Source: an uncultured Gammaproteobacteria bacterium
GTDB lineage: Bacteria > Pseudomonadota > Gammaproteobacteria > DRLM01
NCBI GenBank assembly: GCA_963729605.1
Contig: CAVSNY010000006.1
Span: forward strand, 224,001 to 288,000
Direction: 5' to 3'
DNA: 64,000 bases
In this document: piece by piece, positions 1 to 64,000 of the stretch
How positions within the stretch are numbered: position 1 is the first letter of the stretch
Layout of the letters: every line of letters begins with the position of its first letter
The notes under the pieces: model-generated
The model's database searches: none
What the model was told of the DNA's origin: nothing
The model's input: only the letters and a program-made list of their open reading frames with translations
Translations under genes and position numbers: made by a program

Positions 1-527
1 GCGCCTTGTCGATGGCGGACGCCGACTGGAGCGGCGACGGCGGCGGCCGGCTGGACAAAGATGCGCCCGGTCTGAAAAACGTGGTGGCGATCGCCGCGGG
101 CGGCGCGCACAGCCTGGCCGTCACCGCCGAGGGTACGGTGTGGAGTTGGGGCGCCAACGGCAGCGGTCAATTGGGCGACGGCAGCACGGCGGACAGCGCA
201 GTGCCGGTGCAAGTGCGGGGCTTGAGTAATGTAACCGCCGTCGCGGCGGGCGACCGCCACTCGCTGGCGCTCACCGCGGACGGGGCGATGTGGGCCTGGG
301 GCGAGAACAGCAACAGCCAATTGGGCGACGGTACTACCGTCAATCGCAATACGCCGGTGCCGGTGGCCTTGATGGACAAGGTGGCGGCCATCGCCGCGGG
401 TCAGCTGCATTCCATGGCACTGGCGGAAGACGGCACGGTGTGGAGTTGGGGCGATAACACGCGCGGCCAGTTAGGCGACGGCACCGTCGCCGGCGCGGCG
501 GCCCCGGTGCGGGTCACCAAGCAATAG
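1..527 (+). CDS. RCC1/BLIP-II repeat protein, C-terminal part (probably truncated by the window edge)
   Basis: Three ~50-aa repeats of AIAAGxxHSLALxxDGTVWSWGxNxxGQLGDG; stop at 525-527. Confidence 0.88.
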   Translation, partial: ALSMADADWSGDGGGRLDKDAPGLKNVVAIAAGGAHSLAVTAEGTVWSWGANGSGQLGDGSTADSAVPVQVRGLSNVTAVAAGDRHSLALTADGAMWAWGENSNSQLGDGTTVNRNTPVPVALMDKVAAIAAGQLHSMALAEDGTVWSWGDNTRGQLGDGTVAGAAAPVRVTKQ

Positions 528-589
528 GCGCGGGAACCCGCGGGCAGCGCCATCACCCGCGCTGTATGAATGAGCATGGCGCTTTTACT

Positions 590-745
590 GGAGCCTATCT
601 CATTCATTGTGAGAGGTTCTGAGAGTCAAGGGGCATCTCCTTGGCGCCCTCACCCCTACCCTCTCCCGCCCGCGGGAGAGGGGGATACATTCTCCGCGCA
701 GCCGCATCTAGATACCCTATCCTCTCCCGCCCGCGGGAGAGGGAG
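590..745. repeat. Cluster of palindromic REP-like elements between convergent genes
   Basis: CCCTCTCCCGC-CC-GCGGGAGAGGG at 659-682 with a near-identical copy at 720-743; separate hairpin GAGCCTATCTCA...TGAGAGGTTCT at ~591-620. Confidence 0.8.
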
Positions 746-825
746 TGAAAGATAGCGATGCAAATTCCGGTCAAATCATTGCCCTGCTTGGCGTCCTTGG
801 CGGTTAACCCGCTTACACAAACACC

Positions 826-1890
826 TTAACGCACCCGCGCCATCAGCACCCATGCCAGGATGAAAAACAGCAGGGTGGGCAAAGTCGCGCTCAATGCCGT
901 GGGAAACTGGTATATCAATCCGACGTAGCTGAAGGTTTGATCGATCAGATAAAAGCTGATGCCCATCAAGATGCCGACGAAGATGCGTTGCCCCACGCTC
1001 ACCGAGCGCAGCGGCCCGAAGATAAACGGGATGGAAAGAAACACCATCACCAGGGTGGTGACCGGCAGCACCAGTTTGTTCCACAACGCCAGATTGTAAC
1101 GGTCGGCGCTCAAACCGTTGTCCTCGAGATAGCCGATATATTTCACCAGCCCTTGCACCGACAGGCTGGTGGGTTTGACCGCCACCACCTCGATCATCTC
1201 CGGCGTCAGCAAGGAATGCCACGCCAGTTGCGCGATGCGTTCAGTGCCCACGCCGTTCACGTCGATGCGGCTGCGCGACACCTCTTCCAGCAACCACTGG
1301 CCGCCGCTGTAACGGCCGCTGCGCGCCGTGGTCATGGTGCGCAGGCGCAGCGTGCCGTCGAACTCGTAAATACTCACGCCGCTCACATGATTTTGCGACG
1401 GCACTTCGCGAATGTGGATGAAGTATTGCCCGTCGCGCGCCCACAGCCCGTTGTCGCTGGTGATGGCGAAGCGCTCGACCAAGGCGGTGCTGCGCATGCC
1501 CTGCGCGTATTTTTCCGCCGGCGGCGCCACGTATTCACCGAGAATCAGCGCCAGTATCATCCACAAGATGCCCACCTTCATCACCGCGAAGGCGATGCGC
1601 AACACCGAAACGCCGGCCGCCCGCATCACCATCAGTTCGTTATTGCTGGCGAGCATACCGAGGCCGATCACGCTGCCCAATAAGGCGATTATCGGAAAGA
1701 GCTGGTAGGTAAGACGCGGCAAGGTAAGCAAGACATACTGCGCCGCGCGCATCAGCGTGTAGTCGCCCTTGCCGACCGCGTCCAGCTCCGTCACCAAAGC
1801 ACCGAAGGAAAATAACGCCAGCAACACCAGCAACACGATCAGCGTGCTGCCGGCGATGGTCATCCCGATGTAGCGGTCAAGCAGGTTCAT
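826..1890 (-). CDS. lptG: LPS export ABC transporter permease LptG
   Basis: MNLLDRYIG start, ELMVMRAAGVS and GLWARDG motifs; overlaps the lptF stop. Confidence 0.93.
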   Translation of the reverse strand: MNLLDRYIGMTIAGSTLIVLLVLLALFSFGALVTELDAVGKGDYTLMRAAQYVLLTLPRLTYQLFPIIALLGSVIGLGMLASNNELMVMRAAGVSVLRIAFAVMKVGILWMILALILGEYVAPPAEKYAQGMRSTALVERFAITSDNGLWARDGQYFIHIREVPSQNHVSGVSIYEFDGTLRLRTMTTARSGRYSGGQWLLEEVSRSRIDVNGVGTERIAQLAWHSLLTPEMIEVVAVKPTSLSVQGLVKYIGYLEDNGLSADRYNLALWNKLVLPVTTLVMVFLSIPFIFGPLRSVSVGQRIFVGILMGISFYLIDQTFSYVGLIYQFPTALSATLPTLLFFILAWVLMARVR

Positions 1891-2986
1891 GACCACCCCC
1901 GGCGCGACCGACCGGCAGCCGCCATTTCACGCCCGATTGCCGGGCAACGAGCACCGCCACCAACACCAATAACAACCCGTGCGCCCACCACATGCCGATG
2001 TACGGCGAGACGGCGCTCTGCTCCAGCCAGGAGCGCGACACCACCAGCAGATTCATATACACCACGTACACCACGATCGCGACGAACAGCTTGGCGAAGC
2101 GTCCCTGGCGCGGGGTAGTGCGACTGAGCGGCACCGCCAGCGCCGCCAGCAGCACGGTGGCCAGCGGCATGGCAATGCGCCATTGCAACTCCGCCCGTTC
2201 CCACGGTTGCGTGGCGCCGATCAGCGCCGGCGTGGGATAGGCGACCACTTTGCGGTCGCTGGTCACCAGCGCCCGCTCTTCGATCAGCAGGCCATGTTCG
2301 TTGAACTGGATGATTTTGAATTGGGCGTCGCCGGGCCGGCCTTCGTAGCGGTACCCGTTCTGCAGAATCAAATAACGGTCGCCGGTACTCTCTTCCACGA
2401 AGTAGTAACCGCGCTCCGCCGAGAGCACGTTGCGTATCCCCTCTTTGCCCTGGGTTTCGACGAAGACCTTTTCCATGGTGCGGCCGTCTTCGCTAAGACG
2501 TTCGACATAGAACACCAGTTTGCCGTCACGTAATTCGCGAAAACGGCCCTCCGCCACGCCGCGCGTGTCGGCGTCGGTCTTCAACGCATCGAGGATTTGA
2601 GAACTTTGCTCCTCGGCCCACGGCCCGGCGTAGAGCGAAATGCCTGCCACCAGCCCGGCGAAACCGAACGCGGCCCACAACACGGTGCCCAGCAGGCGGC
2701 CGATGCCGACCCCCGACGCCGCCAGCGCCACGATCTCGTTATCTTTATATAAGCGGCCGAAGGCGATCAGCACCGCGAAGAACAAGGCCATCGGCAACAG
2801 CGTTTCCAGACTGCTGATGGATTTGAACGCCAGCAGCTGCACCACCGCCTCGACGGGCAGGTTGCCGCCTTCCGCGGCGGCCAGCATGCGGACGAAACGG
2901 TTGCTCACGAAAATGACGTAGAGCACGCCGGTGACCACCAGCAGGGCCAGCACGATTTCCCGCAGCAGATAGCGGCTGATGATCAC
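1877..2986 (-). CDS. lptF: LPS export ABC transporter permease LptF
   Basis: GTG start (VIISRYLLRE) after GAGGG; GRLYKDNE and AELQWR motifs; divergent from pepA as is usual. Confidence 0.93.
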   Translation of the reverse strand: MIISRYLLREIVLALLVVTGVLYVIFVSNRFVRMLAAAEGGNLPVEAVVQLLAFKSISSLETLLPMALFFAVLIAFGRLYKDNEIVALAASGVGIGRLLGTVLWAAFGFAGLVAGISLYAGPWAEEQSSQILDALKTDADTRGVAEGRFRELRDGKLVFYVERLSEDGRTMEKVFVETQGKEGIRNVLSAERGYYFVEESTGDRYLILQNGYRYEGRPGDAQFKIIQFNEHGLLIEERALVTSDRKVVAYPTPALIGATQPWERAELQWRIAMPLATVLLAALAVPLSRTTPRQGRFAKLFVAIVVYVVYMNLLVVSRSWLEQSAVSPYIGMWWAHGLLLVLVAVLVARQSGVKWRLPVGRAGGGHEPA

Positions 2987-3234
2987 CGACGCCGTCCCTC
3001 TCGGCGCGCGCGGGGGGCGCCACGCTGGAAAATCGCGTCTTTTACGGTACACTGTGAAACCATGTAGCGGTCCTTTATCGTCGCGGTCTTGGAGGGAAAA
3101 CGTCCCCGCCGCGCAAAGGCTTATACCATAGCAAAACCGGCGGGGCTTGCGATGATTTAACCGGCGATGCGTTATGCGGCGGCTCGGACTTGAAGGCGAA
3201 TCCCGGCAGTGAGTACATCCCATTAGGAGCAGAC

Positions 3235-4763
3235 ATGGATTTTACGGTAAAGAGCGGCACTCCCGACCAACAACGCGGCGGGTGCATCGTGCTGGGGGTC
3301 GTCGAGCCGCGCCACCTCTCGGCCGCGGGTGAACAAGCCGACGCGGCGGCCGGCGGTTTCATCTCGCAATTGCTGAAACGCGGCGACCTGGACGGCAAGC
3401 TCGGCCAGACCCTGTTGCTCCACAACGTGCCCAACCTCGCCGCCGAGCGGGTGCTGCTGATCGGCTGCGGGCCGGCCAAGGAATTGGCCGACGGCCATTA
3501 TCGCAAGGTCGTCGCCAAGGCCGCCGCCGTCCTCAACGAGATGGGCGCCGGCGAAGCGGTGAGTTATCTCACCGACCTGCCGGTGAAAGGCCGCGACAGC
3601 GCCTGGAAGGTACGCCAGATCGTGGAGAGCACCGAACACGGCCTTTACCGCTTCGATCAATTGAAGAGCAAAAAAGACGAGGCCCGCCGGCCGCTGCGTA
3701 AACTGGTGATCAACGTCGCCGAGCGCGGCGAACTCGCCGCCGCCGAAGAAGCGCTGCGGGTCGGCAAGGCCGTGGCCCACGGCATCAAACTCACCCGCGA
3801 CCTCGGCAACCTCCCCGCCAATATCTGCACGCCGCGTTATCTCGCCGACCAGGCCCGCGCCCTGGCCAAGCGCCACAAGTCGATCAAGGTCGAGGTGCTG
3901 GACCGGTCGCACATGGAAAAACTGGGCATGGGCTCGCTGCTGGCAGTGGCGCGCGGCAGCGAGGAACCGCCCAAACTCATCGTCGCCCAGTATCGCGGCG
4001 GCCCCAAGGCCGACAAACCGGTGGCGCTGGTCGGCAAAGGCGTGACCTTCGACACCGGCGGCATCTCCATCAAACCGGCCGCGGCCATGGATGAGATGAA
4101 ATACGACATGTGCGGCGCCGCCAGCGTGCTGGGCACCCTCGCCGCCATCGCCGAGCTGGGCCTGGCGATCAACGTGGTGGGCATCATCCCCGCCACCGAA
4201 AACATGCCGAGCGGTATCGCCATCAAACCGGGCGACGTGGTGACCAGCCTGTCGGGGCAGACCATCGAGATCCTCAACACCGACGCCGAGGGCCGGCTGA
4301 TCCTCTGCGACGCCCTCACCTACGCCGAACGTTTCGACCCGGCGGCGGTGATCGACATCGCCACCCTCACCGGCGCCTGCGTCATCGCCCTCGGCAAACA
4401 CGCCTCGGGCCTGATGGGCAATCACGACCCGCTGATCAACGAACTGCTCGACGCCGGCAACGACACCGGCGACCGCGCCTGGCAACTGCCCTTGTGGGAC
4501 GACTACCAGGACCAGCTCAAAACCAATTTCGCCGACATGGCCAACGTCGGCGGGCGCGAGGGCGGCACCATCACCGCCGCCTGTTTCCTGTCGCGCTTCA
4601 CCAAGAAATTCCAGTGGGCGCACCTCGACATCGCCGGCACCGCCTGGGTGAGCGGCGATAAAAAAGCGCCACCGGCCGGCCGGTGCCGCTGCTCACCCAA
4701 TTCTTGATGGCGCGGGCGGCGAAACGGGGTGCGAAGACTCCGGCCGCTAAAAATAAAAAATAG
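3235..4763 (+). CDS. pepA: Leucyl aminopeptidase PepA (apparent 1-nt deletion near 4666; corrected end 4763)
   Basis: GKGVTFDTGG, MKYDM, NTDAEGRL, AHLDIAGT motifs; the conserved tail ATGRPVPLLTQFL continues in another frame; AGGAG RBS. Confidence 0.93.
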
Positions 4764-4812
4764 GCGATGTCCGCGGACGGCGGCGCCGGATTATTATCAA
4801 CCCGGCAAAGTG

Positions 4813-4908
4813 CCCTCCCCCTTTAGGGAAAGGGCCAGGGTGGGGGGGCGAAGGCGGATTCCTCCGTATCGCCCCCCATTCCAACCTTCCGCCTGCAAGG
4901 GGGAGTGG
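4813..4908. repeat. Inverted doublet of REP-like palindromes
   Basis: CCCTCCCCCTTTAGGGAAAGGGCCAGGGTGGGGG faces CCCCCATTCCAACCTTCCGCCTGCAAGGGGGAG; GGGGGGCGA/TCGCCCCCC pair. Confidence 0.7.
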
Positions 4909-4938
4909 TTCGATTCATTTTTAGTATGTTGCCGGATC

Positions 4939-5067
4939 AATAATAAAGAGCGTCGGCGAAACAACCTCGCCGACAACCAAAGGAGGGAACGGCACGACTC
5001 TCCTTGGCAACCCCAAGGCTAAGGTCCCCGCGGCAGGCGCGGAGACTTTAAAAATAAGAGTCAACCC
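4939..5067 (+). ncRNA. Candidate structured RNA or leader upstream of holC-valS (unassigned family)
   Basis: 8-bp hairpin 4952-4974; three-way junction closed by GACTCT/AGAGTC; A-rich linkers. Confidence 0.4.
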
Positions 5068-5075
5068 GAGCAGCC

Positions 5076-5522
5076 ATGACCCGCGTCGATTTTTATGTAC
5101 TGGAAGACAGCGCCCCGCAAGCGCGGGAGCGGCTGGCCTGCCGTCTGACGGAAAAGGCCTTCCGCCTCGGCCACCGGGTGTACATCCACACCCGCTCGCG
5201 GGAACAGGCGGCGGCGCTGGACGACCTGCTGTGGACCTTCCGCCAGGGCAGTTTCGTACCCCACGATTTACACGGCAAGGACGGCGGCGCCGCCAGCCCG
5301 GTGCTGATCGGCCACGGCGAGGTGCCGGACGATCACCACGAACTGCTGATCAACCTGGCCGACGAGGTGCCGAGCTTCTTCAGCCGCTTCGAGCGGGTGA
5401 TGGAGACCGTGGACCAGACCGAGGCGCACCGGCTGGCCGGACGGGAACGGTTTCGTTTTTACCGCGACCGGGGTTATGCTCTGCAAACTCACACACTGAG
5501 CGCACAGGCCGAGGATGAGTGA
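5076..5522 (+). CDS. holC: DNA polymerase III chi subunit
   Basis: MTRVDFYVL, LDDLLWTF...SFVPH, RERFRFYRDRGY; located between pepA and valS. Confidence 0.95.
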   Translation: MTRVDFYVLEDSAPQARERLACRLTEKAFRLGHRVYIHTRSREQAAALDDLLWTFRQGSFVPHDLHGKDGGAASPVLIGHGEVPDDHHELLINLADEVPSFFSRFERVMETVDQTEAHRLAGRERFRFYRDRGYALQTHTLSAQAEDE

Positions 5523-5874
5523 CGATCCGAACGCAGTCTCCCCAACCGCCGCGGGCATCCCGCCGGTGTTGCGGGACATTGTCGTGCCCGGACCAGACCA
5601 ATCCATTCCGGTACTCGACCCATCCCAGGCGGTGGCCGAGGCCCTGCCCTTCCTCTCGGCGGAGGCGGTGGCGGAGCTGGCCGACACCCTGCAACTCTCG
5701 CTCACCCGCGAGTTGAATTACGCCATCGACGGCGCGGTGTACGAACGCCTGCGGGTGGCGATGGAAGAGGTGGCCAGCAGCGTGAAACAGAATCTTCATC
5801 AACAACTGGAGCAACTGCTCCCCGAACTGGTACAGGCCGCGCTGCAACAACAGCTCAAACAAAAAGACCATTGA
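5515..5874 (+). CDS. Hypothetical protein (IPVL motifs, helical C-terminus) between holC and valS
   Basis: Overlaps the holC stop, co-oriented, acidic helical sequence. Confidence 0.75.
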   Translation: MSDDPNAVSPTAAGIPPVLRDIVVPGPDQSIPVLDPSQAVAEALPFLSAEAVAELADTLQLSLTRELNYAIDGAVYERLRVAMEEVASSVKQNLHQQLEQLLPELVQAALQQQLKQKDH

Positions 5875-5935
5875 TTAATCCGCGCCGCCGCGAGCAGCGA
5901 CCCACATATTTTTTTTCGTTCAACCCGGACCCTCC

Positions 5936-8878
5936 ATGGACAAGACGTACAATCCTCACGCCATCGAACAACATTGGTATCAGACCTGGGAACAAAACGG
6001 CTACTTCGCCCCGCAAGGTGTCGGTCCTGGTCCTTTAAACAACTCCCCTCTCCCCGGCCCTCTCCCGCCTGCGGGAGAGGGGGAGTATGTAAAGAGTGAA
6101 TTGACTGGCACCTATTGCATCATGATCCCGCCGCCCAATGTCACGGGCAGCCTGCACATGGGCCACGCCTTTCAAGACACCATCATGGACGCGCTGATCC
6201 GTTATCAGCGCATGAACGGCCGCAACACCCTGTGGCAGCCCGGCACCGACCACGCCGGCATCGCGACGCAAATGGTGGTGGAACGCCAGCTCGCGGCGCA
6301 AGGCAAAAGCCGCCACGACCTGGGACGCGAGGCCTTCATCGATGCGGTGTGGAAGTGGAAGGGTGAATCGGGCGGCACCATCACCCGCCAATTGCGCCGC
6401 CTCGGCGCCTCGCTGGACTGGTCGCGCGAACGCTTCACCATGGACGAGGGTTTATCGGACGCGGTGCGCGAAGTGTTCGTGCGCCTGCATGAAGAAGGTT
6501 TGATCTACCGCGGCAAACGCCTGGTGAACTGGGACCCGGTGCTGCACACCGCGGTGTCCGATCTCGAAGTGCTCTCCGAGGAGGAGAACGGCAGCCTCTG
6601 GCATATGCGTTATCCGCTCGCCGACGGCAGCGGCCATCTGGTGGTCGCGACCACCCGACCCGAGACCCTGCTGGGCGACGCGGCGGTGGCGGTGCATCCC
6701 GAGGATGAACGTTACAAGCACCTCATCGGCAAACAGGTGAAACTGCCGTTGGCCGAACGCTTGATTCCCATCATCGCCGATGACTACGTCGACAAGGAAT
6801 TCGGCACCGGCTGCGTGAAGATCACGCCGGCGCATGACTTCAACGATTATGCGGTGGGGCAGCGCCACGGTTTGCCGCTGATTAACATCTTCACAAAGGA
6901 TGCAAAGATCATCGGCCCACTCTCTAATTTCGAATTTGATACTCGACATCAACCCGGACGCCAGGTATTGGTCGATGACGCACCTGATGGTAAGTTTCCT
7001 GACGAAATCATCCCGGTGAAATATCACGGCCTCGACCGCTTCGAGGCGCGCAAGCGCGTGGTCGCCGATCTCGACGCGGCGGGGCTCATGGAAAAGATCG
7101 AACCGCACAAACTCAAGGTGCCGCGCGGCGACCGCAGCGGCGCGGTGATCGAACCGTTGCTCACCGATCAGTGGTACGTGAAGGTCGCCCCCCTCGCGCA
7201 ACCCGCGATCGAGGCCGTCGAGAGCGGCGCCATCAAATTCGTCCCCGACAACTGGAAGAACACCTATTTCGAGTGGATGCGCAACATCGAGGACTGGTGC
7301 ATCTCGCGGCAGATCTGGTGGGGGCATCGCATTCCGGCTTGGTACGACGATCAGGGCAATATCTATGTCGCGCGCAGCGGCGACGAGGCCCATGCGCAGG
7401 CGCGCGCGCGCCACGGCAAAGATGTCGATTTGCAACAAGACGAGGACGTGCTCGACACCTGGTTCAGCTCGGCGCTGTGGCCGTTTTCCACTTTGGGCTG
7501 GCCGCAACAGACCGCGGAGCTGAAAACCTTTTATCCCACCAGCGTGCTGGTCACCGGCTTCGACATCATCTTTTTCTGGGTGGCGCGGATGATCATGATG
7601 GGCCTCAAATTCACCGGCGAGGTGCCGTTCCGCGAGGTCTACATCCACGGCCTGGTGCGCGACGCCCACGGCCAGAAGATGTCGAAGTCGAAAGGCAATG
7701 TGCTCGACCCCATCGATCTCATCGACGGCATCGATCTCGAATCGCTGGTGAAGAAGCGCACCAGCGGTCTGATGCAACCGGAGATGGCCAAGAAAATCGA
7801 ACAGGCGACGCGCAAGGATTTCCCGGCGGGCATTCCCGCCTTCGGCACCGACGCGCTGCGTTTCACCTTCGCCTCTCTGGCCACCACCGGCCGCGACATC
7901 AAATTCGATCTCGGCCGCATCGAGGGCTATCGCAATTTCTGCAACAAGCTGTGGAACGCCACCCGTTATGTGTTGATGAACACCGAGGGCCAGGACTGCG
8001 GTCTCGAGGGTGACGTGGAACTCAGCCTCGCCGATCGCTGGATACTCTCGCGGTTGCAGCTCGTAACCCAGCAGGCGCGGGAACATTGCGAGGCCTATCG
8101 TCTCGACCTGATGGCTCAGGCAATTTACGAATTCACCTGGAATGAATTCTGCGACTGGTATCTCGAACTCAGCAAGCCGGTGCTAAACGCCGACGACAGC
8201 AGCGCGGCGGCGCGGCGCGGCACCCGCCGCACCCTGGTGCAGGTGCTCGAAACCATACTGCGCTTGGTCCATCCGCTGATGCCCTTCATCAGCGAAGAGA
8301 TATGGCAACGCGTCGCGCCGCTGGCCGGCAAACAGGGCGTGACCATCATGCTGCAACCCTATCCCGACGCCGATGAAAAACTCGTCGATCACCGGGTCGC
8401 GGAGGAGATGGCCTGGCTGATGGAATTCATCCTCGGTGTGCGCAAAATCCGCGGCGAGATGAACATCCCGCCGCGCAAACCGCTGCCGGTGCTGTTGCAG
8501 AACTGGAGCGAGGAGGACCGCCGCCGCGCAGAAACGACGCGCAATTACAGCGGTTTTCTTTCATCGCTGGAATCGATTACTTTTCTTTCCGCCGACCAGC
8601 CCGCGCCCGACTCCGCCACCGCGCTGGTGGGCGAGATGAAGGTGTTGATCCCGATGACGGGGCTGATCGACAAAGAGGCCGAGTTGGCGCGCTTAAATAA
8701 AGAGATGGAAAAGCTGAGCAAGGATTTGGAGCGCGGCGAACAGAAACTGCAAAATCCCAATTTCGCCGACAAGGCGCCGCCCGAGGTGGTGGCCAAGGAA
8801 CGGCAGCGCATGGACGAAGTGCGCTCTTCTCTCGGCAAACTGCAAGAGCAACACCGGCGCATCAGCGCCATGTCATGA
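5936..8878 (+). CDS. valS: Valyl-tRNA synthetase with two insertions
   Basis: [26 protein letters not shown]-terminal coiled coil. Confidence 0.97.
6033..6094. repeat. REP-like palindromic element inside the valS reading frame
   Basis: CCCTCTCCCGC-CT-GCGGGAGAGGG at 6058-6081, same stem as the intergenic copy at 659-682; outer imperfect inverted repeat CTTTAAACAACTCCCC / GGGGAGTATGTAAAG. Confidence 0.85.
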
Positions 8879-8911
8879 CGGCAGGCGAACCGCGCCAGCT
8901 CGTGGCCGTTT

Positions 8912-8962
8912 ACCCCGGGGTCGGAAAACAAGGAAACAGCGCTCGATTTCCGACCCCGGGGT
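8912..8962. repeat. Perfect 16-bp inverted repeat (REP-like or terminator) between convergent genes
   Basis: ACCCCGGGGTCGGAAA (8912-8927) / TTTCCGACCCCGGGGT (8947-8962). Confidence 0.75.
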
Positions 8963-9121
8963 GAAGAGGGCTCTTTACTCCACCCCCACCCTGTCCCCCG
9001 CACGGGGGGCGGGAACGCGGGGCAACGACTTCTGAGTGGGCCGTCGGCGAAAGGCGTTCACTCTCCGCGAAGGGATGGACGTATCGCTTAAGTTGCGGAA
9101 ATCGGCAAGCCGCGGGCGACC

Positions 9122-9847
9122 TCAGCCGGCCTGTTTTTCGGCGGCCTCATCGATGCGTTCCAGACGGTAGCCGTGCTGATATACCGCGCTGAGGCGCCAG
9201 CCGTTGTCAGGGATCAAGCCCAATTTGCCGCGAATGCGGCTGATATGGGTATCGACGGTGCGGGTGTTGAGATCGGAGCGTTGCCCCCAGACACTTTCCA
9301 TGATGTGTTTGCGCGAAATCAAACGTCCCACGTTTCTCAGCAAAAAAACCGCCAGATCGAATTCTTTATGCGTCAATTCCAGCGGCTGGCCGTCGCGGGT
9401 AATGGAGCGGCGCAGGTTGTCCACCCCATAGGCGCCCACCTCCAAAACCTCGTTCTTCGCGTCCTGCATGCCGGCACGCCGCCCCAAGGCGGTGATACGC
9501 GCCAGCATTTCCAGGGGCTTGATCGGCTTAATCATGTAATCGTCGGCGCCCTGCTCCAAGGCGTAGACGACATCCTGCTCGCTGTCGCGCCCGGTAACGA
9601 ACAACACCGGCATGTGCCAATCGTACTGTTCACGCAGTTTGAGCAGCACTTCATCGCCGTTGATATCGGGCAACAACCAATCGAGCACCACCAGATCGAA
9701 GCTATCGGTGACCCCCGCGCGCAGGAATTTTTCACCCAGGCTAAAGTGGATGCAGGCGTGTCCCGCCGCTGCAAGCCACGCTTGCATGTAATGCGCCTGT
9801 TCAGGGTCGTCTTCAAGTAATGCAATACGCATCTTGTTCATCCCCAT
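9122..9847 (-). CDS. OmpR/PhoB-family response regulator
   Basis: Receiver LLEDD...VLDWLLPD...GADDYMIKP; winged helix TRTVDTHISRIR. Confidence 0.93.
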   Translation of the reverse strand: MGMNKMRIALLEDDPEQAHYMQAWLAAAGHACIHFSLGEKFLRAGVTDSFDLVVLDWLLPDINGDEVLLKLREQYDWHMPVLFVTGRDSEQDVVYALEQGADDYMIKPIKPLEMLARITALGRRAGMQDAKNEVLEVGAYGVDNLRRSITRDGQPLELTHKEFDLAVFLLRNVGRLISRKHIMESVWGQRSDLNTRTVDTHISRIRGKLGLIPDNGWRLSAVYQHGYRLERIDEAAEKQAG

Positions 9848-10004
9848 GCCCGCGCCGCATCACCGGAGCGAGAATCTAGCCCGATTTATTATCATTCGAT
9901 TGAGAGAGGATATTACACGCAAAATCTTGAGCGCACAAAAGGGGCGGTATTCACGGCGATCGGGGCGGACCCATCCCTGATCACGCGGAAAAGCGGGCCG
10001 CGAC

Positions 10005-10022
10005 TTGGCGGCGCGCTTGCAT
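10005..10022 (+). promoter_or_regulatory. Possible sigma54 -24/-12 promoter
   Basis: TTGGCGGCGCGCTTGCAT has GG-N10-GC spacing with TTGCA; lacks the usual CAC after GG. Confidence 0.35.
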
Positions 10023-10242
10023 AAAATGGCTTAAAAACACGATTAAACATCATGCCAAGCCATCAGCGCCTCATGGGCCGGCCGCCCTCATTCGGCAGAC
10101 ATGACGCAAGACCGCCGCGGACATGAGCCTCCGGGCTCAAGCGGTGAGGGCTTCATGCAATCGGCCTGCGCCTCGGCGCGGACGCAGACCGCCTTTACGG
10201 AAATTCAATTGGGCTCGGCGCGGGTAGCCGGCTTGACGATTA

Positions 10243-11007
10243 TTATCTCGCCCCCACGGCGCGGGGCATCTCGGCCGCGACCAGCTCGCTGTGTAAATGG
10301 AAAGTGGAGCGCCGCTCCGCGGTCTTGTCGCCCATGACGGACTGGGCGAATTGCTCGAACAGGTGTTCGACGTTCACCAAGAAGGGGTATCGTTCGCCGC
10401 GATGCCAGGCCGGCTCCCCCACTTGCTGCAACTCTAAAGGCAATATATGCGTTATCACTTTGGACAATGCCTTGGTAATGAACATATACCAATGCTGGAC
10501 GCCGGACTCATGACTATAAGCCACCGCCGCATCCAGCAATACCCGGAGGATCTCGGCGGTACGTAAACGCTTGCGCAACTCGGACGGCGCCATGCCGATC
10601 ACCCCCTCGGCGCTCACCGGTGACAGGGGGCTCGGCGTTTCACAAGGCAAGACCTGACTAGGCACGCGACGGCGGTAATGACCGATCATGCATAAGCGGG
10701 AGATTTCCAATACTTGATCGGCGGGGGGCCGCAGCCCCTCTTCTATCGTGGTGCGCGTCTCCATGGGCAAGGCCTTCCCGCGGGGAAAGACCATACGCAT
10801 CGCGGCGACCCATTGATCGGTGCCCCGCTCCCGCACCAAAAAGTGGGCCGCCTGGTCATCCCACTCGTCTTTTTCCTCCCCCTCGGGGAAATAAGCGGGA
10901 TCCTCGAAACCCGTCTCCACACAAAACACTTGATAACGGAGTTGATAATGTACACGGCGGCTCCACTCGTCGTCCGCCAGAACGACTTCAAAAGATTCCT
11001 TAAACAT
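10243..11007 (-). CDS. PEP-CTERM/exosortase-associated GNAT-fold acyltransferase (N-acyl amino acid synthase-like)
   Basis: LRYQVFCVETGFE, EKDEWD, LEISRLC, HRGERYPF motifs. Confidence 0.8.
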   Translation of the reverse strand: MFKESFEVVLADDEWSRRVHYQLRYQVFCVETGFEDPAYFPEGEEKDEWDDQAAHFLVRERGTDQWVAAMRMVFPRGKALPMETRTTIEEGLRPPADQVLEISRLCMIGHYRRRVPSQVLPCETPSPLSPVSAEGVIGMAPSELRKRLRTAEILRVLLDAAVAYSHESGVQHWYMFITKALSKVITHILPLELQQVGEPAWHRGERYPFLVNVEHLFEQFAQSVMGDKTAERRSTFHLHSELVAAEMPRAVGAR

Positions 11008-11428
11008 GATTGTCTCCCTGGCCTATCCCTTTTAATGGATGAGGGCCATCCAAAATTCTATCCATGCCGGGCATGACGACGCCCGCCCCAAACCTCTATT
11101 GCTGATCCTTCACCACCCATGGCGCACATCCGACAGATTGCCGCCCGAGTGTTACATTGGTTTGACTTGAGATAGGTCTATCTCCCGCTGACGCACGCGC
11201 CTATCCAAGACGATTTTCTCAACGCCTCGCCGACCCACTAGGTAAAGAAGCTTCACGATACGAAAACAGGGCTGACAACCCCTCGAGCAACCCTGGCGCA
11301 GAGTGAATTTTAATTCTTAAATACAATCGGTTAATCTTAGAGTGCTCCCTTTTGAAACCCTACCCTCTCAATGGGGGAGACAATAGCCCGTGATCGAAAT
11401 TTATGTCAACGAATCCAACCATTTTTTA

Positions 11429-11446
11429 CGTCTCCGTTTAGAGACA
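11429..11446. promoter_or_regulatory. Putative GlrR/QseF-type enhancer site
   Basis: CGTC-TCCGTTTAGA-GACA, one mismatch to TGTC-N10-GACA, directly upstream of a glrK-like gene. Confidence 0.5.
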
Positions 11447-11640
11447 TTACGCGAAATAAACGGCGTGGCGCCTTACTCTATTGTCCGATCATTCTCCGAC
11501 GGAAGACCGCCCGAGGGTGGCGACGGTGATCTATAATCAACCCTCCTTCGGGGGGAACCAGGCGAGCGGCCCGCGCCGCGGGTGAAATCGAGGCATCACA
11601 TCGCCCAAGCGGCCGCCAGGCACCGCCAGCGGCCCCGGCA

Positions 11641-13173
11641 ATGACCTTGCGCCAGGGGATAAACGACGTCTTACGGGATAACAACACGATGCCAGCCATC
11701 AGCAGCCAACCCACCGCCAAGTCACTGTACTTTTATGGCCCCAAGTCTTTCCTGACCCTGGTCTTGATCGGTTTCGGCGTGGTCGCCCTGCCTTTGACCT
11801 TCGCCCTGATTTACGGCGCCATCCATGTCGACCGGCTCGCCACTCAAAGCCAAACCACGGTTTATAAAGCGGTGCGGACCACGCAACACACCCGCATGCT
11901 GCTGGAACAACTGACCGCCATGGAACGCACGGCCCGCCAATACCGGGTATTGGGCGATGCCGCGCTTTTTCAGGTATACGCCGAGAAACATCAAAATTTT
12001 CAGGTGACGGTGAATGTGTTGTTGGAGGCGATTCAAAATCCGTCGGTGACCGCGCAACTGCATGCCCTCGCCGAAAAGGAGAGGCGGCAATTTCACCTGC
12101 TCAGCGGCGGCAACGCCGATTCGGCGCGGGCTGAGGCCGCGATCGGACACTTCATCGAATTGACCGCGATCGCCCAAAACATTCTGGCCGAGAGCAACCA
12201 GGTCATCGATGAAGAGGTGGCCGCCATGCATCAGGCCACCGAGCGGACCTTAAAAGCGTTCTTGTGGCTGGCGTTCTCATTGGGGCCGGCGGCGGTGATC
12301 TTCGCGGGCGTCTTCGTCGTCCTGCTCAACCGCCCCATAAAACAAATCGACCAGGCCATCCGCCAGCTCGGCGGCGGGCAATTCTCGACCCCGGTCACCG
12401 TCACCGGTCCGCGCGACATGGAATACCTCGGCCAGCGCCTCGAATGGCTGCGCCAACAGCTCGCCGACCTCGAAAAACAAAAAACCAATTTCATCCGCCA
12501 TGTCTCGCACGAATTGAAAACTCCGCTCACAGCCTTGCGCGAAGGCGCGGAGCTGCTGGCCGACGAAGTGGTCGGCGGCCTGCGCGGCGAACAAAAGGAG
12601 GTGGTGAGCATCCTCCAGCAAAACAGCATCAAGCTGCAGAAACTCATCGAAGATCTGCTCAACTTCAACGTCGCCGCCGGGCCGCAGGCCTACAACCATA
12701 GCGAACCGCTGCGGCTCGACCGGATCATCGTCAACGTCGCCAACGATCACAAACTCAGCATGGTCGCCAAAGGCATCCACCTGCAAATGGATATCCCGCC
12801 GGTGACGCTGGAGGGCGAGCCGGAAAAGTTGCGGCTAATCGTCGACAACCTGCTCTCCAACGCGGTTAAATATTCGCCTCACGGCGGCACCATCCGCCTC
12901 GCGTTGCGGGAACAGGGCAAGCACGTTATCCTCGACGTGCACGATTCGGGACCCGGTATCGGTCCCGAGGAGTCGTCGAAGATTTTCGAGGCGTTTTATC
13001 AAGGCCAGGCGCCGGTTGACGGTTACATCAAGGGTTCCGGCCTGGGTTTATCCATCGCACGGGAACACACGCTTGCCCATGATGGCCGGATCGAAGCCCT
13101 GCCCGACAGCGAGGGCGCCCATTTACGGGTCACGCTTCCCCACAAACAAATCAAACATACCCATGCTGCATAA
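11641..13173 (+). CDS. glrK: Sensor histidine kinase, GlrK/QseE-like (start uncertain)
   Basis: Two TM segments, HAMP, SHELKTPL H-box, NLLSNAVKYSP, GSGLGLSI; operon with a lipoprotein and a sigma54 regulator. Confidence 0.82.
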   Translation: MTLRQGINDVLRDNNTMPAISSQPTAKSLYFYGPKSFLTLVLIGFGVVALPLTFALIYGAIHVDRLATQSQTTVYKAVRTTQHTRMLLEQLTAMERTARQYRVLGDAALFQVYAEKHQNFQVTVNVLLEAIQNPSVTAQLHALAEKERRQFHLLSGGNADSARAEAAIGHFIELTAIAQNILAESNQVIDEEVAAMHQATERTLKAFLWLAFSLGPAAVIFAGVFVVLLNRPIKQIDQAIRQLGGGQFSTPVTVTGPRDMEYLGQRLEWLRQQLADLEKQKTNFIRHVSHELKTPLTALREGAELLADEVVGGLRGEQKEVVSILQQNSIKLQKLIEDLLNFNVAAGPQAYNHSEPLRLDRIIVNVANDHKLSMVAKGIHLQMDIPPVTLEGEPEKLRLIVDNLLSNAVKYSPHGGTIRLALREQGKHVILDVHDSGPGIGPEESSKIFEAFYQGQAPVDGYIKGSGLGLSIAREHTLAHDGRIEALPDSEGAHLRVTLPHKQIKHTHAA

Positions 13174-13744
13174 TTGGCGAACCTTCTTCCTTGTTATCAC
13201 CGCGCTGGGCGTCACGGCCTGTAGCGGCGTAAAGACTCAACCGTCCGTAAGCGCCCCGCCGGCGGCGCGGGCCGCAGAACCGGTGCAGCCCGATCTTGAA
13301 TTGGACGCGCTGGTCACCACCCGCTGGTGGCTGGATTACCACCGCAACATGCACGCCCCGCTGCCAAACACGCTGACCGCCGAATACAAAAGCGCGGCGG
13401 CGGCCTGGTCGTCCGACAACTCCCTGCACAACCGCCTGCGCATGATCACCCTGCTCAGTTTGCGCGACGCCCCTTTCTACGACCCGGAACGGGCGCTCAA
13501 ATTGCTCAACGAGCTCATCGACGAGCCCGACGGGCAACCCAAAATAATTCAAGACGCCGCCGTCCTGGTGAAATCGAATATTCTCACCGTACTGCAGGAT
13601 CAGAAAAAGATTCAAACCCTCGCGGGTAAAATTAAGGAATTGCAAAATAACAACACGGCCATTCAGCAGCAGCTGGATGCCTTGAAGGAAATCGAACGAA
13701 GCATTTACGAACGCCGCAAAGTCGAGGTGACCAATAAACAATGA
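13163..13744 (+). CDS. Lipoprotein in the QseG/YfhG position
   Basis: Lipobox VTAC; C-terminal coiled coil ending LDALKEIERSI. Confidence 0.75.
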   Translation: MLHNWRTFFLVITALGVTACSGVKTQPSVSAPPAARAAEPVQPDLELDALVTTRWWLDYHRNMHAPLPNTLTAEYKSAAAAWSSDNSLHNRLRMITLLSLRDAPFYDPERALKLLNELIDEPDGQPKIIQDAAVLVKSNILTVLQDQKKIQTLAGKIKELQNNNTAIQQQLDALKEIERSIYERRKVEVTNKQ

Positions 13745-15108
13745 ACCGCGCCAAAGGAAAAGTATTACTGATTGACGACGACCCCGGTCTGCTGCGGCTG
13801 ATCTCGATCCGGCTCAACACCGCCGGTTATGACGTCATCCCGATGGACAGCGGCGAACGAGCGCTCGCCCAGTTCTCCATCCATCGGCCTCAGGTAGTGG
13901 TCACCGATCTGCGCATGAACGGTATGGACGGCATGGCGGTGTTCGAGGCCGTCCATCAACGTTATCCCATGATCCCGGTGATCATCCTCACCGCCCACGG
14001 CACCATCCCCGATGCGGTGAACGCCACCAAGCGTGGCGTGTTCGGTTTTCTCACCAAACCCTTCGAGAGTAAGACGCTGCTCGACCAAATCAACAAAGCC
14101 ATCGAGATCAGCGGCAACAGCCAGATCGCCGACACCGAAACCACCGGCGACACCGGTTGGCGCCGCGAAATCATCACCCGCAATCCGGTGATGGAGGACG
14201 TGCTGCATCAGGCGCGCCTGGTCGCGGAAAGCGACATCAGCGTGTTCATCCACGGCGAGAGCGGCACCGGCAAAGACCTGCTGGCCCGCGCCATCCACAA
14301 GGCCAGTCCGCGTCACGATCAGTCCTTCGTCGCCATCAATTGCAGCGCCATCCCCGAACCCTTGCTCGAATCGGAATTGTTCGGCCACAGCAAAGGCTCG
14401 TTCACCGGCGCGACCCGCAACCACAAGGGCCTGTTTCAGGCCGCGGATAAAGGCAGTTTATTCCTCGATGAAATCGGAGATATGCCGCTCTCGCTGCAAG
14501 CGAAGTTGTTGCGGGTGCTGCAGGACCGCGAAGTGCGGCCGGTCGGCGCCACCGAGGCGGTCAAGGTGGATGTGCGCGTGATCTCCGCGACTCACCGCAA
14601 CCTCGAACAAGCGATGCTCCAGGGCCATTTCCGCGAAGATCTGTATTACCGCCTCAACGTGGTCGCCCTGGAAATCCCCGCGCTGGCCCAACGCCGCGAA
14701 GACATTCCGCTGCTCGCCAGCCATTTCCTGGCCCGGCTCGCCGCGAAGAACCGGCGCGAGATCGAAGGCTTCTCGCCAGAGGCCCTGGAATTGATGATAG
14801 GGGCGCCCTGGCCGGGCAATGTGCGGCAATTGCTCAACGTCGTGGAGCAGGTGGTCGCCCTGTCCACCACGCCGATCGTGCCGGCGTCGCTGGTGAATAA
14901 AGCCTTGCGCAACGAGTCGGGAGACATCCTCTCCTTCGCCGACGCCCGCAATCGCTTCGAGCGCGATTATCTGGTGCAATTACTGCAAATCACCCAAGGC
15001 AGCGTCACCCAGGCCGCGCGGCTGGCCAAACGCAACCGCACGGAGTTTTATAAATTGCTGCGCCGTCATCATCTGGAACCCGGCCTCTTCAAGGAAGCCG
15101 CCTTCTAG
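13741..15108 (+). CDS. glrR: Sigma54-dependent response regulator GlrR/QseF-like
   Basis: Receiver domain, GESGTGKD, ESELFGH, GSFTGA, C-terminal RNRTEFYKLL HTH. Confidence 0.87.
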   Translation: MNRAKGKVLLIDDDPGLLRLISIRLNTAGYDVIPMDSGERALAQFSIHRPQVVVTDLRMNGMDGMAVFEAVHQRYPMIPVIILTAHGTIPDAVNATKRGVFGFLTKPFESKTLLDQINKAIEISGNSQIADTETTGDTGWRREIITRNPVMEDVLHQARLVAESDISVFIHGESGTGKDLLARAIHKASPRHDQSFVAINCSAIPEPLLESELFGHSKGSFTGATRNHKGLFQAADKGSLFLDEIGDMPLSLQAKLLRVLQDREVRPVGATEAVKVDVRVISATHRNLEQAMLQGHFREDLYYRLNVVALEIPALAQRREDIPLLASHFLARLAAKNRREIEGFSPEALELMIGAPWPGNVRQLLNVVEQVVALSTTPIVPASLVNKALRNESGDILSFADARNRFERDYLVQLLQITQGSVTQAARLAKRNRTEFYKLLRRHHLEPGLFKEAAF

Positions 15109-15130
15109 ACTCCGCCGCGTCGCGGGACTT

Positions 15131-16711
15131 TTAGTGCTCCCGCGTCGCCAGGAATTGAATCTCCGGCCAACGCTCCATGGTCAGATTCAAATTGACCCGG
15201 GTCGGCGCCAGGTAAGTAAGGTCGCCGCCGCCGTCCAAGGCCAGGTTGTCGTGGGCCTTGCGGCGGAATTCCTCAAGACGTTTGGCGTCGTCGCACAGCA
15301 CCCAGCGCGCCGTCGCCACCGCCGCCGCCTCGAAAATGCATTCCACGCCGTATTCATCTTTCAGCCGTTGCGCCACCACGTCGAACTGCAACACCCCCAC
15401 CGCGCCCAGGATCAAATCATTGCTATTGAGCGGCCGGAACAACTGGGTGGCCCCCTCTTCGCACAACTGTTCCAGGCCCTTCTGCAAGGCCTTCATCCGC
15501 AGCGGATCGCGCAGCCGCGCGCGGCGGAACAACTCCGGCGCGAAGTGGGGGATGCCGGTGAACTTCAACACCTCCCCTTCGCTGAAGGTATCGCCGATCT
15601 GGATGGTGCCGTGATTGTGCAGACCGATGATGTCGCCGGGATAGGCGTCTTCCACCTGCTCCCGCTCGCGGGCCATGAAGGTGATGGCGTTGGCGATTTT
15701 CACGTCGCGGCCCAACCGTACCTGATGCAGCTTCATGCCCTTGCTGTAGGCGCCGGAACACACCCGCATGAAGGCGATGCGATCGCGGTGCGCCGGGTCC
15801 ATATTGGCCTGGATCTTAAATACGAAACCCGTGAATTTTTCTTCATCGGGCGACACGTCGCGACTGGTGGCATGGCGCGGCAAGGCCGCGGGGGCGTATT
15901 CCGCCATGGCGTTCAACAAATCCTCGACGCCGAAATTATTCACCGCCGAACCGAAAAACACCGGCGTCAGCCGGCCGGCGCGATAGGCCGCCAGGTCGAA
16001 CTCATGGCTGGCGCCCTTGACCAACTCCACTTGATCGCGAAACTCGCGGGCCATGCCGCCGAACAAATCGTCCAGCCGCGGATTATCCAATCCCTCGATC
16101 ACCTCGCCCGCCTGAATGCGGCCGCCGTGGGTGGAACTGAATAAATGCACGCTGTTGGTGTAGAGATTGAACACGCCTTTGAAACCCTTGCCCATGCCGA
16201 TGGGCCAGGTGATGGGCGCGCATTGAATCTTGAGCACCGATTCGACCTCGTCCAACAGATCGATGGGCTCGCGGCCTTCGCGGTCCAGCTTGTTGATGAA
16301 GGAGATGATCGGCGTATCGCGCAGGCGGCACACTTCCATCAGCTTGATGGTGCGCTCCTCCACGCCCTTGGCGCTGTCGATCACCATCAGCGCCGAATCC
16401 ACCGCGGTGAGGGTGCGGTAGGTGTCCTCGGAGAAGTCTTCGTGACCGGGGGTGTCGAGCAGATTAACCACCACGCCCTGATAGGGGAACTGCATCACCG
16501 AGGTGGTGACCGAGATACCGCGCTGTTTTTCCAGCTCCATCCAATCCGAGGTGGCGTGACGGGACGCCTTGCGCCCTTTCACCGCGCCCGCCAATTGGAT
16601 GGCACCACCATAGAGCAGGAGTTTTTCGGTGAGGGTAGTCTTGCCGGCGTCCGGGTGCGAAATGATGGCGAACGTGCGCCGCCGCGCCGCCTCTGCTGCG
16701 ATACTTGCCAT
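15131..16711 (-). CDS. prfC: Peptide chain release factor 3
   Basis: [25 protein letters not shown]-terminal TREH. Confidence 0.97.
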
Positions 16712-17127
16712 GAAATTCTTTATAACGACGTTGACTGAAAAGGTTGCGCATTATACACAGCGGGCTCGCTTCCCTGAAACCGGCAAGACAGCGCCGGTCC
16801 CGGCGGACACTTCCCTCCGGCGCGCATGGCGCCACACGCCATCTCGTCCATCACGCCCTCGGTCGGCGGCACACGTAAACAAATAAATAATTCCGCAATG
16901 TGATGAAACCTCCACTCTTTCTCGAGTGTCGAAAAAATGACTACCGAAAAGACTTAAGCTAGGGAAATTCTGAAATTGGGACCGGCCGGACGGCGGTCGC
17001 GTCCGGCGGTATCCGGCGGGCATGGACCTGATTAACTAATTGTCTATAATCGGATAAGTACTGTGATAATTGGAGTGCAGTCCGATTCCGTGGAGATGCC
17101 GACCGACACTGAAACCGTGTAAGAGTA

Positions 17128-17145
17128 TTGGCCTGATAGTTGCAA
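17128..17145 (+). promoter_or_regulatory. Sigma54 promoter of the prkA-yeaH-spoVR operon
   Basis: TTGGCCTGATAGTTGCAA (GG 17130-31, GC 17142-43), about 100 bp before the ATG. Confidence 0.7.
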
Positions 17146-17244
17146 ATTCTCGTCTGAGTGCCAATACATAGGATAGACAGCGTCAAAGCGACACCCTCGG
17201 CATTGGGCGGCGGCGCCCCCGCAAAGCATGGGAGAGAACTGATT

Positions 17245-19167
17245 ATGAGTATCTTCGATAGTTACCAGGCGCGATATGAAGAAGCTCGGCAAGAAGAGCT
17301 GACCCTCAACGAATATCTCGAAATTTGCAAAACCGACCCCGCCGCTTATGCCACCGCGGCCGAGCGTCTGCTCATGGCGATCGGCGAACCGGAACTGCTG
17401 GACACCAGCAAGGATTCCCGCCTTAGCCGCATCTTCGCCAACAAGGTCATGAAAATCTATCCCGCCTTCCGCGATTTCTACGGCATGGAAGAGACCATCG
17501 AGCAAATCGTCGCCTTCTTCCGCCATGCGGCCCAGGGTCTGGAAGAGAAAAAACAGATTCTCTACCTGCTCGGCCCACCGGGCGGCGGCAAATCCTCGCT
17601 GGCGGAGAAACTCAAATCGCTGATGGAGCACATCCCCTTCTACGCGATCAAGGACTCGCCGGTGAACGAATCGCCGCTCGGACTGTTCTCGCGCCAGGAA
17701 GACGGTCGTATCCTCGAAGAAGACTACGGCATCCCGCAACGCTATCTAGGCAAGATCATGTCGCCTTGGGCGGTCAAACGCCTGCACGAATACAACGGCG
17801 ACATCACCAAGTTCAAGATAGTGAAGCGTCTGCCCTCGATCTTGCGTCAAATAGCCATTGCCAAAACCGAACCCGGCGACGAAAACAACCAGGACATCTC
17901 CAGCCTGGTGGGCAAGGTCGATATCCGCAAACTCGAGCAATTTTCACAAGACGACCCCGACGCCTACAGCTACTCCGGCGGCCTGTGCCTGGCCAATCAG
18001 GGCATGCTTGAATTCGTCGAGATGTTCAAGGCCCCCATCAAGGTGCTGCACCCCTTGCTGACCGCCACTCAGGAAGGCAACTACAAAGGCACGGAAGGGT
18101 TCGCGGCCATCCCCTTCGACGGCATCATCCTCGCGCATTCCAATGAATCGGAGTGGCAGGCCTTCCGCAACAACAAAAACAACGAGGCCTTCCTCGATCG
18201 CATTTACATCGTCAAGGTGCCGTATTGCCTGCGCGTCCACGAGGAGATGAAGATCTATGAAAAACTGCTGACCAACTCGTCGCTATCCAATTCGCCGTGC
18301 GCGCCCGGCACCTTGGAAATGATGGGCCAGTTCGCGATCCTGTCCCGCGTCAAGGACCCGGAAAATTCCAGCATCTATTCCAAGATGCGGGTCTATGACG
18401 GCGAAAATCTCAAGGACGTCGATCCAAAATCCAAGTCCTATCAGGAATACCGCGACTTCGCCGGCCCGGACGAAGGCATGTCCGGCCTGTCCACCCGCTT
18501 CGCCTTCAAGATACTCTCCAAGGTGTTCAATTACGATCATTCGGAGATCGCCGCCAACCCGGTACACTTGCTGTACATCCTCGAACAACAGATCGAGCAG
18601 GAGCAGTACCAGCCGGAAGTGAAGGACCGTTATCTCTCCTTCCTCAAAGGTTATCTGGCGCCGCGCTACGCGGAATTCATCGGCAAGGAAATTCAGACCG
18701 CCTATCTCGAATCCTATTCCGAGTTCGGGCAAAACATCTTCGACCGCTACGTCACCTACGCCGACTACTGGATCCAGGATTCGGAATACCGCGACCCGGA
18801 TACCGGCGAATTCCTCGACCGCGCGGCCCTCAACAGCGAACTGGAAAAGATCGAAAAACCGGCGGGCATCAGCAACCCGAAGGATTTCCGCAATGAGATC
18901 GTGAACTTCGTCCTGCGGGCGCGGGCCAATAATGCCGGCAAAAATCCCTCGTGGACCAGTTACGAGAAACTCCGCGAGGTGATCGAGAAAAAGATGTTCT
19001 CCACTACCGAGGATCTGTTGCCGGTGATTTCATTCAACGCCAAATCGACGTCGGACGACAAAAAGAAGCATGAGGAGTTCGTCAACCGTATGGTGACCAA
19101 GGGCTACACGCCCAAGCAGGTTCGCCTGTTATGCGAGTGGCACCTGCGTACCCGTAAATCGTCTTAA
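17245..19167 (+). CDS. prkA: PrkA/YeaG serine protein kinase (AAA+)
   Basis: [31 protein letters not shown]. Confidence 0.95.
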
Positions 19168-19189
19168 CCATACAGGACGGGCATATAGC

Positions 19190-20458
19190 GTGTCGCAATT
19201 CATCGACAGACGGCCCAATGGCAAAAACAAAAGCGCGGTCAACCGCCACAAATTTATCCGGCGCTACAAAAACCAGATAAAAAAGGCGGTGTCCGATGCG
19301 ATCGCGGAGCGCAGCATCACCGATCTCAACCGGGGTGAAAAAATCAACATCCCGGCGAAAGACATCTCGGAACCGGTGATCCACCATGGGCCGGGCGGTC
19401 ATCGCGAGACCGTCCATCCCGGCAACACCGATTTCGTGACCGGCGACCGCCTGCCCCGTCCGCTGGGCGGGTCGGGCGGCGGTGGCAGCGGCAAGGCCAG
19501 CGACAGCGGCGAAGGCCTCGACGACTTCGTCTTTCAAATCTCCCGCGAGGAATTCCTCGATCTGTTCTTCGAGGATTTGGAACTGCCCGATCTGGTCAAG
19601 ACCCAATTGCAAAAACTCATGCGGGAAAAGACCGTGCGCGCCGGCTACACCAACGACGGCGTCCCCACCAACATCAATATCATCCGTTCGCTGAAAGGCG
19701 CGCTCAGCCGGCGCATCGCGCTGCGCTCGCCGCTGCAGGGTCAATTGCGCGAAGCGGAAAAGGAACTGGAGGCGCTGTTGTTGTTGCATGGCGAGTCCGG
19801 TCCCGGGATCGCCGTGTTGCGCGAAAAGATCGCTCACCTGAAGGCCAGGATCAAGGCAGTGCCTTTCATCGACACCTTCGATCTGCGTTACAACAACCGG
19901 GTCAAACAGCCCTATCCTTCCAGCCAGGCGGTGATGTTTTGCCTGATGGACGTCTCCGGCTCCATGGACCAGGGCAAAAAGGATATGGCCAAGCGTTTTT
20001 TCACGCTGCTGTATTTCTTCCTCACCGGCACCTACGAACACATCGATCTGGTCTTCATCCGCCACCACACCATCGCCAAGGAAGTGGATGAAAACGAATT
20101 TTTCTACTCGCGGGAAACCGGCGGCACGGTGGTCTCCAGCGCGCTCAAGCTCATGGAGGAGATCATCGATAAGCGTTATTCGCCCTCGGAGTGGAATATC
20201 TATGCCGCGCAGGCCTCCGACGGCGACAACTGGAGCGACGACTCGCCTTTATGCAAAGAGGTGCTCACCAAATCCATCATGCCGCGAGTGCAGTATTACG
20301 CCTACATCGAAATCACCGAAGACACGCCGCGCGGCTTGTGGCGCGAATTTCAAAACGTCAAACGAGCCTGTCCCAATTTCGCGATGCAGCGCATCGAGAA
20401 GGCGGCCGATATCTTCCCGGTTTTCCGCAAACTCTTTAAGAAAAAGGCCGCGGCATGA
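19190..20458 (+). CDS. yeaH: YeaH/YhbH (DUF444) protein
   Basis: [36 protein letters not shown]. Confidence 0.93.
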
Positions 20459-21954
20459 GCGACAACAAGCTGCCCTATACCTCGGAGTGGACCTACGAGT
20501 TATTGCAGCGCTACGACGAAGAAATCGCCAAGATCGCCGCGGGATACCGCCTCGATACCTATCCCAATCAAATCGAAGTCATCAGTGCCGAACAGATGAT
20601 GGACGCCTATTCCTCGGTGGGCATGCCGGTGGGTTATCACCACTGGTCCTTCGGCAAACAATTCCTCAGCGTCGAACAGCGTTACAAACGCGGCCAGATG
20701 GGCCTCGCCTATGAAATCGTGATCAACTCCAATCCCTGCATCGCCTATCTCATGGAGGAAAACTCCATGACCATGCAGGCCCTGGTGATCGCCCACGCCG
20801 CCTACGGCCACAATTCGTTTTTCAAAGGCAATTACCTGTTCCGCACCTGGACCAATCCGGATTCGATCATCGACTATCTGGTATTCGCCAAAAAATACGT
20901 GGCGGAATGCGAGCGGCGCCACGGCGAAGAAGAAGTGGAACTGATCCTGGATTCCTGCCATGCCTTGATGAATTACGGCGTGGACCGTTACAAGCGCCCG
21001 CCGCGCCTCTCGGCGCAAGAAGAAAGAATGCGGCAGCGTGAACGCGAGGAGTTTCTTCAATCTCAAGTGAACGATCTATGGCGGACCATCCCCAGGACGG
21101 ATTCCGCCGCCGATGCCGCCAAGGCCGCGCGCTTCCCCCCCGAGCCTCAGGAAAACATGCTGTACTTCATCGAAAAAAACGCGCCTTTATTGGAACCGTG
21201 GCAACGGGAGCTGGTGCGCATCGTGCGCAAAATCGCCCAATATTTCTATCCGCAACGGCAAACCCAGGTCATGAACGAGGGCTGGGCGACCTTCTGGCAC
21301 TACACCATACTCAACACCCTCTATGAAAAAGGCCTGGTCACCGACGGTTTCATGATCGAGTTTTTGAAGACCCACACCAACGTAGTCTCCCAGCCGCCTT
21401 TCAACAGCCCTTATTATTCGGGCATCAACCCGTACGCGCTGGGGTTCGCCATGATGAGCGACATTCGGCGCCTATGCGAAAATCCCACCGAAGAAGACCG
21501 CCACTGGTTTCCCGAACTGGCCGGCACCGATTGGGTAAAGTCGCTGGACTTCGCCATGCGTAATTTCAAGGACGAGAGTTTCATCGCCCAATATCTCTCG
21601 CCCAAACTGATCCGCGACTTCAAGCTCTTCAGCGTGCTGGACGACGACACCGACAATCACATGGAGATCTCCGCCATCCACGATGAAAACGGTTACCGCC
21701 GGGTGCGGCGGGTGCTGGCCGGTCAATACAATCTCAGCATGCGCGAGCCCAATATCCAGATCTACAGCGTCAACCTGCGCGGCGACCGCTCGCTGACCCT
21801 GCGCCACACCCAGCACCACCGCCAACCCCTCGCCGACGACATCAACGAAGTCCTGCGCCATTTCACCCGGCTATGGGGATTCACCGTGAAGCTCGAAACC
21901 GCCGGCGAGGACGGCAAGATCGAAACCACTCATGAATGCGAGCGGGAACACTGA
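20455..21954 (+). CDS. ycgB: SpoVR family protein (YcgB)
   Basis: [30 protein letters not shown]. Confidence 0.93.
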
Positions 21955-22127
21955 GCCCCGGCCGCTTAAGTCGTCACATCCCCAAAGTTAACCCGTTCTC
22001 AATCCCCGGGATTGCCGCCCGATCTTACTAAAAGTTTTCCATTCAGCTCCCGATAACCCCCTTACGTAAATCGAAATGGGCATCCGCTGGGCGCGTCCGG
22101 CCTATAAAATCACTGGGAAATCAACAG

Positions 22128-24752
22128 TTGCATGCCGTTACGGACCATCAAGCATCGACCGCCCCGCCGGGTTCCACACCGCGCGGCGGCCCGGACCCCA
22201 GCCCCACGCCGGCGCCCATCGCCGCGGAAATGATGATGGCAGCGGCCCTCGATTTACCCGTCCCGCCCCTTTGCGCGCTCAGCGCGGAAACCGCCATCCA
22301 TCAAGGCGAACGCACCGTGGTGGAATTGATCGACGGCCGCAAACTCATCGGCAAACTCGACAGCTTCGATTCGGACAAAGGTAAGATCGGCATCCTCATC
22401 GAGGGCCAGGAAAAAACCAAGAAACTGGGCATGCATGAAATCCGGCTCATGCGGATACCGCACCCGCGCCGCTGGCAACGCGACGACGATTCCATCCTCT
22501 CCACCGCCAAAGGGGTGCGCGTCTCCACCGAGCCGCTGGAATTTGAAATCGAATTCACCGATCACAGCACCATCGACGGCACCAGCTTCGGTTTTCGCAA
22601 CGGCCGGCACGGCATTCATCTCTTTCCGGTGCAGGACGGCGATCAATATACCCACCTCTTCGTGCCCAACAACGCCATCGCCAAACACCGCATCGGCAAG
22701 CACCTGGGCCAGCAACTCGTCAAAGACCGGGTGGTCAGCGACCAAGACGTGGCCATCGTATTGCTCGAACAGCAGGAATACCGCTCCCGCTCATTGGGCG
22801 AACAACTCGTCCTCACCGCCATTGTCAGTACCGAACAACTGGAACGCGCGCTCAAACACCAGCAAACCATGCCGCATTTGCAACTCGGTGAAATCCTGGT
22901 GCAGGACCGGCTGATCAGCCAACAGCAGCTCGACGCGGCGCTCAGCCAGCAACAACGCCAACGCCACACGACCCTCGGCGAGCTCTTGACCGCGCGCGGG
23001 GTGATCAAACAAGAAGACATCCAAAAAAGTCTGGCCAACAAACTCGGCATCCCCTTCGTGGATCTCCGCCGATTCCCGCTCGACCCGGCGGTGCTCAAGC
23101 TGGTCGATGAAACCATCGCCATCCGCCATACCGTCATGCCGCTGCGGCGTTATCAAGGAAAGCTGGTGGTCGCCATGGAAGACCCCACCCACTGGGAAAC
23201 CATGGACACCCTGCACGCGATCACCGGCCACCCCATCGATCCGGTGATGGCCGTGCGCGCCGATTTGAGCTGGGCCATCGACTATTATTACCGCGACGGC
23301 CACACCAGCCCGCCGCCGGAGACGGCCGCCGCGCCGGCGCCCGCCGCCGACACGCCGCCGATCTCCAAACTTGATCCGGGCCCGCCGCCGGCCGCGGCGA
23401 CGCCGCGGCAGAAGCCCGCGGTAAGCGCCGCCGTATCCGCCAATGCGGCGGCGGATAAATTCGGCGCTGAAACCGCCGTGCCGCCCGAAGCGGCCAACCG
23501 CGACACGGCGGCCGCCGATTTTCTGCGCGAACTGATACTCGGCGCGGCCCGTGAGGAGAGCAACGCGATACACCTCGAATCGGTGCCGCAGCACGGCGCG
23601 CGGATCCGCCTGCGCCAAAACAGCGAACTCATCGAGCAGGGCGCCATCACCGCCGAATTATGGCCCAAGCTGCTGGGCGAGCTGCGCACGCTCGCCCACT
23701 TCGACGCCCGGCAAGACGACGGCGCGCACATCGGCCTCATCGAACGGTCTTTTTTATATCCCACCACCTTGGAAGTGCGCGTCTACTACATCCCCACCTT
23801 CGACGGCGAACACGACGTGGTGCTCAAAATCACCTCGCTGAGTCACCAGCGCGCCCTCACCGAACTGGGTTTCAGCGATGGCAATCTCAAGCGGATCGAC
23901 GAACTCACCCTGGACGGCCACGGCCTGTTCCTGGTCTGCGGCCCGACCGGCTCCGGCAAAACCACGCTGCTGCACGCCCTGTTGCTGCATCTCAACCACG
24001 GCGGCAAAAAAATCTGGATGCTCGACAATACCGAACGCAATATGCCGGCCAATATCCGCCATGTGCGGCTGGGCAACGGACTGGACGCGCCCCATGACGA
24101 CCCCATCGAGGCCCTGCTCGGCGCCGATCCCGACCTGGTGATGATCAATCCGCTGTCGCAGCCGCGGCTGGCCAAACAGGCGGTCAGCGGCGCGCTGGCC
24201 GGCCCGCAGATCCTGGCCGGTCTGCCGGCGCGCAGCTCCGGCGAAGCGGTGGAACGGCTCACCAACATGGGCGTGCCGCGTTACGAACTCGCCGACGCCC
24301 TCAGCGCCGTGCTGACCCAACGGCCGGTGAAAAGACTGTGCGAGCACTGTAAAAAATCCTACGTGCCGACCGCCGACGAATTGCGCGGCCTCGCCGCGGA
24401 ATATTTCGGCGACGCGCCGGACGAAGCGGCGCCGCGGACGGATACCTCGCGCGAAAAGATCCTGGAAAAGTGGCAGAAAACCTGGGGCGGCAATAAAGGG
24501 CAGCTCATGCTGCATCGGGCGGCGGGCTGTAAACACTGCCAAAAAACCGGTTACGCCGGGCAGTTGTCCCTCCATGAATTATTGGAAGTCAGCCCGCCGG
24601 TAAAACGGGCAATCGTCGACGGCGCCGGCGCCGCGGCCATCCTGCGCGCCGCCCTCGGCAGCGGTTTGAAAACCCTTAAACAAGACGGCATCGAAAAGGT
24701 GCTGCAAGGCCACACCGACCTCATTCAAGTGCGCGCCGCCTGCGCCCGTTAA
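22128..24752 (+). CDS. PilB/GspE-family protein with tandem MshEN-like repeats and a degenerate ATPase site (start uncertain)
   Basis: xLGExL repeats, GPTGSGKTT, CEHC/CKHC, TLKQDGIEKVLQG; Walker B and His box altered. Confidence 0.85.
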   Translation: MHAVTDHQASTAPPGSTPRGGPDPSPTPAPIAAEMMMAAALDLPVPPLCALSAETAIHQGERTVVELIDGRKLIGKLDSFDSDKGKIGILIEGQEKTKKLGMHEIRLMRIPHPRRWQRDDDSILSTAKGVRVSTEPLEFEIEFTDHSTIDGTSFGFRNGRHGIHLFPVQDGDQYTHLFVPNNAIAKHRIGKHLGQQLVKDRVVSDQDVAIVLLEQQEYRSRSLGEQLVLTAIVSTEQLERALKHQQTMPHLQLGEILVQDRLISQQQLDAALSQQQRQRHTTLGELLTARGVIKQEDIQKSLANKLGIPFVDLRRFPLDPAVLKLVDETIAIRHTVMPLRRYQGKLVVAMEDPTHWETMDTLHAITGHPIDPVMAVRADLSWAIDYYYRDGHTSPPPETAAAPAPAADTPPISKLDPGPPPAAATPRQKPAVSAAVSANAAADKFGAETAVPPEAANRDTAAADFLRELILGAAREESNAIHLESVPQHGARIRLRQNSELIEQGAITAELWPKLLGELRTLAHFDARQDDGAHIGLIERSFLYPTTLEVRVYYIPTFDGEHDVVLKITSLSHQRALTELGFSDGNLKRIDELTLDGHGLFLVCGPTGSGKTTLLHALLLHLNHGGKKIWMLDNTERNMPANIRHVRLGNGLDAPHDDPIEALLGADPDLVMINPLSQPRLAKQAVSGALAGPQILAGLPARSSGEAVERLTNMGVPRYELADALSAVLTQRPVKRLCEHCKKSYVPTADELRGLAAEYFGDAPDEAAPRTDTSREKILEKWQKTWGGNKGQLMLHRAAGCKHCQKTGYAGQLSLHELLEVSPPVKRAIVDGAGAAAILRAALGSGLKTLKQDGIEKVLQGHTDLIQVRAACAR

Positions 24753-24768
24753 GGCGCGTTTTTCCCCT

Positions 24769-25392
24769 TCACGGTGGTAGGGTGCCGCGCGCCGGCGGAG
24801 CGGGCCGCCGCTGATGCCACACCCGCGCGAGCAATAGCGCGATTAAAATCATCCCGTACACCACCGGCTCCCGCACGTCGGCCTTCACCAACCAGAGGTA
24901 ATGCATCACACCGAGGGTGGCCGCCACGTAAACCAGCTGATGCAGCGTGGTCCACCGGCGGCCGAGACGGCGCATCATGGTGTTGGTCGAGGTGGCCGCC
25001 AAGGGTATCAACAACACAAACGCCGTAAACCCCACCGTGATATACGGCCGCTTGATGATGTCTTTGACGATGGCGTTGAGATCGAAGAAATGATCGAATA
25101 CCAGCCAGATCGCGAAATGCAGGACCGCGTAAAAAAACGTGTACAAGCCCAGCATCCGCCGCAGCCGCAGCACGCCGTGCCAGCCGGTCATCCGCCGCAG
25201 CGGCGCAACCGCCAGGGTGATCAGTAAAAACCGCAAGGCCCACTCACCGCTGCGGTGAGTGAGTTTCTCCACCGGATTGGCGCCGAGTTGATTATGGAAT
25301 AAATCCCACAGCAGCAGCGCGAACGGCAGCAGACACAACACGAATGCCGCGGGCTTGATCAGCCTATCCTTCCACGGCGTGACAGGCGTCAT
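24769..25392 (-). CDS. msrQ: Methionine sulfoxide reductase heme membrane subunit
   Basis: RRMLGLYTFFYAVLH, KRPYITVG, WTTLHQLVY. Confidence 0.93.
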   Translation of the reverse strand: MTPVTPWKDRLIKPAAFVLCLLPFALLLWDLFHNQLGANPVEKLTHRSGEWALRFLLITLAVAPLRRMTGWHGVLRLRRMLGLYTFFYAVLHFAIWLVFDHFFDLNAIVKDIIKRPYITVGFTAFVLLIPLAATSTNTMMRRLGRRWTTLHQLVYVAATLGVMHYLWLVKADVREPVVYGMILIALLLARVWHQRRPAPPARGTLPP

Positions 25393-25398
25393 TAGGCC

Positions 25399-26352
<954 letters not shown>

Positions 26353-26627
26353 CACCCATCCTCCCGTCGCTCCAGGGCGGCAACCAGCATATCGACCGGG
26401 CGGCGCGACCCTGTCCGCCGCGCTCCAGCAAGGATATACCGCAATTCCACCAAGGTGTTTATACACAAACCCGCCTCGCAGCGGCAAGCGACCGGCACCG
26501 CGTCATTACAACCATAGACTAGCTCCAGGAAAAACGAACATAATTACCGGCGACCAGTGCGCCGCCCGGCGCGGCGCGACCCGAATTCCGGGCAATACGC
26601 CATCCATCAACTCGTAAGGAGAGCCTC

Positions 26628-27416
26628 ATGCGCACACTTTGGAACAGTGCACTACTATTCGCACTCAGCATCGCCTCAGCCCAGGCCGCCATCGTCGCTA
26701 AAGAATTGGATTACGTCGTTGACGGCGTCACCATGCAAGGCTATCTGGCCTACGATGACGCGATCGAAGGTCAGCGTCCCGGCGTGCTGGTGGTGCATGA
26801 ATGGTGGGGCCACGACGACTACGCCCGCAAACGGGCGCGCATGCTCGCCGAGCTGGGTTACACCGCCCTCGCCCTCGACATGTACGGCGAAGGCAAACAC
26901 GTCCACCACCCCAACGACGCCAACAAACTCTCCAGCGAACTCGCCGCCAACCAAGCCGTAGCCAAGGCGCGTTTTCAAGCGGCCTATGACGCATTGCAGA
27001 AACAACCCACCGTCGATCCGGAGCGGATCGCCGCCATCGGCTACTGCATGGGCGGCAGCGTGGTGCTGGAAATGGCGCGCAGCGGCATCCCGCTCGCCGG
27101 CGTGGTCAGCTTTCACGGCAACCTCGCCACGACCAACCCCGCCCAGGCCGGCGGCATCAAAGGCCAAGTCTTGGTGTTGACCGGCGCCGACGACCCCTTC
27201 GTCCCCGCCGAACAGGTGACGCAATTCAAGCAAGAAATGGACGCCGCCAAGGTCGATTATCAGCTCATCGCCTATCCCGGCGCTCAACACAGCTTCACCA
27301 ATCCCGAGGCCGATCAACGCGGCAAGGAATTCAACCTGCCGCTGGCCTACAACGCCGAGGCCGATCAAGCCTCCTGGCAGGAAATGCAGAATTTCTTCGG
27401 AAAAATATTCAAATAA
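26628..27416 (+). CDS. Secreted dienelactone hydrolase family protein
   Basis: Signal peptide, VHEWWG, GYCMGG, HSFTNP. Confidence 0.9.
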   Translation: MRTLWNSALLFALSIASAQAAIVAKELDYVVDGVTMQGYLAYDDAIEGQRPGVLVVHEWWGHDDYARKRARMLAELGYTALALDMYGEGKHVHHPNDANKLSSELAANQAVAKARFQAAYDALQKQPTVDPERIAAIGYCMGGSVVLEMARSGIPLAGVVSFHGNLATTNPAQAGGIKGQVLVLTGADDPFVPAEQVTQFKQEMDAAKVDYQLIAYPGAQHSFTNPEADQRGKEFNLPLAYNAEADQASWQEMQNFFGKIFK

Positions 27417-27549
27417 CGGGGAAAACCGGCTGAGCGCGGACGAAGCAGGTATCCCTGCTCAGCCGGTTAAACACTATTCCGGCCGCGTTCGGCGCATGAC
27501 GATTCATGTATAGCCGAACCCTATCCGCACCAAACCACGAGGGCATCCA

Positions 27550-27873
27550 ATGCGTGGAAAAATAACCGGCTTGGTTTTGCTCTGGCTGACGGCAGTCCCG
27601 GCGGGCCATGCGGGTTTCGCGGAGACCGGCATGGCCCGCGCCTGGTGCAAAGAAAAAACCCTGAATTATTTGGAAGGCCGCGGCTATACGCCTTACAACT
27701 GGACCGCGAGCACTTACCTCAAGGACAACAGCTACGTCACCGAAGGCGTATGGCGGCTCGATGTGGATGACGTCAAAGTAGAGTGCGTATCGAAAAAAGA
27801 CCACAAACGCGCATCGGGTAAATTCAAGATACTCAATAGCGAAATCATCGACGGCGACAACGCCTCGAAGTGA
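27550..27873 (+). CDS. Hypothetical secreted protein (two Cys)
   Basis: Signal peptide ending GHA; GAGGG RBS; followed by a terminator. Confidence 0.7.
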   Translation: MRGKITGLVLLWLTAVPAGHAGFAETGMARAWCKEKTLNYLEGRGYTPYNWTASTYLKDNSYVTEGVWRLDVDDVKVECVSKKDHKRASGKFKILNSEIIDGDNASK

Positions 27874-27993
27874 GCGGGCACCCTCGCGATGACCGCTGAC
27901 CGACGTTCACGCAACCTCTAATCCGATAAACCGCCCGCCTCAGGATCAGGCCGGTTGATCATCGGCAATTTCGCCCACACTCTTGGTCCGCGC

Positions 27994-28026
27994 AAAAAAC
28001 AAACCCCGCATCAGCGGGGTTTGTTT
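27994..28026. terminator. Bidirectional intrinsic terminator
   Basis: AAACAAACCCCGC-ATCA-GCGGGGTTTGTTT between convergent genes. Confidence 0.85.
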
Positions 28027-28056
28027 ACGCGATCATCCGCGGCGGCAACTCAGCAA

Positions 28057-29742
28057 TCAACCGGCCTTATCGTCGCTCTCCGCGTTGCGGCGGCCGAACA
28101 GCGCGGGCACTTCGCGTTGCGCGGGGCGCCGTTGCGGATGGGCGGGCACGGCGCGGTTGCCGGACGGCCCGTCATGACGTTGCGGCGAGACATAATTGCC
28201 GTTCGAATTGCCCTCGCGGCGCTGGCCCTGCTCCGCCCGCGGACGCGGCGGGACGGCGTTACGCACCGCCTGTTCGCGGCGCGGCGCCGGGTGTTGCACA
28301 TTGCCATTCACCTCGCCGCGCGGGGACTCGTGCCGTGCGGAATGTTGACCATGACGCTCCTGGCCCGAACGTCCCGCGGGTCGGCCATCGGCCCGCGGCG
28401 GACGCGCGGTCTGCTCGCGGCGCGGCTGATCGCGAGGCGTGCGCTCACGTGGCGATTGATTGCTCCGTGCGGCATCGCGGCGCGGTTGCTCACCGGGGGC
28501 CCGCTCGCGACGCGGCGCGTGATCGCCGCGCGGCGCGCGGGGCGCACCCCGTCCGGCGCGGGCGCCGTTGCGGCCGTTGGGGATGGGTTCGGCGCGGATG
28601 CTGGGGTCGTGTTCGAAACCGGGCACGTTCACCACCGGCAATTCGCGCTTGATGAGGCGCTGGATGCCGGACAGCAATTCCAATTCATCGACACACACCA
28701 GCGACACCGCTTCGCCGCTGGCGCCGGCGCGGCCGGTGCGGCCGATGCGGTGCACGTAGTCTTCCGCGACATTGGGCAATTCGAAATTCACCACATGCGG
28801 CAATTGATCGATGTCGAGACCGCGCGCGGCGATGTCGGTGGCCACCAGCACGCGCACCTTGCCGGCCTTGAAATCCGCCAGCGCGCGGGTGCGCGCGCCC
28901 TGGCTCTTGTTGCCGTGAATCGCGGCGGCGGTGATGCCGTCTTTCTCCAATTGCTCGGCCAGGCGGTTGGCGCCGTGTTTGGTGCGGGTGAATACCAGTA
29001 TCTGGCGCCAGTCGTTCGTCGAAATCAAATGCGACAACAACTCGCGCTTGCGCTCGCGGTCGACGCGGTGCACCACCTGGGTCACGCCTTCGGCATCGAT
29101 GTTGCGGCGCGCCACTTCCACCAGCGCGGGATTGTTGAGCAGCTTGTCGGCCAGCTGTTTGATCTCGTCGGAATAGGTGGCGGAGAACAGCAGGTTCTGC
29201 CGGCCCTGCGGCAACAGCGCGAGGATTTTACGGATGTCGTGGATGAAGCCCATGTCGAGCATGCGGTCGGCTTCGTCCAACACCAGTATCTCGATCTTGC
29301 TGAGATCGACCGTCTTCTGGCCGACGTGGTCGAGCAGCCGGCCCGGCGTCGCCACCACGATGTCCACGCCGCGGCGCAGGGCGTCGATCTGGGGATGGAT
29401 GCCCACGCCGCCGAAGACCACCGCCGATTTGAGCGCCAGGTATTTACCGTAGGTCGCCACGCTCTCGGCCACTTGCGCCGCCAGCTCGCGGGTGGGCGTG
29501 AGGATCAAGGCGCGCGGCACCCGTTTGGTTTGGCCCTGCGGCGTCGAGGCGGTGAGGCGTTGCAGCAAAGGCAAGGTGAATCCCGCGGTCTTGCCGGTGC
29601 CGGTCTGGGCGCCGGCGAGGATGTCGCGGCCCGCCATGATCACCGGAATCGCTTGGGTCTGCACGGGGGTGGGTTGGGTATAGCCCTGCTCGTCGATCGC
29701 GCGCAGGAGTTCGGCACTCAGGCCGAGTTCGGAAAATGACAT
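28057..29742 (-). CDS. rhlE: DEAD-box RNA helicase RhlE-like
   Basis: [29 protein letters not shown]; long R/G/P/Q-rich tail. Confidence 0.92.
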
Positions 29743-29931
29743 TGTTTTGAATACTCCAAGAACCGTCTGCCCGGAGCAAAGCTCAGGAAGGTCCAGGCGG
29801 TGATTTTTATGTTAAAGGCGGGGGGTAAAACCAGGAGGGATACACCACGCGGGGGGACGCGACCTTATGCGTCCTCTAATCGTCAGGCCCGCATGGTAGC
29901 ACACCCCGGGGGGCTGATACACTGCGCGACC

Positions 29932-31833
29932 ATGTTAATCCTCGACGACCTCACTCTATATCGGAGCGCCCGGCTATTGTTCAAGGGGGCGAGCCTCACC
30001 ATTTTTCCCGGGCACAAGGTCGGACTCACCGGCGCCAACGGCACGGGCAAGTCCAGCCTGTTCGCGTTGATCCGCGGCGAACTCAAACAGGACCACGGCG
30101 ATTTCAGTCTGCCGCCCGGCTGGGTAATCGCCCACGTGGCGCAGGAAATGCCGGCGGTGGACACCGCCGCCGTCGATTACGTGATGGCGGGCGACGAGGA
30201 ACTGGCGCGGCTGCACCTCGAATTGCAACAGGCCGAGGCCGCCGACGACGGCGCGCGTATCGCCGCACTGCACGCGCGGCTCGACGCCATCGGTGGCTAC
30301 ACCGCCCGCAACCGCGCCGCGCAACTCATCCACGGCCTGGGCTTCACCGCCGCGCAGGAAACGGCGCCGGTGCGCAGCTTCTCAGGCGGCTGGCGCATGC
30401 GGCTCAATCTCGCCCGCGCCCTGATGTGCCGTTCCGATCTGCTGCTGCTGGACGAACCCACCAACCATCTCGACCTCGACGCGGTGTTGTGGCTGGAAGA
30501 CTGGCTGCGCGCCTATCCCGGCACCTTGCTGCTGATTTCGCACGACCGCGATTTTCTCGACACCGTGACCGGCCACATCCTGCACATCGCCAATCAGGAA
30601 TTGAAACTCTACAGCGGCAACTACTCCACCTTCGAGCGCCGCCGCGCCGAACAACTGGCCGGCCAACAGGCGATCTATGAAAAACAGCAGCGGGAAGTGG
30701 CGCACATGCGCAGCTACATCGATCGCTTTCGCGCCCAGGCCACCAAGGCGCGCCAGGCGCAGAGCCGCTTGAAAGCGCTGGAGCGTATGACGCTGATCGC
30801 GCCGGCTCATGTCGATTCGCCGTTCACTTTCCGTTTCCGCGCGCCGGCACAATTACCGCATCCCTTGCTGCAACTCAACCGCCTCGCCGCCGGTTACGGC
30901 GGACGCGCGATCGTCAGCGGCGTCAAGCTCGGTCTCGCCCCCGGCGACCGGCTCGGTCTGCTCGGCCCCAACGGCGCGGGCAAATCCACCCTCATCAAAG
31001 TGCTGGCCGGCGAACTCGCGCCGCTGGCGGGCGACCGCGAAGAAAACACCGGCCTGCGCATCGGCTACTTCGCGCAGCATCAATTGGAACAACTTAAGCT
31101 GGATGAAAGTCCGCTGCAACATTTGCTGCGCCTCGACCCCGCCGCATCGGAACAATCATTACGCGATTTCCTCGGCGGCTTCGGCTTCATGGGCGACGAT
31201 GCGCTGGCCCCGGTCGCGCCCTTTTCCGGCGGCGAAAAGGCCCGGCTGGTGCTGGCGCTGCTGGTGTATCAACGCCCCAATCTCCTATTGCTCGACGAAC
31301 CCACCAATCACCTCGATCTGGAAATGCGCCACGCACTGGACGTGGCGCTGCAAGATTTTCCGGGCGCGCTGGTGCTGGTGTCCCACGATCGCCACCTGCT
31401 GCGCACCGTCTGCGATGCCTTCGTGTTGGTGGCCGACGGCCAAGCCGTCGCCTACGACGGCGACCTCGACGACTACCGGCGCTGGATATTGCAACGCGAC
31501 AACGGCGCGAAAACCGAAGACAACCGCGTATCCGGCGAACACAGCGCCGAGGCGCGCAAGGCCAAACGCCGCGACGACGCCGAGCGCCGCAAACAGTTAC
31601 GACCGCTCAGGGCCGAGGTGGAACGCTGGGAGGCCGCGATGACGAAACTCGAGTCGCAAAAAAAAGGGGTGGAACAGCAACTCGCCGATCCGCTGCTTTA
31701 CGAGGCGCGCAACAAAGATTCACTGCGCGAAGCCTTGAACACTCAGACCCAGGTGATTCAAGCCCTGGCCGCCGCGGAAGAACAATGGCTGCACGCCAGC
31801 GAGGCGCTGGAACAAGCCGAGCGCGAAACATGA
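29932..31833 (+). CDS. ABC-F family ATPase (YheS-like)
   Basis: Two ABC domains (GANGTGKS, FSGGWRMR; GPNGAGKS, FSGGEKAR), no TM segments. Confidence 0.92.
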   Translation: MLILDDLTLYRSARLLFKGASLTIFPGHKVGLTGANGTGKSSLFALIRGELKQDHGDFSLPPGWVIAHVAQEMPAVDTAAVDYVMAGDEELARLHLELQQAEAADDGARIAALHARLDAIGGYTARNRAAQLIHGLGFTAAQETAPVRSFSGGWRMRLNLARALMCRSDLLLLDEPTNHLDLDAVLWLEDWLRAYPGTLLLISHDRDFLDTVTGHILHIANQELKLYSGNYSTFERRRAEQLAGQQAIYEKQQREVAHMRSYIDRFRAQATKARQAQSRLKALERMTLIAPAHVDSPFTFRFRAPAQLPHPLLQLNRLAAGYGGRAIVSGVKLGLAPGDRLGLLGPNGAGKSTLIKVLAGELAPLAGDREENTGLRIGYFAQHQLEQLKLDESPLQHLLRLDPAASEQSLRDFLGGFGFMGDDALAPVAPFSGGEKARLVLALLVYQRPNLLLLDEPTNHLDLEMRHALDVALQDFPGALVLVSHDRHLLRTVCDAFVLVADGQAVAYDGDLDDYRRWILQRDNGAKTEDNRVSGEHSAEARKAKRRDDAERRKQLRPLRAEVERWEAAMTKLESQKKGVEQQLADPLLYEARNKDSLREALNTQTQVIQALAAAEEQWLHASEALEQAERET

Positions 31834-31861
31834 TCACCGGCCACCCATCCGACACCATGAC

Positions 31862-32212
31862 ATGGACGATTTAATCACCCTGATCGTCCTCGCCGCCCTC
31901 GGTCTGCTGGCCTGGTTCTGGGCCGACAGCCTGCGGGCCCGCGAACTGGCGTTACGCATCTGCGCCCAGGCCTGCGCCAAAATAAACGCCCAACTCCTCG
32001 ACGACACCGTCGCCCTCCGCCGCATCGGCATCGCCCGCAACGGCCGCGGCAACGCCGTATGGCGCCGCACCTACAACTTCGAATACAGCCTCGACCGTCA
32101 ACAGCGTCTGCGCGGCAGCCTCACCTTGCGCGGCCGCGCCGTCGAAACCCTCGCCATCCAATCGCCGGAAGGCGGCACGCAATTCGAGCAGGATGATCCG
32201 CCGCAAGAATGA
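31862..32212 (+). CDS. DUF3301-like membrane-anchored protein
   Basis: N-terminal TM, QLLDDTVAL, YNFEYS...RLRG pattern. Confidence 0.8.
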   Translation: MDDLITLIVLAALGLLAWFWADSLRARELALRICAQACAKINAQLLDDTVALRRIGIARNGRGNAVWRRTYNFEYSLDRQQRLRGSLTLRGRAVETLAIQSPEGGTQFEQDDPPQE

Positions 32213-32421
32213 AACCAGGTGCCTCATGCACATGGATAACCTGGGTAGTGGACGGGGGGTCTCGCCCCCGCGGGCGAGGTACTTTCTTTTGTGGCGACTG
32301 GCCGACGGCCGTTGCTTAACGCCCGGAGAATCGATACCCTTTAAGCGACAGAGTCAACACAACGCCTGCACCCCGCTTAGACGATTCCGCTCAAGAATTC
32401 ACCACTTGCAAGGACACCGTT

Positions 32422-32766
32422 ATGGCCGCCTGGTTGATCCCCGCCCTAAAAGCCGTACTCCCTCATGTCGGCACCATCGTCTCCGCCGCGGCGCCGGCCT
32501 TCACCAAGAAAAAAATCGAGGTGATGGCCAACGTCAATGAGGCGGCCTTGTTACAGCAGCAGATCAGCGAGCTGCAATCCGCCGCCGCGCAGAACGCCGG
32601 CCATATCAAGGAACTTGCCGAGCAGCTGCAAGACACCGTCGCGGCCTTGGAGCAAGCGGCTGCCATCGCGCAAGCCAAACTTCAGCGGGCGATCCTGCTT
32701 TGCGTTACCGCGGCCGGTTTATCCGTGGCATCGCTGGTTGTCGTGTTATACGTGGTTTTCGCCTAA
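32422..32766 (+). CDS. Hypothetical coiled-coil protein with a C-terminal TM helix
   Basis: AAGGA RBS; QQQISELQ heptads; hydrophobic tail. Confidence 0.8.
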   Translation: MAAWLIPALKAVLPHVGTIVSAAAPAFTKKKIEVMANVNEAALLQQQISELQSAAAQNAGHIKELAEQLQDTVAALEQAAAIAQAKLQRAILLCVTAAGLSVASLVVVLYVVFA

Positions 32767-32813
32767 TGAGCATCGACTCCGCGTTCAATAACAACGTCGT
32801 CACCGCCACGGAC
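32766..32813 (+). pseudogene. 5' part of an IS-interrupted hemolysin-III (PAQR) remnant
   Basis: TAATG-coupled ATG; joins in frame to 34135-34245 when the IS and one GAC are removed. Confidence 0.5.
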
Positions 32814-32863
32814 TGAACCGCCCCTGGTTTTGAGGAGGCTCCAACATTTGAGAGAATGGAGCC

Positions 32864-34092
32864 ATGAAAAAGTCGAACAAGTTTTCACCTGAAGTCCGTG
32901 AACGTGCGGTTCGAATGGTGCAGGAGCATCGCGGGGAATACCCGTCGTTGTGGATGGCCGTGGAGTCGATCGCCCCGAAGATTGGCTGTGTACCCGGGAC
33001 GCTGCTGGAGTGGGTTAAGCGTACGGAGGCCGATGCCGGAGCGCGTCCTGGCACGACCACGTCCGAGACACAGCGCATCAAGGAGCTGGAGCGCGAGAAC
33101 AAGGAGTTGCGGCGCGCCAATGAGATACTGCGTACCGCCAGCGCTTTTTTCGCACAGGCGGAGCTCGACCGCAAACTGAAGTCGTAAATACCTACATCGA
33201 CCAGCACCGGGATGCTTATGGGGTCGAGCCGATCTGCAAGGTGTTGCAGGTTGCCCCATCGGCCTACCGGCGCCATGCGGCCCGGCGGCGCGATCCGGAT
33301 CTGCGCAGCGCCCGGGCCAAGCGCGATGAGGTATTGATGTCGCATATTCAGCGTGTCTGGCACACCCACCTGCAGGTGTACGGCGCCGACAAAGTCTGGC
33401 GGCAGCTGAACCGCGAGGGCATCGAGGTGGCCCGTTGTACGGTCGAGCGTCTGATGAAGCGCCTGGGCCTGCAGGGTGTGCGCCGTGGCAAGGCGGTTCG
33501 CACCACCGTGCCTGACCACTCGGCGCCACGCCCGCTGGACCGGGTCAATCGACAGTTCAAGGCGGACAGGCCCAACCAGCTCTGGGTGTCGGATTTCACG
33601 TATGTGTCGACCTGGCAGGGCTGGCTGTATGTGGCCTTCGTCATTGATGTCTTCGCCCGGCGCATCGTCGGTTGGCGGGTCAGCCGCACCATGGCCACGG
33701 ACTTCGTGCTCGACGCACTGGAGCAAGCTCTGTACGCCCGGCAGCCCGAACCAGAGGATGCCCTGATCCATCACAGCGACAGGGGCTCGCAATACGTCTC
33801 GATCCGCTACACCGAGCGACTGGCCGAGGCCGGCATCGAGCCTTCGGTCGGCAGCAAGGGCGACAGCTACGATAACGCATTGGCCGAGACGATCAACGGG
33901 CTGTACAAGGCCGAGCTGATCCATCGTCGGGGACCCTGGAAAACCCGGGAATCCGTGGAGCTGGCGACCCTGGAATGGGTCTCGTGGTTTAACCACCACC
34001 GGCTATTAGAGCCTCTGGGGTATATCCCTCCAGCAGAAGCTGAGGCAAACTACTACAGGCAATACCGCCGTCATGCTGCGATTGCAGCATGA
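32864..34092 (+). CDS. IS3 transposase OrfAB (OrfA 32864-33187; OrfB in the -1 frame)
   Basis: HTH OrfA ([13 protein letters not shown]); [27 protein letters not shown]. Confidence 0.93.
33145..33187 (+). other. -1 frameshift signal with ALIL-pseudoknot-type stimulator
   Basis: T-TTT-TTC heptamer in OrfA phase followed by GCGGAGCTCGACCGC. Confidence 0.75.
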
Positions 34093-34134
34093 CTTAAACC
34101 AAACAGCCTCCGCAAAACACGGGGCGGTTCAGAC

Positions 34135-34245
34135 CCCTCAGCCGGGATGCATCGGCGCCTGCGCTACGGTCACTGCATTTGGCATGTGTTCGTGATGGCG
34201 GGCACCGCCTGCCATTTCTTCGCGGTGCTCAGGTATGCGGCTTAA
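34135..34245 (+). pseudogene. 3' remnant of a hemolysin-III/PAQR family gene
   Basis: Encodes RLRYGHCIWHVFVMAGTACHFFAVLRYAA*, the HxxWHxFV...H last-helix motif. Confidence 0.8.
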
Positions 34246-34455
34246 GTCGCACGAGCCACCCGCCACCAGTCGGCTCCCGCCCATGCTCCCCGAGTTTTTG
34301 AACTACAATGCAGAAAATAAATACATCATGCCCCGCATTGAACGGCCTGCATGGTCCCGCTGATACGGGGGGTTGTTTGCATCGTCCATCGAACAACAGG
34401 TGAGAGCCGCTTTGAAAGTGATTGACGTAGCCCCCCGTGAAAGGAAACCCGCCGA

Positions 34456-34760
34456 TGAGTGAACATCTGGGCCGCGACAGCCGCGATCCGACCACGCTTT
34501 CCAGCGACGAATTACCCGCCGCGGTGATTTCCGCCTTGCGACAGGGCAACAAGATCGAGGCCATCAAGCTGCTGCGGCAAGAGCGCGGCGGCGATCTCAA
34601 AACCAGTAAAGATACCGTGGACGCCTACCTGCGCGCGCAACCGGCACTGCAAGAACGATTGACCACGGCGCAGGCGGAAAAGGGCCGGGGTCGCCTGGCT
34701 TGGGTCATTCTATTGATCACCTTGTCCGTCGCCGGCTATCTTTTCCTGAAAGGGGAATAA
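34456..34760 (+). CDS. Small membrane-anchored protein with a ribosomal L7/L12-CTD-like helix motif
   Basis: GNKIEAIKLLR...DLKTSKDTVD; C-terminal TM; AAGGA RBS. Confidence 0.75.
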
Positions 34761-35017
34761 CCGCCGCGCGTTTGATCGCGCGGCGCTGGAGTAAACGGCA
34801 TTTCATCATCGAGTCTCCGCCCCCGAGCGGCACGATGAAAAAGCAAGCGACGAGGAGATCATGCGCAACACACACTTTACCCGCGCCTGCCGTTCTTCCG
34901 CGCCGGGTTTCGGTCAATATCTCGATCGCGCCAAGACCTCACGCCGCGCAACGAGATTGCAACCTTATGCGGAGGCAATTTTTTGAACCCCTTTAGCAAC
35001 AGAAAGGAAACAAGATC

Positions 35018-35417
35018 ATGAGCATAATAAAAGAATTCAAGGAATTTGCGGTTAAAGGCAATGTGATCGACATGGCCGTCGGCGTTATTATCGGTGTGGC
35101 GTTTGGAAAAATTGTTTCATCCTTTGTTGCCGACGTAATCATGCCGCCGATTGGCGTCCTCTTGGGAGGCGTAGATTTTTCCGATCTTGCGATCACCGTG
35201 AAAGAGGCGGTGGGCAGCTCGCCCGCCGTGGTAATCGCTTACGGAAAATTCATCCAGACCGTCGTCGATTTTACAATCATCGCATTTGTCATTTTTATGG
35301 TGGTGCGGCTTATCAATTCGCTCAAGAAAAAGGAAGAAGCGGCTCCCGCGGGCACCCGCCGCCCCCTCGGCGGAACAAGTTCTTCTTGCGGAAATTCGCG
35401 ATTTACTCAAGAAATAA
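35018..35417 (+). CDS. mscL: Large-conductance mechanosensitive channel (extra G near 35351; corrected end 35417)
   Basis: [21 protein letters not shown]; the conserved [11 protein letters not shown] tail lies in another frame. Confidence 0.93.
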
Positions 35418-35461
35418 CCCGCCAGCACTTCATTAAAACGGCGACGATTGCAGTCTCGCCC

Positions 35462-35830
35462 TCAACTCAACTTCGCGCCATTGGGATCTATCCCCAAGGT
35501 GATTTGTTTTAAAACATAGTCCGCTTCGAAAAAAATCTTGCCGAATGGGGTGGCCTGGGGGGCACCGAAGTAGCTTACGTCCCAGCGCACGGTCTGATAG
35601 GCCTTGGCGATGTCGGGGGTGTGAAAAATGGCGCCGGGATTGCCCTGGATGATGGAGACCGACTTGATCGCCGTCACCAGGTCGTCCATGTCGATGCGCT
35701 CGTCTAGCGGAATCACGCCGCCGCCGATAAAGACGACCTCACTTTTTCCGGATCGAAGGCCGCGCCTTATATCTCATCGGCGTCGTTGAGCAGGCTCAAG
35801 GCTTGTTGAGGGTGCCGGATGCTATCTCGA
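35462..35830 (-). pseudogene. Decayed internal fragment of a larger gene (FEADYVLK motif; DUF1598-like by recollection)
   Basis: Protein-like reading DEI*GAAFDPEK/EVVFIG...MDDLVTAIKSV...[18 protein letters not shown], with an in-frame stop and a frameshift. Confidence 0.45.
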
Positions 35831-35900
35831 TGTTCATGGACATCCGTCCGCGCTTGGCAATACCCATTCCGACCCGGCTCGGCTTACCGTTCACCCAGGC

Positions 35901-35933
35901 TTGACTTTGCTAATGAGAATTATTACTATTTGC
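35901..35933 (+). promoter_or_regulatory. Sigma70 promoter overlapped by a Fur box
   Basis: TTGACT-N17-TACTAT; GCTAATGAGAATTATTACT (35909-35927) matches 14/19 of GATAATGATAATCATTATC. Confidence 0.8.
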
Positions 35934-36007
35934 ATCAACGGGCGGGGTGTCGGGTGAAAGCATCCCGGCCACCCGATAAACAACGGTTAAATTAACAAGG
36001 ACATCTC

Positions 36008-36403
36008 ATGTACTCCACCAAACTCGCCGCCTGTCTGTTGGCTTTGGGTCTCGCGATCGCCACCGCGGCGAGCCAAGCCGACGATCAAGGCCCCGAACTG
36101 GGTTACGGCAAACACACTTCTTCCCAGCAACTGGCGCAGACGGTGGAAGGGCTCAACACCTGGGCGGAAGCCGAGCTGGCCGAACACGAAGAGGAAGGCT
36201 TGTTTAAAAATCGCGCCGATGAACTGGCGATCATCCGCCAGTCCATCGCGCTGGCCAAACAAATGCTGGTCCAGGCCCGCGATGCCGAAAAAAAGGGCGA
36301 CACCGTGACCGCGCGCGTCAATTACTACGCCGCCGAGGCCATCGCCGGTTACGCCGCCCGCATGCCTCATCTGCTTGAAAAACGTTTAGCGACCAACAAC
36401 TGA
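36008..36403 (+). CDS. Small secreted helical protein of unknown function, probably Fur-regulated
   Basis: Signal peptide ...TAASQA; AAGGA RBS; own promoter and terminator. Confidence 0.85.
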   Translation: MYSTKLAACLLALGLAIATAASQADDQGPELGYGKHTSSQQLAQTVEGLNTWAEAELAEHEEEGLFKNRADELAIIRQSIALAKQMLVQARDAEKKGDTVTARVNYYAAEAIAGYAARMPHLLEKRLATNN

Positions 36404-36442
36404 GATCCCCCTTCCCCTCTCCTTCACTCGGTTGTATTTAGC

Positions 36443-36471
36443 ACTGCCCCCTCCCCGGGGCAGTTTTTTTT
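36443..36471 (+). terminator. Intrinsic terminator
   Basis: ACTGCCCC-CTCCCC-GGGGCAGT followed by a T run. Confidence 0.9.
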
Positions 36472-36565
36472 GCGTTATCGCACACACGCCATCACGACCC
36501 CGACCGCCAACGCCGGCCGGCGGCTTCCGTTATAATCACCGCCTCGATACCCGCGGCGCCCCGTC

Positions 36566-38080
36566 ATGACCGACATCATCATTACCACCCTCAATGCCCG
36601 TTATTTCCATGCCTCGCTCGGCCTGCGTTATCTGCTCGCCAATATGGGCGAACTGGAGGCGCGTACCCGTTTGGTGGAATACATCATCGACGCGCGGCCG
36701 GCGGACGTCGTGGAAAACCTGCTGCAGGGCGACACCCGCATCATCGGTCTGGGCGTTTACATCTGGAACGTGGAGGTGAGCACCCAGATCGTCGCGCTCA
36801 TCAAACAGGTGCGCCCCGATATCGTGGTGGTGGTGGGCGGGCCGGAGGTGAGTTACGAACAGGAGGCGCAGGAGATCTGCCGCCTCGCGGATTATGTGAT
36901 CGCCGGGCCCGGCGACCTCGCCTTCGCCGCCTTGTGCCGGCAGGTGCTGGCCGGTGAGCGGCCGCCGCAAAAGATCATCGCTGCGGCGCAGTCGCGTTTG
37001 TCCGAGCTGAAATTGCCCTACGGCTATTACAACGACGAAGACGTCGCCCACCGCTTCATTTATGTCGAGGCCTCGCGCGGCTGTCCCTACAAATGTGAAT
37101 TCTGTCTGTCGGCGCTGGACAAGACCGCGCGGCCCTTCGAACTCGCGCGGTTTCTCGAAGAGATGGATCAACTGCATCGACGCGGCGTGCGGCATTTCAA
37201 ATTCGTCGATCGCACCTTCAATCTCAAGATCGACACCAGCGTGCGCATCCTGGAATTTTTCCTGGAACGGCTCGACGAAAAATTATTTCTGCACTTCGAA
37301 CTGATTCCCGATCACCTGCCCGAACGTCTGCAGGAAATCATTCTGCGCTTTCCGCCCGGCAGCTTGCAGTTCGAAATCGGCTTGCAGAGCTTCAATCCCG
37401 AGGTGCAGGCCCGCATCAGCCGCCGCCAGGACAATGACAAAGCGGAACACAACATCCGTTGGCTGCGGCGGGAAACCCAGGCCCATTTGCACACCGATCT
37501 CATCGCCGGCCTGCCCGGCGAAGACCTCGCCAGTTTCGGCGCCGGCTTCGACCGACTGGTGGCGCTCGAACCGCATGAAATCCAGGTGGGCATACTCAAG
37601 CGTCTGCGCGGCGCGCCCATCGACCGCCACACCGCCGGTCACGCCATGCGTTACAACCCTTATCCGCCTTACAGCATATTGGCCACCGACCGCCTCGACT
37701 TCGCGACCGTGCAACGCCTCAATCGCTTCGCGCGTTACTGGGATCTGATCGGCAACTCCGGCCGTTTCCGCTTGAGCCGCCCCGCGCTGCTGGGGGATGC
37801 GCCCTTCGCACGCTTCATGGCCCTCAGCGACTGGTTATACAGCGAGACCGGCAAGACTCATCAAATCGCCCTGGATAAATTATTCGAGCTGGTCTATCGC
37901 GGCATGGTAAACCGCCTGGGTATCGCCCCCGCCGCCGCGGCGGCGACCCTCGGCGCGGACTACGCCAACAGCGGCGGCCGCGCCGAACTGAGCTTCATCA
38001 TCCCCGCCGTGCGCGACCGCTCCGCCGTCGGCGCGCGGACGGGCGGGCCGCAACGCCAGCGCCGCCACCTCGGGGCCTGA
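36566..38080 (+). CDS. B12-binding-domain radical SAM protein
   Basis: GVYIWN, GGPEVSYE, EASRGCPYKCEFC, FVDRTFN. Confidence 0.9.
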   Translation: MTDIIITTLNARYFHASLGLRYLLANMGELEARTRLVEYIIDARPADVVENLLQGDTRIIGLGVYIWNVEVSTQIVALIKQVRPDIVVVVGGPEVSYEQEAQEICRLADYVIAGPGDLAFAALCRQVLAGERPPQKIIAAAQSRLSELKLPYGYYNDEDVAHRFIYVEASRGCPYKCEFCLSALDKTARPFELARFLEEMDQLHRRGVRHFKFVDRTFNLKIDTSVRILEFFLERLDEKLFLHFELIPDHLPERLQEIILRFPPGSLQFEIGLQSFNPEVQARISRRQDNDKAEHNIRWLRRETQAHLHTDLIAGLPGEDLASFGAGFDRLVALEPHEIQVGILKRLRGAPIDRHTAGHAMRYNPYPPYSILATDRLDFATVQRLNRFARYWDLIGNSGRFRLSRPALLGDAPFARFMALSDWLYSETGKTHQIALDKLFELVYRGMVNRLGIAPAAAAATLGADYANSGGRAELSFIIPAVRDRSAVGARTGGPQRQRRHLGA

Positions 38081-38265
38081 ACGATTAATTCGCGACTTAA
38101 GAGCGTACCGGCACGGTTTCTCTTTCCGAGCGGAGAGATGAAACGCGGCCGCTCCGACAAGACACCGGATTTCTTCGCGCGCCGCGCCGCTGTATAGACA
38201 ACGCGCCGGTTTGACGGAACCGCCCCACCCGCCTCGGGGCGGGGCGGCCCTTACGGCAAGGACGC

Positions 38266-39033
38266 TCAGTCCTCTGCGGACTCTTTATCTTCCTTCAGCG
38301 CCTTGTGCAACTTCACCGGCACGGCGCGTTTGGCGCGCAGGCGGATGTTGAGCATTTCCACCGCCACCGAAAAGGCCATGGCGAAGTAAATATAAGCCTT
38401 GGGAATGTGGAACTCGAAACCTTCGGCGATCAAGGCCATACCCACCAGAATCAGAAAACTCAGTGCCAGCATTTTGATGGTGGGATGCTTGTCGACGAAA
38501 TCACCGATGGATTTGGCGGACACCATCATGATGCCGACCGCGATGACGATGGCGATCACCATGATGGACAAATGATCGACCATGCCCACCGCCGTGATCA
38601 CCGAATCCAGCGAGAACACGATGTCGATGATGGCGATTTGTATCAGCACTCCGCCAAAACTCACCGCCGCCGTGGTTTTAACATCAGGGGTATGTTCGAC
38701 ACCTTCCAGGCTGTTGTGAATTTCATGTACGCTCTTCCACAACAGGAACAAACCGCCGCCGACCAGGATTATATCCCGCCCGGAAATGGCGTGGCCGGCG
38801 ACGCTGAACAGCGGCTCCACCAGTCCCATCATCCACACCAACGAGAACAACAGCAGGATACGCGTCCCCATCGCCAGGCCCAAACCCAGGCGGCGCGCCA
38901 GCTCGCGTTTTTCGGGCGGCAAACGGCCGACCAAAATGGAAATGAAAATAATATTGTCAATACCCAGCACGATTTCCAGGGCCGTCAAGGTGGCCAAGGC
39001 GATCCAGGCTTGGGGATCATTGATCCATTCCAT
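38266..39033 (-). CDS. TerC family membrane protein (YgdQ-like)
   Basis: LEIVLGIDNI, DIVFSLDSVITAVG, PKAYIYFAMAFS. Confidence 0.92.
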   Translation of the reverse strand: MEWINDPQAWIALATLTALEIVLGIDNIIFISILVGRLPPEKRELARRLGLGLAMGTRILLLFSLVWMMGLVEPLFSVAGHAISGRDIILVGGGLFLLWKSVHEIHNSLEGVEHTPDVKTTAAVSFGGVLIQIAIIDIVFSLDSVITAVGMVDHLSIMVIAIVIAVGIMMVSAKSIGDFVDKHPTIKMLALSFLILVGMALIAEGFEFHIPKAYIYFAMAFSVAVEMLNIRLRAKRAVPVKLHKALKEDKESAED

Positions 39034-39393
39034 CGAACAAATTACCTCTTAAAAATATACCGCGCGGATGGTAGCCCGGAACGGCCGACGAGGGAAGCGT
39101 GAAACCGGCCCGCGCCCCTGGGTTGGGATTACATCGGCGGGCGGGCTGCGCACGGGGGATGAATCCCCTCGCTTTCTCAAGGGGAAGAATCGCGCCTCGC
39201 CATGCTCCCCCTCCTTGAAAATCCCCATCGCCCGGTCCCGGCGACAAACCGCGGGGAATTTCGCGATTAAATCCGCTATTAAACGGCGTGCCCGCGCCTC
39301 GTGCCCCCATCCGCGTCCAGCGGGAAAATAAACACCGCCGGCGGACACCGAGCCTACCGCCGGCGCTCTATCCGCGCCGTGCATCGCGGCGGC

Positions 39394-39870
39394 TCAACAC
39401 CAACGCCGCACCGCGCGCCGGTAAGCCCGATATTCTTCGCCGAATTTTTTTTCCAGATAGCGTTCCTCCGGGATCACCAGCCACCATTGAACCACCAACA
39501 GCGCGGGGATCGCGAGAAACAACCACCACGGCATGTCAGTCGCGATCGCCAAGCCCGCGAAGGCGAGTGAAATACCGGCGTATAACGGATTGCGCGAATG
39601 ACCGAACACCCCGCTTTTCACCAATCGGGTGGTGGACTGGCCGGGCTCCGACGGCTGTTCGCGACGCGCCAGTTCCCTTTTGCCGAGAAACACGAGGGCC
39701 GTGCCGGCTATCAGCAAGGGCGCACCGAGCAGATGCAACAGGAGACGGGGTATCACTTCTTGAAAAGTCAGCGGAAAAAAATGGTCCAATACCAGCCCCA
39801 ATAACAAACTCGCGGCGAAGATCAAATCCGCCGACCGCCAGCGACCGCGATGCGCCGCATCAATACTCAT
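39394..39870 (-). CDS. Isoprenylcysteine/phospholipid methyltransferase family membrane protein
   Basis: GVFGHSRNPLY, EERYLEKKFGEEYRAY...VRRW. Confidence 0.87.
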   Translation of the reverse strand: MSIDAAHRGRWRSADLIFAASLLLGLVLDHFFPLTFQEVIPRLLLHLLGAPLLIAGTALVFLGKRELARREQPSEPGQSTTRLVKSGVFGHSRNPLYAGISLAFAGLAIATDMPWWLFLAIPALLVVQWWLVIPEERYLEKKFGEEYRAYRRAVRRWC

Positions 39871-40167
39871 GACAATTCCTCGACACTCGATCTATCATTT
39901 CCCATTCTATCAACCGCAACGCACGGTGGTCGCCCATGAAATTCATCGCGCACCCCGTCTCAGCCGCCGTGAATCGGCCGCACTTTACAACAGCGCAACG
40001 CATGTTGAAACCGTTTCATTCCCTTGCGCGGCAGCCGCCGACCGCGCGGACGGCGAACAGAGACCTCAAGGTGTCTTACGCCTGCCGGCACCTGCACCCT
40101 CGATCGCCGAGATTTCCCTTTATTAGCCATCCCCCACTCGATACTATAGCCGGAGATGAGGAGGCCT

Positions 40168-41280
40168 ATGGATAAGCCGCTACGCTTACTGCTTTTTACC
40201 GCCGCTGCGATCTTCGCCGCCGAGACCGCGGTAATTCTGCTCCTGAATTATCTGCCGCCGAAATCGACCCCCGTCGAGGCCTTGATCGACGCGCTGGTGC
40301 TCGGCGCCTTTCTGCTCCCGGTGATTTATCTCTATTATTTGCGGCCCCTGCAGCGGTCGCGCGACCAGTTCGCCCGGACCGCGAGCCGACTGGAACTCGC
40401 CGAAATCGCCTTCCGCGAAAGCAACGAAGGCATCCTCGTCACCGACCACGCCAACCGCATCATGCGAGTCAATCCGGCCTTCACCCGCATCACCGGTTAT
40501 ACGCCGGAAGACGTCGCCGGGAAAAACCCCAATATTCTCAGTTCAGGCCGGCACGGACCCGATTTCTACAAAACCCTGTGGGGAGATATCGCCCGCAGCG
40601 GTTCCTGGAGCGGCGAAATATGGAATCGGCGCAAGAACGGCGAGATATATCCCGAATGGCTGTCGATACGCGCCATTAAAAATGAGGCGGGCAAAAATCA
40701 GTATCACATGGCCATCTTCAGCGACATCACCCAGCGCAAAAACGCCGAAGAACAGATCCGCTATCTGGCCAACTACGATCCGCTGACCCAATTGCCCAAC
40801 CGCGTCTTATTCTACGACCGCCTGCGTCAGGCGCGCGAACTGGCCTTGCGCGACAAAAACGGTTTCGCCTTGATCTTTCTCGACCTCGATGAATTCAAAC
40901 CGGTCAACGACACCTACGGTCACTCCTGCGGTGACCAGTTGTTGCAGGAAACCGCCCGCCGGCTACTCGCCTGCGTGCGCAACATCGACACCGTCGCCCG
41001 CTTCGGCGGCGATGAATTTCTGGTGATCCTGCAAGACGTGCCGCGCCTGGAGAACGCCGTCCCCGTCGCGCAGAAAATCCTCGACGCGCTGTCGCAACCC
41101 TTCCACATCGAACAGCATGAAATCAAGATCGCCGCCAGCGCCGGCATCACCCATTGGGATGCCACACAGGACCCCGCGCCCGGCAAGGAGGAGCTGGAGA
41201 CCGTCGTCCAGCAAGCCGACCAGGCCATGTATCAGGCCAAACAGTCCGGGCGCGGCACCTATCGTTTATGGCGAGGGTGA
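40168..41280 (+). CDS. Membrane PAS-GGDEF diguanylate cyclase
   Basis: 2 TM, PAS/PAC, DPLTQLPNR, RxxD I-site (RNID), intact GGDEF. Confidence 0.93.
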   Translation: MDKPLRLLLFTAAAIFAAETAVILLLNYLPPKSTPVEALIDALVLGAFLLPVIYLYYLRPLQRSRDQFARTASRLELAEIAFRESNEGILVTDHANRIMRVNPAFTRITGYTPEDVAGKNPNILSSGRHGPDFYKTLWGDIARSGSWSGEIWNRRKNGEIYPEWLSIRAIKNEAGKNQYHMAIFSDITQRKNAEEQIRYLANYDPLTQLPNRVLFYDRLRQARELALRDKNGFALIFLDLDEFKPVNDTYGHSCGDQLLQETARRLLACVRNIDTVARFGGDEFLVILQDVPRLENAVPVAQKILDALSQPFHIEQHEIKIAASAGITHWDATQDPAPGKEELETVVQQADQAMYQAKQSGRGTYRLWRG

Positions 41281-41365
41281 TACGCCGGCACGGGATGTCA
41301 GACGCGATTCATCCGGCGGCAAAACAGACCGGATCGGCCCCGGGCATGGGTCGCGCCGCACGCGT

Positions 41366-41774
41366 TTAGAACCTATTTCAAAATCGACTTTGAGAGTAGT
41401 GGGTGGCTGCGATCGCCCATGACGATGGTTTATTTACCGACGGACCGTTAATCGGCTTGAAAACCCCGTTGCGGTTTCGAGGGAGGTTGAATAATCGGCT
41501 ACGCCCGGCCTCGTCCGTTCGATACAAAAAATCCCGGAACATATCCCCTCTCCCGCGGGCGGGAGCGCGGAGTCGTAGCCAAGCGCCCGAATGACCGTCA
41601 TCACTCCGCAAGAGCGCCTTTCTCATCTTTCCATTCCCTCACCCCGACCCGCTCGCGGGAGAGGGGGGCAATACCTAAGCGAACAAAGGGGCCAACTATT
41701 CCTGCTCTTTCCCGCCCGCGGGAAGGGGTCAGTCCGGTTTGGTGTCCCTATTCCAATCTCGAGACAGGCTCTAA
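41366..41774. repeat. MITE-like mosaic element bounded by imperfect terminal inverted repeats, containing three REP-like copies
   Basis: TTAGAACCTATTTCAAAAT versus ATCTCGAGACAGGCTCTAA (14/19 as inverted repeat); degenerate CTCTCCCGC..GCGGGAG copies near 41545, 41636 and 41705. Confidence 0.6.
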
Positions 41775-44700
41775 TGAATATCGGGCGGTGTATAACCCTT
41801 GGCTTCCGCCGTCTGACTCGCCGCCGCCGTGGTCCTCCCCGGCGTGATGAAACCGACCGCCTTGCGCGCGTTGCGGAACATGCGCAGCCACGGCCCGTCT
41901 TCCCGCCACTCGGCGGGATGCCAACTGTTTTGCACGGCGCGGAACACCCGTTCGGGATGAGGCATCATGATGGTGACGCGGCCGTCGGCGCTGGTGAGTC
42001 CGGTGATGCCCAAGGGCGAGCCGTTGGGATTGTAAGGATAGTGTTCGGTGGGTGCGCCGCGATGATCCACATAACGCAGGCTGACCAGACCGGCGGCCAA
42101 GGCCTGATGCGGATTGTGCCCCTCGCCGAACTCGGCGCGGCCTTCGCCGTGCGCGACGGCGATGGGCAGACGCGCGCCGGCCATGCCTTGCAGGAACAAG
42201 GAGGGCGACTCCACCACTTCCACCAGCGAGTAACGCGCCTCGAATTGTTCGGAACGGTTGCGCAGGAAACGCGGCCAATGTTCGGCGCCGGGGATGAGTT
42301 CCTTCAAATGCGACAACATCTGGCAGCCGTTGCACACGCCGAGGGTGAAACTGTCCGCGCGCTGGAAAAACGCCGCGAATTGATCGCGGGCGCGGCTGTT
42401 GAACAATATGGATTTGGCCCAGCCGCCGCCGGCGCCCAGCACGTCGCCGTAGGAAAAACCGCCGCAGGCGGCCAGGCCCTGGAAATCGGCGAGATCGAAA
42501 CGCCCCGCCAGGATATCGCTCATGTGCACGTCCACCGCGGCGAAGCCGGCGCGGTCGAAGGCCGCCGCCATTTCCACCTGGCCGTTGACGCCCTGTTCGC
42601 GCAGCACGGCGATACGCGGCCGCACGCCGCTGGCAATGTAAGGCGCGGCGATGTCGTCCTCGATGTCGAAGGGCAGCGCCACGTTGAGGCCGGGATCGGC
42701 GCGGTCCAATATCCGGTCGTATTCCTGCTGCGCGCAATGCGGGTTGTCGCGTAGCGCCTGCATGCGATAACTGGTCTCGGACCACGCGCGCTGGAAATTC
42801 ACCCGCGCGTCGGCCAGTACTTCCTTGTGGCCGCGGGTGAAGACAATCCGGTCCTCGTCATTGAGCGTGCCGATGACGTGGCTGTGTTTGCTCAAGCCCG
42901 CCTCGCGCAGCGCCGCCAGCACCTCCTCGGTGTCGCAGTGACGCACTTGCAGCACCGCGCCCAGCTCTTCGCTGAACAAGGCCGCCGCGTTGTCCTCGCC
43001 GACGTCGTCGAGCGCGACAGTGAAGCCGACCCGGCCGGCGAAGGCCATTTCGCAGAGGGTGACGAACAGGCCGCCGTCGGAGCGGTCGTGATAGGCGAGG
43101 ATCAGCTCCTCTTGATTGAGGGCCTGGACGGCGTCGAAGAACTCACGCAAGACATTGGGATCGTCCAAGTCGGCGGGGTGATGGCCCAGCTGTTTATAAA
43201 CTTGAGTCAGCGCCGAACCGCCGAGACGGTTGCGGCCCTTGCCGAGGTCGATGAGGATGAGATCGGTGTCGCCGCGGTCGGTCCGCAATTGCGGGGTGAG
43301 GGTACGCCGCACGTCCTCCACCGGGGCGAAGGCGCTGACGATCAGCGACAAGGGCGCGGCCATCTCGCGGCGCTCGCCGTCTTGCTCCCACACGGTTTTC
43401 ATGGAGAGCGAATCCTTGCCGACCGGAATGGCGAGGCCGAGCGCGGGACACAGCTCCATGCCGATCGCCTTCACCGCGTCGAACAGGCCGGCGTCTTCGC
43501 CCGGATGGCCGGCGGCGGCCATCCAGTTGGCGGAGAGTTTGACGTCGCCGATGAATTCGATGCCGGCGGCGGCGATGTTGGTCACCGCCTCGCCCACCGC
43601 CATCCGCGCCGAGGCGGCGTGATGCAGCAACGCCACCGGGGTGCGTTCGCCCATAGCCATCGCCTCGCCGCCGTATTCGTGGAAACAACTCGCGGTGACC
43701 GCGCAATCGGCCACCGGCACCTGCCAGGGACCGACCATCTGGTCGCGGGTCACCAGGCCGCTGACGCTGCGGTCGCCGATGGTGATCAGGAAACTCTTGT
43801 CCGCCACCGCCGGCAGACGCAACACCCGCAGCGCCGCCTCGCGCAGGTCCAAGCCCGCCGTCGCGAACTCCGGTTTGGGGTGGGTGTGGCGGCGCACGTC
43901 GCGGAACAGCTTGGGCGGCTTGCCCAGCAAGACGGACATCGGCATGTCCACCGGCGTGTTGTCGAACAGCCCGTCGCCCACCACCAACTGTTGTACCTCG
44001 GTCACTTCGCCCACCACCGCGTAGGGACAGCGCTCGCGTTCGCACAGGGCCTCGAACAGTTCCAGGTCTTCCGGCTTCACCGCCAGCACATAACGTTCCT
44101 GGGATTCGTTGGACCACAGCTGCATGGGCGACATGCCGGGTTCGTCGTTGGGCACGGCGCGCAGTTCGATGCGCGCGCCCCGGCCGCTGTCGTTGACCAG
44201 TTCGGGCAAGGCGTTGGACAATCCGCCCGCCCCCACGTCGTGGATGGAGATGATGGGATTTTTATCGTTGAGCTGCCAGCAGCGGTCGATCACTTCCTGC
44301 GCCCGCCGCTCCATCTCCGGGTTGCCGCGCTGCACCGAGGCATAGTCGAGATCCGCGTGGCTGGCGCCGCTGGTCACCGACGAGGCCGCGCCGCCGCCGA
44401 GGCCGATCAGCATGGCCGGGCCGCCCAGCACGATGAGCTGCGGCGCCGGGCGGCAACTGCCCTTTATCCACATGCTGCGGCCGAATGGTGCCCATGCCGC
44501 CGGCGATCATGATCGGTTTGTGATAACCGCGCAGTTCGCTGCCGTGGACACCGGGCACTTGTTCTTCGAAGGTGCGGAAATAGCCGCAGAGATTGGGCCG
44601 GCCGAATTCGTTATTGAAGGCGGCGGCGCCGATCGGGCCTTCCAGCATGATGTCGAGGGCGGAGGCGATGCGCTCCGGCTTGCCGTAGTCGGTCTCCCAC

Positions 44701-45750
44701 GGTTGCATGAAATCGGGGATGCGCAGATTGGATACTGAAAAACCGCACAAACCCGCCTTGGGCTTGGCGCCGCGGCCGGTGGCGCCCTCGTCGCGAATCT
44801 CGCCGCCGGAGCCGGTGGCGGCGCCGGGAAAGGGCGAGATGGCGGTGGGATGATTGTGGGTCTCCACCTTGATGGCGATGTGGCCGTCCTCGCGCCAGCG
44901 GGCGTATTCGCCGTGGTTTTCGGGGCGCGGGAAAAACCGTTCGGCGCGCGGCCCGGCGATCACCGCGGCATTGTCGCGATAGGCGGACAGCAGACCGTCG
45001 GGCCAGCGCGCGGCGGTGTTGCGTATCATGTCGAACAGGCTTTTGTCCTGGTCCACGCCGTCGATGCGCCAACCGGCGTTGAAGATCTTGTGGCGGCAAT
45101 GTTCGGAATTGGCCTGGGCGAACATCATCAGCTCGACGTCGCTGGGATTGCGCTCGAGCTGGGCGAAACTCTCCAGCAGGTAGTCGATCTCCTCGCCGCT
45201 GAGGGCGAGTCCCAGCGTCCGGTTGGCCTCTTCCAGGGCCGCGCGGCCGCCGCCCAGCAGGTCATACGGTTTTCAGCGGGGCGGGCTCGGCGCTGGCGAA
45301 CAGGCCTTCCGCCTCGTCCAGACTGGTGAGCACGGTTTCGGTCATGCGGTCGTGCAATAAAGCCGCGAGGACGGCGGCGTGGGCATCCAAACCCTCGCCG
45401 TTGGCGAAACTGATGTAGTAGGCGGTGCCGCGCTCCACCCGCCGCACCGTGGCCAGGCCGCAATTGTGGACGATGTCGGTGGCCTTGCTGGCCCAGGGGG
45501 AAATCGTGCCGAAGCGCGGTACCACCAGCAGCAAACCGGCGCCGGGCGGCGCGGGGACGGGGACGTCATCGGCGATCAACAGAGCGGTCAGCCGCGCCTG
45601 CTCCGCCTCGTCAAAACGCTGTTCGCCGTCGATGAAATAGACCTGTTCGACGTGGATACCCGAGACGGTGGGCACCTCGGCCCGCGCGGCGGCGATGAGC
45701 TTTTCCAAACGAAAAGAAGACCAGGCGGTGCGGCCGCGCAGATAGAGCAT
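41771..45750 (-). CDS. purL: Phosphoribosylformylglycinamidine synthase, large PurL (two apparent 1-nt insertions near 45264 and 44443)
   Basis: [53 protein letters not shown] across three ORFs. Confidence 0.93.
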
Positions 45751-45831
45751 GTAATTCTCCCCAGGCTTAGGCGCGAAAGGCGCTCATTTTATCATCCCCC
45801 GTCGCGTCCACGCGGGAGAATTCTAGTTTAT

Positions 45832-45926
45832 TTAAGGAAGCTCTGAATAATGCCGTCCCGGAATTGCAGGGCACGGGCGGCAAATCCATGCGCCGCGTAG
45901 CCTCTGAATAAATGAGCGTCCCTTAA
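45832..45926. repeat. Small inverted-repeat element ending on the purC stop codon
   Basis: TTAAGGAAGCTC ... GAGCGTCCCTTAA ends; internal direct repeat CTCTGAATAA at 45841 and 45902. Confidence 0.6.
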
Positions 45927-46636
45927 GACAGGTCCACGCCCAGGCGCCGCGCCACTTCCTCGTAGGCCTCGATGACGTTGCCGAGGTCCTGGCGGAAGCG
46001 GTCTTTGTCGAGTTTTTCGCGAGTCTTGGCGTCCCACAGACGGCAGCCGTCGGGGCTGAACTCGTCGCCCAATAAAACCTGGCCCTGATAACGGCCGAAT
46101 TCCAGTTTGTAATCCACCAGCAATATGCCGGCGTCGAGAAAGAGCGGCTTCAGCACCGCGTTGACCTGGAAGGTCAGTTCCTTCATGCGCGCGACTTCTT
46201 CCTCGCTGGCCCAGCCGAAGGTGCGGATGTGCGAGTCGTTGACCATGGGGTCGTGCAGCGCGTCGTTCTTGAGAAAGAATTCGAAGGTGGGCGGATCGAG
46301 TTCGGTGCCTTCCTTGATACCCAAACGGCGGCACATGCTGCCCGCCGCGATATTGCGCACCACGCACTCCACCGGAATCATCTCCAGGCGCTTGACCAGC
46401 GACTCGGTGTCGGACAACAGCCGCTCGAAATGGCTGGGTATGCCGGCCTCGGCCAGCTTGCCCATGATGAAGGCGTTGAACTTGTTGTTGACCGCACCCT
46501 TGCGGGCCAGGCTGGCCTTTTTGCCGCCGTCGAAGGCCGAGGTGTCATCGCGAAAACGCATGACGTAGCGTGCGGGATCGTCGGTGGCGAACACCGATTT
46601 GGCCTTGCCCGTGTACAGTTCTTTGCCGATTTGCAT
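45923..46636 (-). CDS. purC: SAICAR synthetase
   Basis: [30 protein letters not shown]. Confidence 0.96.
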
Positions 46637-46663
46637 AACTCACCTATCCCGTAACGCGCGGCC

Positions 46664-47425
46664 TTAACGCAGGTCGCGCCATTCCAAACCCTGTTCCTGA
46701 TCGGCGACGGCGATCCACTCGTCGTCGCAGTGCATGACCTCCGCCAAGGCGCGCCGCGCCAAGCGGGGGTGATTGTTCTTCTCGCTCAAATGGGCGGCCA
46801 CCACATGCTGAAAGCGGCGGCTGTCCAATTCCGCCAGTAAAGCCCCCGCCTGCGCATTGCTCAAATGGCCGTGGCGCCCGCCCACCCGTTGTTTGAGGCT
46901 GGGCGGGTAATGCCCCGCCGCCAGCATGTCCGCGTCGTGGTTGCATTCCAGCACCAAGGCGTCGCAGCCGCTCAGACTCGCCACGATATGCGGGGTGGCG
47001 GCGCCCACGTCGGTGAGTATCCCCAGCCGCCGCGCCCCGTCGCCGAACACGAACTGGCAGGGCTCGCGCGCATCGTGCGGCACCGGAAACGGACTCACCT
47101 CCACGTCGCCGATGGCGAAGGGGGAGTGGCAGTCGAATTCGCGGCATTCGGGCAGCTCCAGCAGCTTCGCCGCCCGCGCCGTCCCCGGCGTCGCCCACAC
47201 CGCCACCCCGTGGGTCCGCGCCAGGGTCGCCACGCCGCTGGCGTGGTCGCCGTGCTCATGGGTGACCAGCACCGCGGTCAAGTCCCGCGCCCGTTTACCC
47301 GCCCGCGCCAAGCGCTGTTCCAACTGCACCAGCGAAAATCCGCAATCGAGCAAGACGCTGGTGGCGCCCACCTCCACCAGGGTGGCGTTGCCGCGGCTGC
47401 CGCTGCCGAGCACCGTGAAGCGCAC
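46664..47425 (-). CDS. MBL-fold metallohydrolase (YycJ/WalJ-like)
   Basis: LGSGSRGNA, THEHGDH, HLSEKNN. Confidence 0.9.
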   Translation of the reverse strand: MRFTVLGSGSRGNATLVEVGATSVLLDCGFSLVQLEQRLARAGKRARDLTAVLVTHEHGDHASGVATLARTHGVAVWATPGTARAAKLLELPECREFDCHSPFAIGDVEVSPFPVPHDAREPCQFVFGDGARRLGILTDVGAATPHIVASLSGCDALVLECNHDADMLAAGHYPPSLKQRVGGRHGHLSNAQAGALLAELDSRRFQHVVAAHLSEKNNHPRLARRALAEVMHCDDEWIAVADQEQGLEWRDLR

Positions 47426-47428
47426 GCC

Positions 47429-48487
47429 TTATTCCATCTTCTCTTTCAGTCGCTCCAAAATACGCTCGCCGATGCTGGTGCGCACCGCCGCGCCGCCCGG
47501 GTGTTGCACCACCGCCACGGTGGCGTCGCCGCGGCCTTGCAATTGCACGCGGTATTGCGCCTCCGGATCGCCGGCGTTACTGCCGAACAAACGGCTAAAA
47601 AAGCCGGCGTTGGCATCTTCTTTAAACGCCTTGCCGAGCCGGATGAGGTACACCCCTTCGGCGCGGTTGCGGTCTTCGATGACGAAGCCGCCGCGCCCGA
47701 GCGCGAAACCGATGCGGCGCCAGGCCCGCTCGAAGTCTTCGGCGAGGCGCAGGGTGGTCACGCTGTCCGGGCCGGTCTCGATAACGCTGCGCACGCCGGG
47801 CAAGTCCGGCGCCGGTTCGGCGCTCGCGGTTTCACCGGCGAGGAAGTCTTGCAGGCGGTCCAGCAGGTCGGCCTCCAGCAGGGGATCGGCGGCGCGCGGC
47901 TGCCAGGTCTCGGCGCCGGCCGCGGTCACCCGCTGCAAACCGCTATGGCTCACGTACACCTCGGCGGTACCCTCCGCGCGCCCGGCCTCGACCCGCACCC
48001 GGAATTTATCGCGCAGCCCCGCCGCCAAGGCCTGGTTCAATTCGCCGCCCTGGGCCTCGGCGGTCCGCCAGTCGGTCTCCAGCACGCCGCGCGCGGCGTC
48101 TTCACCGGCGATCTCGAAACGCTCTTGCAGCAGAAAATCGCGGATCCGCGCCCGCACCGCGTCCGCGCCGCCCGGCACCACCAGCCAGCGTAACGCGCCC
48201 TCGCGTTCAAGCCGCAGGGTGGACGTCGTCGCGGTTGCGGCGACGGCCGTGGCCGCCGCGGGTACCGCGCCGGTCGTTGCGCCGGCCTCTTCGACGGCGG
48301 GCGCCGCGGGCGGCAACACCGGAACGGCGGTTGCGCTGTTCTTGGACGGATTGATGAGGTCCGGCGGCACCTCCAGCGGCGGCAGGGATTTGCTGTTTTT
48401 ATATTCGTCGTTTTTGGTGGCGCAGGCGGCGAGGACCGCGCACAGCACCACGATTCCGGCGGAGGAGAAACGTCGTATGAAAGACAT
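47429..48487 (-). CDS. bamC: Outer membrane assembly lipoprotein BamC/NlpB
   Basis: Lipobox LAAC, LEVPPDL, GVLETDW; located between dapA and purC. Confidence 0.85.
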   Translation of the reverse strand: MSFIRRFSSAGIVVLCAVLAACATKNDEYKNSKSLPPLEVPPDLINPSKNSATAVPVLPPAAPAVEEAGATTGAVPAAATAVAATATTSTLRLEREGALRWLVVPGGADAVRARIRDFLLQERFEIAGEDAARGVLETDWRTAEAQGGELNQALAAGLRDKFRVRVEAGRAEGTAEVYVSHSGLQRVTAAGAETWQPRAADPLLEADLLDRLQDFLAGETASAEPAPDLPGVRSVIETGPDSVTTLRLAEDFERAWRRIGFALGRGGFVIEDRNRAEGVYLIRLGKAFKEDANAGFFSRLFGSNAGDPEAQYRVQLQGRGDATVAVVQHPGGAAVRTSIGERILERLKEKME

Positions 48488-48509
48488 GGGCACCTTTACG
48501 GAGAGGGAT

Positions 48510-49385
48510 TTAAAGAACACCGGCTTGCTTCATGGCCTGGCGCACGGCGTCGTGATAACGCTCGGACAGCGGGGTCAAGGGCAAACGGATACCGGGGGGG
48601 ATGAGCCCCATTTCATACAAGGCCCATTTGACGGGGATGGGGTTGGCCTCCACGAACAAGGTCTCGTGCAGACCGGCGAGGCGCGCATCGATGGCGGCGG
48701 CCTCGAGGCGCCGGCCGGCCAGCGCGGCGGCGCACATCTCGCTCATGCCGCGCGGCGCCACGTTGGCGGTGACCGAGATCACCCCTTTGCCGCCGAGCAG
48801 GATGAATTCCATGGCGGTGGCGTCGTCGCCGCTGTAGAGGTCGAGGCGATCGCCGCAGCGGCGCACCAGGTCGCGGGCGCGTTCGAGATTGCCGGTGGCC
48901 TCCTTGAGGCCGACGATGTTGGGCACCGCCGCGAGGCGCTCCACGGTCTCGGGCAACATGTCGACCGCGGTGCGGCCCGGCACGTTATAAAGAATCTGCG
49001 GTATCGGCACGGCCTCCGCCACCGCCTTGTGATGGCGGTATAAACCCTCCTGGGTGGGCTTGTTGTAATACGGCGTGACCAACAGGCAGGCGTCGGCGCC
49101 GCTCTCCATGGCGCTGCGGGTGAGGTCGATGGCCTCGCGGGTGGAATTGGAGCCGGTGCCGGCGATCACCGGTACGCGGCCGCGCGCGAATTCGACGACT
49201 TGGCGGATGACCTTGCAGTGTTCTTCCATGTCGAGCGTGGCGGACTCGCCGGTGGTGCCCACGGCGACGATGGCGTCGGTGCCCTGCTCGACGTGAAATT
49301 CGACGAGCCGCGCCAGACCGTCGGCGTCGAGGCTCTCGTCCGCCTGCATGGGGGTGACCAGGGCCACCATGCTACCGTGAAACAT
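48510..49385 (-). CDS. dapA: 4-hydroxy-tetrahydrodipicolinate synthase
   Basis: [21 protein letters not shown]. Confidence 0.96.
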
Positions 49386-49605
49386 CGGAAAGAATCTCCA
49401 TGAATATCCATGACCGGGAATGGGCATGGTACTGACCACGGCGGGCGGTGACAAGCCGCGCGGAACCCGTGTTCCTACCACGCCGGAAGTGCCGTATGAT
49501 AACAAAACATCCGGGGTCGCGGATCGCAACATGAGGGGCCCGCCAAGACCCGGGATCGGCGGCCCGCGGGAACACGGCTCCACGCCATTACGCAAAGGAA
49601 TCTCC

Positions 49606-50073
49606 ATGACCAAAGTCACCGTCGGCAAACCCGTGCCGGATTTCGAACTCCCCGCCACCGGCGATCAAACCGTCCGGCTCTCGGACCTCAAGGGGCAAAA
49701 CGTCGTCCTCTATTTCTATCCCAAGGACAACACCCCCGGCTGCACCCTGGAAGGCCAGAACTTCCGCGACATGCATCCGCAATTCAAAAAGATGAACGCG
49801 ATCATTCTCGGCATTTCACGCGACGGCGTCGACTCGCACGAAACCTTTAAGGAGAACCAGTCTTTTCCTTTTGACTTATTGGCCGATGAACAAGAAAAGG
49901 TCTGCAAACTCTTCGATGTCATGAAGCCGAAGAACATGTACGGCAAAGAGGTGATCGGGGTTGAACGCAGCACGTTTCTCATCGACGCCGCCGGCGTATT
50001 GCGCCAGGAATGGCGTAAAGTCAAAGTCGAAGGCCACGCCGACGCGGTCCTGGCGGCCATCAAAGCGCTGTAA
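49606..50073 (+). CDS. bcp: Peroxiredoxin Bcp
   Basis: [20 protein letters not shown]; AAGGA RBS. Confidence 0.92.
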
Positions 50074-50178
50074 TTCACGCTGCGCGCATCAGCTCGACAC
50101 CTCCCGCATTTCCTCCGCGCCTCCACTGGGGGCGCGTCATTGCCTCATTCCTCTCCTCCCCAACATAGGTAGTACCTT

Positions 50179-51582
50179 ATGTCGCCCAAGAAAAGGCAGC
50201 GCGGCCGCCACTTGATGATTCTGGACACCAATGTGTTGATGCACGATCCCTCGTGCCTCTTCCGCTTTCAAGAACACGACGTGTTCATTCCGATGATCGT
50301 GCTCGAAGAACTCGACAATAATAAACGCGGCCACTCGGAGGTGGCGCGCAACGCGCGCCAGGCCAGCCGCTTCATGGAAGAGCTGGTGCAAAACGCCTCG
50401 CGGCAGGACATCGAAAAAGGCCTGCCGCTGCCCGCCCTCAACGATGCCGATAGCGCCGGCGGACGCCTGTTCTTTCAAACCCGCACGTTGAATTACGACC
50501 TGCCGCGCGACCTGCCCAGCAATCTACCGGACAACACCATTCTCGCCACCGTGCTGGCCTTGCAGACCACCAATCCGGATCGCATGGTGGTGCTGGTGTC
50601 GAAAGACATCAACCTGCGGGTCAAGGCCGCGGCGCTCGGCATCCAGGCGGAAGATTATCGCGACGACCAAGTGCTGGACGATCTCAGCCTGCTCACCACC
50701 GGCCAAGTCACCCTGCCCGAGGAATTCTGGGAACGCAACGGCAAAAATCTCACCTCCTGGCAAAAAGACGGCAAGACCTTTTACAAGATCAACGGGCCGG
50801 ATGTGGAGAAGTGGTATACCAACACTTTTGTACACGACGGCAAGGACAACAGCCTGGAGGCCATCGTCCGCCATATCGACAAACAAGAAGCCACCATCGA
50901 AGTGTGCACCAATTACCGCAGCAGCCATCACAACGTGTGGGGCATCAACGCGCGCAATCGCGAACAGAACTTCGCGCTCAATATGCTGATGGACCCGGCC
51001 ATCGACTTCGTGTCATTGCTCGGCAACGCCGGCACCGGCAAAACCCTGCTCACCCTCGCCGCGGGCTTGGCGCAAGTGCTGGACGAACGGCGTTATCAGG
51101 AAATCATCATGACCCGCGCCACCGTGCCGATGGGCGAGGACATCGGTTTTCTACCCGGCACCGAGGAAGAAAAAATGGTGCCGTGGATGGGCGCGCTGAT
51201 GGATAACCTGGAGGTGCTGGCCAGCAACGACGGCGGCAGCTGGGGCCGCGCCGCGACCAACGATTTGCTGCGCAATCGCATCAAAATCCACTCCATGAAT
51301 TTCATGCGCGGCCGCACCTTCCTCAACAAATACGTGATCATCGACGAGGCGCAGAATCTCACCTCCAAACAAATGAAGGCCCTGATCACCCGCGCCGGCC
51401 CCGGCACCAAGATGGTGGTGCTCGGCAACGTCGGCCAGATCGACACACCCTACCTCACCGAAACCACCTCCGGCCTCACCTATGTGGTGGACCGCTTCAA
51501 GGCCTGGGAACACAGCGGCCACATCACCCTGCGCAGCGGTGAACGCTCACGCCTGGCGGATTATGCGGCGGAGGCGCTGTGA
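50179..51582 (+). CDS. PIN-PhoH family protein
   Basis: LDTNVLMHDP PIN domain; GNAGTGKT, RGRT, DEAQN. Confidence 0.92.
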   Translation: MSPKKRQRGRHLMILDTNVLMHDPSCLFRFQEHDVFIPMIVLEELDNNKRGHSEVARNARQASRFMEELVQNASRQDIEKGLPLPALNDADSAGGRLFFQTRTLNYDLPRDLPSNLPDNTILATVLALQTTNPDRMVVLVSKDINLRVKAAALGIQAEDYRDDQVLDDLSLLTTGQVTLPEEFWERNGKNLTSWQKDGKTFYKINGPDVEKWYTNTFVHDGKDNSLEAIVRHIDKQEATIEVCTNYRSSHHNVWGINARNREQNFALNMLMDPAIDFVSLLGNAGTGKTLLTLAAGLAQVLDERRYQEIIMTRATVPMGEDIGFLPGTEEEKMVPWMGALMDNLEVLASNDGGSWGRAATNDLLRNRIKIHSMNFMRGRTFLNKYVIIDEAQNLTSKQMKALITRAGPGTKMVVLGNVGQIDTPYLTETTSGLTYVVDRFKAWEHSGHITLRSGERSRLADYAAEAL

Positions 51583-51668
51583 GCGGCGAGTTGCGGCGCG
51601 CACCGGCGCGGGCCGATATCCGGGATGTCGAAAATAATGAGAACCGTGTCGATCGCGAACGATGCGGT

Positions 51669-52433
51669 TCACTTGGTTTGCCGCGTCCTACGCCACTCAC
51701 CCTGCGTCTTGAATCGCGATGACATCCCGCCCGCGCTGAATTCGTCCAATGCCTCGGCCGCGAGATAGGCCTTGAGCGGCAAATGATCGGAGGCGAGACG
51801 CGCCAGCGGGCTGTCGTGAACCTCCAGATGCCGCAAGGCGGCGCGCGGCCGCACCCAGATGCGGTCGAGGGCGAACAAGGGCCAGCGGGCGGGAAAAGTG
51901 CGTGGTGAAGGCGTTTGCTTGAAATAGACATGCAACCAGCGCAGCGGCCGACCCCACAGATACCACTCGTTGATGTCGCCCAACAAGACCGCCGGACCTT
52001 GGAGTTCCGGTTGAAAGATTTCGAGTAGCCGCTGAACCTGAGTGCGCCGTTCGGACGGAAAGAGGCCGAGATGGGTCGCGACGACACAAAGGCGATACCG
52101 TCCGCAATCGAGCAACGCCTCGATGGCGCCGCGCGGCTCGTGGCCGGGCACGCTCAAATCGGTGCCCCGCTGTTCGAGAATCTTGAAACGCGTCAGCAGA
52201 CCGTTGCCGTAATGGCCGATGTTCCTTTGGAGCGTCGGTCCGGCGATGAAGGCCATGTCCATCGATCTCGCCAGATAACCGAGCATGTCGAAACCGGCGC
52301 TGGCATTGGATTCGACCTCCTGCAAGGCGATGATGTCGGCCTTGAGTTCTTTCAATACGCCCACCACGCGATCCGGGTCGACACGGCCGTCGCCGCCTTT
52401 GCAGCGATGGATATTGTAGGTGGCAAGTATCAT
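51669..52433 (-). CDS. Endonuclease/exonuclease/phosphatase family protein (YbhP-like)
   Basis: ATYNIH, ALQEV, GDINEW, LDRIW, SDHLP. Confidence 0.9.
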   Translation of the reverse strand: MILATYNIHRCKGGDGRVDPDRVVGVLKELKADIIALQEVESNASAGFDMLGYLARSMDMAFIAGPTLQRNIGHYGNGLLTRFKILEQRGTDLSVPGHEPRGAIEALLDCGRYRLCVVATHLGLFPSERRTQVQRLLEIFQPELQGPAVLLGDINEWYLWGRPLRWLHVYFKQTPSPRTFPARWPLFALDRIWVRPRAALRHLEVHDSPLARLASDHLPLKAYLAAEALDEFSAGGMSSRFKTQGEWRRTRQTK

Positions 52434-52892
52434 CACGTACTCCTTGGGTGGCAACTTCACATGCGTTGCAACCGACATACCACGGGGCGCGGCCACTATC
52501 CGAGCTTGAATACGGTCTCCAAAAAAGGCTAACCGACCCGGGGTCCATTCGTTGGCGGCGTTGTTAAATTTACAAAGTGGCGGTGTTTTTTTCCTTTTTT
52601 TGACGCGTCATAAATAAATAAACGACGGGATGGAAAGATAATTCGACACCCGGGCGCACTCGCGATTTTCCGAAAATTTCACTTATTTCCAGGGCAAACT
52701 TGCATCCTTCGCAATGCAAGTACGGCCTTTTTTAACAATCGGCTTTTATTGGCCGGTTTGTGAACTAGCCATTTTGCATGGCATGGCTTTTGTGTGCTCA
52801 ACGTCTATATCCGTAGTTTGGGACGCTCAGCGGGCTAACCGCCATCGCAGCTACCTTTCCATATACCTCACAACGAATAGAACGGGAACGCG

Positions 52893-55061
52893 ATGAAAAG
52901 CATACTTCGGCCGGGACACAATTGCTGGCGCGTCGAACGGGCGGACCGCCTCGCTTTTCTAGTCGACGGCGCCGCCTATTTTCGCGCGCTGCGTCATGCG
53001 ATGACGCGCGCCGAGAAGTCGATCTTGGTCCTGTCTTGGGACATCGACAGCCGATTTCGTTTGATGCGCGACGACGGTTTCGACGACGGTTGGCCCGCGC
53101 CGCTCGGCGAATTCTTCAACGAGCTAGTGCGCCGCAAACGTAAACTGCATACACATATTTTGAGTTGGGACTTCGCGATGATCTTCGCGCTGGACCGCGA
53201 ATGGCTGCCGCTTTACCAGCAGCATTGGAATGCCCAGCGCCGGCTGCATTTTCATATGGACGATTGTCATCCCATGGGCGGATCCCACCATCAGAAGGTG
53301 GTGGTGATCGATGACAGGATCGCCTTTGCCGGCGGCCTCGATCTCACCCTGGGGCGTTGGGACACGCCGGAACACCGGCCCAAGGATCCGCGCCGTATCG
53401 AACTCAACCACGAACCCGGACGGCCCTATCACGACATTCAAGTGGCGGTAACGGGTGCCGCGGCGCGCGCCTTGGGCGATCTGAGTCGCGAACGCTGGTA
53501 TTGCGCCACGGGGAAAAAATTGCGGGCGCCAGCGGTGAGCGGCGATCCCTGGCCGGATTATCTGACGACCGACCTCGACGCGGTGGATGTCGCGATCGTG
53601 CGCACCGTCCCCGAATACGGCAACAACGCCGAGATACGCGAAGGCGAACAACTTTATCTCGACGCCGTCGCGGGGGCCGAACGCTGGATCTACATCGAGA
53701 ACCAGTATTTCACCTCCGCCACCATCGCCGAGGCCTTGGCGGCGCGCCTGCGGGAACCCCACGGTCCGGAAATCGTCATCGTCCTGCCGCTGCGCACCGA
53801 CGGTTGGCTGGCCAACGTCACCATGGACGTGATCCGGCTGCGCCTCTTGCAGAAGTTGGCGAAGGCCGATCACGCCGGGCGGTTGCGGGTGTTTTATCCG
53901 GACATGCCGGGCTTGGAAGAGCAGCCCATCAACGTCCACTCGAAACTCATCATCGTCGATGACGACTTCGTCCGCGTCGGTTCCGCGAATTTAAATAACC
54001 GATCCATGCTGCTGGATACCGAATGCGATCTCGCCGTCGAGGCCGCGGGCGATCCGCGCTTGAGCGAAGGTATCGCCGCTTTTCGTCATCGTTTGCTGGG
54101 CGAACATTTGGGCGCGGAGGTTGGGCAGGTCGCCCTCGCCTTGCGTGAAAAGAATTCCTTGATCGGCGCCATCGAGAGTTTGCGCACTTCGGACCGAACC
54201 TTGAAGCCGCTGGATCTGCCGGAACCGGCCAATGACCTGTGGGCCTCCCCCGAGGTGTTCGATCCCGAATATCCCTACGATCCCGCCCTGGTGGTCCGCC
54301 GGCTGGTGCCGGATGAGGAACGCCCGTCGTTGCGCAGACGCATACTGATGTGGAGTCTGCTGTTGATCTTGATATTGGGCCTCGCCGCCGCCTGGCGCTG
54401 GACGCCGCTTTCGGAGTGGGTGAATCCGCAGATGTTGGCGGAGGAATTTTCCTCGTTGCGGTCGGGGCCGCTGGCGTTCATCGTGGTAATCGCGGTATTT
54501 GTGATCGGGGGTTTGGTGATGATACCGGTGACATTGTTGGTTACCGCCACCATCATCAGCTTCGGCGCGGGCTACGGTTTTTTCTATGCGCTCGCCGGCT
54601 CCTTGTTGAGCGCGCTGGCGACCTACGGATTGGCCAGGTTGATCGGCCGCGCGCGGGTGAGACGGCTCGCCGGCTCGCGGCTCAATCGCATCACCCGCCA
54701 ACTTGCGCAGCGAGGGATCTTGACGGTCTTCATCGTCCGCCTCTTGCCGGTGGCGCCGTTCACCGTCGTCAATCTCGTCGCCGGCGCATCCAACGTCAGC
54801 CTGCGCGATTTCATGCTGGGCACTCTCTTGGGCATGATGCCGGGCGTACTCGCGATCACGCTGCTGGTGGAACGGATCGACGCCGTACTGCACACGCCGT
54901 CAACGGCACATATTCTGACCTTGCTCGGCATGGCCCTGATCGTGGGCATCGCGATTTATCAACTGGTGAAGTGGCTGCGCAAGACGGCGGCGCGGCGAGC
55001 GGAGCAAACAGCGGAAGACGAAGCCTCCGCAACACCCAACCTCAAACCATACGCGGATTGA
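52893..55061 (+). CDS. Phospholipase D/cardiolipin-synthase-like protein fused to a VTT/DedA membrane domain
   Basis: Two HKD motifs (HQKVVVID, HSKLIIVD); C-terminal RLLPVAPF...VNLVAG. Confidence 0.9.
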   Translation: MKSILRPGHNCWRVERADRLAFLVDGAAYFRALRHAMTRAEKSILVLSWDIDSRFRLMRDDGFDDGWPAPLGEFFNELVRRKRKLHTHILSWDFAMIFALDREWLPLYQQHWNAQRRLHFHMDDCHPMGGSHHQKVVVIDDRIAFAGGLDLTLGRWDTPEHRPKDPRRIELNHEPGRPYHDIQVAVTGAAARALGDLSRERWYCATGKKLRAPAVSGDPWPDYLTTDLDAVDVAIVRTVPEYGNNAEIREGEQLYLDAVAGAERWIYIENQYFTSATIAEALAARLREPHGPEIVIVLPLRTDGWLANVTMDVIRLRLLQKLAKADHAGRLRVFYPDMPGLEEQPINVHSKLIIVDDDFVRVGSANLNNRSMLLDTECDLAVEAAGDPRLSEGIAAFRHRLLGEHLGAEVGQVALALREKNSLIGAIESLRTSDRTLKPLDLPEPANDLWASPEVFDPEYPYDPALVVRRLVPDEERPSLRRRILMWSLLLILILGLAAAWRWTPLSEWVNPQMLAEEFSSLRSGPLAFIVVIAVFVIGGLVMIPVTLLVTATIISFGAGYGFFYALAGSLLSALATYGLARLIGRARVRRLAGSRLNRITRQLAQRGILTVFIVRLLPVAPFTVVNLVAGASNVSLRDFMLGTLLGMMPGVLAITLLVERIDAVLHTPSTAHILTLLGMALIVGIAIYQLVKWLRKTAARRAEQTAEDEASATPNLKPYAD

Positions 55062-55167
55062 CCCGGCCACGCACCCGTAAGATCGTCGTTATTCCCGCCA
55101 TTGCCGTCTATCACGAAAGGGCGGTCAGCCAAACCGCCCGCGCCGGCAACGCGGCGCGGGCGGCTCA

Positions 55168-56874
55168 TCACATCGTCCCCAGATCCACCGCGCCGAGGTT
55201 GTCGCCCAACTCGCCCGGCCCGTCGCCCCGGTTAGCGGTATCGCCGAGCCCCAATTGACCCAACTCGTTGAGGCCCCAGCATTTGACGGTACCGTTGTCG
55301 AGGTAGGCGCAATTGAAATTCCAGCCGGACACCACGTCACGTGCGCTGCGCCCCGTGCCTAACTCCACTACAGGCAAGGCATCGCCCATCTCGAAACCGA
55401 TGCTGCCGCGCGGAGACACATCGCCTGTACCAAGTTGCCCGGCGAAATTGGCGCCCCAACACTTCACCGTCGCGTCGTCGAGGATCGCGCAGCTGTGCTG
55501 CAAGCCGGCCGCGACAGCGAGCGCAAGGCGGTTGCTGCCGAGGTTCACCGCCGGCAGCGCGTCGCCCATCTCGCCGGTCTCGTCGCCGCGGTTAAATGTA
55601 GCGCCGACGCCCAGCTGGGCTGAATTATTGAGGCCCCAACATTTGACCTGGCCGTTGTCGAGGACGGCACACGTGTGATCGCGGCCGGCGGCCAAGCGCA
55701 CGGCGGTGCGGCCCGCGCCGAAATCCACCGCGGGCAAACGGTCGCCCATCTCGTTGCCGGCATCGCCGCGATTGAGGGTGTCGCCTATCCCGAGTTGGCC
55801 CCGGTCGTTTTGACCCCAGCATTTCACCGCGCCGTTATCGAGACGGGCACAGGTGCGAAAACCGCCCGCCGCCAGCTCGACGGCGAGACGTCCCGCGCCC
55901 AGATCCACCGCCGGCAAACGGTCGCCCAGATCGGTTGCCAGCCGGCCGCGATGGGCGGTGTCGCCCACCCCGAGCTGGCCGAAGCTATTATTGCCCCAGC
56001 ATTTCACCGCGCCGTTATCGAGGCGCGCGCACGCGTGACCGCTGCCCGCCACCACTTGTGCGGCGCGGCGGCCGGTGCCTAGGTTCACCGCGGGCAGATT
56101 CTGCATTTCACCCGGCGCATCACCTTGAATTTGATCATTGCCGACGCCGAGTTCGCCGACCCGGTTGAGCCCCCAACATTTGACGGAGCCGTCTTCGAGC
56201 CGGGCACAATTAAAGTAATCGCCCGCCACCACGTCCACCGCCGGTCCGCCCAGGGCTACCGCGGGCAGGTTGTCGCCCAACTCACCGGCTTGATCACCGC
56301 GGGCTTGCGTGTCGCCCAGACCGAGCTGGCCGAAGACGTTGTCGCCCCAGCATTTGACCGTGCCTGAATCGGCGCGCAGACAGGTATGGCCCCCGCCGGC
56401 GGCCAAGCGGTTGCCGCCGGTGTTGAATTGCCACTCGTGGGCGGCGGTCAGCGGATTGCCGGCGGGGTCGCGGATGGCGACGCTGAGACTGGCGGTATAA
56501 TCGCCACCCACGAGCAAGGGTTGGCGCGGGGTGAAGGCGGCTTGGGTGCCCTGCAAAGTCACGTCGCCGTCGACACGGCCGGCGGGGCCGGTCAAGGTAA
56601 AACTGTTGACATTGACGGTTGCCGGCGCGAGGGCCTCGTTGAAGGTCACCACGACCACCGGCCCGCTGAGGACCGCGCCCCGGGCGCCCGGCGGCGGCAG
56701 GGTGGCGACGACGCGGGGTGCGACGCTGTCGATCTCCTCGGAGGGGCCCGGGACCTCGTCGTCCGGGGTCCGGGCGTTACGATCGTGATCGTGATAATCG
56801 ATACAGGCACTTAACGAGAGGATGACTACGAGCGGGGCCAACACCCCCCATCGGCGTAATAAAGCGGCAACCAT
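55168..56874 (-). CDS. Lipoprotein with an Ig-like domain and seven long RCC1-type repeats
   Basis: Lipobox LSAC; VTFNEAL...FTP...IRDPAGNPL Ig-like domain; 7x C..(L)DxGxVKCWGxN..(G)QLG. Confidence 0.88.
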   Translation of the reverse strand: MVAALLRRWGVLAPLVVILSLSACIDYHDHDRNARTPDDEVPGPSEEIDSVAPRVVATLPPPGARGAVLSGPVVVVTFNEALAPATVNVNSFTLTGPAGRVDGDVTLQGTQAAFTPRQPLLVGGDYTASLSVAIRDPAGNPLTAAHEWQFNTGGNRLAAGGGHTCLRADSGTVKCWGDNVFGQLGLGDTQARGDQAGELGDNLPAVALGGPAVDVVAGDYFNCARLEDGSVKCWGLNRVGELGVGNDQIQGDAPGEMQNLPAVNLGTGRRAAQVVAGSGHACARLDNGAVKCWGNNSFGQLGVGDTAHRGRLATDLGDRLPAVDLGAGRLAVELAAGGFRTCARLDNGAVKCWGQNDRGQLGIGDTLNRGDAGNEMGDRLPAVDFGAGRTAVRLAAGRDHTCAVLDNGQVKCWGLNNSAQLGVGATFNRGDETGEMGDALPAVNLGSNRLALAVAAGLQHSCAILDDATVKCWGANFAGQLGTGDVSPRGSIGFEMGDALPVVELGTGRSARDVVSGWNFNCAYLDNGTVKCWGLNELGQLGLGDTANRGDGPGELGDNLGAVDLGTM

Positions 56875-57051
56875 AACAAGCCCCCATGCTGGTCAGCAAA
56901 CCCCACACCCGGAATCTTATGTTTTTTTCAATTCAGATCGGCAACACGGCCCTATACTAGCACCAATTTTCCTCGCGCCGCCTTACCCCGATGTGCCGGG
57001 AACGGCGGATTGGGGCGTCGCACCCCGACCCGCCTGCCGGCCCGCGCTACT

Positions 57052-57786
57052 TCACTCCTCGCTGAAGGCCACCCGGTCACCCACCGCCAGTTCCAAGGCT
57101 TGGTCCGCCCGCCCCTGGTTGACCGCGATCTCCACCAGGCCGTTGGCGTTTTCATACCAGAACGCCGCGCCCGGCGGGACGGCGGAGAAGGTGCGCGCCC
57201 GGCCGACGCCGCTGCCCCGCACCTGCACGCGGACCGTATCGCCGAGGCCGGCGGCGCGGGTGCCGGTCATGGCGTTACCGAAATGGTCGATGTAGACGAT
57301 CTCCGCCAAGTCGGCGGGCCAATCGGGCAACAAACGCTCCGCCAATTCGCGGCGCACACCGGGCGGCGGCTCGCCGCGCGCCAAGCGCGCCGCCACCGGC
57401 GCGAACACATCGCGGCCGTGAAACGAGACGGACAAACGCGCCGGCCGCCATTCGATATCCCACCACACCACCTCCGTGCCGCGCGCCGCCACCACATTGA
57501 ACAAACCGTTATCCGGTCCGACGAACCAGCGCCCGTCCACCTGCACCGCGGCGGGACGGCGCTCCGGGTCGCCGACCCCCGGGTCCACCACGGCTAAAAA
57601 TACCGCGTCATTGGGAAATTCATCGGCGTAGGCGGCCAGCAGATAGGCCGCCGCCCGGGGATTGTAACCAGGCGCGTTGGTGAAGAGATCGATCACGGGG
57701 TGACCCGGCGCGTCCCGTTGCAGCACGGCCTTCATCTGGCCGAGATAAGGCCCGTCGCCGCCGAAATCGGTGAAGGTCACGATCAT
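57052..57786 (-). CDS. SAM hydroxide adenosyltransferase / SAM-dependent halogenase family (DUF62)
   Basis: FTDFG, VVDPGVG, GPDNG, FHGRDVFAP, IDHFGN. Confidence 0.9.
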   Translation of the reverse strand: MIVTFTDFGGDGPYLGQMKAVLQRDAPGHPVIDLFTNAPGYNPRAAAYLLAAYADEFPNDAVFLAVVDPGVGDPERRPAAVQVDGRWFVGPDNGLFNVVAARGTEVVWWDIEWRPARLSVSFHGRDVFAPVAARLARGEPPPGVRRELAERLLPDWPADLAEIVYIDHFGNAMTGTRAAGLGDTVRVQVRGSGVGRARTFSAVPPGAAFWYENANGLVEIAVNQGRADQALELAVGDRVAFSEE

Positions 57787-57870
57787 GGAACTGGCATCCT
57801 GCGTCCGCTGGGTCGGCATGCGCGTGCGCACCCCAGGCGATTTTAAACCAAGCGCGGGCGAGCCCGCTCA

Positions 57871-58146
57871 TCAATCTGAAAAAAGCGGTTGGACACGGAG
57901 GACACGGAGATCACGGAGGAAAACCAATGACTGTGTACTGATCGACGTCACACTACGGGTGAATCCCCGTGCCCTTCATGTCCTCCGTAGTTTGTATTCG
58001 CGGCTTTTAGGATGAAATAAAAAGCCGGCAATGTCCCACTTTTGGTTCACATGAGGTCCTTGTTATTCAGCGGTAGGCGGTTCCAATGCGACAATCTCCC
58101 GCTTCTCCGTGCCCTCCGTGATTCGGATCCGCGGTTTTTAGAATGA
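57871..58146. repeat. CACGGAG-triplet palindromic element plus a partial second copy
   Basis: CACGGAG x3 at 9-nt period (57894-57918) with degenerate complements at 57965-57989; second right half at 58105-58146. Confidence 0.7.
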
Positions 58147-58189
58147 AAAACGAAAAAGCCGGGCAATGCCCGGCTTTTTCGTTTTTCAT
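58143..58189 (-). terminator. Alpha-operon intrinsic terminator
   Basis: Perfect 22-bp stem ATGAAAAACGAAAAAGCCGGGC-AAT-GCCCGGCTTTTTCGTTTTTCAT just after rplQ. Confidence 0.9.
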
Positions 58190-58199
58190 GAGCTCCGCT

Positions 58200-58592
58200 T
58201 TATTCGGCGGTGGGCGGTTCCGCCGCCTCCGACTGCGGGCGATCCACCAATTCGACATAGGCCATGGGCGCGCTGTCGCCGGCACGGAAGCCGCACTTCA
58301 AGATGCGCAGATAACCGCCGGGGCGCTGCTTGTAACGGGGGCCCAGCTCGTTGAAGAGCTTGGTCACCATCTCGCGATCGCGAATACGATCGAAGGCCAG
58401 GCGACGACCGGCCAGGCTGTCGCTCTTCGCCATCGTAATCAAGGGCTCGGCGACCCGGCGCAATTCTTTGGCCTTGGGCAAGGTGGTCTTGATCGCTTCA
58501 TGACGCAGCAGCGAAACGGCCATATTGCGCATCAGCGCCTTGCGATGACTACTGTTCCGGCTCAACTGCCGGCCTATATTGCGATGACGCAT
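58200..58592 (-). CDS. rplQ: 50S ribosomal protein L17
   Basis: [27 protein letters not shown]. Confidence 0.97.
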
Positions 58593-58666
58593 CGTCGATT
58601 ATCCTTTTACTTCAATTCAAACTCGTCCACCGATGTCCGGCGGCAACTGGGCGCCGGACAGGGGTT

Positions 58667-59677
58667 TCAGACCGGTGCTTTTTCTTTAATCGCCTTGTCC
58701 TGCAAACTGGCGGGCGGCCAGTTTTCCAGACGCATGCCGAGCGACAGGCCATGGGAGGCCAATACATCTTTGATCTCGGTCAGCGATTTCTTGCCCAGAT
58801 TAGGCGTCTTCAACAATTCCACTTCGGTACGCTGAATCAGATCGCCGATGAAATAGATGTTCTCGGCCTTGAGGCAATTGGCCGCGCGCACGGTCAGCTC
58901 CAGATCGTCCACCGGCCGCAGCAGAATGGGATCGATCTCGGCCTCATGGGTGGCGATGGCGTGTTCTTCCTTGCCTTCCAAATCCACGAACACCGACAGC
59001 TGTTCGCGAAGAATGGTGGCGGCGCGCCGCACCGCCTCTTCGGCGTCGATGCTGCCGTTGGTCTCCAACTCCAGCACCAGCTTGTCCAGGTCGGTGCGCT
59101 GCTCGACACGGGCGCTTTCCACCACGTAGGAGACGCGGCGCACCGGGCTGAAGGACGCGTCCAACTGCAACTTGCCGATGGGACGGTCGCGATCACCGGG
59201 CACCACGCGGCCCACGGCCGGCTGATAACCGCGGCCGCGTTCGACCTTCAGCGTCATATTCAACTCACCCACCTTGGTGAGATGAGCGATGACATGCTCG
59301 GGGTTGACCAGTTCGATGTCGTGGCTGAGCTCGATGTCTTTGGCCAACACGGCACCGGGACCCTTTTTCTTGAGGGTCAGAGTCGCCGCATCGCGGCCGG
59401 CCATGCGCAGCGACAGACCCTTCAGGTTCAGCAGGATTTCGATGACGTCTTCCTGCACACCTTCAATGGTGGTGTACTCATGCAGCACGTTCTCGATTTC
59501 CACTTCGGTCACCGCCGCGCCGGGCATCGACGACAACAGAATCCGGCGCAAGGCATTACCCAAAGTATGCCCGAAGCCGCGCTCCAAAGGCTCGATGGTG
59601 ATCTTGGCCCGATTGGGATCAACCGCCTGCACGTCCACCGAACGTGGTTTTAAAAACTCAGCAACTGAGCCTTGCAT
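58667..59677 (-). CDS. rpoA: RNA polymerase alpha subunit
   Basis: [29 protein letters not shown]. Confidence 0.98.
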
Positions 59678-59746
59678 GAAACGCCCTCTCTTTTACGCGC
59701 GAATCACTTCGCAACGAAACCTTGCCGTATCTGAAAACCGATCGCT

Positions 59747-60373
59747 TTACTTCGAGTACAACTCGACGACCAAGTGCTCGTTGATTTCCGGCGGCAGGTC
59801 ACCGCGCTCAGGCACCGCCTTAAACACGCCTTGCATCTTTTCGACATCCACGTCCAGCCAGTCGGCGAAGCCGCGCTGTTTGGCCAGTTCCAAAGCGGCC
59901 TGGATGCGCAATTGCTTCCTGGCCCATTCGGCGACCGAAACCACGTCGCTGGGTTTGACTTGGTAGCTGGGGATGTTGACCTTCTGGCCGTTCACCATCA
60001 AACCATTGTGGCGAACCAATTGGCGCGCCTCGCTGCGCGAGGAACCGAAACCCATGCGATGGGCAACGGTGTCCAGACGGCACTCCAGCAACTGCAACAA
60101 ACGTTCGCCGGTGGAGCCTTTGCGGCGATCCGCCTCTTTGTAGTAACCGCGGAACTGCCGTTCCAAGACCCCGTAGATACGACGCAGCTTTTGCTTTTCG
60201 CGCAGCTGCACGGCGTAATCCGACAAACGCGTCCGGCGCTGGCCATGCTGGCCGGGCGGGAAGGCGCGTTTTTCAACGGCGCACTTGGAGGTAAAACATT
60301 TTTCGCCTTTGAGGAAGAGTTTTTCACCCTCACGGCGACACAAACGACACTTAGGACCAATGTACTTAGCCAC
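59747..60373 (-). CDS. rpsD: 30S ribosomal protein S4 (Cys-containing form)
   Basis: GTG start; [23 protein letters not shown]. Confidence 0.97.
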
Positions 60374-60387
60374 GCTAACCTCCCAGC

Positions 60388-60777
60388 CTAGACACGACGC
60401 TTCTTCGGCGGACGACACCCGTTGTGGGGGATCGGCGTCACATCGGTGATGCTGTTAATTTTGAAACCCACGCTATGCAGACCGCGCACTGCGGAATCAC
60501 GCCCCGGACCCGGACCCTTCACGAACACCTCGACGTTTTTGACGCCGAATTCGTTGGCGACTTGTCCGGCCTTATCGGCGGCCACCTGAGCGGCGAAGGG
60601 CGTGCTTTTACGCGAACCCTTGAAGCCACAGGCCCCGGCCGAAGACCAGGACAAGGTGTTACCTTGCCGGTCGGTGATGGTGATGATGGTGTTGTTGAAG
60701 GAGGCCTGGATGTGCGCCACCGCATCAACGACATTCTTTTTCACACGCTTGCGCGTGCGCGCAGTCGCTTTCGCCAT
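60388..60777 (-). CDS. rpsK: 30S ribosomal protein S11
   Basis: [28 protein letters not shown]. Confidence 0.98.
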
Positions 60778-60813
60778 ATTAAGAAATTCCCAGTGATCGA
60801 CTATCCGTTAACA

Positions 60814-61170
60814 TTACTTACGCACGGCGCGGCGCGGGCCCTTACGGGTGCGGGCGTTAGTACGCGTACGTTGGCCGCGCAGCGGCAGGCCGCGGCGGTG
60901 GCGTAGCCCGCGATAGGTCCCAAGATCCATCAAACGTTTGATGTTCATGGAGATATCACGACGCAGGTCACCTTCAACCTTCAACTTGCCAACCTCGGTT
61001 CGCAGCAATTCGAGCTGCGCTTCAGTCAGTTCCTTCACCTTCATCTCAGGGGCGACACCGGCCGCCTGACAAATGTCACGGGCGCGCGTGCGGCCGATAC
61101 CATAGATGGACGTCAAGGCGATGACTGCATGCTTCTGAACCGGAATATTGATCCCAGCAATACGGGCCAT
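60814..61170 (-). CDS. rpsM: 30S ribosomal protein S13
   Basis: [24 protein letters not shown]. Confidence 0.98.
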
Positions 61171-61292
61171 TCAAATACTCTCCTAAAAACCCTAAGGCGC
61201 TTCGCGAAAACCCGTAACTCTACCGTTTTCACGTCAAAATTACAACAACCGCGGTCTAGTCCACTCCGCCAACGACCAGACCCGACACCCGC

Positions 61293-61406
61293 TCAACCTT
61301 GGCGTTGTTTATGGCGGGCTTCGGCGCAGATGACCCGCACCACACCCTTGCGGCGGACGATCTTGCAGTTACGGCACACTTTTTTTACTGACGCTTGTAC
61401 TTTCAT
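61293..61406 (-). CDS. rpmJ: 50S ribosomal protein L36 (not in the ORF track)
   Basis: Manual translation [37 protein letters not shown]. Confidence 0.96.
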
Positions 61407-61479
61407 ACTCAATCCCCTTTACAAAATCGGTCCCCCGCTACTGGCCATTAAGCCCAGAAGGGAGGGCGGCACCGCTGAA

Positions 61480-62814
61480 TCAGCGCAAGACACCGGAGCG
61501 GCCATGCCCTTTGAGATTCGCCTTTTTCAGCAAGCCATCATACTGGTGCGACATGAGATGGGCCTGCAACTGGGCGATGAAGTCCATCACCACCACCACC
61601 ACGATCAGCAGCGAGGTGCCTCCAAAGTAAAAAGGCACGCTCCACGACACGATCAAAAACTCCGGCAGCAAACAGACCGCCGTCACATATATGGCGCCGA
61701 TCAAGGTCAAACGCGTCATCACGGTATCAATGTAACGGGCGGTTTGATCACCGGGACGGATGCCGGGAATAAAGGCCCCGGATTTTTTCAAATTGTCCGC
61801 GGTGTCACGCGGATTGAACACCAGCGCCGTATAAAAGAAACAGAAAAAGATAATGGCGACGGCGAACAAAATCACATACACCGGCTGACCGGGCGACAAC
61901 ATGGTCGCGATGTCCTGCACCCAGCTACCTCCCTCACCGGTGCCGAACCAGCCGGCGATGGTGGCGGGAAATAAAATGATACTTGAGGCGAAGATCGGCG
62001 GAATCACACCCGCCATATTCACCTTCAACGGCAAATGGCTGGCCTGCCCGGCGTAGACCTTCCGCCCCTGCTGGCGCTTGGCGTAATTGACGGTGATCCG
62101 CCGCTGACCGCGTTCCACGAATACCACGAACCAGGTCACCGCGACCGCCAGCACGAACAAAAACAGAACGATGAACGGTGACAACTCACCCGTCCGCGCC
62201 AATTCCAACGAACCGCCAATGGCCGAAGGCAGACCCGCTACGATACTGGCGAAGATAATGATGGAAATACCATTACCAATCCCGCGCTCGGTGACCTGCT
62301 CACCCAGCCACATCAAAAATATCGTACCCGCCACCAAGGTGATGATCGCGGTAACCATAAACGCGGTCCCGGGCTCGATCACTACCGACACGCCGCCCAC
62401 GGTTTGACGCTGCAACGCGAGGGCCACGCCGGTAGCCTGGAACAACGCCAACACCACGGTAAAGTAACGGGTGTATTGAGTAATCTTGCGTCGGCCCGAT
62501 TCACCCTCTTTTTTCAGCTGCTCGAGCCGCGGCCATACCGTGGTCAGCAACTGAATAATAATCGACGCGGAGATGTAGGGCATGATCCCCAGCGCAAAGA
62601 CCGCCACCCGCTCCAGCGCGCCTCCCGAAAACATGTTGAACATGTCGAGGATCGTGCCGCGCTGCTGATCGAACAAGGCCGCCAAGGCGGTGGGATTGAT
62701 GCCCGGCACGGGGATCACCGCACCGATGCGGAAAATCACCAGCGCGCCGAGTACAAACAGCAAACGCTGCTTGACTTCAGTCCATTTCGTAATGTCACCG
62801 AGGGGGTTAGCCAT
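61480..62814 (-). CDS. secY: Preprotein translocase SecY
   Basis: [27 protein letters not shown]. Confidence 0.98.
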
Positions 62815-62834
62815 GATAGATCGAATCGGCTCGT

Positions 62835-63269
62835 TTAATCTTCAATTTTTCCGCCGGCCGCCTCGATCGCCGCCCGCGCGCCTTTGGTAACCGCCAAGCC
62901 GCGCAAATTCACTTTGCCCGCCAGTTCGCCGGAAAAAATCACCTTGGCGCGCTGGGTTTGCTGAGGGACCACGTTGCTCGCCTTCAACGCCATCAGATCG
63001 ATGACGTCGGCATTGACCTTGGCCAGCTCGTTGAGGCGCACCTCGGCGGTCTCGCGCGCGATGTGCGAACGGAAACCGACCTTGGGCAAACGGCGTTGCA
63101 AAGGCATCTGTCCGCCTTCGAAACCGACTTTATGGAATCCGCCGGCACGCGCGCTTTGGCCTTTATGGCCGCGGCCGCAGGTTTTGCCGAGACCGGAACC
63201 GATACCGCGCCCGACGCGTTTACGCGACTGCTTGGCGCCTTCGGCCGGTTTGATAGTATTCAAACGCAT
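62835..63269 (-). CDS. rplO: 50S ribosomal protein L15
   Basis: [25 protein letters not shown]. Confidence 0.98.
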
Positions 63270-63271
63270 GA

Positions 63272-63460
63272 TTAAGCTTCCTCGATCTTGAGCAGGTAGG
63301 CGATCTTGTCCGCCATGCCGCGAATAGCCGGGGTATCTTGCACCACCACTGAATGGTGCATACGGCGCAGGCCCAGGCCCAAGACGCAGGCGCGATGGCT
63401 TTTCGCCCTGCCGAACTGGCTGCGCACCAGGGTCAATTTGAGTTTTTTTGCGGTCGTCAT
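63272..63460 (-). CDS. rpmD: 50S ribosomal protein L30
   Basis: [18 protein letters not shown]; located between rpsE and rplO. Confidence 0.95.
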
Positions 63461-63466
63461 GAGGTA

Positions 63467-63976
63467 TCAGCCTAAAATGTCTTCGACGCGTTTACCGCGT
63501 TTGGCGGCCACCGACTCGGCGTCGGCCATGCCGGTCAGCGCCTTCACCGTGGCGCGCACCACGTTGACCGGATTACTGGACCCGATGCATTTGGCCAACA
63601 CGTCGCGTACGCCGATCACCTCCAACACGGCGCGCATGGCGCCGCCGGCGATGATGCCCGTACCTTCCGAAGCCGGCTGCATATAGACCTTGGCCGCGCC
63701 ATGGCGGGCGGTGACCACATGCTGCAGGGTCACCCCTTTCAGCTTGACGTTACGCATATTGCGGCGGGCGTCTTCCATCGCTTTGGAGATGGCCGCCGGC
63801 ACTTCGCGCGCCTTGCCGCGACCGAAACCGACCCGGCCTTTGCCGTCGCCTACCACGGTCAATGCCGAGAAGCCGAAGATCCGGCCACCCTTCACCACCT
63901 TGGAGACACGGCGCACCGCGACCAATTTCTCTTGAAGCTCATCACCGCTTTCGGCGGGTGTTTCAAAACGAACCAT
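63467..63976 (-). CDS. rpsE: 30S ribosomal protein S5
   Basis: [22 protein letters not shown]; the second ATG has the AAGGA RBS. Confidence 0.97.
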
Positions 63977-64000
63977 GTTGACCATCCTTAAAGCTTAAAA

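Follow-up and report, generated by a model that had tools for sequence, protein, structure and literature searches.

A BoxC/TMECO repeat read in frame within a gammaproteobacterial valyl-tRNA synthetase gene and its proposed association with DUF559 nuclease cassettes

BoxC repeats have been known since the early 1990s. Under the name TMECO, as intrastrand-triplex repeats, they were given the consensus CCCTCNCCC-N3-6-GGGNGAGGG-N3-GGGNGAGGG by Holder et al. 2015 (PMC4666352), whose main text reports BoxC in E. coli K-12 as always intergenic, finds no mobility genes near TMECO, links the repeat to local instability and proposes host recombination and slippage. The Gbem_R4 consensus of Geobacter bemidjiensis describes the same tail-plus-hairpin unit as BoxC (PMC2996986, Table S6). 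In-frame repeats of other families are on record in housekeeping genes, those for tRNA synthetases included (PMC3733652, PMC3184786, PMC2996986, PMC2700814); among these are the Rickettsia palindromic elements (RPEs), of which RPE-4 and RPE-6 are CGTC repeats (PMC3733652), unlike the unit described here. A pairing of dispersed hairpins with a small nuclease is known from NTS and the Ssn proteins, which have been proposed to derive from mobile elements (PMC11893778). The open-access literature yielded no report of BoxC inside genes and none joining BoxC to DUF559 or ycjD; the supplements of Holder et al., whose flanking-gene table may name ycjD, lie outside that scope.

The repeat unit and the insert in valS

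The window analysed is the whole stretch of 64,000 nucleotides, and its relevant features are collected in Table 1. By its sequence, the repeat in valS is a member of the known BoxC/PIT/TMECO family and not a new one, since the minus strand of 6046-6081 fits the consensus exactly. The preliminary description of this DNA had proposed an element family of this lineage; the family is instead that of BoxC/PIT/TMECO in E. coli and Gbem_R4 in Geobacter. The repeat unit is the 36-nt tail plus hairpin, and neither the 24-nt stem nor the outer inverted repeat. Intergenic sequences of E. coli match the valS unit at 82-85%.

Table 1. Positions of valS, its insert and the BoxC-related repeats in the window
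Feature	Position	Strand	Remarks
valS, valyl-tRNA synthetase, 980 aa, unbroken ORF	5936..8878	+	TIGR00422 1186 bits against a cut-off of 612
27-codon in-frame insertion	6023..6103	+	residues 30-56 in one placement; ends +/- a few codons
HIGH-type motif HMGH, residues 74-77	6155..6166	+	intact, 3' of the insert
BoxC/TMECO unit (hairpin and purine tail)	6046..6081	-	exact consensus match, type B CCG second loop; 12 residues on the sense strand
Hairpin core, 9-bp stem, 6-nt GC..GC centre	6058..6081	.	subtype bounding the bioF DUF559 cassette
Outer imperfect inverted repeat	6033..6094	.	borderline, probably no true terminal repeat
Intergenic BoxC/TMECO unit	647..682	-	exact consensus match
Intergenic hairpin copy	720..743	.	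22/24 identical
Three degenerate intergenic copies	41546..41728	.	21/24, 19/24, 19/24
Divergent hairpin-plus-tail copy of a related subtype, 5' to the valS gene cluster	4813..4834	.	C6:228813

The 3.48-Mb genome holds 44 exact TMECO units and none of the reversed pattern. The stem pattern CCCTCTCCC-N4-8-GGGAGAGGG occurs at 89 sites and a looser version of it at 138, far more than chance would give, with none in two Markov-4 simulated genomes. Twelve pairs of BoxC units face inward at a distance of 600 bp or less, and more of the exact-stem copies (53 of 94) belong to the hairpin subtype of valS than to any other. The related copies noticed earlier at 720, 41545, 41636 and 41705 are recovered at the identities given in the table, and the core at 6058-6081, thought to be identical to 659-682, is so in its arms and differs at one base in 24, in the loop. 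The outer inverted repeat pointed out at 6033-6094 is visible, although its score is equalled by 5.8% of shuffled flank pairs. Its reading as the terminal repeat of a collapsed two-armed element was rejected, because that fraction of shuffles reaches the valS score and because matching outer flanks are present in only 3 of 30 arm pairs, from one locus. No target-site duplication was found at the insert past a 4-mer common to both flanks, the insert does not display the terminal inverted repeats and target-site duplication of a MITE, and the valS unit is free of a GTAG or CGTC terminal tag.

The comparison with 11 other genomes of the family defines the insert. Eight of them (G004-G011) are without it and span 15 residues from GYFAP to YCIM, against 42 in this ValRS, so that the insert measures 27 codons; the roughly 25 residues first estimated between FAPQG and YCIMIPPPN fall short of this size, while their in-frame position is correct. 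Two congeners bear a variant BoxC unit at the same site, with 35 and 33 residues in the interval, and valS was not found in G003, a genome 75% complete. The in-frame insertion of a dispersed palindrome that most orthologues do not carry, as originally suggested, is thus borne out. The segment was also checked for misassembly, a concern raised at the outset, which is ruled out by contigs of two other studies spanning the insert (5850-6258 and 5850-6140, with 5 differences each).

The 28 residues ahead of the insert are the conserved ValRS N-terminus, found too in the 1gax chain, which is without the insert stretch. From this conserved N-terminus, and from five insert-bearing variants (this one and four others, with loops of 37-46 residues against the usual 19) that are all in frame, we infer that the insert is translated within ValRS. 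In the AlphaFold2 model residues 30-56 have a pLDDT below 50 and lie between a helix (7-20) and a strand (59-63), the insert being predicted as a disordered N-terminal loop. At the nucleotide level the folding of 6030-6097 gives z = -3.9, and the hairpin is stable and lies some 110 nt downstream of the valS start. The valS frame also has a TTG at 6101.

The valS loop among relatives and other coding copies

The repeat peptide is confined to this genus among the 46 of 61 genomes in which the N-terminus was read. A set of ValRS proteins was formed from the best 120 matches to residues 1-110, which is biased towards long loops; the loop is of the usual length in 76 of them, contains this repeat in 5 and an unrelated insert in 21. 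Judged from these sequences, the N-terminal loop is a tolerant hotspot that unrelated inserts take as well, and the inserted peptide is therefore likely to be neutral rather than a useful new loop. In a ValRS tree built without the loop, the empty allele P0008 is nested within the carrier clade (100/99), and sister sequences bear different hairpin subtypes; valS is in addition mosaic through ordinary recombination. This agrees with a passenger that is neutral and free to change.

A full cassette at this valS site was searched for in collections of genome contigs and metagenome contigs as an exact hairpin 25-55 nt ahead of the PPPNVTG codons. None was recognised, with one match per collection and with L093 being a short insert; the pattern is strict, and the search is thus weak evidence of absence. 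PF04480 is listed in none of the best 120 ValRS matches, and P0237, the one ValRS with a DUF559 cassette, has it in another loop.

A wider scan of the genome gave 215 hairpins, and the copies well inside recognised genes are in valS, dnaE, mtnA, an Lhr-like helicase gene (two places) and bioF. By sitting inside a gene, the valS copy breaks the intergenic-only description of BoxC drawn from E. coli K-12. The dnaE copy is at C5:198611, a site with 31 residues in 8 of 11 genomes and 66-74 in this genome (G000), G003 and G001; at the mtnA site 6 of 11 genomes have 43-46 residues and the remaining 5 have repeat-like inserts, with 57-100. The behaviour is that of RPEs, namely insertion in frame, with the host gene intact and the repeat absent from orthologues.

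DUF559 genes between BoxC hairpins

This genome contains two full DUF559 genes, together with one fragment that lies between hairpins, a fourth match being weak (E 3e-4). One of the full genes is bracketed by BoxC units, in frame inside bioF, and its hairpins are of the valS subtype. In this BioF, Pfam recognises the aminotransferase domain, DUF559 and, weakly, a related nuclease model, and nothing else; the DUF559 domain comprises about 110 residues and is directly flanked by the hairpin peptides. The nuclease retains E-x-D-G-x-x-H, its closest solved chain is 3hrl (7e-28), and its dN/dS against G005 is about 0.1. The bioF cassette also occurs in proteins of other assemblies (P0122 and P0126).

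Full, scar, solo-repeat and empty states coexist at this one bioF loop. Among 17 genomes, the loop has 50-52 residues in 11, the full cassette in G000, G003 and G005, 13 additional residues resembling two joined cassette borders in G001, one BoxC unit in G002 and 6 additional residues in G008. G001 is nested among the full-cassette carriers (97/94), which points to loss of its cassette by deletion. The same decay is seen at an orthologous intergenic pair with a common left flank, where 354 bp with an intact DUF559 in G003 correspond to 119 bp with a fragment in G000, the gene having been deleted internally between its hairpins.

The bioF cassette and its flanks have different histories. Between G000 and G003 the nuclease shows 4 synonymous differences in 93 codons, against 30 in 134 for the left half of bioF and 51 in 183 for the right half (p 1e-4 and 9e-7). 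A recent transfer of the cassette, suggested by the low divergence of the nuclease, was weakened by the control, in which five other genes gave 205 synonymous differences in 2113 codons (p 0.10 against the nuclease, not significant); the discordance stands, its direction does not. The bio operon gave 187 in 739, so that the codon differences amount to about 10% in other genes, 25% in the bio operon and 4% in the nuclease, and it may be the bio operon, rather than the cassette, that moved. Re-entry of the cassette into an imported bioF allele would be the simplest account.

A nuclease tree was built from 38 loci, picked by score or by a long reading frame and thus non-random, of which 36 gave 37 DUF559 domains. 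Of the 37 genes, 32 have a C-rich/G-rich hairpin nearby, at most about 330 bp upstream or about 300 bp downstream, the nuclease gene being flanked by cognate hairpins in the manner of Ssn and NTS. The statement in the preliminary description that such palindromes flank DUF559 genes is thereby supported, and DUF559 as the mobiliser is still a candidate. Hairpin subtype clusters on the tree, with 10 changes against 19 when shuffled, a figure partly owed to near-copies. A nuclease located within a methyltransferase gene of another family joins the three from bioF in a single clade (96/94), and the 6-nt-centre subtype of valS bounds all four.

At a broader scale, co-occurrence was followed in 296 genomes of the class, after exclusion of the own family and of two more genomes, one unpublished and the other unscored. 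DUF559 was detected in 34 of the 52 genomes with at least 4 units and in 40 of the 244 others, numbers uncorrected for kinship, genome size and GC, and the unit count of G296 is inflated by poly-G/C runs. The 18 repeat-rich genomes without detected DUF559 are to be read with tallies that are floors, because the family search missed the E. coli control although ycjD of K-12 is annotated as DUF559. A search for longer DUF559 proteins gave 603 matches; in the best 120 of them the domain is internal in 109, the repeat peptide stands alongside in 97 (0 of 1183 control windows) and E-x-D-G-x-x-H is retained in 118. The host proteins include MetRS, LeuRS, IleRS, one ValRS, BioA and many methyltransferases.

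The E. coli K-12 gene ycjD adjoins fabI, also known as envM. The stop codon of ycjD lies within a degenerate hairpin; about 170 bp further, a TMECO unit fits the consensus exactly. The first sighting of BoxC is credited to the envM paper by Holder et al. (PMC4666352), whose main text does not mention ycjD. YcjD has been linked to Vsr by profile (PMC1189080), and a 2026 paper still counts ycjD among the genes of unknown function, while giving its product a fold like that of endonucleases (PMC12817139).

Mechanism, alternatives and known systems

On balance we favour, with modest confidence, the view that the valS insert is a neutral and non-autonomous piece of a selfish element formed by DUF559 and inward-facing BoxC units. 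The full element would consist of a predicted Vsr-like nuclease gene (DUF559) between such units. By analogy with Ssn and NTS, the nuclease would bind its own hairpin, probably as single-stranded or extruded DNA, and cut there or next to it; recombinational repair would then copy the unit or the entire cassette into empty alleles or to new sites. Within genes, only frame-keeping inserts in loose loops would be retained, and deletions would reduce cassettes to solo units like the valS copy. The valS unit itself may be the remnant of a full cassette or may have arrived as a solo unit, with about equal probability. A wider proposal is tentative and, in our judgement, just short of probable: BoxC would mark the ends of an undescribed selfish class, in which a Vsr-like hairpin-recognising nuclease (DUF559; ycjD) copies itself and miniature units by cut-and-repair and survives in essential genes as a translated loop or extra domain without splicing. 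The valS loop would be a footprint of this process, and the E. coli K-12 enzyme would be encoded beside the first-described BoxC locus.

The main alternative is that host processes alone, such as fork stalling, slippage and illegitimate recombination, spread BoxC, with DUF559 recognising the repeats or riding between them without mobilising them and the valS copy being a tolerated accident. We regard it as unlikely, though as a serious contender. The local instability reported for TMECO in a main text that names no mobiliser (PMC4666352) agrees with it, as do the mosaicism of valS and bioF through ordinary recombination, the lack of a target-site duplication at valS and the many repeat-rich genomes without detected DUF559; the Neisseria Ssn nuclease restricts incoming DNA at its own hairpins, and for SsnA cutting and modulation of transformation are reported, transposition not being among the activities shown (PMC11893778). 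This alternative nevertheless explains poorly that one nuclease lineage with matching ends occurs in unrelated host genes, that the cassette appears younger than both bioF flanks and that the nuclease embedded in bioF is under purifying selection. Mobilisation of BoxC in trans by a REP-associated tyrosine transposase (a RAYT-like Y1 protein) is improbable. There is one Y1 transposase gene (C7:53-415), with half a BoxC unit about 55 bp behind it, but downstream of the gene stands a GTAG-type REP of its own (5 copies), with a tag that the valS unit does not bear any more than CGTC. No full BoxC hairpin is present in the first 1.9 kb of C7, and the contig breaks off on the upstream side of the gene.

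Selection on the insert, whether for a peptide loop with a function or for an mRNA hairpin tuning valS translation, could be argued from its retention in the five related ValRS variants and from the stable hairpin early in the coding region. It seems to us very improbable, as the length and sequence of the insert vary freely, the sisters differ in hairpin subtype, an empty allele is nested among carriers and the same loop, predicted to be disordered, receives unrelated inserts. Repeats are prone to misjoining in assemblies, and the TTG at 6101 would offer a downstream start; an assembly artefact or an untranslated insert is nonetheless hardly credible in view of the independent spanning contigs, the four other proteins that hold variants and the conserved N-terminus upstream.

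Taken alone, the valS loop adds one more example to a phenomenon already on record, and its value is that it links a named repeat to a candidate enzyme. What is new is BoxC read in frame in essential genes and its pairing with a candidate nuclease. If DUF559 cuts or moves BoxC, the questions of BoxC and of ycjD would be settled together, and the long-unexplained repeat would gain a testable mobiliser. It would be the third pairing of hairpin and nuclease after REP/RAYT and NTS/Ssn, possibly one within a family of small hairpin-specific nucleases of differing specificities. Essential enzymes would have a route to acquire loops and whole domains without splicing, and many DUF559 fusion proteins of the databases would be invaded housekeeping genes, not functional fusions.

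In comparison with the known systems, the valS repeat shares with BoxC/PIT/TMECO the exact consensus, the type B second loop, the dispersed multicopy distribution and the inverted pairs. In K-12 the repeat is described as intergenic with no nearby mobility gene (main text of PMC4666352), whereas the copies in valS, dnaE, mtnA, the helicase gene and bioF of the present genome are in frame, and DUF559 is bracketed by the repeat. In part 4 of Table S6 for G. bemidjiensis, every R4 copy is placed between genes, the intragenic rows belong to another family and no nuclease link is drawn (Aklujkar et al. 2010, PMC2996986). The RPEs and intragenic GTAG/CGTC REPs are also short palindromes in frame within housekeeping genes, tRNA synthetase genes included, and add 20-30 residues thought to fall in flexible loops, as here (Di Nocera et al. 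2013, PMC3733652; Delihas 2011, PMC3184786). The valS repeat differs from them in being of another sequence family without the GTAG/CGTC tag and in having a candidate autonomous form that is also in frame. EDxHD or Vsr-like homing endonucleases such as I-Bth0305I resemble the cassette, with its putative Vsr-related nuclease, in lying inside conserved host genes and in a history discordant with that of the flanks; those enzymes have N-terminal NUMOD repeats and are associated with introns or inteins or are free-standing, whereas the DUF559 cassette is about 110 residues with hairpin ends and no splicing domain (PMC3239194). The structural matches to the bioF DUF559 included no direct I-Bth0305I alignment, with E-x-D-G-x-x-H present.

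The likeness is greatest to Ssn and NTS (also SRM), where a small single-domain nuclease gene is flanked by hairpins dispersed in the genome (Chenal et al. 2025, PMC11893778). Ssn is a GIY-YIG enzyme whose activity was shown experimentally, while DUF559 (PF04480) is a predicted Vsr-like PD-(D/E)XK nuclease; NTS are rarely in genes, and the DUF559 cassette is often in frame inside them. By analogy, Ssn with NTS would be the closest working model for the element, with a different fold.

Inserts and variable segments in ValRS

Besides the in-frame BoxC insert, ValRS of the source genome (G000) carries a second variable segment, at residues ~322-355, which comprises 54 aa vs 24 in both congeners. 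This segment is non-palindromic, is modelled with low pLDDT and is similar to that of a genome of another genus (G004), and its presence suggests that valS is a mosaic. In the N-terminal loop two unrelated types of insert, some of them in tandem, occur, as read from the protein sequences, in 21 of the 120 best ValRS matches (P0006, P0007, P0010-P0013, P0015 and others). One of these types appears to be bordered by repeated APQG, which may represent a target duplication. At other places in ValRS, palindromic inserts follow EGxDC in the close relative G002 (L031; hairpin, 28 codons) and in G042 (L033; 24 codons), and a C-run/G-run hairpin follows KPILT in G006 (L017), from the same family as G000. 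In the window, the C-terminus encoded by the pepA-like leucyl aminopeptidase ORF seems atypical of its family, possibly owing to a frameshift or a sequence error near 4660.

Coordinates of the features discussed
Feature	Locus	Position
pepA-like ORF		window 3190-4707
Second variable ValRS segment		window ~6900-7000
bioF with cassette	L051:718-2529 (-)	G000:C7:684903-686717
DUF559 fragment	L053:1380-1740	G000:C3:346240-346570
Free-standing DUF559	L052	G000:C5:69600-70850
RAYT-like Y1 transposase, REP, half BoxC	L055:1-640	G000:C7, start
E. coli K-12 ycjD	L095:306-861	NC_000913.3 near 1351200-1351760

The bioF cassette and other DUF559 loci

A complete in-frame repeat-DUF559-repeat cassette adds ~220 residues to bioF, and across the kin the same loop is found in full, scar, solo-repeat and empty states. 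In the bioB-bioF-bioH region 25% of synonymous codons differ between G000 and its close relative G003 (L057 vs L058), vs ~10% in five other genes; the biotin operon was likely replaced through recombination in one of the two lineages.

On contig C3 a DUF559 fragment is flanked by BoxC units, within what resembles a contractile injection system cluster; at the orthologous site of G003 (L082) the DUF559 gene is intact. The second, free-standing DUF559 of G000 lies among hairpins of another subtype, present there in six copies, and is near-identical to a nuclease of G001. At the start of C7 a RAYT-like Y1 transposase is followed by a GTAG REP and half a BoxC unit, the upstream side being cut off by the contig end.

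DUF559 in restriction-modification genes and in E. coli

Genes of restriction-modification systems (HsdM, HsdS, HsdR and Mod-type methyltransferases; L078, L079, L096-L101, L107) are common hosts of in-frame DUF559 cassettes, several of which occur in the single genome G163. In E. coli K-12 the DUF559 gene ycjD, whose locus adjoins fabI, has its 3' end within a degenerate BoxC hairpin, and an exact TMECO unit lies ~170 bp downstream.
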